Shown: piece after piece, positions 1 to 64,000 of the stretch | How the letters are laid out: each line of letters begins with the position of its first letter | Numbering within the stretch: position 1 is the first letter of the stretch | From: an uncultured delta proteobacterium | GTDB lineage: Bacteria > Desulfobacterota > Desulfomonilia > UBA1062 | Length of the DNA stretch: 64,000 nucleotides | Direction of reading: 5' to 3' | Assembly (NCBI GenBank): GCA_963752595.1 | Contig: CAVVYZ010000006.1 | Span: 1-64,000, forward strand | Notes under the pieces: generated by a model | The model's input: only the letters and a program-made list of their open reading frames with translations | Told to the model about the DNA's origin: nothing | The model's database searches: none | Position numbers and translations under genes: made by a program

Positions 1-188
1 AATAATTACACGGGCGCCTGCACTCCGAAACTGATCAACAATATGATTCGGCTGGTAGAACATCACAACGGGATTAAATCTATCCTTGTCGATCACCCGG
101 ATCAGATCCAGCAGGCAGTAGTGCGAGCCGCCGTTGTGCCGTCCTGGTTTTCCTCAACAAACAGCACATTTATTTTATCATTACTCAT
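1..188 (-). CDS. Glycosyltransferase family 4, N-terminal part (runs off window, frameshifted)
   Basis: Manual translation from ATG at 188: MSNDKINVLFVEENQDGT..GSH..LLDLIRVIDKDRFNPVVMF, a typical GT4 N-terminus; one indel needed. Confidence 0.65.
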
Positions 189-205
189 ACGTTACCCCCT
201 GAAGC

Positions 206-1191
206 CTAGAACTCTCTCCCTGATGGCTTACTTTCATTCATGGACAACAACGCATCAAAATATTCAACGGTTTTTGATAATCCTTCTTTGATCCCGGTCC
301 CGGGCTGCCATTTCAATATTGTTTTCGCCCTGGTAAGGTCTGGCCTCCTCTGCGTAGGGTCATCCTGGGGAAGAGGTCTGAAAATCAATTTTGAACTGGA
401 ACGGGTAATAGCTCAAGTATCATTTTAGCCAGCTCCAGCATAGTATGCTCCTCCGGATTTCCTATGTTCACAGGCCCCGTTACCTCGTCTGTGTGCCCAT
501 CATGCGCACCATTGCCTCGATAAGGTCATCCACATAACAAAAAGATCGGGTCTGTTTCCCATCTCCATATATTGTAATGTCCTGATTCTGAAGGGCCTGC
601 ATGATAAAATTGCTGACAACCCTTCCGTCATTCGGATGCATCCGCGGTCCATAGGTGTTAAAAATACGGACTAACCTTGATTTTCATCTTATGCTGGCGG
701 TAATAATCAAAGAAGAGCGTTTCCGCACAACGTTTTCCCTCATCGTAGCATGCCCTTGGTCCGATAGGGTTGACATTTCCCCAGTAGTCCTCGTGTTTGG
801 GGGTGCACATCGGGTTCCGTAGACTTCGCTGGTGGAGGCCTGAAGGATCTTTGCCTTCACCCTCTTTGCAAGCCCCAGCATGTTAATCGCGCCATGAACG
901 CTTGTCTTGGTTGTCTGAACCGGATCGAACTGATAATGGACCGGGGATGCCGGACAGGCAAGGTTATAAATCTCATCAACCTCCACATAGAGAGGAAAGG
1001 TGACATCATGCCGCATGAGCTCAAAGAAGTGATTGTCCATGAAGATGCTCAATATTTGGCTTTGCGAGCTGGTGAAAAAATTATCGAGCACAGACCTCAT
1101 GGCCATCATCCAATAAGCGCTCACATAAATGTGATCCGAGAAAACCGGCCCCACCAGTAACAAGTATGCGTTTCTTTATCAATCGATCCAT
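206..1191 (-). CDS. UDP-glucuronate decarboxylase (UDP-xylose synthase-like SDR), frameshifted
   Basis: Pieces read [89 protein letters not shown]. Confidence 0.9.
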
Positions 1192-1243
1192 AGGGTCACA
1201 TTACCTCCTGCTAATAACTTATTTATGATCCTGTAGAGTGAGG

Positions 1244-2279
1244 CTACATATTTCGATCTGCAGAGAAAAAAGACCCACGGACTCATCTTCAAAAAATTAC
1301 TATTTCCATACATAAGAATATCTGTACTGTCTCCCAGTTGAAAAGAACCATTTCAGAACGTAATGATTGGACCAAAGGATTCTTCGATATGATCCAGTAT
1401 ATAGTCCCGACCACTCCGTTCTTTCCCGCATTCTGACCAGCTCATCCAGCATCTTGTTACGATGCCGCATAGTACAGGCAGACGATATCATATATTATTA
1501 TTTTTTTTTCCAGAATAGTAAAGAATTACGTATCCAACCATCATTCCCACTGATATGTTCATCGTCAGAGCGAAAAACCGTGCATGGGGGTTTTCTAATA
1601 GCGCCATGCAAGATACGTCAGGGCTCATGATCACCATAGAATGCAGATGTTTGTTCGTTAATAGTTTCTACTTCGTCCTTCTAAATATGACAGGGAGCAA
1701 ATTTCTCGCAGTTAAACATAAAACCTTTCTTGACGAGGCTATTCCAAAATCCTGCTTCTTATCCATAATAAGAACTTACTATGGTGAAAGACCGTGCGAC
1801 TGACAGACAGCCGAATTAAATCTCATATAATGATCGATCATTAACAGGCCTAACCAAGGTATCCAGTATATCGCAAGAGAGTAACCAGATTTTAAAAGCA
1901 TATCTTTTGAGTTGGAATTGGGCACTACATAGAGAAATGATAAATCCAGCATCTCTATATCTTTGGATACATATTTTGAATCCGTGAGGCCACGCCTTTG
2001 TGTGATATGAATTTTTTACCATTATATCGCCTAAGATTGAGCCACGAATCTTTTTCCCCCCCGAAAAATTTCTTTCCGGCATAAGCGATGCTGTCCCGAT
2101 CAATTCTTTCCTCGCCTTGGGTGAATGCCAGATACCATATCGTGTTTCCGGCAGGATTACCCTTTATACATCCATTCAAATCGTCCGTGGGGAGTTCCCG
2201 GAAGGCACTTATCCCAAAGATTGACTATATCCTTGTACGAATTGACGTCCGTCATCTTTTTGTATATTAAGTGTAGCAT
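1244..2279 (-). CDS. GNAT-family N-acyltransferase, frameshifted
   Basis: Manual translation MLHLIYKK..RFEWMYKGNPAGNTIWYLA..GDIMVKNSYHTKG..; C-terminus WVFFSAD resembles the WFFTFGD end of the 25277 GNAT. Confidence 0.6.
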
Positions 2280-2339
2280 TATCCTAGAAGAAGTCGGTTA
2301 AAGGATCCAGGATATATCTTCTTCGGTTTCCTTATCGGA

Positions 2340-2974
2340 CTATTGCCTATCTTTTCCAACAGAAGTTCCCGCTTTATATTCTCGTGGCATCTTGTCTTGG
2401 TTCGGGGAGGCATACCGGTGATCTCTAAGGGTCGCCTTACTGCTCAGCCTCATACGCCGGTACATCTCGGTCTTGAATATGACCTTGGCAGGATTTCCTA
2501 CCGCAACGGAATTATCCGGCATGACTATCCATGACAACCGACTCCGGCACCTATAATGCAGTTATCACCTATCTCCACATTAGGAAGAATGATTGCCCCC
2601 ATCCCGATGAAGCAGTTGTTGCCCGACCTTGATTCTTCCGAAATGTCCGAGCAGATCAGGTCCTCGTCTCTTGAAAAGGTATATCACCCCCGTCATGGGT
2701 GATAAATATTACTTCGCCCGAAACGATCACATTATCCCCTATTCAATAAATATGGCTCGGAGAACATGTTGAGAGAATAGAATCTGCAGTTCTTATCCAA
2801 CTTTTGCGCCCATCAGGCGGGCCATTTCTACACGATATTGCACCTGATCGTTCATCCAGAGTCGCCTATGTGTATCCGCTGGTTAAGGGCTTTAAAAAGC
2901 TTGATTTTGGGCAAAAGACGGGTATAATAATGGCCAGATCTATAAAAAATAAGTGATTTAATTATATCCCTCAT
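2340..2974 (-). CDS. Hexapeptide-repeat acyltransferase, frameshifted
   Basis: THDG..GNNCFIGMGAIILPNVEIGDNCIIGAG..PDNSVAVGNPAKVI left-handed beta-helix motifs; 3' end approximate. Confidence 0.8.
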
Positions 2975-3048
2975 CTAAATTCCCTTTTTTCTTATACTAT
3001 CTAATGGGTGAATGATAAGACGATAAATCGTCTTTTTTTCCTGCTTTA

Positions 3049-4449
3049 TTAAACATTGGCAATATCAAGAGGCGCCAATATAAATTCCAAAAACATGCAC
3101 AGTTGACCATAATTGATCTTCACTATGCTATCCTGTTGGAACCGGAGAGATAAAAAGTAAACCAATACAGCCGTTACCAGCATTATTAGACACTTCCCCC
3201 ATGGAAGAGACAGATAAAACTCCTTCTGGGAGCAGTGGTATATGATGGCGAACCTGACCATGAAAGCAAGGATCGTTGCCAAAGCTGCACCGAATGCCTT
3301 AAACGGTGGAATCAGACAAGCTGAGAATAATGATTGTGGCTGCCGCTGACGTTGTGCCAAGTGCAATATAGTGTGTTTTCCCGGAATACATTACACCGAA
3401 ATTACCAAAAGCTGTCCAAGCCTGCACAATGTAAGCGATCATGATGAGGGGAACAATCTGGTATGCATTCCAGAAACTTGGTGAAGACATGATACGAAAC
3501 AAATCATGACTGAAGCAGGAAATACTAAGTGCCACACTAATAATAAGCACGTTATAGAAAAAGAACACCCTGTAATTCATTTCCAGGGCGTCAGGTTTCT
3601 TTGCTATCTCGAATCTCTGCGGGCCCCAGATATTCAAGATGGGATTGATCGGGAACATCCACAACACAAATCCGAGCTTGTAGCCCAAGGAGTAAATGCC
3701 AACTACCCCGAGACTGGCATATGCTTTAAGAAAATAACGATCCGAGAATGTCAGAAAGAAATCCCAAGATTTGAAATAATAAGGGGAGCGCCGAAAATAA
3801 TCATTGATTTTGCGAGACTTTTAGAAAACGAAAATCCTACCATCTTATACGTATAGGACATAAGAAAAAGCCCTACAATTACAGAGCTTATAAGCCCGCT
3901 GTACAGAACCCCCAGCACCTTCATGTCCTGAATGACAACGAAGTAGATGTTCAATGAGAGCTGTATTATTAATTTTGCCGTACTTGCAGAAACGTAGAAA
4001 ACCGGGCGTTGCTGGGCCATGATGAAAACGAAGGGAATTTCGATGAATGCCTGAAGGAAGAAGGTCACGAAGATGAGTCTGAAATATAACCCGCTTTGAC
4101 TTGAGCCGTCCAGGATGGCCCCCCCGAGGATATCGGACATACCGAAGCCGATACTGCTGGCCAGAAAATAGAAAAGGGCAAGGAGAATGGAAATGGTGGA
4201 GATAACTTGATTCTTCTCGTGCCGGCTTTCATATTGATAATAAAATTTGTATACGGCTGCTGTTAGACCGACACTGGCTATCATCCCGAAAACATCCACC
4301 GTCATCGTCAAAAGCTCAATGGTCCCATAATCCTCCGGAGAAAGGAACCGTGTATAAATGGGCAGCATGATGAAACTGACAGCACGGTTGAGGAAAACCC
4401 CGAGGGCATAGATGGATGCGTATCTGGCTGTTTTGCTGATGTCGGCCAT
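3049..4449 (-). CDS. wzx: Oligosaccharide flippase (Wzx family), frameshifted into 3 ORFs
   Basis: ORFs 3751-4449, 3299-3688, 3049-3366; FIMLPIYTRFLSPEDYG N-terminal motif and many TM helices; similar to 31518 flippase. Confidence 0.85.
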
Positions 4450-4527
4450 GTTTTTAGCTTTAAATGAATTGAGAATGAATTGTCGATTGAGCTTATTTGC
4501 TACTATTCGTGTTTCATTACACCATTA

Positions 4528-5083
4528 TTAGACAATGAAACCAATGGAGCCACGAACAGAATCTTGAATTTCTTTTCTTTTAGTCTCATCAAGCCTTCGG
4601 ATAAAGTAGTCTTCACCAAATATCTTCTTATCTGCGCTCAAGGTCTTGATTTTGATCAAATACTCTTTCTGCGTCATGACCACCCGCGCAGGATTCCCTG
4701 CAGCTACTGTACTTTCAGGAATGTTGTGCGTAACCACTGACCCGGCTCCGATTATGGAGTGTGCTCCAATCTTCACTCCTGGCAGCACGATCACGGAATC
4801 ACCCAAGAAACACTTCTCGCCGATGTCTATCAGACCTATCTTTGTGTATCCAAGGTGCTTCTTCGTGCTGGCATCGTGAGCTATGAGCCTGACGTTGGGG
4901 CATATGGTGCAGTTGTCGCCGATGGATATGAGGAAACAGTGCGACGGGTCGAAAAAGAAGGTGTCAATGATCTCTACATTCTTCCCAGCTCTAGCCCCCT
5001 GTCACAAGTCCCTCCAGATACCTCCTGCGCCTGTATGCCATTATCGAAGACAGAAACTTCATGACGACTTTATACAGGTCCAT
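4528..5083 (-). CDS. Hexapeptide-repeat acyltransferase, frameshifted
   Basis: LISIGDNCTICPNVRLIAHDAS..IGEKCFLGDSVIVLPGVKIGAHSIIGAGSVVTHNIPESTVAAGNPARV. Confidence 0.85.
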
Positions 5084-5127
5084 AAAATCATCCTTCGACC
5101 TTTCGAACATATGTACTATATGTGTGT

Positions 5128-5734
5128 TCACGGATAATAGGCATGAACTCCATGAGAAAGGCCTCCAATCCTTCGATTGTTCCGTTCGTTACCCCTCAGA
5201 GGAGCCATGACCCGCACGAAAGTAGCCGAAGAACGCTTGAGATGGAGCCTGTTAAAGAGCATCCTGAGGCGAATTCGTGTCTGGCTCGTTGTAATGTAGC
5301 CATCCACATCGAAGAAGTATAGCATGATGTATCTTTTCGTACCCAATTCCACCAGGAGCTTGGTTACCTCGTGCTTTCCTGATGCGTCGAAGACAACTCT
5401 CACAGAGTTGGCACCACGTATCTTGCTGCTCATGCAGGCTTCGGGGGCATGGAAAGCCACGTTCGTGTCGTCGAACCACACCAGGGAGAGGTTCACAGGG
5501 TCCGGGTACGCAGGTTTCGCATAATCACGCACGAATACGTACGGTGTCTCCAGAGCATCATAAGCCCATTCGACTGAGTGGCTGCTCCTGCCCTCGCCAG
5601 CTCCCAACCTCAAGTGGAACACGGAAAAACAGTTTGTTCTCTATACGATCATCTGAACTGACCTGCATGGAGATTAGCGCGGCAACAGTTGTGACGGCAA
5701 CAGCTATGATGAGATTAATTGTTCTTCTTTCCAT
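5128..5734 (-). CDS. epsI: EpsI family exosortase-associated protein, frameshifted
   Basis: N-terminal TM, VPLEVGSWRG, FHAPEAC, FVRV motifs; directly downstream of exosortase. Confidence 0.75.
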
Positions 5735-6574
5735 AGGATTTCTTCATGTAAAACATCATGCATGCCAGACCGATAGCAAAGACCACCATTCCCGAGAGAT
5801 CGTGCAGGAAGAACTCAGGAGATGCCGCATCCTGTCCGTATGTCAATGCAATGGAGAGCAGGATGACTATCCGCATTCCGTTAAGCACTATCGCCATGGG
5901 TGGAATTATGATGAGAAACACAATGCTCCTCATTATGCTCATTTTTCAAAAGTAAAGGAACAGGCTGCCAATGGCAAGGAATGAGATGAACAAGCGATCT
6001 CATGCCGTTGCACGGCGTACCAACAACATAAGTGCCATTCGACATATGAATACTAAAACCATCACGTATATATGGGATTCCCAGTGCATCAATGACGAAC
6101 AGTGCCAAACCTGTGGCCGAAGACTTAAGGGTAATGCGATATAATTCAGATATTCGTCAGGTACGGGAAGCATAAAAGTCATGAAAAAAAACGGAAAAAT
6201 GAGCATTCTGGTGACCCTTGCACCGAAGAGGAACAGTGTACATCCGATCAGGTAAATGAGCATTGAAGTAACCTAAATAAAATGAACCTTAGCAATAATC
6301 CCAGATATGAATGAATAGAGCGCTTACAAGTATGCCAAGTTCCCCATACGTATCAGCCCCTATATGCGCCTCTTCTTTCTACTGGGTCTCTTTTCAAAAA
6401 GAATATATAGCACAATAAAAGGGAATAAGATACCATGTGAGTAATATGAGTCCGAATATTGGTATTCTCGTTTAGCCACAAAAAGGTCGGCCAGTAGCAT
6501 GCCATAAAACTGGCTGCAAAGAGTAGGCTTAGAATTATAGTCCTATATGAAATCTTCCTATTATTAATAATCAT
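5715..6574 (-). CDS. xrt: Exosortase (EpsH/XrtA family), frameshifted
   Basis: FMLPVP, PCNGMRSL (catalytic Cys), LNGMRI (Arg), FLHDLSG (His) across ORF fragments; multi-TM. Confidence 0.85.
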
Positions 6575-6599
6575 CTCCTAAAGTAACCAGTATTTTTCT

Positions 6600-6837
6600 A
6601 AGATTGCAATATATTTGATATTGTATACGCAAAGGATCTAGGGACTGGTAATTATTGCAGCGGCAATTAAAGAAATGAACATAAGCCCGGGCAAGAACCG
6701 TTTAGGATTCAGATGAATAATTGCCGCTACTATAAGCAATTGCAGAATTGGGAGACAGCAAATCAGAAATATATCCACTGCCAGTAAAAACAGCGTAGTC
6801 AGACCTCTGTTCGTCAAATGCCTATCTCTAATGCCAT
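6600..6837 (-). CDS. Possible small membrane protein (frameshifted)
   Basis: Hydrophobic stretches LFLLAVDIFLILLSP and RFLPGLMFISLIAAAII fill the gap between GT2 and exosortase; boundaries uncertain. Confidence 0.25.
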
Positions 6838-6854
6838 TTCATACCAACTGCTAT

Positions 6855-7982
6855 CTAACGATTCGAGGGGGTCCAGGTGACGAAGCGCTCCCCCTTGATG
6901 AACTTGACCCAGGCTACGGCGATGGCATGATTCACCTGCACAAAATAGTACGGAATCTTGAGGACAATCGACCAATCCGCCTTTCTCGAGCCCAACTGGG
7001 CCAGGAGATAGAAACTCATATGCGGCGCGAGCAGCAACCGATAAAACGTTCGCTGCATAGCCAGTGCTACATTTGCCACTAGAGCCAACACCAGTAGCCA
7101 CGGCGCCAGCCAGCGCATCAGCTTGTGTGATAATAGTTGCCAGGCAAACAGACCGAACTCGAATGGGTTGAGGAGCCCTCTATTTGCCACCAGGGCGGAT
7201 ATACCGCGCGTGATCGTGCGCACCTTGCGCTCGAACTCGCGCTGCTGGTCCTTGAGGTTAGTATAGATTCCTACGCTACTTGGATCGCTAACTCCCCGGT
7301 AACCGGAACGGATAGCATTGAGAAGTGTATTAAAATCACTAGGTATATTCGTTGGCCAGTTCCTACAAACATCCTTGCGTGCAGCAAAGAAAGACCCACT
7401 CAAGCCCACGACTGAATTGATTTGCGATTCGAGGGAACGCAGCCACATCTCATACTTTACATAGGCCCCTTCCCCGCTGATCGTGCCATCCGGATTGATG
7501 AATCTATCTTCACTACTCACGCATCCCACACTCGGATCTGCGAAATTGGCAACAATATTCCTGATGCCATCTTTATCGAGGATAGTCGCGACATCGGAGA
7601 AGACGATAACTTCGCCGCTCGCCTGCTCGATAGCGCATTTCTGCGCATGCTCCTTGCCGCCCCTATGTGGAGATCGAACTAGGCTTATGCCTTTATCAAG
7701 ATAACTTTTTATTATTTCATCGGTATTGTCGGTTGAAGCATCCGACGCGAAGATTATTTCCAGCTTGCCTTCAGGATAATCCAACTCTAGTGTATTTGCG
7801 ATTTTCCTCTCAAGCCTTTGAGATTCATTGAATACAGTGACAATCATTGTTACCTGTGGAAGATAATCTCGTCGGGCTTCGACCTTATGGTTTTTTATGA
7901 TCGATAATAATGCAAGAACTAGCGGATAACCCAGATAGGTATAGATTATAATGAAAATGCTTACCCAGAATAAAACTAACAT
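6855..7982 (-). CDS. Glycosyltransferase family 2 (CESA-like, exosortase-associated)
   Basis: Start MLVLFW at 7982 with GAGGAG SD; YTYLGYP, ASDASTD, EGAYVKYE, SHKLMRW. Confidence 0.9.
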   Translation of the reverse strand: MLVLFWVSIFIIIYTYLGYPLVLALLSIIKNHKVEARRDYLPQVTMIVTVFNESQRLERKIANTLELDYPEGKLEIIFASDASTDNTDEIIKSYLDKGISLVRSPHRGGKEHAQKCAIEQASGEVIVFSDVATILDKDGIRNIVANFADPSVGCVSSEDRFINPDGTISGEGAYVKYEMWLRSLESQINSVVGLSGSFFAARKDVCRNWPTNIPSDFNTLLNAIRSGYRGVSDPSSVGIYTNLKDQQREFERKVRTITRGISALVANRGLLNPFEFGLFAWQLLSHKLMRWLAPWLLVLALVANVALAMQRTFYRLLLAPHMSFYLLAQLGSRKADWSIVLKIPYYFVQVNHAIAVAWVKFIKGERFVTWTPSNR

Positions 7983-8070
7983 TGATACTCCTCTTTTAGC
8001 ATACGGGTTATACTCATGGCTATTGAGGGTGAGATTCGGATGTGGGTGGGTAAGGTAATAAGATTCTTGG

Positions 8071-9120
8071 CTATATCCATAGCTCCCCGAGTTGATTGGA
8101 CAGGGTTGGCAAGAACATCTCATACAAGCTTCTTCCTGGATTGCTTTTGGATACATTCTTTCTTACACCGAAACGATAAATATTTTTCCGAATCTCTTTA
8201 GGGCCTGCTAAAAGAGGAAATCGAGTATAGACAGGGATTGAGCAATCCTGCTCAGGAACTGTACGTTCTTTATCCAGTTGGGATTTATAAGTATTGGAAA
8301 TGGTGCGCCTATGATTATTGTATTTTTCCAGTGCAGAAAGCGATCTTTTCGCCAGCCTCTTCATTGAAACCGACATGGGCGATAGGGGAAACTCAGGGTC
8401 AAAGATGGTTTTACCGAGCCCAAGAGGAAGCGTTTCCATCATTCCATAGAAATATGGATGAGACAGGACTTGCACAGCCATGCTCTGCATCAGCTTGTCA
8501 TAGCCTCTCGTGCTGCTTAACATAGGAAGCTTATCTAATAGCTCCTTTTCCTCGACTAGGGCGCCACCCTCTCCGATGGGCAGAGGTTTACCACGGCCGA
8601 AGCTGAACACGCCGAAATCTCCCATGGTACCTAGCGGGATGCCGTTCATGTATCCGCCAAAGCCTTGTGCTGCATCTTCTATGATAGGAATAGCATTACG
8701 ACTTGCTATTGCCTGAAAATCTTCTATTGGTTGCGGGATACCAAAGAGATGCTGATAGATGATTGCCAGAGTTTTGTCTCCTGCTGCCTTGCTGAGAGAT
8801 TCAGGGTCCGGACGTAATGTTTTAGGTTCAATGTCATACAGGGATATTTTAAGCCCTGCCCTTGCAACAGAGGCTGCCACGGAATAGCATGTGTATCCGG
8901 GGATCAATACTTCATTGCGGCCGTCATTATCTGCTGCTTTCAAAGCTTTGAGAAGCAGGGTCAATAATGCTCTGCCGCTGACGGCAAGCATACAAGCATC
9001 TACATTGAGGTATGAGCATAGATCTTTTTCAAAATCCGCTCTCTTTCCGAGCAAAACATCCATAAACGATAAAGGGTGAATATAGGTTTCTGCAGGTGTG
9101 TACCAGGACATAGAATTCAT
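8071..9120 (-). CDS. DegT/DnrJ/EryC1/StrS family PLP-dependent aminotransferase (C-terminus frameshifted, true end near 7980)
   Basis: SGRAL, EVLIPGYTC, HLFG, IIEDAAQG, FSFGRGKPLPIGEGG with PLP lysine. Confidence 0.85.
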   Translation of the reverse strand: MNSMSWYTPAETYIHPLSFMDVLLGKRADFEKDLCSYLNVDACMLAVSGRALLTLLLKALKAADNDGRNEVLIPGYTCYSVAASVARAGLKISLYDIEPKTLRPDPESLSKAAGDKTLAIIYQHLFGIPQPIEDFQAIASRNAIPIIEDAAQGFGGYMNGIPLGTMGDFGVFSFGRGKPLPIGEGGALVEEKELLDKLPMLSSTRGYDKLMQSMAVQVLSHPYFYGMMETLPLGLGKTIFDPEFPLSPMSVSMKRLAKRSLSALEKYNNHRRTISNTYKSQLDKERTVPEQDCSIPVYTRFPLLAGPKEIRKNIYRFGVRKNVSKSNPGRSLYEMFLPTLSNQLGELWI

Positions 9121-9149
9121 TATTATCTGTAGAACACCAGATTAAAGGA

Positions 9150-10208
9150 TTATAGAGAGATGAATCTTCGAACCACCGGCCCGATTATGTTTGTTATCGC
9201 CTGGGGAAGCTGTGACCATGCCTTCTCAACTATTTTCCTTGCTTTGCCGTTCGATGATGCAGCTTGAGATTGGGCACGATTGTTTGCCCCTTTTGTATAC
9301 CAGAATAGAGGCTGAGGTTTTGCCCCCCATTGCTCTTTAAACCTATATGTCCCTTCATCCTGGGGTAGACCGCCCGAAATCAAAATGTTAAATCCGTTGG
9401 CGCATGCGTATTCCAAAAAACCCCAATACAAGAAGCATATTGGGACTTAATTGGTTATATTCCCTTATTGTCGAAGCCCAGGGAATGGAAACCGTGTCCT
9501 TGCATTCCAGGACTATTCCTGCTGCAGCCAGGGATAGATTTCTTTATATACGATACCTACATGTCCTTTGCCATCAAAAGCATTCAATTACGGATTAATC
9601 CAATTTTTCGAATGAACCGGGGACCCAGATCACGCATATTTTTCTGGAAATACCTTATAAAATGATCGATCTTATCTAATGAGCCTATTTGAAATACAAA
9701 CCCTCTTTCTCAGGCTTTTTTATCTGGCTTCTTAGTTTGGATTTGAAAGTCTTTCAAGAGCTCTTCCGATGTTTCCGGCAGGTCGAAGCTTCATGCGGGT
9801 TTTATAGCTGGTATGAGAAAACTGAGGCAATTTCTGAAGAACTCAGGCTCACTATACTTGCAGCGTACATCCAGCTCGGCTTTCTGCGATGTTGCAAGAT
9901 CACACGCCTCCTGAATAAGCCTATCCGAAGCTTCGGTGCCCTGGGTAAGGATACCTCCATAATCACAAAATGGTTGCGAGACTAACACTTTCTTGAGAAA
10001 TGGAATCTTCATAAAAATCAGGGGAAGAACTCCCTGAATAATGCCCTCCTCATCTTCGGCGATAAGGTAAAAAGCTTCGTGGAAGTATGCGATCTCCTAC
10101 AGCCTTCTTCCAGGCATATAAATGATAGGGGCCACCATCTTCATGCGATCGGACATACGAATCCCATCTCTCTTGATCTCTATCCTCAGCCCTTCTGACG
10201 TGAATCAT
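9150..10208 (-). CDS. FemAB-like (GNAT) exosortase-system-associated protein, frameshifted
   Basis: WDSYVRSH, GVLPL, LVSQPFCDYGG, SPNMLLYW, GTYRFKEQWGAKPQPLFWY. Confidence 0.85.
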
Positions 10209-10213
10209 TGAGG

Positions 10214-11131
10214 TTATAGACCACCCATCCTTTTAACTGCACTATTAATGAATGGAATAAAATCTTTAGCAGCTTTTGCATTTCCTTCACTGCTAGGATG
10301 ACTGTCTTTCCCGTTCTTTGTGGGATACATGGACCAATTTGATTTCCCATAGTCTGTAAGGACATCGTAATAATCAAAGACCACGACATTCTTCCGCGGA
10401 TAATCCTTTAGCCAGCCATTATCTACATCCTTGAGCCAGCTATTGAACCTTCTGGCCCTCAGTCCCACTTTTTCGACCGTATCATCCCTACCCAATATGC
10501 TCTTCAGAAAATTCTTTATACTCGTTTGGGGCCTTGCAAGAGGGGGTGCAGTCAAAGCGATGAATAATGTATCCGGTTTCATTTCGAAATATCCAAGCAG
10601 AGCTGTATACGCAACTTTATAATTTGCTATTGTCTGTTCTGTGGAATCAGGATTTCCAGGAGGGTTCCCCTCAGACTCTATCCAGTTGTTTGGAAAACAG
10701 GACTTGAACATAATAATGCTGTTCTTCGTTCCATCTCCAAAGAAATCATCCTGCATATTGCATGTGATTATCTTATCCATATAATCCCTGAACTTTGTAT
10801 TCCAATGGCAAATATCGGTTTTATCCCCGACAATGGAACCATATGAAGATTCATGAACAATATAATTATTCTCCTGAAGAAGTTTTCGTAATCCTCCACC
10901 ATTGGGATGGGTCTTATATATACAGTTCTGTCCGACCTCATTCCCCTTTTCAGCAAGAAACTGCCCACCGGTAGAGTGGTGGATGAAGAGAAGATTTATA
11001 GGGTTCTTAGGTTTTTCAGAAGAATGGCTCGAAAGGTCTATTGTTTTAACTCCCACAGTGCTCTCCAAATTGTCATTAGCTGTGCATGCCAGCAGAAAAG
11101 ATAATATGATGCAGGTCATAGTCAATCGCAT
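10214..11131 (-). CDS. Hypothetical lipoprotein, possibly SGNH-like
   Basis: 305 aa intact ORF, lipobox LLA-C; FIHHSTG, FKSCFP and DSHP motifs. Confidence 0.7.
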   Translation of the reverse strand: MRLTMTCIILSFLLACTANDNLESTVGVKTIDLSSHSSEKPKNPINLLFIHHSTGGQFLAEKGNEVGQNCIYKTHPNGGGLRKLLQENNYIVHESSYGSIVGDKTDICHWNTKFRDYMDKIITCNMQDDFFGDGTKNSIIMFKSCFPNNWIESEGNPPGNPDSTEQTIANYKVAYTALLGYFEMKPDTLFIALTAPPLARPQTSIKNFLKSILGRDDTVEKVGLRARRFNSWLKDVDNGWLKDYPRKNVVVFDYYDVLTDYGKSNWSMYPTKNGKDSHPSSEGNAKAAKDFIPFINSAVKRMGGL

Positions 11132-11143
11132 AATTGTTATCCT

Positions 11144-11221
11144 CTATAAAAATGCAAAAGCTCCGCCAATGCAGGTGAATCCAACGCTCCCCAACATCAT
11201 GGCCAATAAAAAAATACTCAT
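11144..11221 (-). CDS. Putative 25-aa single-TM small protein
   Basis: MSIFLLAMMLGSVGFTCIGGAFAFL*, preceded by G-rich SD-like GGGGGA; stop 12 nt before lipoprotein start. Confidence 0.3.
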   Translation of the reverse strand: MSIFLLAMMLGSVGFTCIGGAFAFL

Positions 11222-11368
11222 ACTTTCAATTCCCCCAATATATAGGGGTGTTCGACATCCATCAAGTGAAACTTGATTGGTAAAACGACCTTTCAGTACT
11301 TAGATAGTCGGCAATGCCTATAAAATAATCTATCTCAAAAAGATTGTGTATGCATGCAAAAACAAAAA

Positions 11369-11553
11369 CTAATTCACCTGATATCTCTTCTCAATGTCCA
11401 AACATACTTCCTTCATTATTCCATCTACTTGGCTATCAAACACTACCCCCCTGTACTTTGCTGGGAATACCAAATGATAGATCAACACCGTTACGTTATG
11501 ACTCTTGTCTATGTATTCGCTCACTCCTTAATTCTACGCCGCAAGCCGCGGGG
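11369..11553 (-). mobile_element. tnpA: Truncated IS200/IS605-family element: end hairpin plus 51-aa TnpA N-terminus
   Basis: 11524-11369 translates MSEYIDKSHNVTVLIYHLVFPAKYRGVVFDSQVDGIMKEVCLDIEKRYQVN*, the Y1 TnpA signature YHLVFPAKYR, ending before the HUH motif; CCCCGCGGCTTGCGGCG hairpin upstream. Confidence 0.85.
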
Positions 11554-11632
11554 AATACAACCCAAAGCGATTTAAGATTTTTATTGTTCAACACCTCTTG
11601 CTTTTTACCGTATGCTCGCGTAATCCATTATC

Positions 11633-12606
11633 ATGAAATTGAAAACCCTTGTAAATAATATTCTTATTCTCGGGGCAGTTCTTGCATCTCTGGTTTTTCT
11701 GCTTTTATTTAATTTGGGAGAGGAGAAATCGCGTGTCCTCGATGCGATCTTTAACTTCGGGCATCTTCCACTTTTCGGTGTCGTAGCTCTGGTATTACTC
11801 TGGATTTTAAATAAGAAAAAATGGCCTGTCACAAACTACAGACTTTATCTGGCTTCCTTTACCGTCACATTGATTCTCGGGATCACTACGGAATTCCTGC
11901 AGCGGCTTACGCCTGATCGATACTTCGAAATTTCAGACATGCTTTACGATACGATCGGGGCTTTCACCTTTCTCACACTTGCATACCCTTCCCTGGGATA
12001 CATTGGGAGCAAAGTAAGTGCCTATAAGAAGGTCAGTATTCTCGTTATTATTGCAGCCGCCCTTCCCGTTTATCTGTCAGTTTTCGACACCTGGCGCATG
12101 AACAGGGATGTTCCGCTGCTCGGTTCTTTTGAAACACGCCTGGAAATGGAACGGTGGTCGGCAAAAACAGCACCTTCAGCCGATCGATGAAGCATGCAGT
12201 TCATGGATCGCATTCTCTGGAGGTGCGCCTTCAGCCCGGCCGGTATCCGGGGATTGCACTGGAATATATGTTTGAAGACTGGAGCGGATACGATTCTTTT
12301 TCGTTTGATGTGTATCTTGAGGGGAACGGCTCATTGCCTGTCGTTGTCCGGATCAATGACCTGCTGCATAATCAGATGTTCGACGACCGATTCAATAGGA
12401 GGTTTTTACTCAAACCGGGGAACAATCACATCTCGATCAGTTTGAGCGAAGTGAGAAAAGCACCACGGACACGGTCTATGGATATGAGCCGGATAAAGAA
12501 TATCTGTGTTTTCTCGTATCAACTAAAAGAGACGCGGGTACTGTTTTTTGATAATTTCAGGCTGGATGGGAAGGGTGATGCTTCGGGGGATGAGGTGCGG
12601 GAGTAG
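11633..12606 (+). CDS. VanZ-family membrane protein with C-terminal carbohydrate-binding-like domain (one frameshift near 12170)
   Basis: NFGHLPLFG, TEFLQRLTPDRYFEISDMLYDTIGA (VanZ), then HGSHSLEV..YPGI..DWSGYDSFSFDVY. Confidence 0.8.
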
Positions 12607-12612
12607 GTAAAG

Positions 12613-12738
12613 CCCCCTCTCCCCATCCCTCTCCCCCGTTTCCGGGGGAGAGGGGGATTTGGAATGGGTGTTCAGAATACCCCGGGCCGTTAAGCTTTAG
12701 TCCCCTCGCCCCCTTGGGGAGAGGGACAGGGAGAGGGG
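12613..12738. repeat. Inverted doublet of BoxC-like palindromic repeats, no gene inside
   Basis: Copy 12613-12657 CCCCCTCTCCCCATCCCTCTCCCCCG..CGGGGGAGAGGGGGA; 43-bp spacer; copy 12701-12738 TCCCCTCGCCCCCTTGGGGAGAGGGACAGGGAGAGGGG, same family as the 17251 copy. Confidence 0.85.
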
Positions 12739-12756
12739 TGGTCTTTGGATCGGGGG

Positions 12757-13527
12757 TTATCCCATGATTCTGATCGATACACCTGATGGTGCAGGAAGCG
12801 CTGTTCCATTACTGCTGTTCGAACTCGGCATGCCGTCCCATACCTCGTAGTCGTCGACCTGCCTGGAGAAGGAACCGGGCTCTTCGGCATCTATCGATGG
12901 CGCGTGGATGTAATACATCGTGTTGGTCCACTTGCCTCGGCCGAAGGTGTCGTTTACTTTCAGCGATCCATCGTACCAGAACTTGCTGACGCCGGTTGAG
13001 AACTTTATGTAGAACTCATAATGATGCCACTTACCGTCTACCTGATTCGGGCAGGTCAGCCATCTGCCGGCAGTAACCATCGAGCCCCGCGACATGGCCG
13101 AATAATAAACAGAGTTATTGCTGGACATGGCATAATGAACATAGCTGTCTATGCCGTCCCAGCGGGGGTAGAAAAATTTGATATTCTCATGAGCATCGGT
13201 GCTCCTGAATGTAGGGTAGCGCATCCAGAAGGAGACATACAATTCGTCGGTAGGCCATGGGTTGTAGATGTCTTTCTTCCAGAGCAGGTTGGCTTCATTC
13301 ACCGACCCTGATGAAAAACAGTAGCCTTTGCCGTTTCTTCCCACAGCACCGAGATTATATTGCGGAGGGGTCATTGGCGCCCAGTTATGTCCATAAACGC
13401 CGAATCTGCTGTCCAGAACCTTATCGTCGAAGTTTTCGTAGAAAACACGGTTTGCTGCGTATCCGTCTGCCTGACAGAGCATGAACACCAGCATGATCAT
13501 AGTTGTAATCTTTGCTGCGTGAGACAA
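12757..13527 (-). CDS. Secreted protein, predicted beta-jelly-roll (ConA-like/polysaccharide-lyase-like) domain; paralogue 1
   Basis: TTG start with GGAGGT SD, signal peptide ending GYA-A, aromatic-rich LYVSFWMRY, KWHHYEFY, KFWYDG; fold is inference. Confidence 0.7.
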   Translation of the reverse strand: MSHAAKITTMIMLVFMLCQADGYAANRVFYENFDDKVLDSRFGVYGHNWAPMTPPQYNLGAVGRNGKGYCFSSGSVNEANLLWKKDIYNPWPTDELYVSFWMRYPTFRSTDAHENIKFFYPRWDGIDSYVHYAMSSNNSVYYSAMSRGSMVTAGRWLTCPNQVDGKWHHYEFYIKFSTGVSKFWYDGSLKVNDTFGRGKWTNTMYYIHAPSIDAEEPGSFSRQVDDYEVWDGMPSSNSSNGTALPAPSGVSIRIMG

Positions 13528-13560
13528 AATATTACCTCCAGCTTTTTTTCATTAGATCGA

Positions 13561-13575
13561 GCAACAATCATACCA
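13561..13575 (-). promoter_or_regulatory. Sigma54 -24/-12 promoter
   Basis: Minus strand TGGTATGATTGTTGC (GG-N10-GC), 33 nt upstream of 13527 start; conserved in paralogous copy. Confidence 0.75.
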
Positions 13576-13632
13576 TTGGCATTACGGTATATATGCTCTC
13601 TTTTATATTCATAATGTGTTGTACCCCATAAT

Positions 13633-13664
13633 AAAAAAGGCCCCCGGGAAACCCGGAGGCCTTT
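13633..13664 (-). terminator. Rho-independent terminator (potentially bidirectional)
   Basis: AAAAAAGGCCCCCGGGAAACCCGGAGGCCTTTT hairpin with T tract on minus strand, downstream of the 13692 stop. Confidence 0.8.
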
Positions 13665-13691
13665 TAAAATGCTTATGGTACACTATCTTTG

Positions 13692-14804
13692 CTACATAAT
13701 GACTCTGATCGATATGGATGACGGGCTTTGAATGGTAGTTGTGCTGCTCCCGGAGGTACCTGCAGTAAATGAATAACTTTGCGTACCGGTACTATTTCCC
13801 TTGATATCCTTTGCGCTTGCGGCAACCTGGACCCTGGACCCATAGGCAAAGTTTGCAGGCGGATTATAAAACACGGTATAATCTGCGGCAGTCCCGGTAA
13901 TAGTCGGGGTGACACTGGTTCCGTTAATGGTAACCGCTATAGAAGACCTGTCCACACCGCTTCCTGAATCCTTGATATGGAATGAGATATTCGTGTTTGC
14001 AGGGACAGAGGTTGCCCCGACCGCAGGGCTCATGCCGCTGAATGCCGGCGCTGTAGTGTCGCTGGTAGTCCCGCCGCTTGGAGGAACAGTGCCGGTGCTG
14101 CCCGGTATGCCGTCCCATATCTCCAGGTCGTCGACCTGCCGTGAGAAATCTCCCGGCTCTTCAGCATCTATGGAAGGCGTGGAGATATAGTGCATGGCCC
14201 TTGTCCATTTGCCCGTGCCGAAGGTATCATTTACTATGAGCGACCCGTCATACCAGAATTTGCTGACCCCGGCTGAAAATTTCACATAGAATTCATAGTG
14301 GTGCCATTTGCCGTCGGCCTGATTCGGGCAGGTCAGCCATCTGCCGGCAGTAACCATCGTGCCATGTGCCATGGCTGAATAATACACGCTGTTATTACTG
14401 GACATTGCATAATGTACATACCCCTGTGCATTATCCCAGTGAGGGTAAAACAGCTTGATGTTTTCATGTGAGTCTGTCTGTCTGAAGGTCGGATAGCGCA
14501 TCCAGAATGATACATATAAATCATCGGTAGGCCACGGATTCGGGATCTGGTTTCTCCAGTGCAGATACGCCTCGTTGATTGTACCGGAAGTAAAGCTATA
14601 GCCTGCTCCGCTTCTTCCGACGGCATTCAGGTTATATTGCGGCGGGCTCAAGATAGCCCAGTCATGCCCTATTATCTGAAGCCTGCTGTCCAGCACCTTG
14701 TCATCAAAATTTTCATATAATAGGCGGTTTGCCGCATATCCCTCAATCCGACATAATAACAAGAGCAGTAGAACCATCGTAGTGAGCTTTATTATGTGAG
14801 ACAA
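13692..14804 (-). CDS. Secreted protein, same beta-rich domain plus Ig-like domain; paralogue 2
   Basis: TTG start at 14804 with GAGGGGGG SD; long blocks identical to paralogue 1; T/S/G linker then DTTAP..SP..GAT.VPANTNISF Ig-like module. Confidence 0.75.
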   Translation of the reverse strand: MSHIIKLTTMVLLLLLLCRIEGYAANRLLYENFDDKVLDSRLQIIGHDWAILSPPQYNLNAVGRSGAGYSFTSGTINEAYLHWRNQIPNPWPTDDLYVSFWMRYPTFRQTDSHENIKLFYPHWDNAQGYVHYAMSSNNSVYYSAMAHGTMVTAGRWLTCPNQADGKWHHYEFYVKFSAGVSKFWYDGSLIVNDTFGTGKWTRAMHYISTPSIDAEEPGDFSRQVDDLEIWDGIPGSTGTVPPSGGTTSDTTAPAFSGMSPAVGATSVPANTNISFHIKDSGSGVDRSSIAVTINGTSVTPTITGTAADYTVFYNPPANFAYGSRVQVAASAKDIKGNSTGTQSYSFTAGTSGSSTTTIQSPSSISIRVIM

Positions 14805-14841
14805 GATTATTCCCCCCTCTGAGTTTTTTAAAACCAATGGA

Positions 14842-14856
14842 GCAACAAACATACCA
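14842..14856 (-). promoter_or_regulatory. Sigma54 -24/-12 promoter
   Basis: Minus strand TGGTATGTTTGTTGC (GG-N10-GC), 14/15 identical to the 13561 site. Confidence 0.75.
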
Positions 14857-14999
14857 CGCATACTGCGGTGCCATGCGACTATCCGGACTTGCTTACCTTT
14901 ATCAAACTTTCATTTTATCGATTTTTAGCTGATATCGTTCAGTTATACTCCTGCTTCGACGTGGTATCTTTGGTAAGACGAAGTGATTTGATAAGAAGC

Positions 15000-15030
15000 A
15001 AAAAGGCCCCCGGGAAAATCCGGAGGCCTC
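15000..15030 (-). terminator. Rho-independent terminator, near copy of the 13633 hairpin
   Basis: AAAAAGGCCCCCGGGAAAATCCGGAGGCCTC; T tract on minus strand downstream of AsnB-like gene. Confidence 0.7.
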
Positions 15031-15214
15031 AATAAATCGCATATGTCCGGCAAATATCTAAAATATCTCGTCGATTAACCAGCTTTCGTAAAAGCTGGTT
15101 GAATATCCTCGGCTGTGCCTTATTATTAATTATAATTAACAGCTCTTTCAGCCGGTTTTCTGCGATTATTGTAACTCATTCGTCAGTATTGTAACAATCT
15201 CTTAGATAATCTCA

Positions 15215-17074
15215 TTATTTCAATACTATTGGATTATGTTTTACTGAGGCAGCATCCTGCCTCAGTCTCATCTCGAGGGTCAGCATATTCCCGAGCTGGT
15301 TATGGTAAAGAAAACGATTCGTCCCGGCATCTTGGTAAAACCTTTCATACTTCTTGCGATCATAGAGATCTCTGGTCACAAGCGAATCATAGCTGAATGC
15401 ATCCGAAAATGAATCGACGGCAAAGAGGGATGAAAAATAAGAGGATTGCTGATAGGCAATTGATTTATCCACGAATATCGTGCGGCCCATGGTCTTTTGC
15501 ACAAGCTTCCGGATGCCCCTTTTCCCATAGTCTGCAACTAATGGTATGAACTTGTGCGCGTTCTGAAAACTGATGTTCCGGCATGGCGTTCCATTGAGCA
15601 TTTTCTGCCCTGAGAGCGGCCAGGAGAGACTCTCAATGATGCTCTTCACAAGCCTGCCGTTCCTCTTATACCATGGCGGTACAGTCAGGACCGATTCAAC
15701 GCATCTCTTCATGGTAAGCGGTGTCAGCGCCCCTACTATCTGATTGGAGGAGCTGATGGTTCTGCCTGCCCACCTCCTTACCTTCTGCCTGAAATACAGG
15801 TTGTCTATCTGGAGCGTATTGTATGAGCGGCTGAGGTCCATATCGGAGATGGATTTCTGAAATTCATCTTTAAGAATGTTTTTTATATTGGTCATCCCGG
15901 GCATAAAATCAGGTGAAAACAGTGAGTAGTCATATTCATACTGGAGCACCCGTGTATTGATCAGCCTGTCCAGATTGGCCGGCCTTTTTGAACCGGTTAT
16001 TTCCTGGATCCACCAGAAATCGCGATATACTTCCCCCCCTAACCCGTTGATCGAATATTCATGGCCGTTCGATTTAAAATCCTGTGCCCAGAGGATCGGC
16101 GCATAGTTGAATATGTTTTCCTCACCGTCGGTTATGGTAAGGGCCCTTTTTACATAATCATAGATTCTCTCATCCCAGTCTTCCGGCAGGGTGAGGTGAT
16201 TGTTCCTGAATCCAAACGTCTTGCAGTATCCTTCAACCAGGTCCACTTCCCGGGATCCATCGGGCCCGAAAACAAAGGTGTGGATGTCCTTCAAGGGTTT
16301 GAACATGGAAAAAACGGATACAATCAATCGCGAATCATACCCTGCGGTGAAATCGCAAATCACGTCTTCTTTTGATAATACTTCAAAAGCCTTGATCAGA
16401 TTGTTTATGAGTGTATCCCGTGCTTCCTGAAAGGAGATTCTCTCGTGTATCTCCACCGGGCTTTGCCAGTATCGTTTTTTCGTTTCTCTCACCTCTTTCG
16501 GAGTGATCCGGAATGAGTATATGGATGCAGGATCTAATAGCTCGATTTCATTATATATCGTATCAGGTCCATAGACCGTTGCTCCTCGAAGAAACTGGGC
16601 AATAGCTTTCTCATTGCGGGTAACCGGATAATTGCGTGAAAGCGCCATGGATGACGAGCTGATGGAAAACACCGGTCCTGAGCGATACCGGTACATATTC
16701 ATGATGCCGGCATGGTCGGTTATTATCCTGAAGCCATTCTCCTTGCGGTTCCTGATCAACATGCAAAAAGGTCCGTCGCAGGAATCGACCAGACTCTCGA
16801 TGGGCTTATCCATGAGATCGCGCTTCAAGAGAGCTATCGCTTTCTCGCCCAGGCTATCTTTGTATATCAGCGTGCCCACAACCCATATGTCCGTTTCCTC
16901 ATGTTTGGCGTTATCCCTGAAGTCTGAATTCTTCCTGGAAAGCTTCGATAGCCGGAAACTTTTATGCTTTTCATCCCAGTCATTCCTCAAGCCCTTGTGC
17001 TTTACAAAAAAATCCAGAGCCTTTTCATGGCTTTTATTAACATTATTACCAATAGTTATCAGGATACCTGCCAT
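15215..17074 (-). CDS. Asparagine synthetase-related amidoligase (no N-terminal Cys)
   Basis: 619 aa; DGPF, TDHAG in Ntn-like domain; TAGYDSR PP-loop variant; NGLGGE. Confidence 0.8.
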   Translation of the reverse strand: MAGILITIGNNVNKSHEKALDFFVKHKGLRNDWDEKHKSFRLSKLSRKNSDFRDNAKHEETDIWVVGTLIYKDSLGEKAIALLKRDLMDKPIESLVDSCDGPFCMLIRNRKENGFRIITDHAGIMNMYRYRSGPVFSISSSSMALSRNYPVTRNEKAIAQFLRGATVYGPDTIYNEIELLDPASIYSFRITPKEVRETKKRYWQSPVEIHERISFQEARDTLINNLIKAFEVLSKEDVICDFTAGYDSRLIVSVFSMFKPLKDIHTFVFGPDGSREVDLVEGYCKTFGFRNNHLTLPEDWDERIYDYVKRALTITDGEENIFNYAPILWAQDFKSNGHEYSINGLGGEVYRDFWWIQEITGSKRPANLDRLINTRVLQYEYDYSLFSPDFMPGMTNIKNILKDEFQKSISDMDLSRSYNTLQIDNLYFRQKVRRWAGRTISSSNQIVGALTPLTMKRCVESVLTVPPWYKRNGRLVKSIIESLSWPLSGQKMLNGTPCRNISFQNAHKFIPLVADYGKRGIRKLVQKTMGRTIFVDKSIAYQQSSYFSSLFAVDSFSDAFSYDSLVTRDLYDRKKYERFYQDAGTNRFLYHNQLGNMLTLEMRLRQDAASVKHNPIVLK

Positions 17075-17183
17075 TGTTATCCATCCGATCGAATTATTTT
17101 TTGTTCATACGACAGATCCATACCTTGCCCACTCAAGGCATCTCCTTATTATTCAAACACCCACCTCAGCCGGATATATTCAA

Positions 17184-17289
17184 CCCCCTCTCCCACAACC
17201 GGGCGAGGGAAAAAGGAAAATTATATTTTAGAATAATAGTTGGGATTAAAGTCCCCTCGCCCGCTTGCGGGAGAGGGACAGGGAGAGGG
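17184..17289. repeat. Left BoxC-like doublet: degenerate copy 17184-17210 plus full copy 17251-17289
   Basis: GTCCCCTCGCCCGCTTGCGGGAGAGGGACAGGGAGAGGG ends 1 nt before the DUF559 ATG. Confidence 0.9.
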
Positions 17290-17290
17290 C

Positions 17291-17641
17291 ATGACCAAAC
17301 TCCATACCCAATACGCCAAAGAACTGAGGAAGCGATCCACTGATACAGAGCGCCTTCTGTGGAAGCATCTCCGAGCGAAAAGAATGTTCGGACTGAACTT
17401 CAGACGTCAGCATCCAATAGGTAATTACATTGTTGACTTCATCTGTTTTGAGAAAAAGATCATAATCGAACTCGATGGCGGGCAGCATGCATCTTACAGC
17501 GAGAAAGACAAGACTCGCGATTCCCGGCTTGAAGGCCAAGGTTTCCGGATTCTGCGATTCTGGAATAATGATGTTTTATCCAATACAGAGGGGATTCTGC
17601 AGATGATAATGGATGCTTGCTTGGGGGATGAGGGGATTTGA
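17291..17641 (+). CDS. DUF559 (YcjD/Vsr-like) endonuclease-domain protein
   Basis: AKELRKRSTDTERLLWKHLR, FRRQHPIGNYIVDF, IIELDGGQH, DKTRD, GFRILRFWNNDV. Confidence 0.92.
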   Translation: MTKLHTQYAKELRKRSTDTERLLWKHLRAKRMFGLNFRRQHPIGNYIVDFICFEKKIIIELDGGQHASYSEKDKTRDSRLEGQGFRILRFWNNDVLSNTEGILQMIMDACLGDEGI

Positions 17642-17646
17642 ATTTA

Positions 17647-17850
17647 CCCTCTCCCTGTCCCTCTCCCGCAAGCGGGCGAGGGGACGTTTTGGTCCTGGGT
17701 CGGAATAAGGATGGGTCCCCCTCTCCCGCAAGCGGGCGAGGGGACTCTAGTATCATAGTCCGCAATAATCCAAACATCTATTCTTTTAATTCCTCCCCTC
17801 TCCTTCTGCTTCTTTCTTCTGTCTCTTCCTCTCCCCTCGTGGGAGAGGGG
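17647..17850. repeat. Right BoxC-like repeats: full 17647-17685, core 17718-17745, degenerate 17828-17850
   Basis: 17647-17685 is the exact 39-bp reverse complement of 17251-17289. Confidence 0.9.
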
Positions 17851-17859
17851 GTTTTTGCA

Positions 17860-19953
17860 TCATGTATTTAATAAGCCAAGGTATTTTATCCATTTGAGGG
17901 TATTATCGAGCCCTTTATCAACGTGTGTGTCAGGGCAGTAGCTCAGGGTATTTCTTGCGAGGGTGTCTGAGTACAGTACGTTTCTGGTAAAGAGTTTCAG
18001 TTCATCTGGAGCCGGGGTTGTTTTGACTGCATGTTCGAGCTTGCGCATCATTGCGTCGACGAAATCGATCGTTTCTGCAACCTTTTTCACCGGCTTCAGG
18101 AAATATCTCTTTACAAAACCGCCCAGCACCCTCACCGGCTCCATGATGTAGGTCGTTGCATCGGCTCTGCTGCTCCTGATAGTCTTGAGCGGGGGAAGGT
18201 TCATGGCATTGTTCAGCCGCGTAAAGTATTCATTCCACGAGATCACTTCAGGGCCGTTTATATTGAATGCCCTTCCAAGAGCTTCCTCTTTGTCGAGGGC
18301 GTTCATGATCGTTTTTACCAGGTCGTCCACATACACGAGGTTGCATTTTCCATCCCCATACTTCTCATAGATGCCCCATTCCCGCGCAAGGAACATGGCA
18401 GCAAAACGTAAGCACCAGTTATTGCTGTAAGGCCCGTATACTATGGAAGGCCTGAAGACCGTTATCGGCAGGCCTTTTCCGTGATATTCCCAGCAAACCT
18501 TCTCTGCATCGATCTTCATCCGGTTATACTGGTTGCCGGTGTAATGAAACGGATACCCCTCATCGATGATACCCGCAACATCGCCGTATACATCTGCGGT
18601 GCTGAGATGGATGAAATGCTTGATCCCCTTATTGAGAGAGGCCTCCAGGAGGTTCCTGGTGCCTTCTACGGTCACCTCGGGAGTGCCTTTTGCACAGTGA
18701 ACCACATGGGTAATGCCGTCCAGGGCGGCATTGATCCCGCCCTTATCCATGATATCAAGGTCAACGATATTCACGGGCAGCCTACCCAACCGGGCCGCTC
18801 CGGACCACTGCCTGAGCCCTGCAGTGACGGAATACTGCTTGTTTTGCGCAAGATGAGCCATCTCGGCAATCCGGCCGCCGATGAACCCCGTTGCACCCGT
18901 TACCAGGATATTTCTTTCCGCCTTTAAGCCTTTTTTTGCCTTTCCGTTGGGTGTTATCCTGATATTCCTGTCCCAGGGCATGTCGAACCTCTTCCTCTTT
19001 TCATAGCACTCGTGGATGAAATCAAGAGAAGCAAGGACCTCTCTGCCGCTGACGAGCGGCTCCTGTATGCCCTTGAGGACCTGGACGAAGTTATCGAAAA
19101 CCGGCTGCACAAAGCCGGGATAATTTTTTGAAGGGCTCTTGATCTTCTGCTCATAGGTTTGGTTCGTTCCGCTCCTTATGGCAAACCTAGTCCACTCGAA
19201 GATCTTTCCTTCTATGGTCCCCCTCTCACAGACGACACGATAAGTGTTTTTCAGGTCGCACAGTCTGTTCAAAGTGACTGCTGCGGCACATCCGCCTTTT
19301 TCTGCCCGTATCTTTACGACTGACTCAGGACCTCCATAGGAATCATCGAGATATTCGATAAGGTCAGGCTTTTCGCCGATCCACCAGCAGAGGGTATCGA
19401 TGACGTGAGAACCAAGGTCGAGCAATATGCCTTTTGACGAAACCTTCGGATTTACATAAAAGCCCGTAGGGCTCGGCCATCCGAAGGTGCTCCCTTCCTG
19501 ATAATCGATCTCCAGGATCCTGCCGAGCCGGCCTGATTCAACTATTTCCTTCACTTTCCGGAAATTCGGGAACATCCTCCTCGTATTGTTGACGCAGAGG
19601 GCAGCCTTGTTCTTTTCTGCAGTTTCCACCAATTCCCTGGCTTCACCGGGCAGGACGGCCAGAGGCTTTTCGCAAAGCACAGGCACTCCTGCCTGCAAAA
19701 AATCCATTGACACCGGGTGGTGCAGACAATGTGGAAGGAGCACGACAGCGCCGTTTACCTGAGCAATGACATCACGGTAGTTGTCGCTTACCTGCCCGCC
19801 GTTCAATTCCTTCCGGAGCATCTCGGCATTGCCGATATTCGTATCTACAAAGAACAGTCCTTCCGTGAGTTCGGGGTGGCTTTTCAAGGCCGGCACATAA
19901 TACCTCCGGGCGACAGTCCCGCAGCCGATAAGTGCAATCTTCGGTAAGATCAT
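17860..19953 (-). CDS. Gfo/Idh/MocA oxidoreductase fused to NAD-dependent epimerase/dehydratase
   Basis: IGCGTVA, LCEKPLA, DLGSH in N-half; ILVTGATGFIGG, YNRMK, RPSIVYGP in C-half; 697 aa continuous. Confidence 0.9.
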   Translation of the reverse strand: MILPKIALIGCGTVARRYYVPALKSHPELTEGLFFVDTNIGNAEMLRKELNGGQVSDNYRDVIAQVNGAVVLLPHCLHHPVSMDFLQAGVPVLCEKPLAVLPGEARELVETAEKNKAALCVNNTRRMFPNFRKVKEIVESGRLGRILEIDYQEGSTFGWPSPTGFYVNPKVSSKGILLDLGSHVIDTLCWWIGEKPDLIEYLDDSYGGPESVVKIRAEKGGCAAAVTLNRLCDLKNTYRVVCERGTIEGKIFEWTRFAIRSGTNQTYEQKIKSPSKNYPGFVQPVFDNFVQVLKGIQEPLVSGREVLASLDFIHECYEKRKRFDMPWDRNIRITPNGKAKKGLKAERNILVTGATGFIGGRIAEMAHLAQNKQYSVTAGLRQWSGAARLGRLPVNIVDLDIMDKGGINAALDGITHVVHCAKGTPEVTVEGTRNLLEASLNKGIKHFIHLSTADVYGDVAGIIDEGYPFHYTGNQYNRMKIDAEKVCWEYHGKGLPITVFRPSIVYGPYSNNWCLRFAAMFLAREWGIYEKYGDGKCNLVYVDDLVKTIMNALDKEEALGRAFNINGPEVISWNEYFTRLNNAMNLPPLKTIRSSRADATTYIMEPVRVLGGFVKRYFLKPVKKVAETIDFVDAMMRKLEHAVKTTPAPDELKLFTRNVLYSDTLARNTLSYCPDTHVDKGLDNTLKWIKYLGLLNT

Positions 19954-20017
19954 TGGAATCCTTTCTTTCTTGAGAGATATTTTTATAACAAAAAAGAATT
20001 GTACTGGTTTTTGATAA

Positions 20018-21143
20018 TCAGGAGAGCAAGGACAGATAGAGGGCTTCTGTCTTTTTTACCATCAGACCGGCTGAAAACCTTTCCCCTACGAGCTTTCTCC
20101 CTTCATCAGCCATGATCCGGGCATGTTCGGGCATGGTAGCGATATCCCTCATTCTCACGGCCATGGCATCGACATCGCCGGGAGGGATCAGGTATCCTGT
20201 TATACCATCTTGTATGAGCAAGGGGATGTCGCCAACCGAGGTGGCGATGATTGGAATGCCGCAGGCCATTGCCTCTAACATCACATAGGGCAGCCCTTCG
20301 GTAAAAGACGGGATAACCAGACAGTCAATATTCCGATAGAGTTCTTTGATGTTCTTCCTCACCCCGCAGAAAAACATCCTTTCCTGAATATCCAGCATGC
20401 GTATCAGCCCAAGGATGTTCTCTTTTTCAGGCCCATCTCCTGCAATCACTCCGAAATTGCCGGGAAACTCAAAGAAGAGGTTTGCAAATGCATTGAGAAA
20501 GACCGCGTGGCCCTTATCCGGGAAGAGCCTGCCTACTACGGCAAAGATCTTTTTGTCCGGAGCCTTGGCAACCGGCAGCGAGCGGTTCGGGACCATGATA
20601 ATGTGTGTTCAATAGATCCGCATCGAACCCGTTCTGAATAAGCTCGATCCTGTCGCGTCTTAAACCCTTGCCCGACAGCTCAGCGAGCAGGTCTTTTGAT
20701 ACGGCAATGACCTTATCACAAGAGCGGTACACCCCATGTTCGTCAAGGTAGAGGTAAATCCTCTTCATCAGCGAATCCTTTGTCGATCCGTGTGCCGTGG
20801 CAATCCTCTTTACCCCGAGATTAAGGGTGGCCAGGAGCCCATAGAAATCCGATTTGAAGTCATGGGTATGGATGAGGGAAACGTCATGCGACCGTATGAA
20901 TTGCCGGATGCTCATCACGGCACGGACATCAAACCTGCCGTTGACATCTATGGGCTCGACTTCAAAGCCCATGTTCCGGGCAAGATCGATGAGGGGCTCG
21001 CTCCTTCCATCCGGCCTTCGCATGCAGAGCAGGGAGAAATCGAACAGGCCGGGGTTTAAATTCTTCCCCAGGGTCATGATCACGCGCTCACTGCCGAAAA
21101 TACCGCTGCTGTCGCGTATATGGAGGATTCGATGCCTTTTCAT
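20018..21143 (-). CDS. Glycosyltransferase family 4 (one frameshift near 20590)
   Basis: IFGSER, IHTHDFKSD, VGRLFPDKG, EGLPYVMLEAMACG. Confidence 0.9.
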
Positions 21144-21164
21144 TGAAGTCGGTGAAAGGTAGAT

Positions 21165-22136
21165 CTATCGTACCATTTCAGACAAAAGCTTTAGGAGAAT
21201 GGCTTTCCTCTGCTCCCACTCAGCCTGCCTTTCCATTTTGAGCTCTCTGGCTTCTTTTTCCAGGAAAGGCTTATTTTCGATGAGCATTATTAGCGAACGG
21301 TGGATGCCTTCCACGGTGTGGGGGGTATAGACGACTCCTCTGTTGAAATAATCCCTCAATGCCCGGGTATCCGAGAGTATCTGGGGCTTTTCGACCGCGA
21401 CTGTCTCATATGCACCGCACACAAGGCAGTTCTCTCGGCTTGTAAGGTCAATGGTTGCGTCCACGGAGTTGAGCATGTCTACATACAGGTCTTCCGAGAT
21501 GTACCCCATCAGGGTAACATTGGAAGGCACCTGCACAGGGTCTATATTCTTTTTACGATAATTCCCGGTGACATAGATGTGGACCCCGGAATCAAGCTTT
21601 TCTGCCGCCTCAAAAACCAGACCATACGGCTCGTCCTGCGCATATGAGCAGATGAAAAGGACGTTGTATCTGCCTTCAAGAGGTATCGGGGGCCGGCGCT
21701 GGATATCGGGTATCCTGTCCTGGAGAACGAAAGCCCTGCCGCCGTTGGCCTCCACGTGTCTCTGCAGCTGCTCATTCGTAACCAGAGTTAGGTCAGCCCC
21801 GGCCTGGACGTATCTGCTCAAACTCCCAAGCACGGGTGATTTGCCCTCTCTGGGGAAGAGTCCCACATTGTGGGCATCAACACAGACCCTGAAACCTGAT
21901 GCCTTCTTGACCGTTACGAGAAAGGACGAGAGGATGAGTGAAGGGTTCTGGCAGAACACCAGGGAAGGTTTTTCCTTAAGCAGTGCCCTGCTTGTCCGCA
22001 TGAGGCCTCTCGAATATTTCTTTACGGGGTTCTTTATGTCATCGACCTCTTTGAACTCGAACAGCTTTATGCCGAGAGCCTTGCTGAGCTCCCGGTTCCT
22101 CCTTTGATTCTCCCAGGTGAACCACACGGCATTCAC
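21165..22136 (-). CDS. GT-B fold glycosyltransferase
   Basis: WENQRR, CQNPS, DAHN, SYAQDEP, LVCGAYE..PQILSD. Confidence 0.75.
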   Translation of the reverse strand: MNAVWFTWENQRRNRELSKALGIKLFEFKEVDDIKNPVKKYSRGLMRTSRALLKEKPSLVFCQNPSLILSSFLVTVKKASGFRVCVDAHNVGLFPREGKSPVLGSLSRYVQAGADLTLVTNEQLQRHVEANGGRAFVLQDRIPDIQRRPPIPLEGRYNVLFICSYAQDEPYGLVFEAAEKLDSGVHIYVTGNYRKKNIDPVQVPSNVTLMGYISEDLYVDMLNSVDATIDLTSRENCLVCGAYETVAVEKPQILSDTRALRDYFNRGVVYTPHTVEGIHRSLIMLIENKPFLEKEARELKMERQAEWEQRKAILLKLLSEMVR

Positions 22137-23293
22137 AAGTCGCTACCCAGGAGGGAATCATAATAGGCTTCATAATCACGGATAACCTTTTCCCACCCGA
22201 ATCTCTCTGAAATCATTCTTTTCCCGCTTTCCCCCATATTTTTTCTCAAATGTGGATCTTTCAGCAGCCGGCACAGCTTATCAGCCATGGATTGATAATC
22301 CTCATTGGGGACGAGGAAGCCGTTCACCCCGTCACGGATCAGCTCTTTGTTCCCGCCGACGGCTGTAGCCACAACAGGCATGCCGGTTGCCATATACTCG
22401 AGAATGGAATTGGACAGGCCTTCGGATTCCGAGGATAAAACACCTATGTCCCAGTGCTTGATGCAATTCGGGATATCTTTTACTGCGCCCAAGAACAGGA
22501 TGCGTTCGGACATGTGCGATGCATCGCTGAGCTCGGCCAGCTCTTGCTTGAGATACCCTTCCCCGACAATGCAGAAAAACACATTGGGAATGGCTTTGAG
22601 GACCTCTGCTGCGGCACGGATGAACACATCGACCCGTTTGACGCGCCTGCTGAAATTTGCCGATATGCCTATGCAGTAGTTCTTCTGCCTGTCAAACAGA
22701 TCGACTGTATCATTTCGCGGCGAACTGTTTCCATTGAACCGGGACTTATCGATCCCGTTGTAAATGACTGAAATTTTATCCGGATGCACCCATTCGTCAC
22801 GTGCCACCTGCTGTTTGACTGCATGGGAATTCACGAGGAAATGATCGACAAATCTATTTAATGCCCTGATAATAATGACCAATTGCCGGTTGTGCCAGAA
22901 TCCCAGATCTCTCCTGCAGCACACGATCTTCTTTACCCCGGCAAGTTTTCCGGCAGCGACCCCGATGATTTGGGCATCCACGAAATATGTCTGTACGATA
23001 TCTATTCTGTTTTCTTTGAAAAACTTCGCCAGCTTTATCGTCCTGCCCGCGCACTCCGTACTCATGAGAGACTGGATGTCGCATTGATAATAATTGAGAT
23101 GGGTGGAATAATCCTCCCGGTTTCCCGTAGAGAAATGTACATAGGCATCGGGCGGCTTGAGGCATACGAGATGCTTATCGAAGCGGTTCTCGTCCAGCAG
23201 CGACATGAGGCTCAGCAGCTGCTTTTCCGTGCCGCCTATGGAGTTGATGGTGTCGATAACGAACGCGATTCCTATTTTTTTACTCATAGACAT
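22133..23293 (-). CDS. Glycosyltransferase family 4
   Basis: GGTEKQL, RRDLG, VIYNGID, SEGLSNSILEYMATG; start codon uncertain. Confidence 0.9.
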   Translation of the reverse strand: MSMSKKIGIAFVIDTINSIGGTEKQLLSLMSLLDENRFDKHLVCLKPPDAYVHFSTGNREDYSTHLNYYQCDIQSLMSTECAGRTIKLAKFFKENRIDIVQTYFVDAQIIGVAAGKLAGVKKIVCCRRDLGFWHNRQLVIIIRALNRFVDHFLVNSHAVKQQVARDEWVHPDKISVIYNGIDKSRFNGNSSPRNDTVDLFDRQKNYCIGISANFSRRVKRVDVFIRAAAEVLKAIPNVFFCIVGEGYLKQELAELSDASHMSERILFLGAVKDIPNCIKHWDIGVLSSESEGLSNSILEYMATGMPVVATAVGGNKELIRDGVNGFLVPNEDYQSMADKLCRLLKDPHLRKNMGESGKRMISERFGWEKVIRDYEAYYDSLLGSDL

Positions 23294-23312
23294 CCCTGCT
23301 TGAGATTTCGGT

Positions 23313-24659
23313 TCAGACGTTACAGATCGCAAACCGGTATTTCCCGGAGGATTCCTGCTCGACCCGCTCTACGAATTCAAATTCCATTGATGAGTTCGGA
23401 AATATTTTCATGAATTCCCGTTTCAGGGCACGAACTGCCTTTTCCTCGGTAAAGCCTTCATTCATGACTATATTGAAAGTGAATCTGTTGATCTCGTTCT
23501 GGATAATCTGCATTTGCATGATAGCCGGGTTTTTGGTTAATACCCTCTCGATCAGCGAGACGCCTGCAACCTTGCTGCCGTTCTCTCTTATGAGGAAGTC
23601 GGCTGTTCTCCCACTGATCTTTTCCATGAGGGGCAGCCCTCTTCCACATTCGCAGAGCCGGTCTGTGGGGACGCCGACATCACCCACCTCATAACGGATA
23701 AACGGCATTCCGTAATTCGATAAGTCGGTCAGAACTATCCTTCCTTCCTCACCCGGGAGCGCAGGATGGCCGTTTGCCTTGATAAACTCGATGAAGAGAT
23801 GATCGATATTCAAGTGCATCCCGTTATGGCACTCGCATTCAGATGAAATGAGACCCACCTCTTCACAGCCGTATCTGTCGAAAACCTTCTGCCGGAAGAC
23901 TTCTTCAATAAGAAGCCGCTCATTGTCCATCAACATCATGGATGTTGAGACGATTCCCGCCGGGGTTCCGACAAAGATCTTTTCTTTTGAGAGTAAGTCG
24001 GCAAGGAGGTAGAGCGAATGGGAATGGCCGAAAAGGATATACCCTTCATAATTGTTAATTTTATTTACAAATTCCAAGATGCTGGGGGTATCCATATTTA
24101 TGGTGTCCAGGTATGAAGTCCGTTTAAGAATATTCTGCCTGACCTTGCTTTTGAATGTCCCGGCTTTCGGAGGATTGCCCCACAGGGCACCTACCGGCAC
24201 ACCAAGGTCCCAATTGGCCCATCGATTATGTCTCCAGGCGCATGCATCCCGTTGATGAATGCATTCCTTATTCACGGAAAAGTGCAGCTGGGTTCCAGTC
24301 GAACCGCCTGTACTCGCCCGGATGAGATCTTTGCGGTGATAGCTCCTGGACACCATTTTCCCCGAATGCCTGATGATATCTCGTTTGGTTAAGACAGGGA
24401 CGCTTCGCAGATCATCGGCACTCGCCATTTGATAAGGATTGAAACCGGCCTTGTTGAAAACATCCTGGTAGTACTCTACGGTGTCATAGGAATGGATGAG
24501 TATGCTTTTTAATTTCTGCAGCTGGATAGTGCCAAGTGCCTCGCCCGTGAGCCATTGAGAGTTTTCCAGTTCTTTTAACGTACTTAATAATCTGCTCTTT
24601 TCCTTTATCGAATAAATGGGGGCAACAATATATCGAGAGATTGGCCTCAATAAATCCAT
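23313..24659 (-). CDS. Phenylacetate-CoA ligase family (CapK-like) adenylate-forming enzyme
   Basis: STGGSTG, DRYGCEE, MPFIRYEVGD, CECGRGLP, GRTAD, SSGKYR. Confidence 0.9.
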   Translation of the reverse strand: MDLLRPISRYIVAPIYSIKEKSRLLSTLKELENSQWLTGEALGTIQLQKLKSILIHSYDTVEYYQDVFNKAGFNPYQMASADDLRSVPVLTKRDIIRHSGKMVSRSYHRKDLIRASTGGSTGTQLHFSVNKECIHQRDACAWRHNRWANWDLGVPVGALWGNPPKAGTFKSKVRQNILKRTSYLDTINMDTPSILEFVNKINNYEGYILFGHSHSLYLLADLLSKEKIFVGTPAGIVSTSMMLMDNERLLIEEVFRQKVFDRYGCEEVGLISSECECHNGMHLNIDHLFIEFIKANGHPALPGEEGRIVLTDLSNYGMPFIRYEVGDVGVPTDRLCECGRGLPLMEKISGRTADFLIRENGSKVAGVSLIERVLTKNPAIMQMQIIQNEINRFTFNIVMNEGFTEEKAVRALKREFMKIFPNSSMEFEFVERVEQESSGKYRFAICNV

Positions 24660-24668
24660 ACCACTCTC

Positions 24669-25262
24669 CTAATGTGTCTTCTTTGTACTCAATCCTGCTT
24701 GTTTTACTCCTCCTGAAATATGTACCGTGTTGAAAATCCTCGACCGGTAAAAAGATAATGACCCCACGAAGGTACCGCCGATTTTTGCATAATTGTGAAG
24801 CTGCACTTCGTTTGTGCTGTTCGTCGCACGAAAAGCTACTGTATAGTTATTCGATAATAATCTGGCATTTACCGATTGCTCCAGGTATTTGCCGATGCAG
24901 AGGCCCCGGTGTGAAGGAATGACAAACAGCTTGAAGGGGTATCCTGCATATTCCGGCAGTACAAAATCAACTTTCTTTGAACCGACAACCGACATTTCGC
25001 GGGTACTGTAAAAGATATACCCGACAAGTTTCCTCTCAACCTGCGCTGCCAGAAGATTCCACGTTTTACTTGCAAGCTTGTCCTCCAAAGTTTCCCACGA
25101 GTAAGATTTCAGATCCATCCGGGGATCGTCATGCAGAGCTTTAACCTCTTCCAGTGAAGGCTCTCGTATGGAAAGGGGAACTCCGGTTTGAAAGCCTGTA
25201 GTAAGATTCTGCAACTGAAAGCTGTAGATAAAAACCCGCTGACAAAATACAAACCTGTTCAA
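24669..25262 (-). CDS. GNAT-family N-acetyltransferase
   Basis: LFVIPSHRGLCIG acetyl-CoA binding motif A; 197 aa. Confidence 0.7.
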   Translation of the reverse strand: MNRFVFCQRVFIYSFQLQNLTTGFQTGVPLSIREPSLEEVKALHDDPRMDLKSYSWETLEDKLASKTWNLLAAQVERKLVGYIFYSTREMSVVGSKKVDFVLPEYAGYPFKLFVIPSHRGLCIGKYLEQSVNARLLSNNYTVAFRATNSTNEVQLHNYAKIGGTFVGSLSFYRSRIFNTVHISGGVKQAGLSTKKTH

Positions 25263-25276
25263 ATTGCCCCTTGGGC

Positions 25277-26488
25277 TTAAAAGTCCCAGAATACCTTATC
25301 CCCGTCTCCAAAGGTAAAGAACCAGTTCTCACCCCTGCTCATGCCGTTGGATTCATCATATACACCCGGATGAAAGTACTTGAGGGCGTGAGGATTATCC
25401 CTTGCACGCAAAAAACCCCTTCTCTTGAGTATTTTGATAAACGGCAGCGAAGAACACAGGATCTCGACGGTATCGGGTTTTGACCTTTCAATATCCGCCA
25501 TGGCCCTCTCAAGCAGGCCCTCAAAGGCATCCGGACTTTCAGGAGAGCAGAGAAAATCGAACAAGGTTGCGATCTTTCTGCCGTTCTCGGCTTCCCGTGT
25601 CCTGAAAACCATATATCCTGTGAGGCCATCGCCCTGAAGGCTAATGAGTTTTTTAAACATCGAGGATGAATCATGGGCATATTTCCAGTTCAGCACCTTA
25701 CTCGTGCGAAACGCAATGAATGGAAACCGGGCACGTACAGAATGAAACAAGGTGTCAATCCGCTCATCAAAGCTGTCGACATACCGGACAGCATGTTCCC
25801 TTGTGCGTGTATTAAAACCGCTTACCCGGGGAAGCGTTCCTTCATTCCCGCGAAAGCCGGGGCTCATGAAATGCAAGGCAAGCCCTGACCTTGGTTTTCG
25901 AGTGGATGAAAGCCTGGAGATACCTCCGCTCATGGACAGCGTGGCCCAAAGATATCGTACGATCTTTTCGCCCGAGTACACCATTGAGATCAATCGGTTG
26001 CATCCCTTGATTGCAATGTTGTTCAGCCATTTGTATCGAATTCGTATAAGGTTGTTCACCGTATATATCTTTGCATAGGTGTACAGCCCGTCAACATGCT
26101 TCCATCCGCATTTTTTAAAAACCTTGCTGTTCGGTGCATTCATCCACACTGCGATCGAGAACTCAGGATGTTGCTCCATGACCGATCTGACGAGATCTGT
26201 CCCGAGCCCCCGCCCCCTTCTTTCCGGGGAGACCATGGTATCATGATAGATACAGCCCTGAACCGTCTGACCGGAAATGCTGAACTTAAACGGCATCATC
26301 CCTTCATAGGCTATAATGCCGTCTCCCTCTTCCAAAACCAGGTAATCATCATGGGTGCTGCTGAAAGGATTATGTCCGACCAGCCATTGAAAGCTTTTTG
26401 CTTTCCGATGAGCTGATCGGCCTGATCCCTGCTCGTTCCAGAATTCCTGAAAACGTAAAAGATCGCCATCCTGATATTTTCTGATCAT
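25277..26488 (-). CDS. GNAT-family N-acyltransferase (tandem GNAT)
   Basis: FQWL..NPF, DTMVSPERRGRGLG, LNWKY, WFFTFGDGD; start MIRKYQ. Confidence 0.8.
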   Translation of the reverse strand: MIRKYQDGDLLRFQEFWNEQGSGRSAHRKAKSFQWLVGHNPFSSTHDDYLVLEEGDGIIAYEGMMPFKFSISGQTVQGCIYHDTMVSPERRGRGLGTDLVRSVMEQHPEFSIAVWMNAPNSKVFKKCGWKHVDGLYTYAKIYTVNNLIRIRYKWLNNIAIKGCNRLISMVYSGEKIVRYLWATLSMSGGISRLSSTRKPRSGLALHFMSPGFRGNEGTLPRVSGFNTRTREHAVRYVDSFDERIDTLFHSVRARFPFIAFRTSKVLNWKYAHDSSSMFKKLISLQGDGLTGYMVFRTREAENGRKIATLFDFLCSPESPDAFEGLLERAMADIERSKPDTVEILCSSLPFIKILKRRGFLRARDNPHALKYFHPGVYDESNGMSRGENWFFTFGDGDKVFWDF

Positions 26489-26538
26489 GCGCCTGTTTCC
26501 GTAAGGGATTGTATCCACGGGTACTGAATAGTGCTTCG

Positions 26539-27615
26539 TCAACGGTTGAGTATGCGTTTGCCGAAGCTGGAGACTGATCGTTTTATCCAGATTATGTGAT
26601 GGACATTGGCAAGGAACTTGTGAAAGCTCATGTCTCCTTCGATGCCGTATCGGTGAAAGCACAGCGGATTCGTGTGGGAGTAGTTCGGTCCTCTCATCAT
26701 GGAGAAGGCGCTGCTTATGCCGTTTTGAGTTAATATCTTCTGTGACCGTTCTTCAAAATCGTCTTTTTCCCCATTCGGGTAGCTGAACAATGTGCAAGGC
26801 TTGCCAGTAATTACCTTGATGTGATCGATCGACGTTTTGATTTCATATTCTTTCTCTTCGTCAGGCAGAAGTCTCAGTATGGAATGCGTGTGGGTATGAG
26901 CGCCGAATTCGATGAGACCGCTTTTATGCATGGCCAACATGTCATTGCTGTTGAGAATGCGGTATGGGCTTTTCCTGTTCACCCTGACAGAATGCCTGTA
27001 GCCCAGAAGCGAGGTTATGTTTTCGACTTCCTGGACCAGCATGGTATGCGGCATTTTTTTTAAGATCGCTTGAACGTTCCGGCAGGCTTCCGCCCGTTCT
27101 CTCATACTTCTCAGTTCATATGTATTATGCATCCATACGAGATTCTTCTTCTTTGACTCGGAAAACGCCTTGTTCAGGGTGCAGTACCAGATGGTCCGGT
27201 CGCTGTCCACAAAACCGGTAACGGGAAAGATCGTAGCCGGCAGCCGTAGTTCTTTTAATATGGGGAAAACGACATCATAATTATTCTGAAACCCGTCATC
27301 GAACGTTAACGACAATATCGGCTGCTTGGTTTTCCTCTTGCTTCGTAAGATATCAACGGCATCTGAAAGGCGCACGGTAAGAAAGTTTTTTTTGATATAT
27401 AATAATTGCCGTATGATCGAATCCTTGAATACAAAACACCTGTCATGAATCGGCAATTGCTCCTCAGTCACTCCGTGATAGGTGACTACCGTATACGCCT
27501 TTCTGAAAAATGCTTTGTTAAGAAGCTGCGGTATTCCTTGTTCCGCAAGATTTTTAACAATTATTTCTATTACCGAATCATAGGGCTTAGGATTTTCTTT
27601 TGTTATATTTTCCAA
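26539..27615 (-). CDS. Polysaccharide deacetylase (CE4)
   Basis: TYHGV, LTFDDG, GAHTHTHSIL, FSYPNG. Confidence 0.9.
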   Translation of the reverse strand: MENITKENPKPYDSVIEIIVKNLAEQGIPQLLNKAFFRKAYTVVTYHGVTEEQLPIHDRCFVFKDSIIRQLLYIKKNFLTVRLSDAVDILRSKRKTKQPILSLTFDDGFQNNYDVVFPILKELRLPATIFPVTGFVDSDRTIWYCTLNKAFSESKKKNLVWMHNTYELRSMRERAEACRNVQAILKKMPHTMLVQEVENITSLLGYRHSVRVNRKSPYRILNSNDMLAMHKSGLIEFGAHTHTHSILRLLPDEEKEYEIKTSIDHIKVITGKPCTLFSYPNGEKDDFEERSQKILTQNGISSAFSMMRGPNYSHTNPLCFHRYGIEGDMSFHKFLANVHHIIWIKRSVSSFGKRILNR

Positions 27616-28801
27616 AATGTATAATGTTATTTCTTTGACCGGCTAAGGACTCGATTGCATGATCCTGTGCATGAGCACGAAATCCATGCTTCATCTCAGA
27701 TTCCAGATATGTTCTTGCCAGCTTTCCGGGGTAGGTAAACAGCTTGTGAAAATTCTTTATTCTTTTTGCGTTCGAGAGAAAATATACCCATCCGGTCTTG
27801 ATGGTATCGTACAGAGTCCAGAATTTGTTGTATTTTATCAATCGTATCGGTTCTGACAGGGTGTTCATGCGAAGTTTGAAAGAAGGAGAATCATCCACGG
27901 GGACAATGCGCAGATCGTCTCTTAATTTGCAGGGCATCATCCGGACTTTGCGGATGCCGCTTTTGGAAACTGAAGCTGAAAAAACTGCACTCAGTTTTCT
28001 GGAGCTGTTGAGCTTCAGCTGTGAATGCCTTACCTCGCCCTGTGCGTTGACCCACCTCCAATCGACGTCGGAAAAGAGAAAGTTCCCGAGACTGTACGCT
28101 ATATAGCCGTGTTTGTATCTCTCGATGCCCTGTAAGACGTGGGGATGATGCCCGATAACCAGGTGTGCACCCATCTCGATTATCCGATGGGCTTTTTCAA
28201 CCTGATCAGGTGTGGGATAGGCCCAGTCTTCAATCCCCCAGTGAAGAGATACGATGACGATATCTGCATTGCCCTTCAGGGATGCGATGTCCTGATTTAA
28301 TTGATCAAGGTCCAGCGGTGCGATACCTCTGGTCTCTTCAGATGCATAGAAAGGCGAATCTATCTTAACTTCGCAGCAGGAAAGCATTCCGATCGATATC
28401 CCGTTCTTCTCCATGATGACCGGCTTGCGTGCTTCGGCTAAGTCCTTGCCGGCTCCGCACCAGTGAATGCCTTGAGAATCCAGGATCTCGATGGTGTCAT
28501 AAAAAGCCTGCTCCCGGTAATCCATTATATGGTTATTCCCCAGGGTAAGTGCCGTGAACCCTGCTTCTTTAAGCCCGACGGCATACCCGGGATGGGTTTT
28601 GAGGCTCAGTTTCATAGGATACGGCTCACCGCCGAGGCATAAGGGTGCCTCCAGGTTGCCGATCAACAGATCATGCTCTGAAAACACCTTCCTCATAAGC
28701 TCAAAGGGATAATGCGGTCCTTTTGCCCCATGAAGAACGTCGTAGTCATGAGTGAGGGCAATATCGCCCACCAGACCGATTTTAAAGGATGTATCAACCA
28801 T
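27587..28801 (-). CDS. CapA/PgsA family metallophosphatase-fold protein
   Basis: VGDI, GNLEAP, LGNNHIMDY, SLHWG, IGHHPHVLQG, YSLGNF. Confidence 0.9.
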   Translation of the reverse strand: MVDTSFKIGLVGDIALTHDYDVLHGAKGPHYPFELMRKVFSEHDLLIGNLEAPLCLGGEPYPMKLSLKTHPGYAVGLKEAGFTALTLGNNHIMDYREQAFYDTIEILDSQGIHWCGAGKDLAEARKPVIMEKNGISIGMLSCCEVKIDSPFYASEETRGIAPLDLDQLNQDIASLKGNADIVIVSLHWGIEDWAYPTPDQVEKAHRIIEMGAHLVIGHHPHVLQGIERYKHGYIAYSLGNFLFSDVDWRWVNAQGEVRHSQLKLNSSRKLSAVFSASVSKSGIRKVRMMPCKLRDDLRIVPVDDSPSFKLRMNTLSEPIRLIKYNKFWTLYDTIKTGWVYFLSNAKRIKNFHKLFTYPGKLARTYLESEMKHGFRAHAQDHAIESLAGQRNNIIHFGKYNKRKS

Positions 28802-30170
28802 GTTGTTCCGGGATCGGGATCAGCCTCTTGGCAAAATGATATTTCCCGGACGGCTCTTTTGGTATTCCATCAACGAAATCATAGGTTATTCTCATACTCT
28901 CTCCAAATATTTTCCTGACTATTTTTTTCTGGTGATCCATAATTTCCTTTGTCGGGAGAGGATCCTTTGTCATCTTGAAGGTAAGGTGGTCGACGGCATC
29001 CTGGAGGACCTGCATCTGTCCGATGAGGCCCGGTGCTCCATTTACCAGGTACATTACCAGCGCTATAGTCGAGACCAGCTTTCCGTCCGGGGTAATGAAA
29101 ACGTCAAGGGAACGCCCCATCACCTTATCGATCATGGGTAGCCCTCGCCCGCAGGGACAGGAGCTGTTGTTCATCACGGCCATATCACCCATGTCGTACC
29201 GTATGAACGGCATCCCGTAGTTGAGCAGATCCGTAACGATCACCTCACCGATCCAATCGGTCGACCCTTTTATCTGCTTTTTATTATCAAGCTCGATATG
29301 GAGGTATTCTGCATTGATATGCATGCCCTTGTGGAGTTCACACTCCTGTGCCATGGGCCCGACCTCCCGTGACCGGTACGAATCAAAGACGTCGCAGTGG
29401 AAAACCTGCGAAACCAGTTCCCTCTGATGGTCATAAAGCGGCTCACCCGTGGATATGATCCCTTTCAGACGAATATCCGTGATACTCTTTCTATAAATGA
29501 ACCTGGCGAGTTCATGTATAGGGGAGCTGAATGCCAGGATCATGGTCGGACGTTTCCGCATCAGTTTCCCGATATAATCATCGCACATCCTGTCATCGAT
29601 AAGTGCTGCAGGGAATACGACCTGCCTTTTATAGAATTCATTCTTTATCTTGGACTTCCATGTATGAAACCCCAGAAAATCCTGATGTGCAGGCCAGACA
29701 AGACCCATGTACTGACCGATATCCCAGCCTGTCCATTTCCCGAATCTATGGATGGCCGCCTCTTTTTTCCCCAGGCAGGCATTATCACGATAAAACCTCA
29801 TCTTTACCCCTGAAGTGCCGCCGGTTTCCGAGGTGTGAATCTCATCGTTCGGGTAGTTCCCGGCCACCATGGCCTGGAGGTTTTCCCGTATTTGATCTTT
29901 GGTAAGGACCGGCAGCGCCAGGAGCTCATCCATATGCCTGAACGTATATGGATTAAAGCCGGAATCATCGAATCTCTTTTTATAAAAATCAGTGTTCTCG
30001 TACGCGTGGACCAACAAGGTTTTGAGCCTTGCCTTCTGGAGATTATGGATACGCTCCGGCGGCCAGAACTGGCTTTCATCCAGTTCCCTCATATCCTGCA
30101 TGATGCCGCGGAGCCCATCGCGATAAGCCAGAATCGGGAACGATATCTTTTTAATGAATGTGTCCAACAT
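28794..30170 (-). CDS. Phenylacetate-CoA ligase family (CapK-like) enzyme, second copy
   Basis: TGGTSG, STGE, YRSREVG, MPFIRYDMGD, CPCGRGLP, PSGKY. Confidence 0.9.
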   Translation of the reverse strand: MLDTFIKKISFPILAYRDGLRGIMQDMRELDESQFWPPERIHNLQKARLKTLLVHAYENTDFYKKRFDDSGFNPYTFRHMDELLALPVLTKDQIRENLQAMVAGNYPNDEIHTSETGGTSGVKMRFYRDNACLGKKEAAIHRFGKWTGWDIGQYMGLVWPAHQDFLGFHTWKSKIKNEFYKRQVVFPAALIDDRMCDDYIGKLMRKRPTMILAFSSPIHELARFIYRKSITDIRLKGIISTGEPLYDHQRELVSQVFHCDVFDSYRSREVGPMAQECELHKGMHINAEYLHIELDNKKQIKGSTDWIGEVIVTDLLNYGMPFIRYDMGDMAVMNNSSCPCGRGLPMIDKVMGRSLDVFITPDGKLVSTIALVMYLVNGAPGLIGQMQVLQDAVDHLTFKMTKDPLPTKEIMDHQKKIVRKIFGESMRITYDFVDGIPKEPSGKYHFAKRLIPIPEQHG

Positions 30171-30179
30171 GGCGTATCC

Positions 30180-31487
30180 TTATTGGAGAGGATGCTGGAG
30201 AGGGGGAACTGCACCGAAAGCCTGCGTCTCCCGCATCAGGATGTTCTGAATGCACACGGTCAGTGCAGCGAGCATAAACCAGAGCCATATGAAGTACCCA
30301 TGGGAGAAATTTCCGAGGAACAACCTCAAGACCAGTACAAGCTGAATTGCCTTGATGATATTGAAGTAGAATGCATTGTTTTCTTTATATGCATCGAGGT
30401 TTTTCTTTATCTCTTTTGTCTTTCTGAAAACGGCATAGATCCAGTAGAACCATGCAATACTCGCTATCCCGAGCTCGCCCAGCACCTCTCCATACATATT
30501 GTGTGCATAAAAACGGTAATGAAAGTACCTGCCCCTGGCTTCTGCGAAGCATCCGACGCCGACCCCGATGATCGGCCTTTTTATCATCATCGAGATGCCG
30601 TTCACCAGACCCAGGTATCTATCCGAGCTCGACCTGCTTGCATGAACACCTTCCTTGATCGTCGACATGTGCGAAATATAGTCCGATGCGGCAATGGAAA
30701 AAAATATGACGAAGAAGAATCCTGCAATGGCTACTGCCCTCAGCCTGTTCTTAGCAAAGTATACCATCCCCATGAACACGATTATGAGACCGAGAAACCC
30801 TCCTCTGGATTTGGATGCGTACACCCCGAATACGAGGAGAACAAGTACCGCGAAGGAAATGATTTTCGGCAGCCGCTTTTTCCCTGCCAAGGCGAAGAAT
30901 ACGATAAAAGGTATCGCCTGATTCAGCGTGTTCGCAAGCGCCACATGACCTGCTGCAGCCCCATACCTGCCATAGGCAACGGAACCGTACCCATGTTCAG
31001 AGACAATCCCCGACATGTAATTAGCCACCGGTTCATATGCTATCCACGCCGTAACAAGGATAAATACCCACAAGAACTTGGATAAATCTGCAGTGGTAAG
31101 CACCGTGGAAACGATCATGAGATACAGTATTGCATGTTTGAGAAGGAAATAGCCTCCGAAGTCCCAGGAGGTTGAAGGGTCTACGGAAAAAGCCATGGAG
31201 ATTATCCCAACAACCATGAATATCCAGAAAGCTCCGTTTATGGGGCTGGTGCGAGGTAATATGTTACCAAGTCCTCTCAGGGAAACAAAGATCCTCAAGA
31301 GCACTATGATTGCTACGACCAGCTCAAACCGTATCGCCCCAAGGGCAGGGTACATATCACCCAGTTTTGCGTTCAGGACAATGAAATATGACATCACCCC
31401 GTAGACGGGATTCTTTAATGATAATATCAGGAGAAGAATACTCGCGGCCGGAAGGATAAACTGAATCGACTCTGCTGAAGGCAGCAC
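30180..31487 (-). CDS. O-antigen ligase / Wzy-like polymerase
   Basis: Multi-TM, SKSRGG, PIIGVGVGCF, AHNMYGEVLGELG. Confidence 0.85.
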   Translation of the reverse strand: MLPSAESIQFILPAASILLLILSLKNPVYGVMSYFIVLNAKLGDMYPALGAIRFELVVAIIVLLRIFVSLRGLGNILPRTSPINGAFWIFMVVGIISMAFSVDPSTSWDFGGYFLLKHAILYLMIVSTVLTTADLSKFLWVFILVTAWIAYEPVANYMSGIVSEHGYGSVAYGRYGAAAGHVALANTLNQAIPFIVFFALAGKKRLPKIISFAVLVLLVFGVYASKSRGGFLGLIIVFMGMVYFAKNRLRAVAIAGFFFVIFFSIAASDYISHMSTIKEGVHASRSSSDRYLGLVNGISMMIKRPIIGVGVGCFAEARGRYFHYRFYAHNMYGEVLGELGIASIAWFYWIYAVFRKTKEIKKNLDAYKENNAFYFNIIKAIQLVLVLRLFLGNFSHGYFIWLWFMLAALTVCIQNILMRETQAFGAVPPLQHPLQ

Positions 31488-31517
31488 GTTATTAGCCTCC
31501 CACCTTGAATCTTTCGG

Positions 31518-32999
31518 TTACCATAATTTTATAAAGCTGACGTCCGGCCTCATGTATGTACTGATCATGGCTTTTTCCTCTTGGGTATAAAACTTCATGA
31601 AATAGAGAACCATGGGAAAGGAGGCGATTATCAGCAGCTTGACAAATATTCCTGCATACAGCGAATTGAGAGCCACCTGCTGGGAAAGCATGTAGATCAG
31701 GGCTGCAGCGATTCCGATCTTCCCCATCCGCATGAATTCAAAGTCTATCTTGAAGAATTTATTGCTGAAGTAATAGGTGAGCACGGTTAGATAGGTATAA
31801 GAGATGAGCGTTGCATACGCTGCCCCATATATCCCGTATCGGGGGATGAGCAGAAAATTCAAAGTCAGGTTCAGAGCCGCGTTTGACGAATTGATGTAGG
31901 CAAAATATTTGGTTTTTTTCTCAATGATGATTCCCATGTTGAAATGATAGTTAAACGTGAAAATGACGTTTGCGAGAACTATGATCGGGACGACCCTGTA
32001 TGCCGGCCAGAATTCCTTTTCTGCTATGATCATCAGGACATCCTTGGTGAGCACCGCAACCCCCAGTGCCGTAAAGGATATGAGCACAAGGAAATAGGTA
32101 AATATTTTGCCGAACACTTCTTCTGAATTCTCCTGGTCGTATACCTCAAGTCTCCTGGGCTGCCATACCTGGTTGAAAGGTTCGGAAACGAATGTCCCCG
32201 GAAGGCCTCCGAATCGATATCCAAGTGCATACAACCCGGCATCGGCTATGGAGCAGTATGCTTTGAGAAAAAACCGGTCCGAGACATGCACGATGAACGA
32301 TCCCATTTGAGAAGGAACCATGGGGAGGCCGAAATGAAGCATCTCTTTTACGATCTTGGGAGAGAACCGGAACCCTACTCTGAATAACTGGGGAACGTTG
32401 AGGATAAAGAAAATAACGATCGAGGTAATCAAGGTGCTGATGAGAATGCCAAGGACACCCATATGCAGGAATATTATGAAATAAACGTTCAGGGCAATGG
32501 CCAGAAAGAGCCTGAAGAACGAAAGGAGGATATACTGCAGGGATTTCATGGTAACCCTGAGATAGTTCAGGCCGATGCCGTTGAGTGTCTGAAACCACAG
32601 GGAGACAAACGCTATCAGAAAAAATATCGAGAGTCCCGAAGAATTAAGGATATATTTTGCGAGCACGGGTGCAAAGAGAGATAACAGAGCAACGAGCAAC
32701 AGACCGACGGCGCCGAGAAAAATATAAGATGAGCTCAACACGAGATTCCGTTCGTGTTCTTCTTTGTATTCGAAAAAAAACCTGTAGAAAGCCGTGGAAA
32801 TCGATGCAGCCATGAGAACGCCGATGATATCGGTGCTGATCCCTACGAGTTCCTTTATCCCATAGTCATGGGTCGTGAGATACTGGGTGTAGATCGGCAG
32901 AAGAAGGAAGCCTACGATCTTATTCACACTCGTGCCGATGCCGTATATGATCGAATGCCTGGCAAGCAGCTTGGACTCGTTGCTCACACTTATAGCCAT
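31518..32999 (-). CDS. wzx: Oligosaccharide flippase (Wzx family)
   Basis: FLLLPIYTQYLTTHDYG, SDRFFL, GLYALGYRF, LIPRYGIYGAAYAT. Confidence 0.9.
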   Translation of the reverse strand: MAISVSNESKLLARHSIIYGIGTSVNKIVGFLLLPIYTQYLTTHDYGIKELVGISTDIIGVLMAASISTAFYRFFFEYKEEHERNLVLSSSYIFLGAVGLLLVALLSLFAPVLAKYILNSSGLSIFFLIAFVSLWFQTLNGIGLNYLRVTMKSLQYILLSFFRLFLAIALNVYFIIFLHMGVLGILISTLITSIVIFFILNVPQLFRVGFRFSPKIVKEMLHFGLPMVPSQMGSFIVHVSDRFFLKAYCSIADAGLYALGYRFGGLPGTFVSEPFNQVWQPRRLEVYDQENSEEVFGKIFTYFLVLISFTALGVAVLTKDVLMIIAEKEFWPAYRVVPIIVLANVIFTFNYHFNMGIIIEKKTKYFAYINSSNAALNLTLNFLLIPRYGIYGAAYATLISYTYLTVLTYYFSNKFFKIDFEFMRMGKIGIAAALIYMLSQQVALNSLYAGIFVKLLIIASFPMVLYFMKFYTQEEKAMISTYMRPDVSFIKLW

Positions 33000-33151
33000 G
33001 TTAAGAACCTCATTGAAAGAGAGTCCGGTGTATGGTCTTGATCCATACCCCACGGCTCTCGGATGACGAAAGGGTTGCCGATTGCCTTTCAGGCAAAGAA
33101 AATCGACGGTTTAATAAGGAGGGGGATGCTTCTTGTTCCCAGCAGAAGAGA

Positions 33152-34525
33152 TCAACTTAGCTGCAGAGCTTCGTTAAATATATTTACAAGGTCAACCACT
33201 TGATTCTTTGCATTGAATATTGAGTCATGGAGGTGATTATTGCTCATCTCACCTGTCGGGACAAGCTTACTCATGGAGTACTCTGCATACGCGGTATCCA
33301 GGGCTTTCAGCAATGAATCGTAATCATCTTCCAGGACATGATAATATTTTTTATGGTTTCTGATGAGATCCAGTGCTTCCCCTTCGGGGATGATGGCTAT
33401 GATGGGACGCCCGGTTGCTATGTATTCGAAGAATTTCGATGTAACGACGCCCTTGCTCCTCTCGTCAAATCCGATAACGAGCAGAAGGAGATGGGCGCCT
33501 TTCTGCTTCTGTATGATTTCCTCCTGAGGGATATAGCCGTGAATCTTCACGATGTCTTCGATCCCCAGCTCTTTTGAGATTAATTCCGCCCTGTTGTTCC
33601 TCCACCCGTGTATAAGAAACTGTGTTTCACTCCTTACTCCGGTATCCTTTGACTCCACCCATTTTTTCAAACCCTTCAAGAAAAAATCAGGACGGATCGT
33701 CCCGTACATCGACCCGGTATATATGATGGTGAATTTGTCGAAACCGCTTGCCTCGACCTTCTCGAACAATTCCGGATCAAAACCGTTCATGATTACGGTG
33801 ATCTTATGGCTGAAAGCGGGATAGCGTTCTTTTAATTTCCTGGAATAAAGATCGGACGCAATGATGACTTTATCCGCATACCGGATAATGATCTTCTCCA
33901 GATACTTATTTGATAAATAATGAAAGCGGGACAGGTCCCGCAGGCTGAAATTATCGCTGATCGGGTCACGGCAATCTGCAATCCAGGGCTTCTTTGAGAC
34001 AGCGGACAATATCAAGCCTACAAGGTGTTCAGAATGAGGTGGCGATGTCGTATAGATGACATCATAATTATCTTTGCACATGAGCTTGATGCCCCTCGCC
34101 GTTGCAAAAGGCACCCAGAGAAGCATATGATCGGGGATGGAGAAGATGTTGAGAATCAATGAGACAACCACATTCTTCACCTTTTCGGTTACTGCTTCCA
34201 GTCCCTCCTTCTTCTGCGGCGGGTTCTGCAGGGCATCTGCATCCTTTGCATCCGACTCTCTGATCCGCTTGTATTGTATCTTCCTCCACACATCGATGAT
34301 GTTGGTCCTGTGTATCTTGATTTCCTCAGGAATTTTTTTCAGCAGACTATAGTCGTTGAATATCTGACCGTCCCCCTTGATGGTGATGACTTCCGGCAGC
34401 CATCCTTTCCCGGGGAGATACTTGCAGAAACGTAAGGTACGGTAGACCCCCACATACGCGATCGGCGGAAATCCATAGGCAATGATCAGTACCTTTTTCA
34501 AGTTGCCGGATGATAAATTATTCAT
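33152..34525 (-). CDS. Glycosyltransferase family 4
   Basis: AYGFPP, IPD...W, TTSPPHS, DCRDP, NGFD, SKFFEYIATG. Confidence 0.9.
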   Translation of the reverse strand: MNNLSSGNLKKVLIIAYGFPPIAYVGVYRTLRFCKYLPGKGWLPEVITIKGDGQIFNDYSLLKKIPEEIKIHRTNIIDVWRKIQYKRIRESDAKDADALQNPPQKKEGLEAVTEKVKNVVVSLILNIFSIPDHMLLWVPFATARGIKLMCKDNYDVIYTTSPPHSEHLVGLILSAVSKKPWIADCRDPISDNFSLRDLSRFHYLSNKYLEKIIIRYADKVIIASDLYSRKLKERYPAFSHKITVIMNGFDPELFEKVEASGFDKFTIIYTGSMYGTIRPDFFLKGLKKWVESKDTGVRSETQFLIHGWRNNRAELISKELGIEDIVKIHGYIPQEEIIQKQKGAHLLLLVIGFDERSKGVVTSKFFEYIATGRPIIAIIPEGEALDLIRNHKKYYHVLEDDYDSLLKALDTAYAEYSMSKLVPTGEMSNNHLHDSIFNAKNQVVDLVNIFNEALQLS

Positions 34526-35066
34526 AATTGCGTTCTCCTATCTTACGTGCAGGGTAGCCGGCCAGTATCGTCCCTTCGGGGTATTCCTTCTGCCCGACAA
34601 CAGAGCTTGCCGAAATAACGCATCTATTCCCGAGCACAACGCCGGGCATGATAAACACGTTCGCCCCGATCCAGACATCATCGCCGATGATGACAGGCTT
34701 GAACGTGTTCCCCTGTTCACAGACAGGGGTGGCAGGATTTCGGTAATTATGGCTCTGGCTCCAGATTTTTGCATACGGTCCTATGAGTACATTATTGCCG
34801 AAGACAATCCCGCCGCCGGCCTGGATATAATTATAATAGCCTACGTTGACGCCATATCCGCATTCGATCTTCTTCGGATTCAGGATAATGGCACCGGGAT
34901 AGACATTCAGGTTTTTCCCTGCCTTCAGGAATTTCTTTGCATACCATTTCCTTCTCAAGAATACTCCCAGCTCTCCGGGTATGTTTCTCAGCAACGCGGA
35001 AATATACTCATACCTTCCCCATTGAGACGCCATATCCCAGTAAAAATATCTGATGGTATCGATCAT
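34518..35066 (-). CDS. Hexapeptide-repeat O-acyltransferase
   Basis: PVIIGDDVWIGANVFIMPGVVLG..SSVV..AGYPAR. Confidence 0.9.
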   Translation of the reverse strand: MIDTIRYFYWDMASQWGRYEYISALLRNIPGELGVFLRRKWYAKKFLKAGKNLNVYPGAIILNPKKIECGYGVNVGYYNYIQAGGGIVFGNNVLIGPYAKIWSQSHNYRNPATPVCEQGNTFKPVIIGDDVWIGANVFIMPGVVLGNRCVISASSVVGQKEYPEGTILAGYPARKIGERNYE

Positions 35067-36100
35067 GCTGCTATTTCATCACGTGTTTTTTTTTGAAACC
35101 CTCTTTTCTGAATCAATGATTCGATGATTATCTTCTCCAGGTCGAGTGACGCATCGAGCGGAAGTTCTATATTATAATCATCTTTATATATAAACGTCGG
35201 TTTCTCCTTATATGCATAGTGGTGCCACACCGGAGAGTACTCGGTGATCAGGAATCCCTTTTCAGAGGGTATGAGATCGAGATTGATCCAGCCGGCAGAC
35301 AGCTCATGCGCCAGCTTCTCAGATATGGAGATTGCATCATCGGGTATATAGCTCCATTGTCCGATGCCTCCGCCGTCGATATTTACCTTCCACTGCTCTT
35401 TCGATGCCTGAAACCGCCAATGACCCTCCATCACACGGCCGTTGCCCACCACTGTCTTCAGATCTCTGTCGGTCTGTATGAATTTCTGGGCAAGCAGCGG
35501 GGGAGAAAGAAACGGATACCTCATCTTCCGGGCCTTGATAAGGAGGTAATAGAATATGCGCTGTTTGAATATCTTATAAAAATACTCCAATGCCCCGCGG
35601 TGGTAAAAATCGAATTGGGATATCCGGTAATATGATTCGAGCTCGCGCCTGGTGTGAATGAGGAATACCGTCCCGCCTCCCGCTCCATAGCGGTTCTTCA
35701 GCACCATCGGGTATCCGAGCTTTTCATGGGCCTCGTCTATGCACCCTTCGGACAGGAGAGGTATGGTCTGGGGAATCGGGAATGCATGGGTCTTGAGGAA
35801 GAGAAACTGCCGGTACTTGTCATTGTAATAATAAGTGATAGCCGGATCGGGATATGTCAATAGATCGGGGTGATTCCGGTGGATAAGGTCCAGATTGTCA
35901 GAGACCTTATACAGCGCAAGGGGATAGTTGGAGGAAAACTCGAAGCTCGGATAATAAATCAGAAAATCGACGTTGCTGTAATCGAAATCAATCCACTCCT
36001 GCCGGGCAAAGTGCAATGGGATGCACTCGATATTATAACTTCCCAGCTTGCTCTGAAACGCATCGAACCTTTCATCGGACTTGATCAACACGGCTTTCAT
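35063..36100 (-). CDS. ATP-grasp fold ligase (RimK-like)
   Basis: YNDKYRQ, IPQT, YPMVLKNRYGAGGGTVFL, AQKFI, WKVN, LDL..TEYS. Confidence 0.8.
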   Translation of the reverse strand: MKAVLIKSDERFDAFQSKLGSYNIECIPLHFARQEWIDFDYSNVDFLIYYPSFEFSSNYPLALYKVSDNLDLIHRNHPDLLTYPDPAITYYYNDKYRQFLFLKTHAFPIPQTIPLLSEGCIDEAHEKLGYPMVLKNRYGAGGGTVFLIHTRRELESYYRISQFDFYHRGALEYFYKIFKQRIFYYLLIKARKMRYPFLSPPLLAQKFIQTDRDLKTVVGNGRVMEGHWRFQASKEQWKVNIDGGGIGQWSYIPDDAISISEKLAHELSAGWINLDLIPSEKGFLITEYSPVWHHYAYKEKPTFIYKDDYNIELPLDASLDLEKIIIESLIQKRGFQKKTRDEIAA

Positions 36101-36119
36101 ACGGCTCCTGACTGATTAT

Positions 36120-37262
36120 TTATTCCCGTACCGGTTTCCATGAAATTACCTTCCTGCCTCTCATATAATCCAGCGCACCAAGTACTGCCGCAAGGTTTAC
36201 GAGTATGAAGTAATAAGGGACGGTAAACAGTTTGCGGGGCCTTCCCATTGCCCTGAGACCATAGAAGGAAAGGCCTAAAATCAGCATCAGAGCACCGAAT
36301 GCCAGGAAGAAAAACCGCCTGGTGATGAGGAGCAGAGAAGACAGAAGCATCCCGATGTAATAAAAGCCCACAAGCCACCGTAAAACCTTGTGTGATACTA
36401 TTTGCCATGCAAGGAGAGGCCTGGAGGCAGGATTGATCAGCTCGGGATACCTTGACAGACCGGTAAAACCACGGGTTACGATTCTCCTTCGTGTCTTCAA
36501 TTCATCGAACGGCCGCGTGGTTGCCTCTTCATAGGTTATTGCTTCCGGCTCGTACACCACACAATGTCCGCCTTTTATTACGAGAAGCGGGGATATGAAA
36601 TCACTCATCATATCCTCATCCAGGGTGTTATACAGCTCTTTGCGGATCGCATAGAGCGGACCGTCAACACCCACGAGCGATCCCAGCGAGCTCTCCGCCT
36701 TCTTGAGAATCTGCTCATATTTCCAATATATGCCCTGGCTTTCAGTGGTAAGGTTGTCCTTTGACCTGGTAAATACAACCCTTCCCGCCACGGCTCCGAT
36801 TCGGCTGTCGGCAAAATTCGATACGAGTTTTTTCAGGCTGTCTTTTTCGCACAGGGAAGCAGCATCCATGAAAACGATGATCTCGTGGGATGCCTCGCCT
36901 ACGCAATCATTTTGCACCATGGTTTTGCCGCGGTTCTTGGGAAAGGTTACGAGCTTCACCCCCTGGGTTTCAAAAGACTGTACGATCTCGTTCGTTCCAT
37001 CCGTTGAGCCGTCCGAGCCGATGATAACCTCCATGAGCTCCCGCGGATAATCGAGGGTCAACGTGTTTTCGATCTTCCGGGCTATGCTGAGTTCCTCATT
37101 ATATGCGGTGATAATGACGGAAACAGGGGGGAGTATTTCATCCTTGATATAATTATTGCCGATCTTCCGGGACATTCTCGTGATGAGAACGGGATAAATG
37201 AAATACACGTATCCCGTAAGGATTGAGCACAACCAGAAGAATACCATCAAGCCCTTCGTCAT
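36120..37262 (-). CDS. Glycosyltransferase family 2 (paralogue of the 6855 gene)
   Basis: ITAYNEE, SDGSTD, YWKYE, SHKVLRW. Confidence 0.9.
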   Translation of the reverse strand: MTKGLMVFFWLCSILTGYVYFIYPVLITRMSRKIGNNYIKDEILPPVSVIITAYNEELSIARKIENTLTLDYPRELMEVIIGSDGSTDGTNEIVQSFETQGVKLVTFPKNRGKTMVQNDCVGEASHEIIVFMDAASLCEKDSLKKLVSNFADSRIGAVAGRVVFTRSKDNLTTESQGIYWKYEQILKKAESSLGSLVGVDGPLYAIRKELYNTLDEDMMSDFISPLLVIKGGHCVVYEPEAITYEEATTRPFDELKTRRRIVTRGFTGLSRYPELINPASRPLLAWQIVSHKVLRWLVGFYYIGMLLSSLLLITRRFFFLAFGALMLILGLSFYGLRAMGRPRKLFTVPYYFILVNLAAVLGALDYMRGRKVISWKPVRE

Positions 37263-37298
37263 CTTAGCTTCCCACAGGTTTTGTTGATCCCGGGTTTT

Positions 37299-37934
37299 TT
37301 AGGAACGGGAGAAATAATTCCGGATCAGCGGCGTGAGCTCACGGCTGAAGCGCTCGATGCTCTTTTCACAGGATTTAACATCCTTTTTCGTATCTGTTGA
37401 TACCCGTATCCATACGGTCGACGGGTTCTGGCCCCTCAGGCTTTTGATCATCTGATACACCCTGTTGGCACTGTTCCAGGGTATAATCATATCCCCGGTC
37501 TGCCACCAGTGGTAGACCAGTTCCTGCCGGTTTTCTTTATGGATTATCAGACGATTTATTCTGGCTTCTCCATCGCCGAACTTTCTCACTACGACTTCAT
37601 CCCTTGCTATTGTCCAGCCCTGCCCCGGATAACAGACCTCTGGTGCATGAACCCGGTTTGCAGAATCGATATCCTTATAGAAGGCCACATAGAGAGTGAC
37701 CACGTCTATCCCGTTCCGGTAGGTGCGGAACACAATGTCCCGGGCTCCCATGCCTGAATTGAGGAGACCCAGGTCCGTGCCGAGGCTCATCCCCTTCCAG
37801 TGCCCGATGCTTTCCGGAATCCTGTACGGGTTGATACACTCCGAATGCAGGCTCTGCTTCATCACACGGGCCGATCCGAATACACTCAGCGCAAAAACCA
37901 GGATATATATTGCATTTTTTTCTGCTCTAACCAT
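37299..37934 (-). CDS. epsI: EpsI family exosortase-associated protein
   Basis: PESIGHWKG, RTY, LYVAFY, VHAPEVCYPGQGW, VYHWWQ, WIRVS. Confidence 0.85.
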   Translation of the reverse strand: MVRAEKNAIYILVFALSVFGSARVMKQSLHSECINPYRIPESIGHWKGMSLGTDLGLLNSGMGARDIVFRTYRNGIDVVTLYVAFYKDIDSANRVHAPEVCYPGQGWTIARDEVVVRKFGDGEARINRLIIHKENRQELVYHWWQTGDMIIPWNSANRVYQMIKSLRGQNPSTVWIRVSTDTKKDVKSCEKSIERFSRELTPLIRNYFSRS

Positions 37935-38761
37935 TGAATGACTGCACTCCCCATGAGTAGACAGATAAATGATAAAGCCAGGGTTGTGATCCCGGCTATG
38001 GTGTGCGAGCAGCCCTCTGCCGGATGCGAAGACAGATAATATGCGAGGATCCCGGTAATGGTGATCCTCAGCACATTCCCGAGTATGGAGACAGGGATGG
38101 AAAAGAAAAGCAGGAGCAGTCTCTGCATATTTGAGGAAAACAGAATATATCCCATCAGGAAGGCCAGTGCGATAACGGAAATCAGAGACCGGACACCGGA
38201 GCAGGCAACGACGACTTTCATGGAATAATTCGGCAGCCTGATAAGATTTCCTTCCTGCAGAGCTGGTATTTCAAAAAAATGGAGAATATTCACCGAGCAT
38301 GTTGTCGCAAACAACTTCAAAGGGTTTGTGAGCACTGTGTAAATCTCGGAAGGAATCGGAATCATGAAGATCAGGAAAACAATGGGGAATGCAACCACCC
38401 TTGTAATGTTCCAGCCGGCAATAAAGAGTATGGAGCCGAATAAGAAGACAATGATCGACAACCTCTCGAAAGTGGAAACTTCAGCGCCTACTCCCAGAAG
38501 GTAAAGGAGAGCCCATGCGGAAAGGAATACAAGACCCAGACTGCTCGGCTCCACGCTTTTATTGATAATTTCTCTTCGCTTTCGCCATATGAGGTACAGG
38601 GATACGGGCAGGATCAGAAAGCCGTGGCTGTAATCCTCATCCCGGAGCCAAATCCCCGCGAGTTCGCGCAACGTCGAGCAATACAGGATACAGAAAAGCC
38701 CTGACATGATTAAAATATAGAAGAAAGATCTTTGCATGGAAATAAAGCTTTTAGACTGCAT
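37886..38761 (-). CDS. xrt: Exosortase (EpsH/XrtA family)
   Basis: DYSHGFLI, FMIPIP, ACSGVRSL (Cys), NVLRI (Arg), SHT (His); start MQSKS with GAGG SD. Confidence 0.92.
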   Translation of the reverse strand: MQSKSFISMQRSFFYILIMSGLFCILYCSTLRELAGIWLRDEDYSHGFLILPVSLYLIWRKRREIINKSVEPSSLGLVFLSAWALLYLLGVGAEVSTFERLSIIVFLFGSILFIAGWNITRVVAFPIVFLIFMIPIPSEIYTVLTNPLKLFATTCSVNILHFFEIPALQEGNLIRLPNYSMKVVVACSGVRSLISVIALAFLMGYILFSSNMQRLLLLFFSIPVSILGNVLRITITGILAYYLSSHPAEGCSHTIAGITTLALSFICLLMGSAVIQWLEQKKMQYISWFLR

Positions 38762-39021
38762 AGCCTCATGAAAGGGAAATGCGCACGAAACTCCGTCACT
38801 GCGGGTGAATAGACACCTTCGCTCCAAAGAAACCGCAGACAAAGCCCCGCATTGGGCTTTAGTAAGAATAAATAGAGGGGCACTGCCCATTCTCAAGGAA
38901 AGATGAGACAGGTTTCTGGCAGGTCTTTGTTTGCTTTTGATAAACTGGAGAAAAATGAATATCGCCCGGCCGGTATGCTGTATTACGGGAAGCTTCTCGA
39001 GTCTCCGGGTCTTATTGCCGG

Positions 39022-39729
39022 TTACATTCCGAGGTAGGCCTGTTTCACCTTGTCCGAGTTCAACAGGTTGGCTGCTGTATCTTCCAGCGTAATGGCGCCG
39101 CTTTCCATGACGTATCCCCGGTGGGCGATGCGCAGCGCCATATTAGCGTTCTGCTCCACGAGGAGTATGGTCGTCTTGTTGTACATATTGATTCTTTCTA
39201 TGGTTGCAAAGATGAGCTGGACAAGCATGGGCGCCAGGCCCAGGGAAGGCTCGTCCGGAAGCAGGAGCTTTGGCCTGCTCATGAGTCCCCTCGAAATGGC
39301 AAGCATCTGCTGCTCTCCGCCGCTCAAGGTGCCTCCCATCTGGTGGCGCCGCTCGGCAAGCCTGGGGAAGAGAGTGAAGATGTAGTCCATGTCGCTCCTG
39401 ATCCCATGCCTGTCAGTCCGGAGATATGCCCCCATATCGAGGTTTTCCGTTACCGACAGGTCAGTGAATATCCTCCTGCCTTCGGGCACCTGAACGATGC
39501 CTAAAGAGAATATTCTGCCCGGGGCCATGGCATTAATAGAGGTGCCTTCGAAAATTATCTCCCCATAGCGTGCCTGAACAATACCCGATATGGGCATCAG
39601 GCTGGTCGATTTGCCCGCGCCGTTCGCTCCGATGAGCGTGACGATTTCACCCCGGGAAAGCTCCATGTCGATGCTCTGGAGTGCGTGGATCCCGCCGTAA
39701 TAGACATGGAGGTTCTTTACCTTAAGCAT
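39022..39729 (-). CDS. livF: Branched-chain amino acid ABC transporter ATPase
   Basis: GANGAGKS, VPEGRRIF, LSGGEQQML, DEPSLGLAP; atypical Pro in Walker B (LLLPDEP). Confidence 0.9.
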   Translation of the reverse strand: MLKVKNLHVYYGGIHALQSIDMELSRGEIVTLIGANGAGKSTSLMPISGIVQARYGEIIFEGTSINAMAPGRIFSLGIVQVPEGRRIFTDLSVTENLDMGAYLRTDRHGIRSDMDYIFTLFPRLAERRHQMGGTLSGGEQQMLAISRGLMSRPKLLLPDEPSLGLAPMLVQLIFATIERINMYNKTTILLVEQNANMALRIAHRGYVMESGAITLEDTAANLLNSDKVKQAYLGM

Positions 39730-40186
39730 CGGATGGCTCTCCGAGATAAGCCTTGACTACGTTGGGGTTTCCGGCCACCTCACTCGGGGTCCCCTGAGCG
39801 ATCATCTTCCCGTAATCGAGCACATAGATCCTCTGGGAGATGCTCATTACCAGTTTCATGTCATGCTCGATGAGCAGGATCGATAAGTTCTCCTCATTCC
39901 TGATCCTGGTGATGAGCGCATCGAGCTCCTTGGTTTCCCTTGGGTTCATTCCGGCGGCAGGTTCGTCAAGAAGGAGAAGAAAAGGCTCGGTTGCCATGGC
40001 CCGGGCGATCTCGAGCCTCCGCTGGGCGCCGTAAGGAAGTTCCTGGGCCAGATCGTTGACATACCCTGCAAGCCCGACTTTATCGAGCATCCGGTAAGAG
40101 AAATCCACCATCTCCTGCTCCTCTCTGCGTGTCTTCCCGTCCCGGAAGATCGCACCCGGGATGCCTGATTTCGTCCTGCAGTGCCG
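39722..40186 (-). pseudogene. livG: C-terminal half of LivG ATPase
   Basis: HCRTKSG..LPYGAQRRLEIARA..LLLLDEPAAGMNP..IEHDM; Walker A region missing. Confidence 0.85.
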
Positions 40187-40722
40187 GGCCGTGATATGCC
40201 GGCAATGCCGCTCGGCCCGGAAGAGAAATCGTTCCAGTTCTCGAGGATCAGCCGTATGATCTCCCCGAACCCCAACGTGACGATGGCGAGATAATCGCCG
40301 CGCAGCCTGAGCACCGGGAACCCGAGCAGGATGCCGAACACGGCAGCAATCGCTCCTGCCAGCGGCAGCGCAACCCAGAAGCCCAGGCCGAAATGGTGGT
40401 CCAGAGAGCGAAGCAATAAGCACCCACCGCGTAGAAGGCCACATAGCCGAGATTCAAAGACCGGCCAGGCCCACCACGATGTTCAAGCGGAGCCCCAGCA
40501 TGACGTACATGAGGGCAGTGATCATGATGGATGTCTGATAGCTGGAGAAGAGAAACGGGAAGATCGCGACAAAAGCCCCGAGAGCCGTCAAACAGGGGAG
40601 ATAGACCCTCCGGTCGGAACGGAGGCGCAGCCCTGCCCTCTTCTGCCGGCCTTCCGCTTCATCCGAGTGAGCGCCTCTTTCTTTGCGCTCCATGAGGTAG
40701 CGCCAGATAAATGAGAGGGAAA
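40183..40722 (-). pseudogene. livM: Internal fragment of LivM permease
   Basis: LNIVVGLAGL, LGYVAFYAVGAY, LRLRGDYLAIVTLGFGEII; both ends absent. Confidence 0.85.
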
Positions 40723-41019
40723 ATGGCCCAGCACTGCATCGGCCTTGTCGGAAACGAGCTTGGCTGCGACATTGGCAGCGACCTCGGGCTTGCACTGATC
40801 GTCTTCCTTGAGGACTACCACTTTCCTCCCGAGGATCCCGCCCTTCGCATTGATACCATCAACAACGAGCTTGGCCGCGTTGGCAGCAGGCAGGCCGTGT
40901 GATGCCAGATCCCCGCTGTGCGCCCCGGGCACCCCGAGCTTGATCGTGCCGGCGGCAAAGACCTCTCCGCTGCAGATAATGACGGATACCATAACCAATG
41001 AATAGACTATTCTTTTCAT
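40723..41019 (-). pseudogene. livK: N-terminal ~100 aa of branched-chain amino acid binding protein
   Basis: Signal peptide, IKLGVPGAHSGDLA, INAKGGILG, EDDQCKP, AVLGH then abrupt switch to livM sequence. Confidence 0.85.
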
Positions 41020-41218
41020 CTCCTCCCCCTATGTTTGTAGTATACCTGTCCTCACGAACTTAAACTTGCTCTGCAAGCCTGCCTAGAGTTATCGTTAAAC
41101 GATCTTTTCTGTCAATTTATTACAATTCCTGATTGTCGGTGTACTACATCCTTATATCCGGACAGGTTGAATAAAGGCCTCATTATGGGAATAGGAATCA
41201 ATCCTTACAGGCCTGGAT

Positions 41219-42175
41219 TCAGTACCATGGGCCGGGCCAGCGACTTCTCGGGGGCTGGGAGGCTCCATGCAGATCCTCCGGCAGAACGATCACTTCAGGG
41301 AAGCCTTTATCTTTGTCGTTTCCGGCATGTTCCAGGCGCATGAGCCTGTTGATGCGTTCCCTGGTATGGGGGTGAGTCCTCAGGATCGAAGGATAAGGAT
41401 TGTTCTTCCCGGGAAGTCTGATGATGTCCCAGAAGGAATTTTCATAGGTATCCATCTTCCATAATGCCGATGCGAGCCCTCTGGGATCATTGGTGAACCG
41501 GACCGCGGTGGCGTCGGCAACGAATTCTCTTGCCCGTGAAAGCGCAAGCTGCAGAAGAACGCTCAATGCCGGTGCGGTTATGAGGGCCAGGATAAAAAAC
41601 AGCGGGACCTGCTCATCGGAGAAAAGGAAAACCGGTATATAGAAGACGATCAGAAGCTGCCCGATAAACGAGAACAGAGAGGTGATCCTCGTCATCATAT
41701 CGGCATAGGTATGGAGCTTGAGGTCATTATTCTTGATATGGCTCATTTCGTGAGCGAGCACTCCGGTGATCTCCCGGGGGGTCAAGTCCCTGATGAGGCC
41801 GTCGGAGAGCGCAATGGCCGAATTCATCCTCGACCCCACACTGAAGGCATTCAGCAGCCTGCTCGCAACATAGTACAGCTTCGGCACGTTCCCAAGCTCC
41901 GCCCTTTTCGAGAGCTCTGATACTAACCTGTGCAGACCCGGCGACTCTTCATACGAGAGCCTCCGTGCACCGTACATGCGCAGGATCATCGGAGGAGTGA
42001 GCTTGGGCGTTGTCGCAAGCAAAAGCGCGACTGCTACCAGTGCCCAGATAAAACCGAGCATTCCGAAAACCATCCATCCGAGGAGGCCGAATAACCCGGC
42101 CATAACCCCGAGAATGATCGCGGTATGGAATATATTATGAAACCTTCCAGGTATTGCTCTTTGAGTACTGATCAT
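41219..42175 (-). CDS. htpX: HtpX-family M48 zinc metalloprotease
   Basis: [33 protein letters not shown]. Confidence 0.9.
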
Positions 42176-42422
42176 GGAATCCCCGAAATATGCATGCCTT
42201 ACGATCTTTTTAGTGTTCGATGAAACAAAAGGCAACTGCCCCATGCCCTGCCCCTCCGGAGATGCATGCAAAAGAAGTGAATTTGCGAGGCTTGAAAACA
42301 AGGCAAGAAATTTGAAAAGGATTTACCCGCACTTCGGGGCAAAATCCACATTGCTAAAAAAGTGTATTTCATATAGAGACGGACTCGAACTGCACACGAA
42401 TTCTACAACGAGGGCTGTATGG

Positions 42423-43517
42423 ATGGGAAAGGACCCGATAGTCCGCTTACGGAGGGTGACAAAAAGATTTGACGACGTGCTCGCCGTCGATTCTTTGGAC
42501 CTTGACATCTATCAGGGGGAGTTTCTCACCCTGCTCGGCCCTTCCGGCTGCGGAAAAACAACGGTCCTGCGTCTCATTGCCGGTCTCGAGATCCCTCGAC
42601 GGCGGGCGATATCGTCATGAACGGCCTTTCACTGGGCGGCACCCCGCCGAACAAGAGAAACGTCAACACCGTGTTCCAGAGCTATGCCCTTTTCCCCCAC
42701 ATGACGCGTCTTCGACAATATCGCCTTCGGCCTGAAGATGAAGCAGTTCGACAAGTCCGAATATCAGGGAGCAGGTTACAGAGGCCCTTTCGATCGTCAA
42801 GCTCGGGAGGACTTGAGATGCGCAAACCTCACCAGCTCTCCGGCGGCCAGCAGCAGCGGGTTGCCATGGCTCGGGCCATCGTCAACAAGCCGCAGGTCCT
42901 GCTCCTGGACGAACCCTCTAAGCGCTCTCGATTACCGGCTGCGCCAGGAGATGGAGATCGAGCTCAAGCACATTCACCGCAAGCTCGGCATTACCTTCGT
43001 GTTCGTGACCCATGACCAGGAAGAGGCGATCAGCATGTCCGACCGTATCGCGGTCATGAACGAAGGCACGCATCGAGCAGATCGGGACTCCTACCAAGAT
43101 CTACGAAGAGCCGGAAAACATGTTCGTTGCCAAGTTCGTTGGCGAGATCAACGTCTTCGAAGGCCGTATCATCGAGGTTCACAACGGCAGCGCTGTCGTC
43201 GACATCCATGGCCGGCCTTTCAAGGTCCAGAACAGGAAGAATTTCACGGCCGGCCAAAACGTAAAGGTGCTGCTCCGGCCCGAAGACATCATGGTAACCA
43301 AGGACGAGGAATCTTACAGGATAACGCACCTGCGCTTGCCGGAAAGATCGAGGAGGTCATCTACAAGGGCAAGACCGTAGACCTCATCATCAATCTCGAT
43401 GCCGGCGAGACCGTTTTCGTCACGCAGTTCTTCAACGAAGACCAGGAAAATGTCGTCTACCGCCACGGGCACAAAATCCACATAGACTGGCCTTACGGCT
43501 GGGAAGTCGTCCTGTAG
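42423..43517 (+). CDS. potA: Spermidine/putrescine ABC transporter ATPase, frameshifted
   Basis: [42 protein letters not shown] domain. Confidence 0.9.
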
Positions 43518-43519
43518 CC

Positions 43520-44387
43520 ATGGAAAGAAAGAGCCGCTTCAGGAACTTCGCCGTCGGCTCGACCTTATGTCTGGATCACCATCTTCGTCGTAATCCCCTA
43601 TATCATCGTCGTAGCTGTACAGCTTCCTCACCCGGGACCCCCAGGAAATCGTAGCCTGGTATTTCACCCTGGAGAGCTACAGGCAGATCTTCTCGCCCGG
43701 TATTCCTCAAGGTGTGCAAGAATTCCTTCCTGCTGGCGCTGGGCACCACCGTGCTCACCCTTCTTTCCGCCTATCCGTTTGCATTTTTCCTGACGAGGAT
43801 ACGCGAGGATATCAGGCGGACCCTGATCCTCCTCATGATCATCCCCTTCTGGACCTCCTCGCTCATCCGGACCTATGCCCTCATCATCCTGCTCAAGGCA
43901 AACGGCATCGTGAACAATTTCCTGCTCTCCATGCGGGCGTGATCGATGAGCCCCTGAGCATCCTCTACACCCAGGTGGCGGTGTTCATCGGCCTGGTCTA
44001 CACGCTGCTGCCCTTCATGATCCTGCCCCTGTACGCATCGATCCAGAAGCTCGACATGACGGCTCATCGAGGCTGCCCGCGACCTCGGCGCGACCTCGCG
44101 GCAGCATCTTCTTCCACATCATCCTGCCCCTGACCCTCCCGGGAATCATAGCAGGGAGCACCATGGTCTTCCTGCCGGCGCTCGGGCCTGTTCTACATCC
44201 CGGACCTCCTGGGCGGCGCACGGTCGATGCTCATCGGCAACTTCATCAAGGACCAGTTCCTCACCACCAGCAACTGGCCGCTCGGCTCAGCCGCCAGCGT
44301 CATCCTGACCCTCCTCATGTTCCTGCTCCTCGTCTGGTACTTCGTCAGCTCCCGAGCAGGGCCAACCAGGGCGCATGGGGGAGGTGA
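43520..44387 (+). CDS. potB: Polyamine ABC transporter permease, frameshifted
   Basis: IIPFWTSSLIRTYA, YTLLPFMILPLY, LIGNFIKDQF..NWPLGSA. Confidence 0.9.
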
Positions 44388-44388
44388 G

Positions 44389-45161
44389 ATGAAACAGCTT
44401 TCAAGATCGTATACCTGGCCCTTCATCTATCTGTTTCTCTACATCCCCATCCTTGTCCTGGTCATCTATTCCTTCAACAATACCCGGTTCTCCACGAACT
44501 GGCAGGGATTCACCCTGACCTGGTACGGAAAACTCTTCACCGACGGGCCGCTCATGGAGGCGTTTGCCAATTCACTCATCATCGCTTTCTCATCGAGCAC
44601 CATCGCGACCATCCTGGGCACCCTGCGCGGCCTTTGCCTTCTACCGCTACCGGTTCATCGGCCGGAAGGTCATGTACTCCTTTATCTACGTGGTCATGAT
44701 GAGCCCGGATATCGTCATGGGCATCTCGCTCCTCATGTTTTTCATCACCTTGGGTTTAAGTACCGGGGCGATGACGCTGCTTCTGGCCCACATCACCTTC
44801 TGCCTGCCGTTCGTGGTGGTGACGGTCTATGCCCGCATCAGCGGCTTCGACAGGAACATCATCGACGTTGCCAAGGACCTGGGTGCGAACGAGCTCAGCA
44901 TGTTCCGGCACGTCGTGATGCCCATGCTCATGCCTGCCATCATTGCCGGATGGCTTCTCAGCTTCACGCTTTCCATGGATGACGTGGTCGTAAGCTTCTT
45001 CACCACCGGCCCGTCGTTCGAGGTTCTGCCGCTCAAGATCTATTCCATGGTACAGTCTCGGGATCAAGCCGGAGATCAATGCGCTGAGTGCGGTGATGTT
45101 CCTGGTATCACTGATCACGGTAACCATTGCCCATCTTTTGATTGCGAAGGAGAACAGGTAG
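44389..45161 (+). CDS. potC: Polyamine ABC transporter permease, frameshifted
   Basis: FLYIPI..YSFN, MSPDIVMGISLL, SFTLSMDDVVVS, LPLKIYSM. Confidence 0.9.
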
Positions 45162-46195
45162 ATGAAAAAAGTGTTTCTTGTCGCTTTTGGCTATTTTTTT
45201 CCTCTTGCAGCCTTTGCTGCAAGAAACGAGGTCTATGTCTTCAACTGGTCCGAGTATATCGATCCGTCCGTGCTCAAGAACAGTTCAGAAGGAGACGGGG
45301 ATCAAGGTGAGATACTCCACCTATGAAAGCAACGAGGCCATGTTCGCGAAGCTCAAGATCGTGAAGAAAGCGGGATACGACGTGGTTTTCCCCTCTACCT
45401 ACTTCGTGGAGAGGATGCGGCAAGATGGGCATGCTCAAGCCCCTCGACAGGAGCCATGCTTCCCAACATGAAGAACCTCAACCCCCAGCTCCTGAACAAG
45501 CCCTATGACCCGAACAACGTCTACAGCGTGCCGTACATGTGGGGCTCCTCCGCCATCGGCGTCAATGCGAAGTACGTCAAGCCGTCTTCCATCACGAGCT
45601 GGAACGACCTGTGGAATCCTGCCTTCAAGGGCAAGGTCCTGCTCATGGACGACGTGCGGGACGTGTTCGCCATGTCGCTGCGGTCGCTGGGTTATTCGGG
45701 CAACGACACCAACCCGGAGCACATCAAGGCAGCCTATCAGAAGCTCCTCAAGCTCAAGCCCAGCGTCAAGGTCTTCAATTCCGACTCGCCCAAGCAGCCG
45801 TTCCTCAACAACGAGGTCTACATCGGCCAGATCTGGGGCGGAGAGGTCTACCAGGCCGGCAAGGAAAACCCGAATATCGTCTACATCTATCCCAGGGAAG
45901 GCGCCACCTTCTGGGTCGACAGCATGGTCATCCCCACATCGGTGCGGAACATCAGAGAACGCCCATGCCTTCATCAATTTCATGCTCAGGCCCGACATCG
46001 CCAAGAAAAACTGCGAGTACGTGGGCTATGCAACGGCCAACCTCAAGGCCCAGGCCATGCTCGACGCCAAAGACCCGGAACCACAAGGCCGTCTATCCGG
46101 ACGCCAGGGACCTTGACAAGGGCGAATTCCAGTCGGACGTGGGCGATGCCATCATCATCTATGAGAAGTACTGGGAGATGCTGAAGACCCGTTAA
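45162..46195 (+). CDS. potD: Polyamine-binding periplasmic protein, frameshifted
   Basis: [40 protein letters not shown]. Confidence 0.9.
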
Positions 46196-46375
46196 GTCAA
46201 AAGGTGCGCCAAATGCCGATTCCTGCCGACGGGCAGAACCGCTATTCATTAATTTTCAGGGAAGGCCCGGAAACATGCAAACCCGCCGTGCAAAACCAGG
46301 AGTCCTGCCATTCATTAAAGTATAATATCCTTAACTACAGAATTGATTTGCGTTGAATTTTTCGCGAATCTCTTC

Positions 46376-46434
46376 TTGACATAGTGCCTTATCTATCATA
46401 TAGAACCCCATCAAAGTTTATTATTGTAAACTTT
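46376..46434 (+). promoter_or_regulatory. Sigma70-like promoter with downstream palindromic operator
   Basis: TTGACA(46376)-17 bp-TATAGA(46399); AAAGTTTA-N6-TAAACTTT inverted repeat at 46413-46434. Confidence 0.55.
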
Positions 46435-46499
46435 AAGGTATACATTTTAAGATTACGATGTAAACAACAGATCATACTATAGTATAACAGGAGGACAGC

Positions 46500-47043
46500 T
46501 TGAAGATCGGCGAAAAAATAAAAAATCTCCGCCTCGCTCAGGAGTTGACCCAGGAGGATCTCGCAACCAGGGCGGACCTCACGAAGGGTTTTATATCCCT
46601 GCTCGAAAGGGATCTCCAGACGCCGTCCCTCGATACCCTCGAGCTGATCCTCAATGCCCTCGACACGACTCTGGCGGAGTTTTTTGCCGAAAAAGGCCCG
46701 GATATCGTTGTCTTCAAGGCTCCTCAGCGGGTCATTATCGAGGACGAGGACGAGCCGGGCGTGATACAGGGAGGTCCTTATTCCCGGGGCCCAGGGCAGG
46801 GAGATGGATATTCTGCTGGTGACATTGCAGCCGGGGGCGATAACGTTCAAGGAAAAGTCGCACTACGGAGATGAATGCGGCCTGGTCCGGGAGGGGCAGA
46901 TCGTAATCAACCTGGGCAAGGACACCTTCAAGGCGTCCAAAGGCGATGCCTTCTATTATACGGCGGACAAGAAGCACTGGATAGAGAACAGGTCAAAGGG
47001 GAGGGCGCAGATCCTCTGGATCTCCGCTCCTCCGAGCTTTTAA
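46500..47043 (+). CDS. XRE-HTH + cupin transcriptional regulator (PuuR-like), frameshifted
   Basis: IGEKIKNLR..LTQEDLA..LTKGFISLLERD; H.GDECG..G..GDAFYY..H cupin. Confidence 0.9.
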
Positions 47044-47090
47044 GAAACTGAAATACAAGCATATTGCATCTGTGCAAAGGGGGAGAACAC

Positions 47091-47559
47091 ATGATTTTCA
47101 AGACACCGACAACCTATTACATTACATCTGGTTCTTCCGAGGGCTTCACCGTCCTGAATGCCTTTGATGGTGCCCTCATGGCTGCCGGCATCGGCAATAC
47201 GAACCTCGTAAAGATGAGCAGCATCTGCCCCCCGCACACGAAAGAGGTCGATTCCGTAACGCTGCCCCACGGGGCGCTGGTGCCTGTCGCATATGCTTCG
47301 ATCACGTCCGAGAAACCGGGCCAGGTCATTGCGGCGGGCGTAGCAATCGCTTTTCCCGATGATGAAGACCATGCAGGCCTCATCATGGAGTATTCAGCCG
47401 AGGACACAAAGAGGCCTGTTGAGGCCAAGGTCAGGAAGATGGCGGAAGAAGGCATGAAGATGCGCGGCAAGTCTATCCGCGAGATCAAAGAGCATCGCCG
47501 TTGAGCACGTCGTGAAGGAATGCGGCGCAGCATTTGCCGCCGTGGTGCTCTGGGACTGA
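47091..47559 (+). CDS. pdaD: Pyruvoyl-dependent arginine decarboxylase (C-terminal frameshift)
   Basis: [27 protein letters not shown] with Ser-Ser cleavage site; GLIMEY. Confidence 0.9.
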
Positions 47560-47643
47560 TCCGTGAGCAAAATACGGTGCAAAGTGCAGGCCTCTGATTT
47601 TCAGGGCCTGTTTTGCATTGCCCCCTTTTGTCGGAAACGCATT

Positions 47644-48466
47644 ATGAGCATATACATGTCTTCCAGAGACCGAAGGCAGGATCTGCCTGTTCGGCGCGCC
47701 GTTCGATTCCACCACGAGCTTCCGGCCCGGCTCGCGTTTCGGTCCCGCCGCAATCCGCGAGGCCTCCTACGGGCTCGAAACCTTCTCCCCTGCCTCAAAA
47801 CGCCGACCTCGAGGACTGCTCCTTCATGGATATGGGTGATCTGGAGCTGCCTTTCGGCGACCCGAACCCTGCCCTCGTCACTCGTTGAGAAAGACCGCGG
47901 CCGAAATCCTGTCTTTGAAAAGGGTCCCGTTTATGCTGGGCGGGGAGCACCTGGTGAGCCTGGGAGCCATCCGTGCCGCTGCAAAGGCGTACCCTGGACT
48001 TGCAGTCATCCACCTGGATGCCCACGCCGACCTGCGGGAAGACTACCTCGGCATGAAGCTCTCCCACGCCACGGTCATGAGGAGGGTCTATGACCTCCTG
48101 GGGCATGAATCCATCCGCCAGATCGGCATCAGGTCGTGCACGCGGGAGGAGTTTACCCTGGTGAGCAGCTTAACTGCCTTCCCGACGACGTCGCAGCTGA
48201 AGATCGGAGAAAAGCCCTGCTATCTCACCTGCGACCTCGATATCCTCGACCCGTCCGTCCTGCCCGGCACAGGGACGCCCGAGCCCGGCGGACTCATGTT
48301 CAATGAGCTCGTCGCGATCCTGGTCTCGCTCATAACCAGGCTCCACATCGTGGGCTTGACGTTGTGGAGCTCGCTCCGCAGCTCGACCTCACGGGCGTCT
48401 CCGGCATCGTAGCGGCAAAGGTGGTGCGGGAGTGCCTCGATAGCGCTCGGCAGCGGGGATACGTGA
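47644..48466 (+). CDS. speB: Agmatinase, frameshifted
   Basis: PFDSTTSFRPGSRFGP, GGEH, HLDAHADLR, DLDILDP, GTGTPEPGG. Confidence 0.9.
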
Positions 48467-48522
48467 CAGAATCAAGGAATGGATTCGTTTTTTTATAAAT
48501 CAGGGATGACAGGAGTTGAACC

Positions 48523-49731
<1,209 letters not shown>

Positions 49732-49735
<4 letters not shown>

Positions 49736-50903
49736 GCACGGCTCTGCCGCCCGCTTCTCCAAGCGGCACTCCCGAGGATATCGACCCCGGCCTATGTGGT
49801 CGACATGGCGGTCCTGAAGAAGAACCTGGCGAACGCCGCGCGCATCCGCGCGAGGCCGGCTGCCGGATGCTCCTGGCAACCAAGGCGTTTGCTATGCCCG
49901 CCGTGTTCCCGCTGATGCGGGAGTTGCTCGACGGCACGACCGCGAGCGGCCAATATGAGGCGCGTCTGGGCAGGGAGGAGTTCGGCAAGGAGGTGCACGT
50001 CTATGCGCCTGCCTATACGGAAAGCACGCATCGCGAGCTGCTGCGCATCGCCGACCACATCTATTTCAATTCCGCGACCAGATCCGCGCGCTTCCTCCCC
50101 GCTGTGAAGAGCGCCGGAAAAGACAAGAAAGTCGGCATCCGCATCAATCCCGGCTATTCGAATGCGACGCTGGGCGGCGAGCTCTACGACCCCTGCTCGC
50201 CGTGCTCCCGCTTCGGCGTCGTCCGTGCACGAGCTTGACAAGCTCCCGTGGGACGAGATCGACATCCTCCACGTCCACGCCTTGTGCGAGTCCCTTGCCG
50301 ACGGCTCGGTCGGCCTCATCGAGCCATGTGGCGCAAGGAGTTCGGCCCTTACATCAGGCGCGTCAAGGCGGTGAACTTCGGCGGCGGGCATTTCATCAAC
50401 AAGGCCGGGATATGACGTCGGATGCCTCATCGCGGCCATCAAGGATTTCCGCGCCGAGTTCGGCGTCGAGGTCATCCTGGAGCCCGGGAGCGGGATCGTG
50501 GTCGACGCCGGCTATCTGGTCGCGACCGTGCTCGATATCGTCCACAACGAGAAGGACATCGCCATCCTCGACGCCTCGGCCTCCTGCCACATGCCGGACG
50601 TGCTGGAGGTGCCGTACACGCCGCCGCTCTTCGGCGCCGCCGAGCCGGGCGTTCATCCCCACACCTATATTCTCGGCGGCAAGACCTGCATGACCGGCGA
50701 CATCATCGGCGAGTACTCGTTCCTCGAGCCCCTGAAGACCGGGAGACCGGCTCGTCTTCGGCGACATGATCCAGTACAGCTTCGTGAAGAACAATACCTT
50801 CAACGGCACGCCTTTGCCCGACCTCGCCCTGCTGCACGAAGACGGCCGCTACGAGGTCGTGCGGCGGTTCGGGTACGACGACTTCAAAGGCCGACTTGGT
50901 TGA
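49732..50903 (+). CDS. nspC: Carboxy(nor)spermidine decarboxylase, frameshifted
   Basis: LLATKAF, RINPG, YDPCSPCSRFG, HALCE, NFGGGH, LEPG, CHMPDVLEVPY, VKNNTFNG. Confidence 0.9.
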
Positions 50904-50981
50904 TCAGCGTATACGTTGTCTCTTATTCAATTATTGACAAGTTCACCCGGACGATGACATACGACTATGAGGAGGACTGCC

Positions 50982-51149
50982 ATGCCAATCGATAAACAAC
51001 TGCTCGAAATCCTTGCCTGTCCGAAGTGCAAGGGAAGCCTTGTACTGGAAGAAGACAGCAGCGCGTTGATCTGCAATTCCTGCAAGCTCAGGTACCGCAT
51101 CGAAGACGATATACCCATCATGCTCATCGACGAAGCAACGCCTTTATAA
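50982..51149 (+). CDS. Trm112/YcaR family protein
   Basis: LLEILACPKCKG..LIC..C..YRIEDDIPIMLIDEA; GGAGG SD. Confidence 0.9.
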   Translation: MPIDKQLLEILACPKCKGSLVLEEDSSALICNSCKLRYRIEDDIPIMLIDEATPL

Positions 51150-51151
51150 TC

Positions 51152-51955
51152 ATGAACCAGGAACAATCTGCTGCCGGGCATCTCTCATCCATTGCCGAGC
51201 CTGCAGAGGTTGCCGTTATCCTCGGCACCGGCCTCGGCATCATGGAACAATCCATAGCCGTTGAAAAGGCAGTGAACTACCGGGATATCCCCGGGTTTCC
51301 GGTTTCATCGGTCAAGGGCCACTCAGGCAGGCTCCTTTTCGGCACCCTGGGAAAGGCCCGCGTGGTGGTCATGAGCGGGAGGTTCCACCTCTACGAGGGA
51401 TACTCTGCCAGAGAAGTCACCTTCCCCATCAGGGTCTTTTCCCGCATGGGCATCCGCAAGCTCTTTATCTCCAATGCCGCGGGAGGACTGCGGAAGGATC
51501 TGGTCCCGGGCAGCGCCATGCTCATCACCGACCACATGAACCTGACCTTCCGGAACCCCCTTATCGGTCCCAATGACGACACGCTCGGTCCCCGGTTCCC
51601 GATCATGACCGAGCCTTATGCAAACTCCCTGCTCCGGAAGGCTCGGGAGACAGCCAAGGCAGAAGGGATCGACCTGAAAGAAGGGGTGTATGCCCAGATC
51701 CCCGGGCCTTCCCTGGAGACTGCTGCTGAAACGAGGATGCTTCAGAGGCTCGGCGCGGATGCCGTAGGTATGTCAACCGTGATGGAGGTCATCCAGGCAG
51801 TCCATTGCGGCATGGGAGTGCTGGCAATCTCGGCCGTTACCAATCAGAACGATCCGGACCACTACATCCCCACTTCCCTGGAAGATGTCATTGCCATGGC
51901 CGGAAAGGCAGGCCCCAAAATGGTCAAGGTTTTTTCAGGCGTCCTTGAAGGATGA
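51152..51955 (+). CDS. punA: Purine nucleoside phosphorylase (trimeric PNP-I type)
   Basis: ILGTGLG, GRFHLYEG, NAAGG, GPSLETAAE, VGMSTVME, VTN. Confidence 0.9.
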   Translation: MNQEQSAAGHLSSIAEPAEVAVILGTGLGIMEQSIAVEKAVNYRDIPGFPVSSVKGHSGRLLFGTLGKARVVVMSGRFHLYEGYSAREVTFPIRVFSRMGIRKLFISNAAGGLRKDLVPGSAMLITDHMNLTFRNPLIGPNDDTLGPRFPIMTEPYANSLLRKARETAKAEGIDLKEGVYAQIPGPSLETAAETRMLQRLGADAVGMSTVMEVIQAVHCGMGVLAISAVTNQNDPDHYIPTSLEDVIAMAGKAGPKMVKVFSGVLEG

Positions 51956-51976
51956 CGGCCTGAAAAAACCTTGACC
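51922..51976. terminator. Long hairpin between convergent punA and lon
   Basis: Perfect 19-bp inverted repeat GGTCAAGGTTTTTTCAGGC / GCCTGAAAAAACCTTGACC. Confidence 0.55.
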
Positions 51977-52017
51977 TATCGCTTCTGAAGGCTTCTGCCG
52001 GATGTAAAGCCCGGCTT

Positions 52018-54465
52018 TCAGGGGGCTATACGAGCCTCTCCCCTGCTTGCCTGTTTCTTCACACTTGTCCGCTTCGGAGTCGGCGGCTTTGCGCCTCCGC
52101 CTTTTTCTTCGACAAATACCAGCTTGAGCACATCATCCATGGAGCTGACCGGGTGGAACGTAACCTTGTTCTTGACGACCTGAGGAATATCCTCCAGGTC
52201 TTTCTCGTTCTCCTTGGGGATGATAATTTCGAAGATCTTGTTCCTGTGGGCTGCCAATGCCTTTTCCTTCAGCCCGCCGATGGGAAGCACCTTGCCGCGG
52301 AGCGTGATCTCGCCCGTCATGGCGATGTCCTTCCTGACGGCCTTGTTCGTCAACGCGGAGATGACCGCAGTCGCCATGGTTATGCCCGCTGAAGGACCGT
52401 CCTTGGGGATGGCCCCTGCCGGCACATGGATATGTACGTCGTTTTCCCTGGTGAAGCTCGAGGATATACCCAGTTTCTCAGCCCTTGACCTGGCATAGGT
52501 AAGACCCGCCTGGGCTGATTCCTTCATGACGTCTCCGAGCTGACCGGTGAGGACCAGAGCGCCTCCCTTGCCGTCCTGTCCGGGCAGCACCGAGGTCTCG
52601 ATATAGAGGATCTCGCCGCCGTACTGCGTCCAGGCAAGGCCCGTTGCAACGCCCACCTCATGCTCGGTGCGCTCCTGCTCGGGCAGATACTTTTGAACTC
52701 CGAGGTACGAAGAAACGCTGCCCGCAGAAATCCGGTAAACATTCTTACGCTTGGCTTCCTTCTCTGCAATGTCGCGGGCTACCTTGCGGCAGATGGAGCC
52801 GATCTCTCTTTCGAGGTTCCTGACTCCGGCCTCTTTCGTATAATGGTTGATAAGATCGAGGATCGCTTCGTCCGAAAACTTGACATCCTCCATTTTCATC
52901 CCGTTCTCCGTCACCTGCCGCTTGACGAGATATCGTTTGGCGATCTGGAGCTTCTCCTGATCGGTGTAGCCGGGGAGCTCGATGATCTCCATCCTGTCCT
53001 TGAGCGGGCCGGGAATGGGGTCCATGAGGTTTGCCGTGGTGATGAACATGACCCTGGAGAGGTCAAAGGGCACGTTGAGGTAGTGATCCTGGAACGAGAA
53101 GTTCTGCTCGGGGTCCAAGACCTCCAGGAGTGCGGAAGACGGATCGCCGCGATAGTCCTGCCCGATCTTATCCACCTCGTCGATCATGAACACCGGGTTA
53201 TTGGATCCTGCCTGTTTGATGCCCTGGACGATCCTGCCGGGCATTGCACCGATATAGGTGCGCCTGTGGCCCCTGATCTCGGCTTCGTCCCGGACGCCTC
53301 CGATGGAGAGCCGGTAGAACTCTCTGCCCAGCGCCCTGGCAATGGACCTTCCCAGCGAAGTCTTTCCCACGCCCGGAGGCCCCACAAAGCAAAGAATGGC
53401 GCCTTTTTTGTTCGGGTTGAGCTTTCTGACCGCCAGATACTCCAATATCCGCTGCTTTATCTTTTCAAGGCCGTAATGGTCCTCATCGAGGATCTTCGCA
53501 GCCTTTTTGATATCGAGGCTGTCCGGGGTGGAATGGCCCCACGGAAGATCGGTCATCCAGTCGAGATAGGTCCTGATGATATTGGCCTCGGCGGAATCCT
53601 GGTGCATCATCTTCAGCCGTTCGAGCTGCTTCGCGGCCTCTTTCTTCACCTCTTCGGGCATACCGACCTTGTCGATCTTCAGCTGGTAGTCCTCCATCTC
53701 CTTGCCCTTTTCGTCCACCTCGCCGAGTTCCTGCTGGATTGCCCGCAGCTGTTCTCGCAGGAAGTATTCGCGCTGGGTCTTGCTCATCTCTTCCTTTGCC
53801 TGGGACTGAATCCTGGCCTGAACCTCGGAGAGCTCCATCTCCTTGGAAAGGAGCCCGTTGACATGCTTGAGCCGCTCGATGGGATCAATGATCTCCAGCA
53901 CATGCTGGGACTCTTCCACCTTGAGCCTTAAGTTGGATGCCACCAGGTCGGCAAGCCTGCCCGGGTCGTCGATGGCCTCGAGGATGGAGAGCGCATCCGG
54001 AGATACGATTCCCCTCAGCTGCAGAATCCGCTCGGACTGTTCCTTGACCGAACGCATCATTGCCTCGACCTCGACCGTAACTTCCTTGATTTCGGGCTCT
54101 TCGATCTTCTCTATATCGACGGTATAAAACCCGCGGTCATCCTTGTAGAGCTTCAGGACCCTCGCCTTCGCAACACCCTGGACCAGGATCTTGACCCTGC
54201 CGTCCGGGAGCTTGAGCATCCTGATAACCATGGCCACGGTGCCGACGGTATAGATCTGATCTTCCTCCGGCTCCTCGACCGTGGAGTCTTTCTGCGCGGC
54301 AAGGAAGATGTACCTGTCCTTGTTCAAGGCCTCGTCTACCGCTTTTATGGACAATCCCCTGCCCACGAACAACGGCAGGATCATATATGGATATATCACC
54401 ACGTCTCTGATGGGGAGTAATGGGATATTAGTAGGGATATCGATTGCTTGTTTTTCGTTCTCCAT
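52018..54465 (-). CDS. lon: ATP-dependent Lon protease
   Basis: 815 aa intact; [25 protein letters not shown] catalytic Ser, IGGLKEK. Confidence 0.97.
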
Positions 54466-54476
54466 TCACTGGACTC

Positions 54477-54878
54477 CTATTCTATTGTGATCCGCTTGAT
54501 AAGTTTCGCCTTGTTTTCCGAACGGGCGATCCTGATGATCAGGATACCATCAGAGAATCCGGCATCCACCTTCTCCAGATCGAATATTTCGGGAATATCC
54601 ATTTCCCGTCTGAATTTTCCAAATCCCCTCTCCATTCTAATGTAACGAACACCTTTGTTCACTAAAGGATCACGCTTCATGCCGGCAATGACCAGGGTCC
54701 TGCCGACGACTTCAACATTCACTTCATCAGGGTTGACTCCCGGAATTTCGAGCTCGATGCACAGTGCATCAGCGTTCTCGTACACATCCAGCGAAGGATA
54801 GCAGACACCGAGCCTGTCTTCACTGTTCTCCGGTCCGAGCAGAAACCCCACCATTTCCTGGAATTTCAGATTGAACAT
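54477..54878 (-). CDS. Hsp20/alpha-crystallin small heat-shock protein
   Basis: PSLDVYE, EIPGV, MERGFGKFRR, A.FSDGIL; upstream of lon. Confidence 0.9.
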   Translation of the reverse strand: MFNLKFQEMVGFLLGPENSEDRLGVCYPSLDVYENADALCIELEIPGVNPDEVNVEVVGRTLVIAGMKRDPLVNKGVRYIRMERGFGKFRREMDIPEIFDLEKVDAGFSDGILIIRIARSENKAKLIKRITIE

Positions 54879-55081
54879 AGGTCCTTCCCTTATAATGTAT
54901 TACACACTTAGTACCTTTATAGGATCAGGTCACATTAAGTCAAGGCCTCATGAATCAAGGATACTGTTCAGTTCATCGGCCGCCAATCTCTGAAAAGTTA
55001 ACACTTTTTTTCGGGTCTTGCAAACCGGGTGTGTTCACTGTCCGATGCGCCGGGAAAAGGCGACTCCTCCGGAGCATTTTG

Positions 55082-56092
55082 TCAGCATATCCTCGGGATC
55101 AGCTCGCCCACGGGCATGTCGATCTCGCGGGAGCCGCCTACTGCGGTATGGAGGATCACCCTCTTTTCTCCCAATTCCGTGACTTCCCCGATAATGGATG
55201 CATCATGACCGTATATATGACTCTTCATGAACGAGAGGACATCGGAAGCGTCTTCCCGCGCACAGATCACCACCATTTTCCCCTCATTAGCTATGTAAAG
55301 CGGGTCCATGCCGAGGATCTCGCACAGCCCTCTCACCTCATCCTTAACCGGAATGTCCTTCTCCCGGATTTCTATGCGAACCGCTGCTCCTTTAGCAATC
55401 TCGGACAGGATGGAACCCAGCCCTCCCCGCGTTGCATCGCGCATGAAATGGATGCGTGAGCTTGTTTTCAGGATCCCTTCCACGAGCCCGCCCAGGGATG
55501 CGCAGTCCGATGTAAGCGTGGAAGACAATCCCAAGCCTTCGCGTGTGCTCAAGATCGCAGCGCCGTGGTCGCCGATGGTCCCGTTCAGGATGATCACATC
55601 CCCCTTCTCGATGCTCCGCAGGGATATCTCGCCCTCATAATCGATGATGCCCACGCAAGAAGTATTTATGAAGATCTTGTCCGCCGAGCCCCGTGCAACC
55701 ACCTTGGTGTCTCCGGTCACGATCTTTACGCCTGCAGCATCTGCCGTATCGGCCATGGACCGGATGATGGTCTCCAGATCGCTCATCTTAAAGCCCTCTT
55801 CCAGGATAAAACCTGCGCTCATGAACAGCGGCTTGCCTCCGGAGACGGCGATGTCATTGACTGTCCCGTGTACCGAGAGAGATCCGATATTCCCTCCGGG
55901 GAAAAAGACGGGGTTGATCACGTAGGAATCCGTGGTAAAACACAGGCGCTTTCCCCCGAGATCAAACACCGCGCTGTCTCCCAGTACCTCCAGATACGTG
56001 TTTCCAAGGTACGGAAGAAACTTGCATTCAATGAGGTCGCTCGTAAGCCTTCCTCCGCTTCCGTGTGCAAGGAGAATCTCTTCATACTTCAT
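55082..56092 (-). CDS. hypE: Hydrogenase maturation protein HypE
   Basis: LAHGSGG, TTDSYV, GTVNDIA, GDTKVV, MRDATRGG, ANEG, C-terminal PRIC. Confidence 0.97.
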   Translation of the reverse strand: MKYEEILLAHGSGGRLTSDLIECKFLPYLGNTYLEVLGDSAVFDLGGKRLCFTTDSYVINPVFFPGGNIGSLSVHGTVNDIAVSGGKPLFMSAGFILEEGFKMSDLETIIRSMADTADAAGVKIVTGDTKVVARGSADKIFINTSCVGIIDYEGEISLRSIEKGDVIILNGTIGDHGAAILSTREGLGLSSTLTSDCASLGGLVEGILKTSSRIHFMRDATRGGLGSILSEIAKGAAVRIEIREKDIPVKDEVRGLCEILGMDPLYIANEGKMVVICAREDASDVLSFMKSHIYGHDASIIGEVTELGEKRVILHTAVGGSREIDMPVGELIPRIC

Positions 56093-56194
56093 GCCGTTTA
56101 CCTTCAAGCATAATTTTCTTGTCTTTTATATTGTTGCGATTGCAATTACAAAGCAGTTTTTCCAAAAATCCTTGCTGACTCCAAAAATCCTGCT

Positions 56195-58465
56195 CTACCC
56201 GGCCACGGTCCCGGCAACAAGCACCTGGCCGAGCGAAATGCCTCCGTCGTTGGTAGGAACAAGGTGATGGGTGTAGACATCGAATCCCTTGAGATCCAGC
56301 TCGGTGATGCACCCATAGAGGAGCAGCCTGTTCTGGAAGCACCCCCCGGAGAGGACCACGCGGTTCAAGCCCGTGGCATCCCGTATCTCCTGGGCGACCT
56401 TCACGAATGACTGCACGAGGGTCGCATGGAAGGCGCCTGCGAGGTCGCTGACCCGCCTTCCCCTGATACGGTCCTCTACCAGCCTTCTGATGGCAGGGTA
56501 AAAGTCCAGGATGATCTCCCTGTCCATGAGTATGTCATAGGGAAGGGCTTTGGATGATGCACGGGCGCACGCTTCGAGCTCCATGGCCGCCTGGCCCTCA
56601 TAGCTCACCTGGCGCCGTATGCCCAGCAGGCAGGAGACTGCATCGAATACCCTGCCCAGGCTGGAGGTGAATACGGTCTGTATCTTCTGGCGCACGACAG
56701 CCTCCATCGATTCATAGGGAATATGCTCCGGAAGGATATGGAGGGCTTCCGCCATGCGGCTCCAATCGTCTTCGAAACATTCCATGAGCAGCGCTGCGGC
56801 CACCCTCCAGGGCTGCTTTACCGCTGCATCACCGCCGGGCAGCGGGAAATATCTGATGTGTCCGGCCCGCTGGAAGTCCGCTTCATCCGCCACGAGGAAC
56901 TCGCCGCCCCAGATGCGCCTGTCCAGCCCGTAGCCCGTCCCGTCCATGGCAAGGCCGATGACGTCGCCCGTGATCCTGTTCTCTGCCATGCAGCTCGCAA
57001 TGTGGGCATGGTGGTGCTGGACCTGGACCACCCGCCTCTCCATCTGGGAGGCTACCCGCGTGGAATAGTAATCCGGGTGCATATCGCAGGCAACGATATC
57101 CGGGTCGCACTGGAAGATGTGCCGTAAGGTCGCAATGCTCTCGTGAAAGAAATCCCTGGCCAGGGGTGTCTCCAGATCGCCGATATGCGGGCTCAAGAAG
57201 GCGAAATCGCCTTTCAGGATGCAGACGGTGGACTTGAGATGAGCGCCGAGCGCCAAGTACGGACGGATACTGCTTCAGAAGCGCCAGAGGCTTCGGGGCA
57301 TAGCCCCGGGAGCGCCTCAGGAGCCGCTGCGCGCCATGCGCGACCATGGTGATGGAGTCGTCGCACCTCACCAGGATGTCCCGGTTGTGAAAAAGAAAAA
57401 AATCGGCAATGCCTTTCAAGCCTTTTCACGGCTTCATCGTTGCCGATGCAGATGGGTTCGTCCGTCTGGTTTGCGCTCGTCATGACCAGTGCCGTGAAAC
57501 CTCCCTGAATCAGGATATGGTGTACCGGCGTATAGGGGAGCATGATGCCGAGGCCGGCCATGCCCGGCGCCACGAGGGAAGATATGGAGCTGCCCTTTTT
57601 CTTCTTCACGAGCACGATGGGCCGTCGGCGGTGGCCAGGAGCCTTCTCCTCCTCGGAGTTTATCTCTGCGAGCGCCCGTGCCCGGTCGATGTCTTTGCAC
57701 CATGATGGCAAGCGGCTTTTCCTCCCGGTACTTCCGTTTTCTCAGCCTGCTCAATGCTTCCGAGTTCGCTGCATCCGCACAGAGATGGAAGCCGCCGAGC
57801 CCCTTGACGGCAACGATGATCCCTGCCTTGAGGAGCTCGATGGTCTTTTCAAGGGGTCCGGGCAACGATCCGTGATCCTTTCCCATCGGCCAGCCAGAGT
57901 TCAGGACCGCACGCCGGGCATGCATTGGGCTCGGCATGGAACCGCCTGTTGCCCGGGTCTTCATATTCCTCCCGGCATTTCTCGCACAGAGGGAAAACGG
58001 CCATGGAGGTGTTTATCCGGTCATAGGGGATGTCCCGTGATGATGGTGAGCCTGGGGCCGCAGTTCGGTGCAGTTGATAAAAGGATAGCGGTAGCGCCGG
58101 TCGCGGGATCGAAGAGCTCCTGCAGGCACTCATCGCAGGTGGCGATGTCCGGTGAGATGTGAACATCCGGCCTGCCCGTGATCAGAGCTCGCCATGATCC
58201 GGAACAGACTTCTTCCCTGACGGGTTCGGCATCTCCTTGTAGACATTCGTAGATTTCGGCAAGGGGCGGCAGTTCTGGCCGACTTCCCGGTACATGAATG
58301 CCTCGATGGCCTTACCGCTGCCCCTGCGATCTCGACGAACACGCCTTCGGAGCGGTTCTGCACAAAGCCGGCGAGCCCATGGGCAACGGCCAGGCGGTAG
58401 ATGAACGGCCGGAAGCCCACCCCCTGGACGATCCCGGAAAATCGGAGACGAGTCCTTTTGATCAC
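56195..58465 (-). CDS. hypF: Carbamoyltransferase HypF, frameshifted
   Basis: [62 protein letters not shown]. Confidence 0.95.
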
Positions 58466-59137
58466 ACGTTACTTTTCTTGAATTCCTCGATCTGTGCTGC
58501 AATCCACGCGAACCATCCTTCAAGACCATCGCCGGTCTTGCAGGACACCTCGAAGATCTTAAGATCCTGATTGATGACTCGAGGGCATCCGCCCTGGCCT
58601 TTTCCAGATCGAAATCCACATACGGCATAAGGTCCATCTTGTTGATGAGCAGCACCGAAGATTCATGGAACATGAGCGGATACTTGGATGGCTTGTCCGC
58701 CCCTTCGGGGGTGGAAAGGATCATGATCTTGGCATTTTCGCCGATCTTGAACTCGGCCGGGCACACGAGGTTTCCCACGTTCTCGTTGATGAGCAGGTCC
58801 ATCGCGTCGAGATCGAGGTCGGCCAGGGCTTCCCGGACCATGTTCGGCGTCGATGTGGCAGCCGCCGCCGGTATTGATCTGGACCACAGGGATATCCAGA
58901 GCCGGCGATCCGGTCCGCATCATAGGTATCCTGGATATCGCCTTCGATCACGCCGATCCGGTATTCTGTCCCTGCAGCGCCCAGATGGTCTTCTCCACCA
59001 GGGTGGTCTTGCCCGCGCCCGGGCGAGCTCATGAGGTTGATCACGAAGATGCCTTTTCTGTCGAACAGCTTCCGGTTCTCGTTCGCTATCCGGTCATTGG
59101 CATCGAGGACCTGTTTCACCACACTGATCTTAGCCAT
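58462..59137 (-). CDS. hypB: Hydrogenase nickel-insertion GTPase HypB, frameshifted
   Basis: NLMSSPG, IEGD, INTGGGCH, ENVGNLVCPAEF, DKPSKYP. Confidence 0.95.
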
Positions 59138-59150
59138 GGTTCTACCTCCG

Positions 59151-60252
59151 TCAGTGGCACTTGTAATAAGTGGAGCAGGTCCCCTCCTGGGAAACCATGC
59201 AGGGGCCGACGGGATTTCTGCGGCGTGCATGCACTTCCTGAACAGCGGGCATTCGAGGGGACTCGACCATGCCCTTGAGGATCTCGCCGCACCTGCAGCC
59301 CTTGTCTTCGCTGATGCGAAATCGGGGATCATCGAACCGGGGCTGGCGCGTCGAAATCCCGGTATTCCTCCCGGAAAATCAGCCCGCTCCCTTCTATGAC
59401 GCCCGATCCCCCGCCACTCGGCACGGGCCGGCATGAAGACCTCATCCAGCAGGGCCATGGCCTTGGCGTTGCCCTGCAGGGCTCACCCCCCGGCAGTACT
59501 GGTTCTCGATGGAAAATTCATGCCCGGCAATCTGGTCGAGGATCATGAGGATGCCCTCGAGGATATCCACGGGCTCGAACCCGGTGATGACCGCTGCCTT
59601 GCCCTGCTCCGGGATGGCTGCGTAAGCGCCGAAGCCGATGATGGTGCTCACGTGGCCGGGGCACAAGAAAGCCGTCCACGGCAAGCCCGGGTCGTCCAGC
59701 AGGGCCTTGATGGCCGGTGGAATGACCTTGTGCACCGAAAACACGGAAAGGTTTTCAATGCCCTTTTCTCTGCACGTCTTGACCATGGAGGCGATGGTGG
59801 GAGAGGTCGTCTCGAACCCGATGCCCATGAACACGACCTCCCTGTCGGGGTTGGTCCTGGCAATCTCGATGCGTGTCCGGGGCGGAGGAAACCACCCGCA
59901 CGTCGGCGCCCTGCGGCCCGGACCTTCTGGAGGCTGTTACCGTCGGTACCGGGGACTCGGAGCATGTCTCCGAAGGTGGCGAAGATGACGCTCTTTGATG
60001 CCTGCAAGGTAGAGCGCCACATCGACATCCCGGCCCGAGGTGACGCAGACCGGGCAGCCCGGTCCGGAAATGAGCCTGACGGATTCCGGCAGGAGCAGGA
60101 CCTGATCCCGTTATGTCCTATGGCATAGGTGTGGCTGCCGCAGACTTCCATGATGGTTACCGGGCGGTTGCTATCCTTGGCCCGGGCTTTGATTGCTGCA
60201 ACCAGCGTGCTGCGATATCTGGGTCGCGGTACTCGTCAATGAATCATTTCAT
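59151..60252 (-). CDS. hypD: Hydrogenase maturation protein HypD, frameshifted
   Basis: MEVCGSHT, TFGDMLRVPG, GIGFETTSP, PGHVS, ITGFEP. Confidence 0.95.
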
Positions 60253-60473
60253 TGCTCTCCAGCAGTTCTTTCAGCAGGTCGAGCTTTTCCTTGGCCAGTG
60301 CTTCATCCACCTGGTGGATGGCATAACCGGCATGGCAGATGACGTAATCGCCGATGCACCACCGGTTCGTCAATGATGTCCAGGCATGACCTCCCGCTTG
60401 GTGCCGCCGATATCGATGACGGCATGGTTATTTCATCGATGGATAAGATCTTTCCGGGAAATCCGATGCACAT
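60249..60473 (-). CDS. hypC: Hydrogenase chaperone HypC, frameshifted
   Basis: MCIGFPG..DIGGTKR..GDYVICHAGYAI. Confidence 0.9.
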
Positions 60474-60512
60474 TTGTTTATTCCTTGTTACAGCTGTTCT
60501 CCTGAATCCGGA

Positions 60513-60863
60513 CTAGTCCACATCCATTTCCAGGAGCTTCAGCTCCTCTGTACCCTGCCGTCAGGATCACTTCACTCGACCCGCATCCAGGCACGGACAG
60601 GGGGAAGGATAGTCCCACAATCGATTCCTGGTCGCAGTCCAGACAGCTGATGACAATGGGCTGTATCATCGAACTCGAGGCTCGCCCCCTGGGCAGGCGT
60701 ATTCCTGGACAGCACCTCGAAGGCAAATCTCAGCGCCTTCGGCTCGATGCCGCGAGCGCCCCGAAGGAGAGCGTCAACGCTATTCACCCGCGAGAAGGGA
60801 TGCTTGCACAGCATAATCCTGTACGATATCGATGATGGAGCCGACGAGCGACATCTCATGCAT
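60513..60863 (-). CDS. hypA: Hydrogenase nickel metallochaperone HypA, frameshifted
   Basis: MHEMSLV, IEPKALRFAFEVL, CLDC. Confidence 0.9.
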
Positions 60864-61370
60864 CAGGTCATCTCTTGCACATTCACTTTGAGCCTTTCAA
60901 GCTCTTTTAGAAGGAGCGTTTCCATCTTGTTGAAGGAAGCGTTCATCAGGGGCGTCATCTCCAGCTCCATTGCCACCATAACTCTCGGGCACGATACAGA
61001 GGAATACCACCTCCGGGCATTCGTCCATGAGCTCGGCCATGGAGAGCACATCGGGAAACTCCACCTCATGGGCCGTGGTGGGGTCGGGCATCCTGAGCTC
61101 CATTTCCTCTCGGTTGAAGCGGTACATAGCTCCCGGCTCTTCATCCATCTTGATGACATCGATGACAATGAGATGACTCGAGCTGGTGACCGTATCCAGG
61201 AGCCGGTATCCCAGCGTGCCCCCATCCAGGATCGCGCACGTCATCAGTCCACCCGGTATTTCGCCGGCAAACCAGTTGACGAAGTGGACCCCGAACCCTT
61301 CGTCCCGGAGCAGGATATTGCCGAGTCCCAATACGGTTATCTTCTTCTTTTCCTGTATATCAATCATCAT
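60863..61370 (-). CDS. Hydrogenase maturation endopeptidase (HyaD/HybD family), frameshifted
   Basis: VLGLGNILLRDEGFGVH, LDGGTLG, TAHEV. Confidence 0.92.
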
Positions 61371-61383
61371 AGCATGGTGCACA

Positions 61384-61446
61384 AAGAGGGGAAAGGTTTC
61401 GCCTTTCCCCCTCTTATCTAACAAACCATGGGGTGGATTGCACCCC
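61384..61446 (-). terminator. Two stem-loops between hydrogenase structural and maturation genes
   Basis: AAGAGGGGAAAGG-tttcg-CCTTTCCCCCTCTT (61384-61415) and GGGGTG..CACCCC (about 61429-61446). Confidence 0.5.
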
Positions 61447-61455
61447 TGATTACGG

Positions 61456-62138
61456 TTAATCGTGCGGCTTCCGGAAAACCCTTCCGCTCACCATGGATGA
61501 GATGGTGCCTTCCTTGAACACGACGTCATACCAGAACGCCATGTAGACATGCACGACCACGAACAGGATGACGAGCCAGGTGAACATGTGATGGATGAAC
61601 CGGATCGTTTGCCAGCCCGCCGAGGATATTCTGCAGCGGCATGACAGCAGCCAGTAGGACGGTCCCGATGAAGCCGCTGCTGTAATCCACCCCGGAAGAA
61701 TCAGCCCGGTGACCACCAGCACCAGCAGCATGAGCATCAGCCCGCCATAGGCGAGCGACTGCAGCGGGCCGTAGAGGTATTTATGCTCCGGGCTTCTTCT
61801 CCGATATCAGCAGGTAGAACTTGATCTGGGTCCAGAAGTTCTTGATATCGGTCCAGGCGAAGAAATCCTTCCAGTCGGCATGGAACCGGGAGAAGAACAT
61901 GAGGTAGATCCTCCAGATGAACATAAAGATGAGGATGATCCCGAAGAGCATATGCACAAAGCGGGTATATGCCCATCAGGAACTTATCGATCGGTTCTCG
62001 CCCTGCAGATGCCACGGTGAAAAGGGTCTGTGCGATATAGAAACCGGTGATGATCAGGACAGGATGGAGATGACCATCAGCCAGTGATTGACCCTGATTG
62101 CCAGGCTCCATTCTTTTATTGCGTAATCTCGTATCCAC
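61456..62138 (-). CDS. Ni/Fe-hydrogenase b-type cytochrome subunit, frameshifted
   Basis: RVNHW, VLIITGFYI, YGPLQSLAY, RFIHHMFTW..HVYMA..TISSMVSG. Confidence 0.92.
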
Positions 62139-62156
62139 GTCAGCCCTCCTTATCGC

Positions 62157-63832
62157 TTACAGAACCTTGAATTTCTTGATCTCGTCCGTATCGGGTCTGA
62201 TGATGTGCACGGCGCAGGCCATGCAGGGGTCAAAGGAGTGAATCGTCCTGATGATCTCAAGCGGCTGGTCCGCATTGGCAAGCTTGGTGCCGATGAGGGA
62301 TTCCTCGTAGGGTCCCCGCTTGCCGTCCTTGTTGCGCGGCGAGCTGTTCCAGGTGGAGGGAACGATGGCCTGGTAGTTGGCGATCACGTGGTCTTCGATA
62401 TTGATCCAGTGGCCCAGGGCGCCGCGGGCACTTCGGTCATGCCGCGGCCCTTGCCCTGCTTTGGGCACGTCGCAGCGGGTCCAGGTCGTGGTATCGCCGG
62501 CCTTGATGTTGGCGATGAGCTCATTGATCCAGCGCTCGGTATAGTCGGCCACCAGCTTGGTCTCGAGGGCGCGGGCAGCGGTCCTTCCCAGGGTGGAGAA
62601 GAGGACGGTGACCGGCAGACCTGTTGCCTTCAGGGTGTTGTCCACCAGCGCCTTGATCTTCTTGTGGCCCTGGGCATAGCCGACGATGAACCGGGCAAGC
62701 GGGCCCGACTTCTAAGGGTTCCCCGTCATAGCGCGGGGCCTTGCCCCAGGTGTATTTCTCATCGCCCTTGACATTGCCGTTCGCGTCATAGCCCGTATAT
62801 TCGGGCTCGGTTTTGCCCTCATAGGGATGCAGCGGCTCTATCACCCTTGTACCAGGAATGGGTGACTTCTTCGGCGATCTTGTTCTCGTCAAGGGCCAGC
62901 GGCTTCGAAATATCGCCGTTCTTGACCACGCCCCTGGGCAGCAGGGTCTTGTTCCAGTCGTCATCCAGCGGGAACCCGCCGTAGGCCAGATAATTCTTCA
63001 CGCCGCCGCCGATGCCGGCCAGGCCTTCATCCTTGTAGAGGCTGCAGCAGGAGGACGTCGGGCAGATATGCGGTCTCGATGAAATTCTTGAGTTCATTGA
63101 ACCGGAAGAGGTATTCGCCGATGCGGCTGGCGTCAAGCATGTCCATGACGCAGGTGATGCCGCCCACCACCAGGGTCTGCGGATGGGGGTTCTTGCCGCC
63201 GAAAATGGCCATCATCTGTGCGCCGAGCTTGGAGACCTGCAAGGGCATCGAGGTAATGGGACATGATGACGAGATTTGCCTCGGGCGACAGCTTGAAGGA
63301 AGGATTGCCCCAGTAGGCATTGGCAAAGGGTCCGAGCCTGCCGGACTCGACGAACTTTTTCAGCCGCTTCTGTACGGCCTTGTAGTGGGTCTCGGAGCAG
63401 TTGTAGGGGTTGTCGCTGTACGCTCTTGGCAAGCTCCACGGCCTTTTTCGGGTCGGCTGACAGGGCCTGATGATATCCACCCAGTCGAGCCCATGCAGAT
63501 GATAGAAGTGCATGACGTGGTCGGTCATGTACTGGGCTGCATTGATGAGGTTTCGCACGAGCCGCGCATTGGCCGGCGGCCTTGACGCCGAAGGCGTCTT
63601 CGCAGGCAAGGATGCTCGCCTCGTAGTGCGAATAGGTGCACACGCCGCAGAAGCGCTGGACCATGAGGCGGCGCATCCCGCGGGTCGCGGCCCTTCACGA
63701 TGGTCTCGATGCCGCGCCACAGCGTGATGCTGCTCCAGGCATCCTTGATGGTATTGTTGTTGTCGAGTTCGACTTCGATACGCAGATGGCCTTCGATTCT
63801 GGTGATCGGATCAACGATGATTCTCTTGCCAT
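62157..63832 (-). CDS. Group 1 [NiFe]-hydrogenase large subunit, frameshifted
   Basis: [12 protein letters not shown]1 [35 protein letters not shown]2 [11 protein letters not shown] plus cleavable tail. Confidence 0.95.
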
Positions 63833-63844
63833 ACGTTTTCCTCC

Positions 63845-64000
63845 GTCATATCCGGCTATTCGTGCGATCCGTGCTCAGTCTCGGACTTCTTCGGCTGGCC
63901 ATGAGCCTTTGACCGCCGGTGAGACCAGCGTGGGCGGCAATGCCGGCAACGGTGGCGCCAGCCAGTGCAGCACCGAGCGCGTCTATCCTTGCCGTTACAC
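63845..64000 (-). CDS. [NiFe]-hydrogenase small subunit, C-terminal membrane anchor (partial)
   Basis: [22 protein letters not shown] helix with conserved His, directly upstream of large subunit; end approximate. Confidence 0.8.

Follow-up and report, generated by a model that had tools for sequence, protein, structure and literature searches.

BoxC repeats have, to our knowledge, stood without an origin or a partner since the 1990s. Holder et al. (2015; PMC4666352) defined them, as BoxC/PIT/TM-ECO, as an intrastrand-triplex motif with the consensus C-rich 9-mer, loop of 3-6 nt, G-rich 9-mer, 3 nt, G-rich 9-mer. According to the same work the motif forms a triplex in vitro with no stable triplex in vivo, PIT elements stall DNA polymerase in vitro without an effect in vivo, variability is raised around the motifs in E. 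coli, and an antiparallel purine triplex of this kind is unable to form in RNA (PMC4666352). The text of that paper states that transposases and integrases were never found near the motifs, and mentions neither ycjD nor the word 'nuclease'. A known case of a repeat family with a partner gene is REP/RAYT, which also appears under the names REPtron, BIME and REPIN (PMC2817692; 10.1101/2021.07.10.451892); there, inverted cognate repeats surround the gene, repeats form alternating arrays, protein and repeat co-evolve, and presence of the gene is tied to abundance of the repeat (PMC2817692), the rayt gene itself being single-copy and fixed (10.1101/2021.07.10.451892). DUF559 proteins, by contrast with RAYTs, have the PD-(D/E)xK Vsr fold, not HUH/Y1, and are described as being of unknown function or as putative repair nucleases (PMC3424549, PMC12907096). 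Genetics link one of them, Caulobacter VsrA, to a cytosine methylase, and a role in mismatch repair was proposed for it (PMC12907096). A published table lists DUF559 genes as 14-fold enriched among predicted targets of programmed inversion (PMC9881135), which could be explained by flanking inverted repeats such as those described here. No link between DUF559 and BoxC was found in the literature that we searched, subscription journals and the original BoxC and PIT papers being outside its reach.

Here we describe a DUF559 gene between inverted BoxC repeats in a 64,000-nt stretch of DNA from an uncultured delta proteobacterium (the window). As far as the literature searched goes the gene-repeat system is unpublished, and it is real and widespread. 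We give a probability of roughly 0.6 to the reading that it is a mobile cassette whose nuclease likely recognises and spreads both the repeats and its own gene, that is, a counterpart of REP/RAYT whose enzyme is a Vsr-fold nuclease and in which, we infer, this enzyme moves the repeats.

The nuclease gene and its repeats in the window

The gene lies on the plus strand, antisense to the two EPS genes on either side (Table 1), between repeats of 39 nt each. Its ATG stands 1 nt past the left repeat, whose tail appears to occupy the position of a would-be ribosome-binding site, and the right repeat begins 5 nt on from the TGA. This arrangement had been described in a sequence-only reading of the window and is borne out, as are the extra copies that it listed around the gene and the pair 4.5 kb away. 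The three flanking extra copies (17184, 17717 and 17825) are partial, being hairpin-only or having a decayed tail, and the outermost on the left stands hairpin to hairpin with the left repeat, the two making a doublet. The distant pair joins a member of a long-hairpin subtype (12615-12654) to one resembling the cassette ends (12700-12737). The same reading held each full unit to be a hairpin with one mismatch, which fails as a general feature: the hairpins at 17825 and 12627 fold without any, and among 148 stems the central pair is perfect in 112 and of T:G type in 13, which rules out the mismatch as a general recognition feature. Folding z-scores of single units are modest (-1.2 to -3.6), a promoter and terminator scan returned signals at chance level only (among them the terminator-like T run on the plus strand after the hairpin at 17825-17851), and Rfam gave no match at gathering score over 12000-18500. 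No RNA run was listed as containing this DNA, and four sequencing runs with small shares yielded fragments of depth 2-5 only, none of them across the cassette.

Table 1. Features of the cassette, the distant doublet and the neighbouring genes (positions in the window)
Feature	Position	Strand	Basis
DUF559 / YcjD-type Vsr-fold nuclease gene, 116 aa	17291..17641	+	PF04480 1.3e-42
Left terminal repeat: hairpin + purine tail towards gene, BoxC/TM-ECO triplex motif	17251..17289	+	
Right terminal repeat, exact reverse complement of left	17647..17685	-	
Outer left hairpin, tail-less, oriented as right-end copies	17184..17209	-	
Hairpin copy within 60-nt-period direct duplication of right end (50 nt, 78% identical)	17717..17749	-	
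Outer right perfect hairpin, decayed pyrimidine tail upstream	17825..17851	-	
Whole insert vs same-genus relatives; left junction +/- ~20 nt	17101..17857	.	intergenic gap comparison
Gene-less repeat doublet, tails outward	12615..12737	.	
Downstream host gene, asparagine-synthase-like amidotransferase of EPS cluster	15215..17074	-	weak matches, below cut-off
Upstream host gene, fusion of a Gfo/Idh/MocA oxidoreductase with an NAD-dependent epimerase	17860..19953	-	

The likeness to BoxC noted in the earlier reading proved exact: the unit at 17254-17289 fits the published consensus without deviation, and our pattern finds 23 copies in E. coli K-12, the number given by Holder et al. (PMC4666352). 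The present comparison extends the published motif by two more sequence types and by a gene that is cognate to it. The core pattern occurs at 15 sites in the window's own genome and at none with the reversed control, so the sites are not due to chance. That genome (an 84%-complete assembly) holds about 20 repeat copies in all and one DUF559 gene. By eye, some 12 of these copies belong to the longer-hairpin subtype, which is unlike the cassette ends and often tailed on both sides (sites C1:136977, C1:293717, C13:10163, C16:701 and C22:160124 of the assembly, and 12627 of the window); a cognate gene for this subtype was not found in the 84%-complete assembly. Among 194 tailed units the tail is a mirror copy of the purine arm of the hairpin in 86 and a direct copy in 3, the other 105 being ties because their arms are symmetric. 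Mirror co-variation in this proportion is the signature of an antiparallel purine triplex, and points to selection on a triplex formed in DNA.

The protein matches the DUF559 profile with 144.5 bits against a cut-off of 20.6, over positions 3-108 of 109, and is the sole PF04480 match in its 84%-complete genome; by this score it belongs to the DUF559/YcjD family, which includes PDB 3hrl and Caulobacter VsrA. E20, D49, E60, D62, G63, Q65, H66 and D73 are invariant among 78 aligned homologues, and the putative catalytic set (E20, D49, D62, H66 and D73) is intact. A structure model (pLDDT 85.6) matches 3hrl, 3r3p and 1vsr, with E-values of 7e-9 for 3hrl, the top match, 1.6e-5 (TM 0.64) for the catalytic domain of I-Bth0305I and 1e-2 for Vsr; the closest characterised fold is that of a homing endonuclease. 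I-Bth0305I is an EDxHD enzyme (PMC3239194, PMC2677866) with the same catalytic fold and matching acidic and histidine residues; in our own reading of the alignment, D49, D62, H66 and D73 would correspond to its D196, N208, H213 (one residue off) and D222, active-site residues named in PMC3239194. It differs in that the repeat-flanked DUF559 proteins have structured repeats at both ends and neither a NUMOD/HTH region nor an intron or intein. No N-terminal DNA-binding region of that type was found in the window protein, which at 116 aa is a nuclease domain alone. Profile searches with the ORF returned DUF559/MTES_1575 matches only, and neither these nor the fold search gave a DDE, serine or tyrosine recombinase or an HUH/Y1 enzyme.

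The region around the distant doublet has features of its own. Between 12757 and 14861 lie two tandem paralogous genes with direct repeats of 300 and 236 nt (79% and 70% identical); the one scanned has no Pfam match, a similar 30-nt hairpin follows each (13633 and 15000), and genome G004 has more copies. The loci of G004 that cover 12615-12737 contain no match to the repeat pattern, and the site is rearranged there, so that it offers no clean junction. A weak Y1-transposase-like stretch, broken by stops and below cut-off (E 7.6e-4), lies at 11372-11494, 1.1 kb from the doublet, and neighbouring genes at 8071-9431, 11633-12606 and 20018-21143 look frameshift-split.

Gene and repeat in other genomes

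Comparison with other genomes established, at the level of sequence, a common layout, presence and absence at orthologous sites, cassette limits at the foot of the hairpin, repeat variants bound to protein clades and a link between gene and repeat abundance. Related loci number at least 593; in the 80 best of them a hairpin unit lies within 150 nt of an end of the DUF559 domain in 76 cases and on both sides in 64, whereas for 160 further ORFs from these loci the figures are 15 and 3. Such counts overstate independence, as a small number of the loci are closely related or duplicated. The enrichment of repeats at DUF559 genes that the earlier reading had predicted is therefore present. Tails point strictly inward, as in the window, at 43 of the 64 two-sided loci and outward at 4, and the distance from the end of the tail to a start codon downstream is 0-13 nt for 29 of 43 genes that stand alone. 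When each upstream flank was compared with the reverse-complemented downstream flank of the same locus, the median score was 17, compared with 9 for other loci and 8 for shuffles (160 loci, the full 165 minus five with short flanks). Twenty lower-scoring homologues, picked for few or no pattern matches in their genomes, mostly bear variant repeats in the same layout. The order hairpin, tail, gene, tail, hairpin is thus, as far as these sequences go, family-wide.

The repeats also vary with the protein, as had been predicted. On a tree of 165 domains (a quick search over 105 columns with many open forks, the repeat types being labelled by hand-made patterns) type A repeats dominate a clade of 125 rows (support 97), type B a clade of 18 (98), and type C repeats sit on small clades; single genomes hold genes of different clades, each with a different repeat type. 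In genomes with genes of one clade only, the dispersed repeats are of the type that goes with that clade in 21 of 30 cases for A and 9 of 14 for B (p=0.002, in a test that drew on 80 of about 105 matches), a result that weakens to p=0.06 once 3 cis copies are removed. One genome, G155, holds 480 type-B repeats, and only A-clade genes were found in it. As for the genes themselves, 5 of the 165 domains contain a stop or N, and among 20 pairs, of which 17 gave a value, the median dN/dS is 0.11, one pair standing at 0.84; these values indicate that orthologous, apparently fixed copies are under purifying selection.

Abundance gave a divided answer. With kinship incompletely corrected for here as in the second group, the gene was found in 79 of 201 Pseudomonadaceae genomes, the median number of repeats being 74 with the gene and 0 without, and it is present in 1 of 78 repeat-free genomes, in 59 of 73 with at least 20 repeats and in 49 of 56 with at least 50. 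The contrast persists among the 64 genomes of at least 5.5 Mb (107 against 1). The gene usually occurs in one or two copies per genome, at loci common to several Pseudomonadaceae species, and the 30 best loci, which form 7 flank groups, have a repeat on at least one side in all 30 and on both sides in 10. Across 250 mostly fragmented genomes of the window's own phylum, 64 of which have the gene, the medians are 8.5 and 0, or 5 and 0 after removal of cis copies, with a flat reversed control; within the 23 informative families, however, the association goes up in 12 and down in 10, with 1 tie (permutation p=0.20). The expectation that copy number follows gene presence thus stands for Pseudomonadaceae and fails within own-phylum families. 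The earlier reading had also named repeat-rich genomes lacking DUF559 as an outcome that would count against it, and these exist in part: 14 of the 73 Pseudomonadaceae genomes and 17 of 38 own-phylum genomes with at least 20 repeats gave no gene match. None of the refuting outcomes that it listed came about in full. A Y1/RAYT mobiliser as the source of the repeats finds no support in the five genomes searched, where a repeat lies within about 1.5 kb of only 2 of the 15 Y1 loci; G166 (2 contigs, 100% complete) has no Y1 transposase at all, yet it contains 212 repeats and a single DUF559 gene.

Empty orthologous sites, likewise predicted, were found for the window cassette and for an in-frame one. 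Both host genes are linked in six genomes of the genus, and the insert is missing from all six, the intergenic gap measuring 785 nt in the window and 43, 24, 25, 25, 23 and 350 nt in the relatives; two further loci contained one host gene only. The 350-nt gap (L107, genome G011) holds a different palindromic repeat family of GTCATTCCC type, and on that account the spot between these EPS genes would seem to attract repeats. The family may resemble Neisseria dRS3.

In 20 of the 80 loci the domain lies within an open frame of at least 330 codons. The 21 in-frame host proteins scanned include ValRS, Mfd, PriA, HrpA, RecO, EarP, an M14 peptidase, HsdS and methylases (the host genes thus include hrpA, priA, valS, mfd and recO), and the repeats translate to proline/glycine-rich linkers; intein models gave no match on the three repeat-flanked in-frame hosts tested. 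At one hrpA site, parsing succeeded for 25 of 34 loci, of which one duplicates another, and the 24 distinct alleles comprise 13 empty sites, 1 with a lone repeat, 2 doublets lacking the gene, 7 in which gene and repeats occur together and 1 unrelated insert, all in frame. One hrpA allele (L093:344-5029) carries in-frame repeats at several positions, with the nuclease domain at a second site and a gene-less doublet at the first. MITEs and the Rickettsia RPE (PMC3184786) are likewise small structured repeats found in frame in protein genes; here, in contrast, a nuclease domain travels with the repeats and a target duplication was not found, either among the hrpA alleles or over 42 cassettes (2.8 nt against 2.6 nt in a cross-locus control, the insertions being old and some edges imperfectly defined).

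The cassettes end where the repeats end. Judged by eye, similarity begins or ends at the hairpin foot in 12 of 22 compared pairs, those without other flank match, although repeat conservation alone could yield part of this effect; for the window, similarity to locus L024 starts exactly at 17251 and similarity to L002 stops exactly at 17685. One genome holds two 709-nt copies, 93% identical, at different sites, and a genome may have up to 7 DUF559 matches. The family comprises 22,934 clusters at E <= 1e-10. Some of its proteins (P0001-P0005) bear two or three DUF559 domains, and three deeper homologues (L010, L012 and L021) lie inside inteins, with TIGR01443 above cut-off and no flanking repeats; a Vibrio phage match (H114) is annotated as a hint-domain protein. 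Phage records gave 4 weak matches in 50,697, and 47 of 72,556 plasmid records have a match, mostly megaplasmids.

The assignment of E. coli YcjD to DUF559 in the earlier reading is correct: the protein is so annotated, and is 47% identical to the window protein over 99 aa. Repeats are found on the 3' side of ycjD only, motif 9 of Holder et al. sitting 165 nt behind it and a decayed copy at the gene end, with none upstream. The whole ycjD locus is present in 3,346 of 5,426 E. coli genomes, most of the remainder having eefRABCD there (an operon described in E. coli; PMC12817139); about 2,050 of the 5,426 lack ycjD and still have BoxC matches. Alleles without ycjD were considered as empty sites and rejected, since eefRABCD is found there instead. 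Loci L104 (1706-2261) and L117 have ycjD and BoxC at the fabI-sapF site, where other phylogroups have the eefRABCD efflux operon, and the ycjD cassette may mark the loss of that operon.

What might move the repeats

Set beside REP/RAYT, the system shares inverted flanking repeats (64 of 80 loci) and co-evolution, the match in trans being weaker; the tie to abundance is strong in Pseudomonadaceae and vanishes within own-phylum families. An HUH/Y1 transposase and a single-copy gene at one extragenic site, both typical of REP/RAYT, are not what was found. The analogy drawn in the earlier reading accordingly survives in its comparative predictions, which came out mostly favourably, and breaks down where the DUF559 gene, unlike rayt, changes sites, reaches up to 7 copies and enters coding sequence. 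By comparative criteria the system is REP/RAYT-like, yet it is not a member of that class, having another fold, a triplex-type repeat with a mirror third strand and a moving gene that enters coding sequence.

A mechanism compatible with these features can be sketched. The repeat would fold into a purine-motif triplex on DNA made single-stranded by replication or transcription, and the nuclease would bind the folded repeat and nick at or near the fold. Recombination repair, without target duplication, might then place a copy at a new site or in an array already present, the unit copied being a lone repeat, a doublet or the complete cassette, and recombination between copies in the same direction could delete the gene and leave repeats, which we propose as the origin of the single and doublet alleles in hrpA. 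Copies in frame would be borne by their hosts since they sit in permissive loops and neither the repeats nor the domain shift the reading frame, so that no splicing domain is needed. We know of no strand-transfer activity in a lone 110-aa nuclease.

Could the gene instead be a parasite of repeats that something else multiplies? As a homing-type element it would cut at or near an existing BoxC repeat and be copied in by repeat homology, a reading that accounts for the flanking repeats, for the matching of clades and for the finding that hardly any repeat-free genome has the gene (1 of 78). The homing endonuclease I-Bth0305I as a fold relative, the repeat-only and gene-bearing alleles at one hrpA site and the existence of repeat-rich, gene-less genomes all fit it too. 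We nevertheless regard it as unlikely, because no other mobiliser came to light among the Y1 loci or in G166, Holder et al. report that transposases and integrases were absent from the neighbourhood of the motifs (PMC4666352), and apparently fixed orthologous copies stay under purifying selection. That selection, together with the usual one or two copies per genome at loci common to Pseudomonadaceae species and the block that PIT elements pose to DNA polymerase in vitro (PMC4666352), might also suggest a domesticated antidote: host recombination or slippage would spread the repeats, these would block replication, and repeat-rich hosts would retain an enzyme that resolves them. This is less probable still, as it leaves unexplained why the gene is bracketed by cognate repeats at many unrelated sites and within essential genes, an in vivo effect of PIT elements was not seen by Holder et al. 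(PMC4666352), and the E. coli genomes without ycjD retain BoxC matches.

The Vsr fold of the model and the proposal for VsrA, whose DUF559 domain acts with a cytosine methylase (PMC12907096), raise the further question of whether the protein is a Vsr-like mismatch-repair nuclease and the repeats are expression signals or passengers; the closeness of the tail to the start codon in most stand-alone genes would suit an expression signal. Repeats also bracket in-frame copies, however, which need no start signal, T:G-type pairs are confined to 13 of 148 stem centres, the window protein scores 20.2 bits on the TIGR00632 Vsr model against a cut-off of 97.85, and at this locus the neighbours are EPS genes with no cytosine methylase adjoining. 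We consider a role of this sort very improbable. We favour the mobile cassette, and the DUF559 family is likely the missing partner that spreads BoxC repeats. A bolder version, to which we give slightly less than even odds, would make this a new class of mobile DNA: a Vsr-fold nuclease of 110 residues, descended from or ancestral to intein and intron homing endonucleases, would recognise a folded triplex, not a sequence, create and maintain the BoxC repeats, of which a genome can have about 500, in many bacterial phyla, and insert its own gene along with the repeats, in frame, into genes for housekeeping proteins.

Linking BoxC to DUF559 makes both questions testable together in E. coli K-12, which has ycjD, with oligonucleotide substrates. 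If the proposal is true, a further enzyme class would join the known movers of DNA, a natural nuclease that recognises a triplex would have been found, and the sporadic DUF559 'fusions' in helicases, synthetases and methylases would be explained as insertions.
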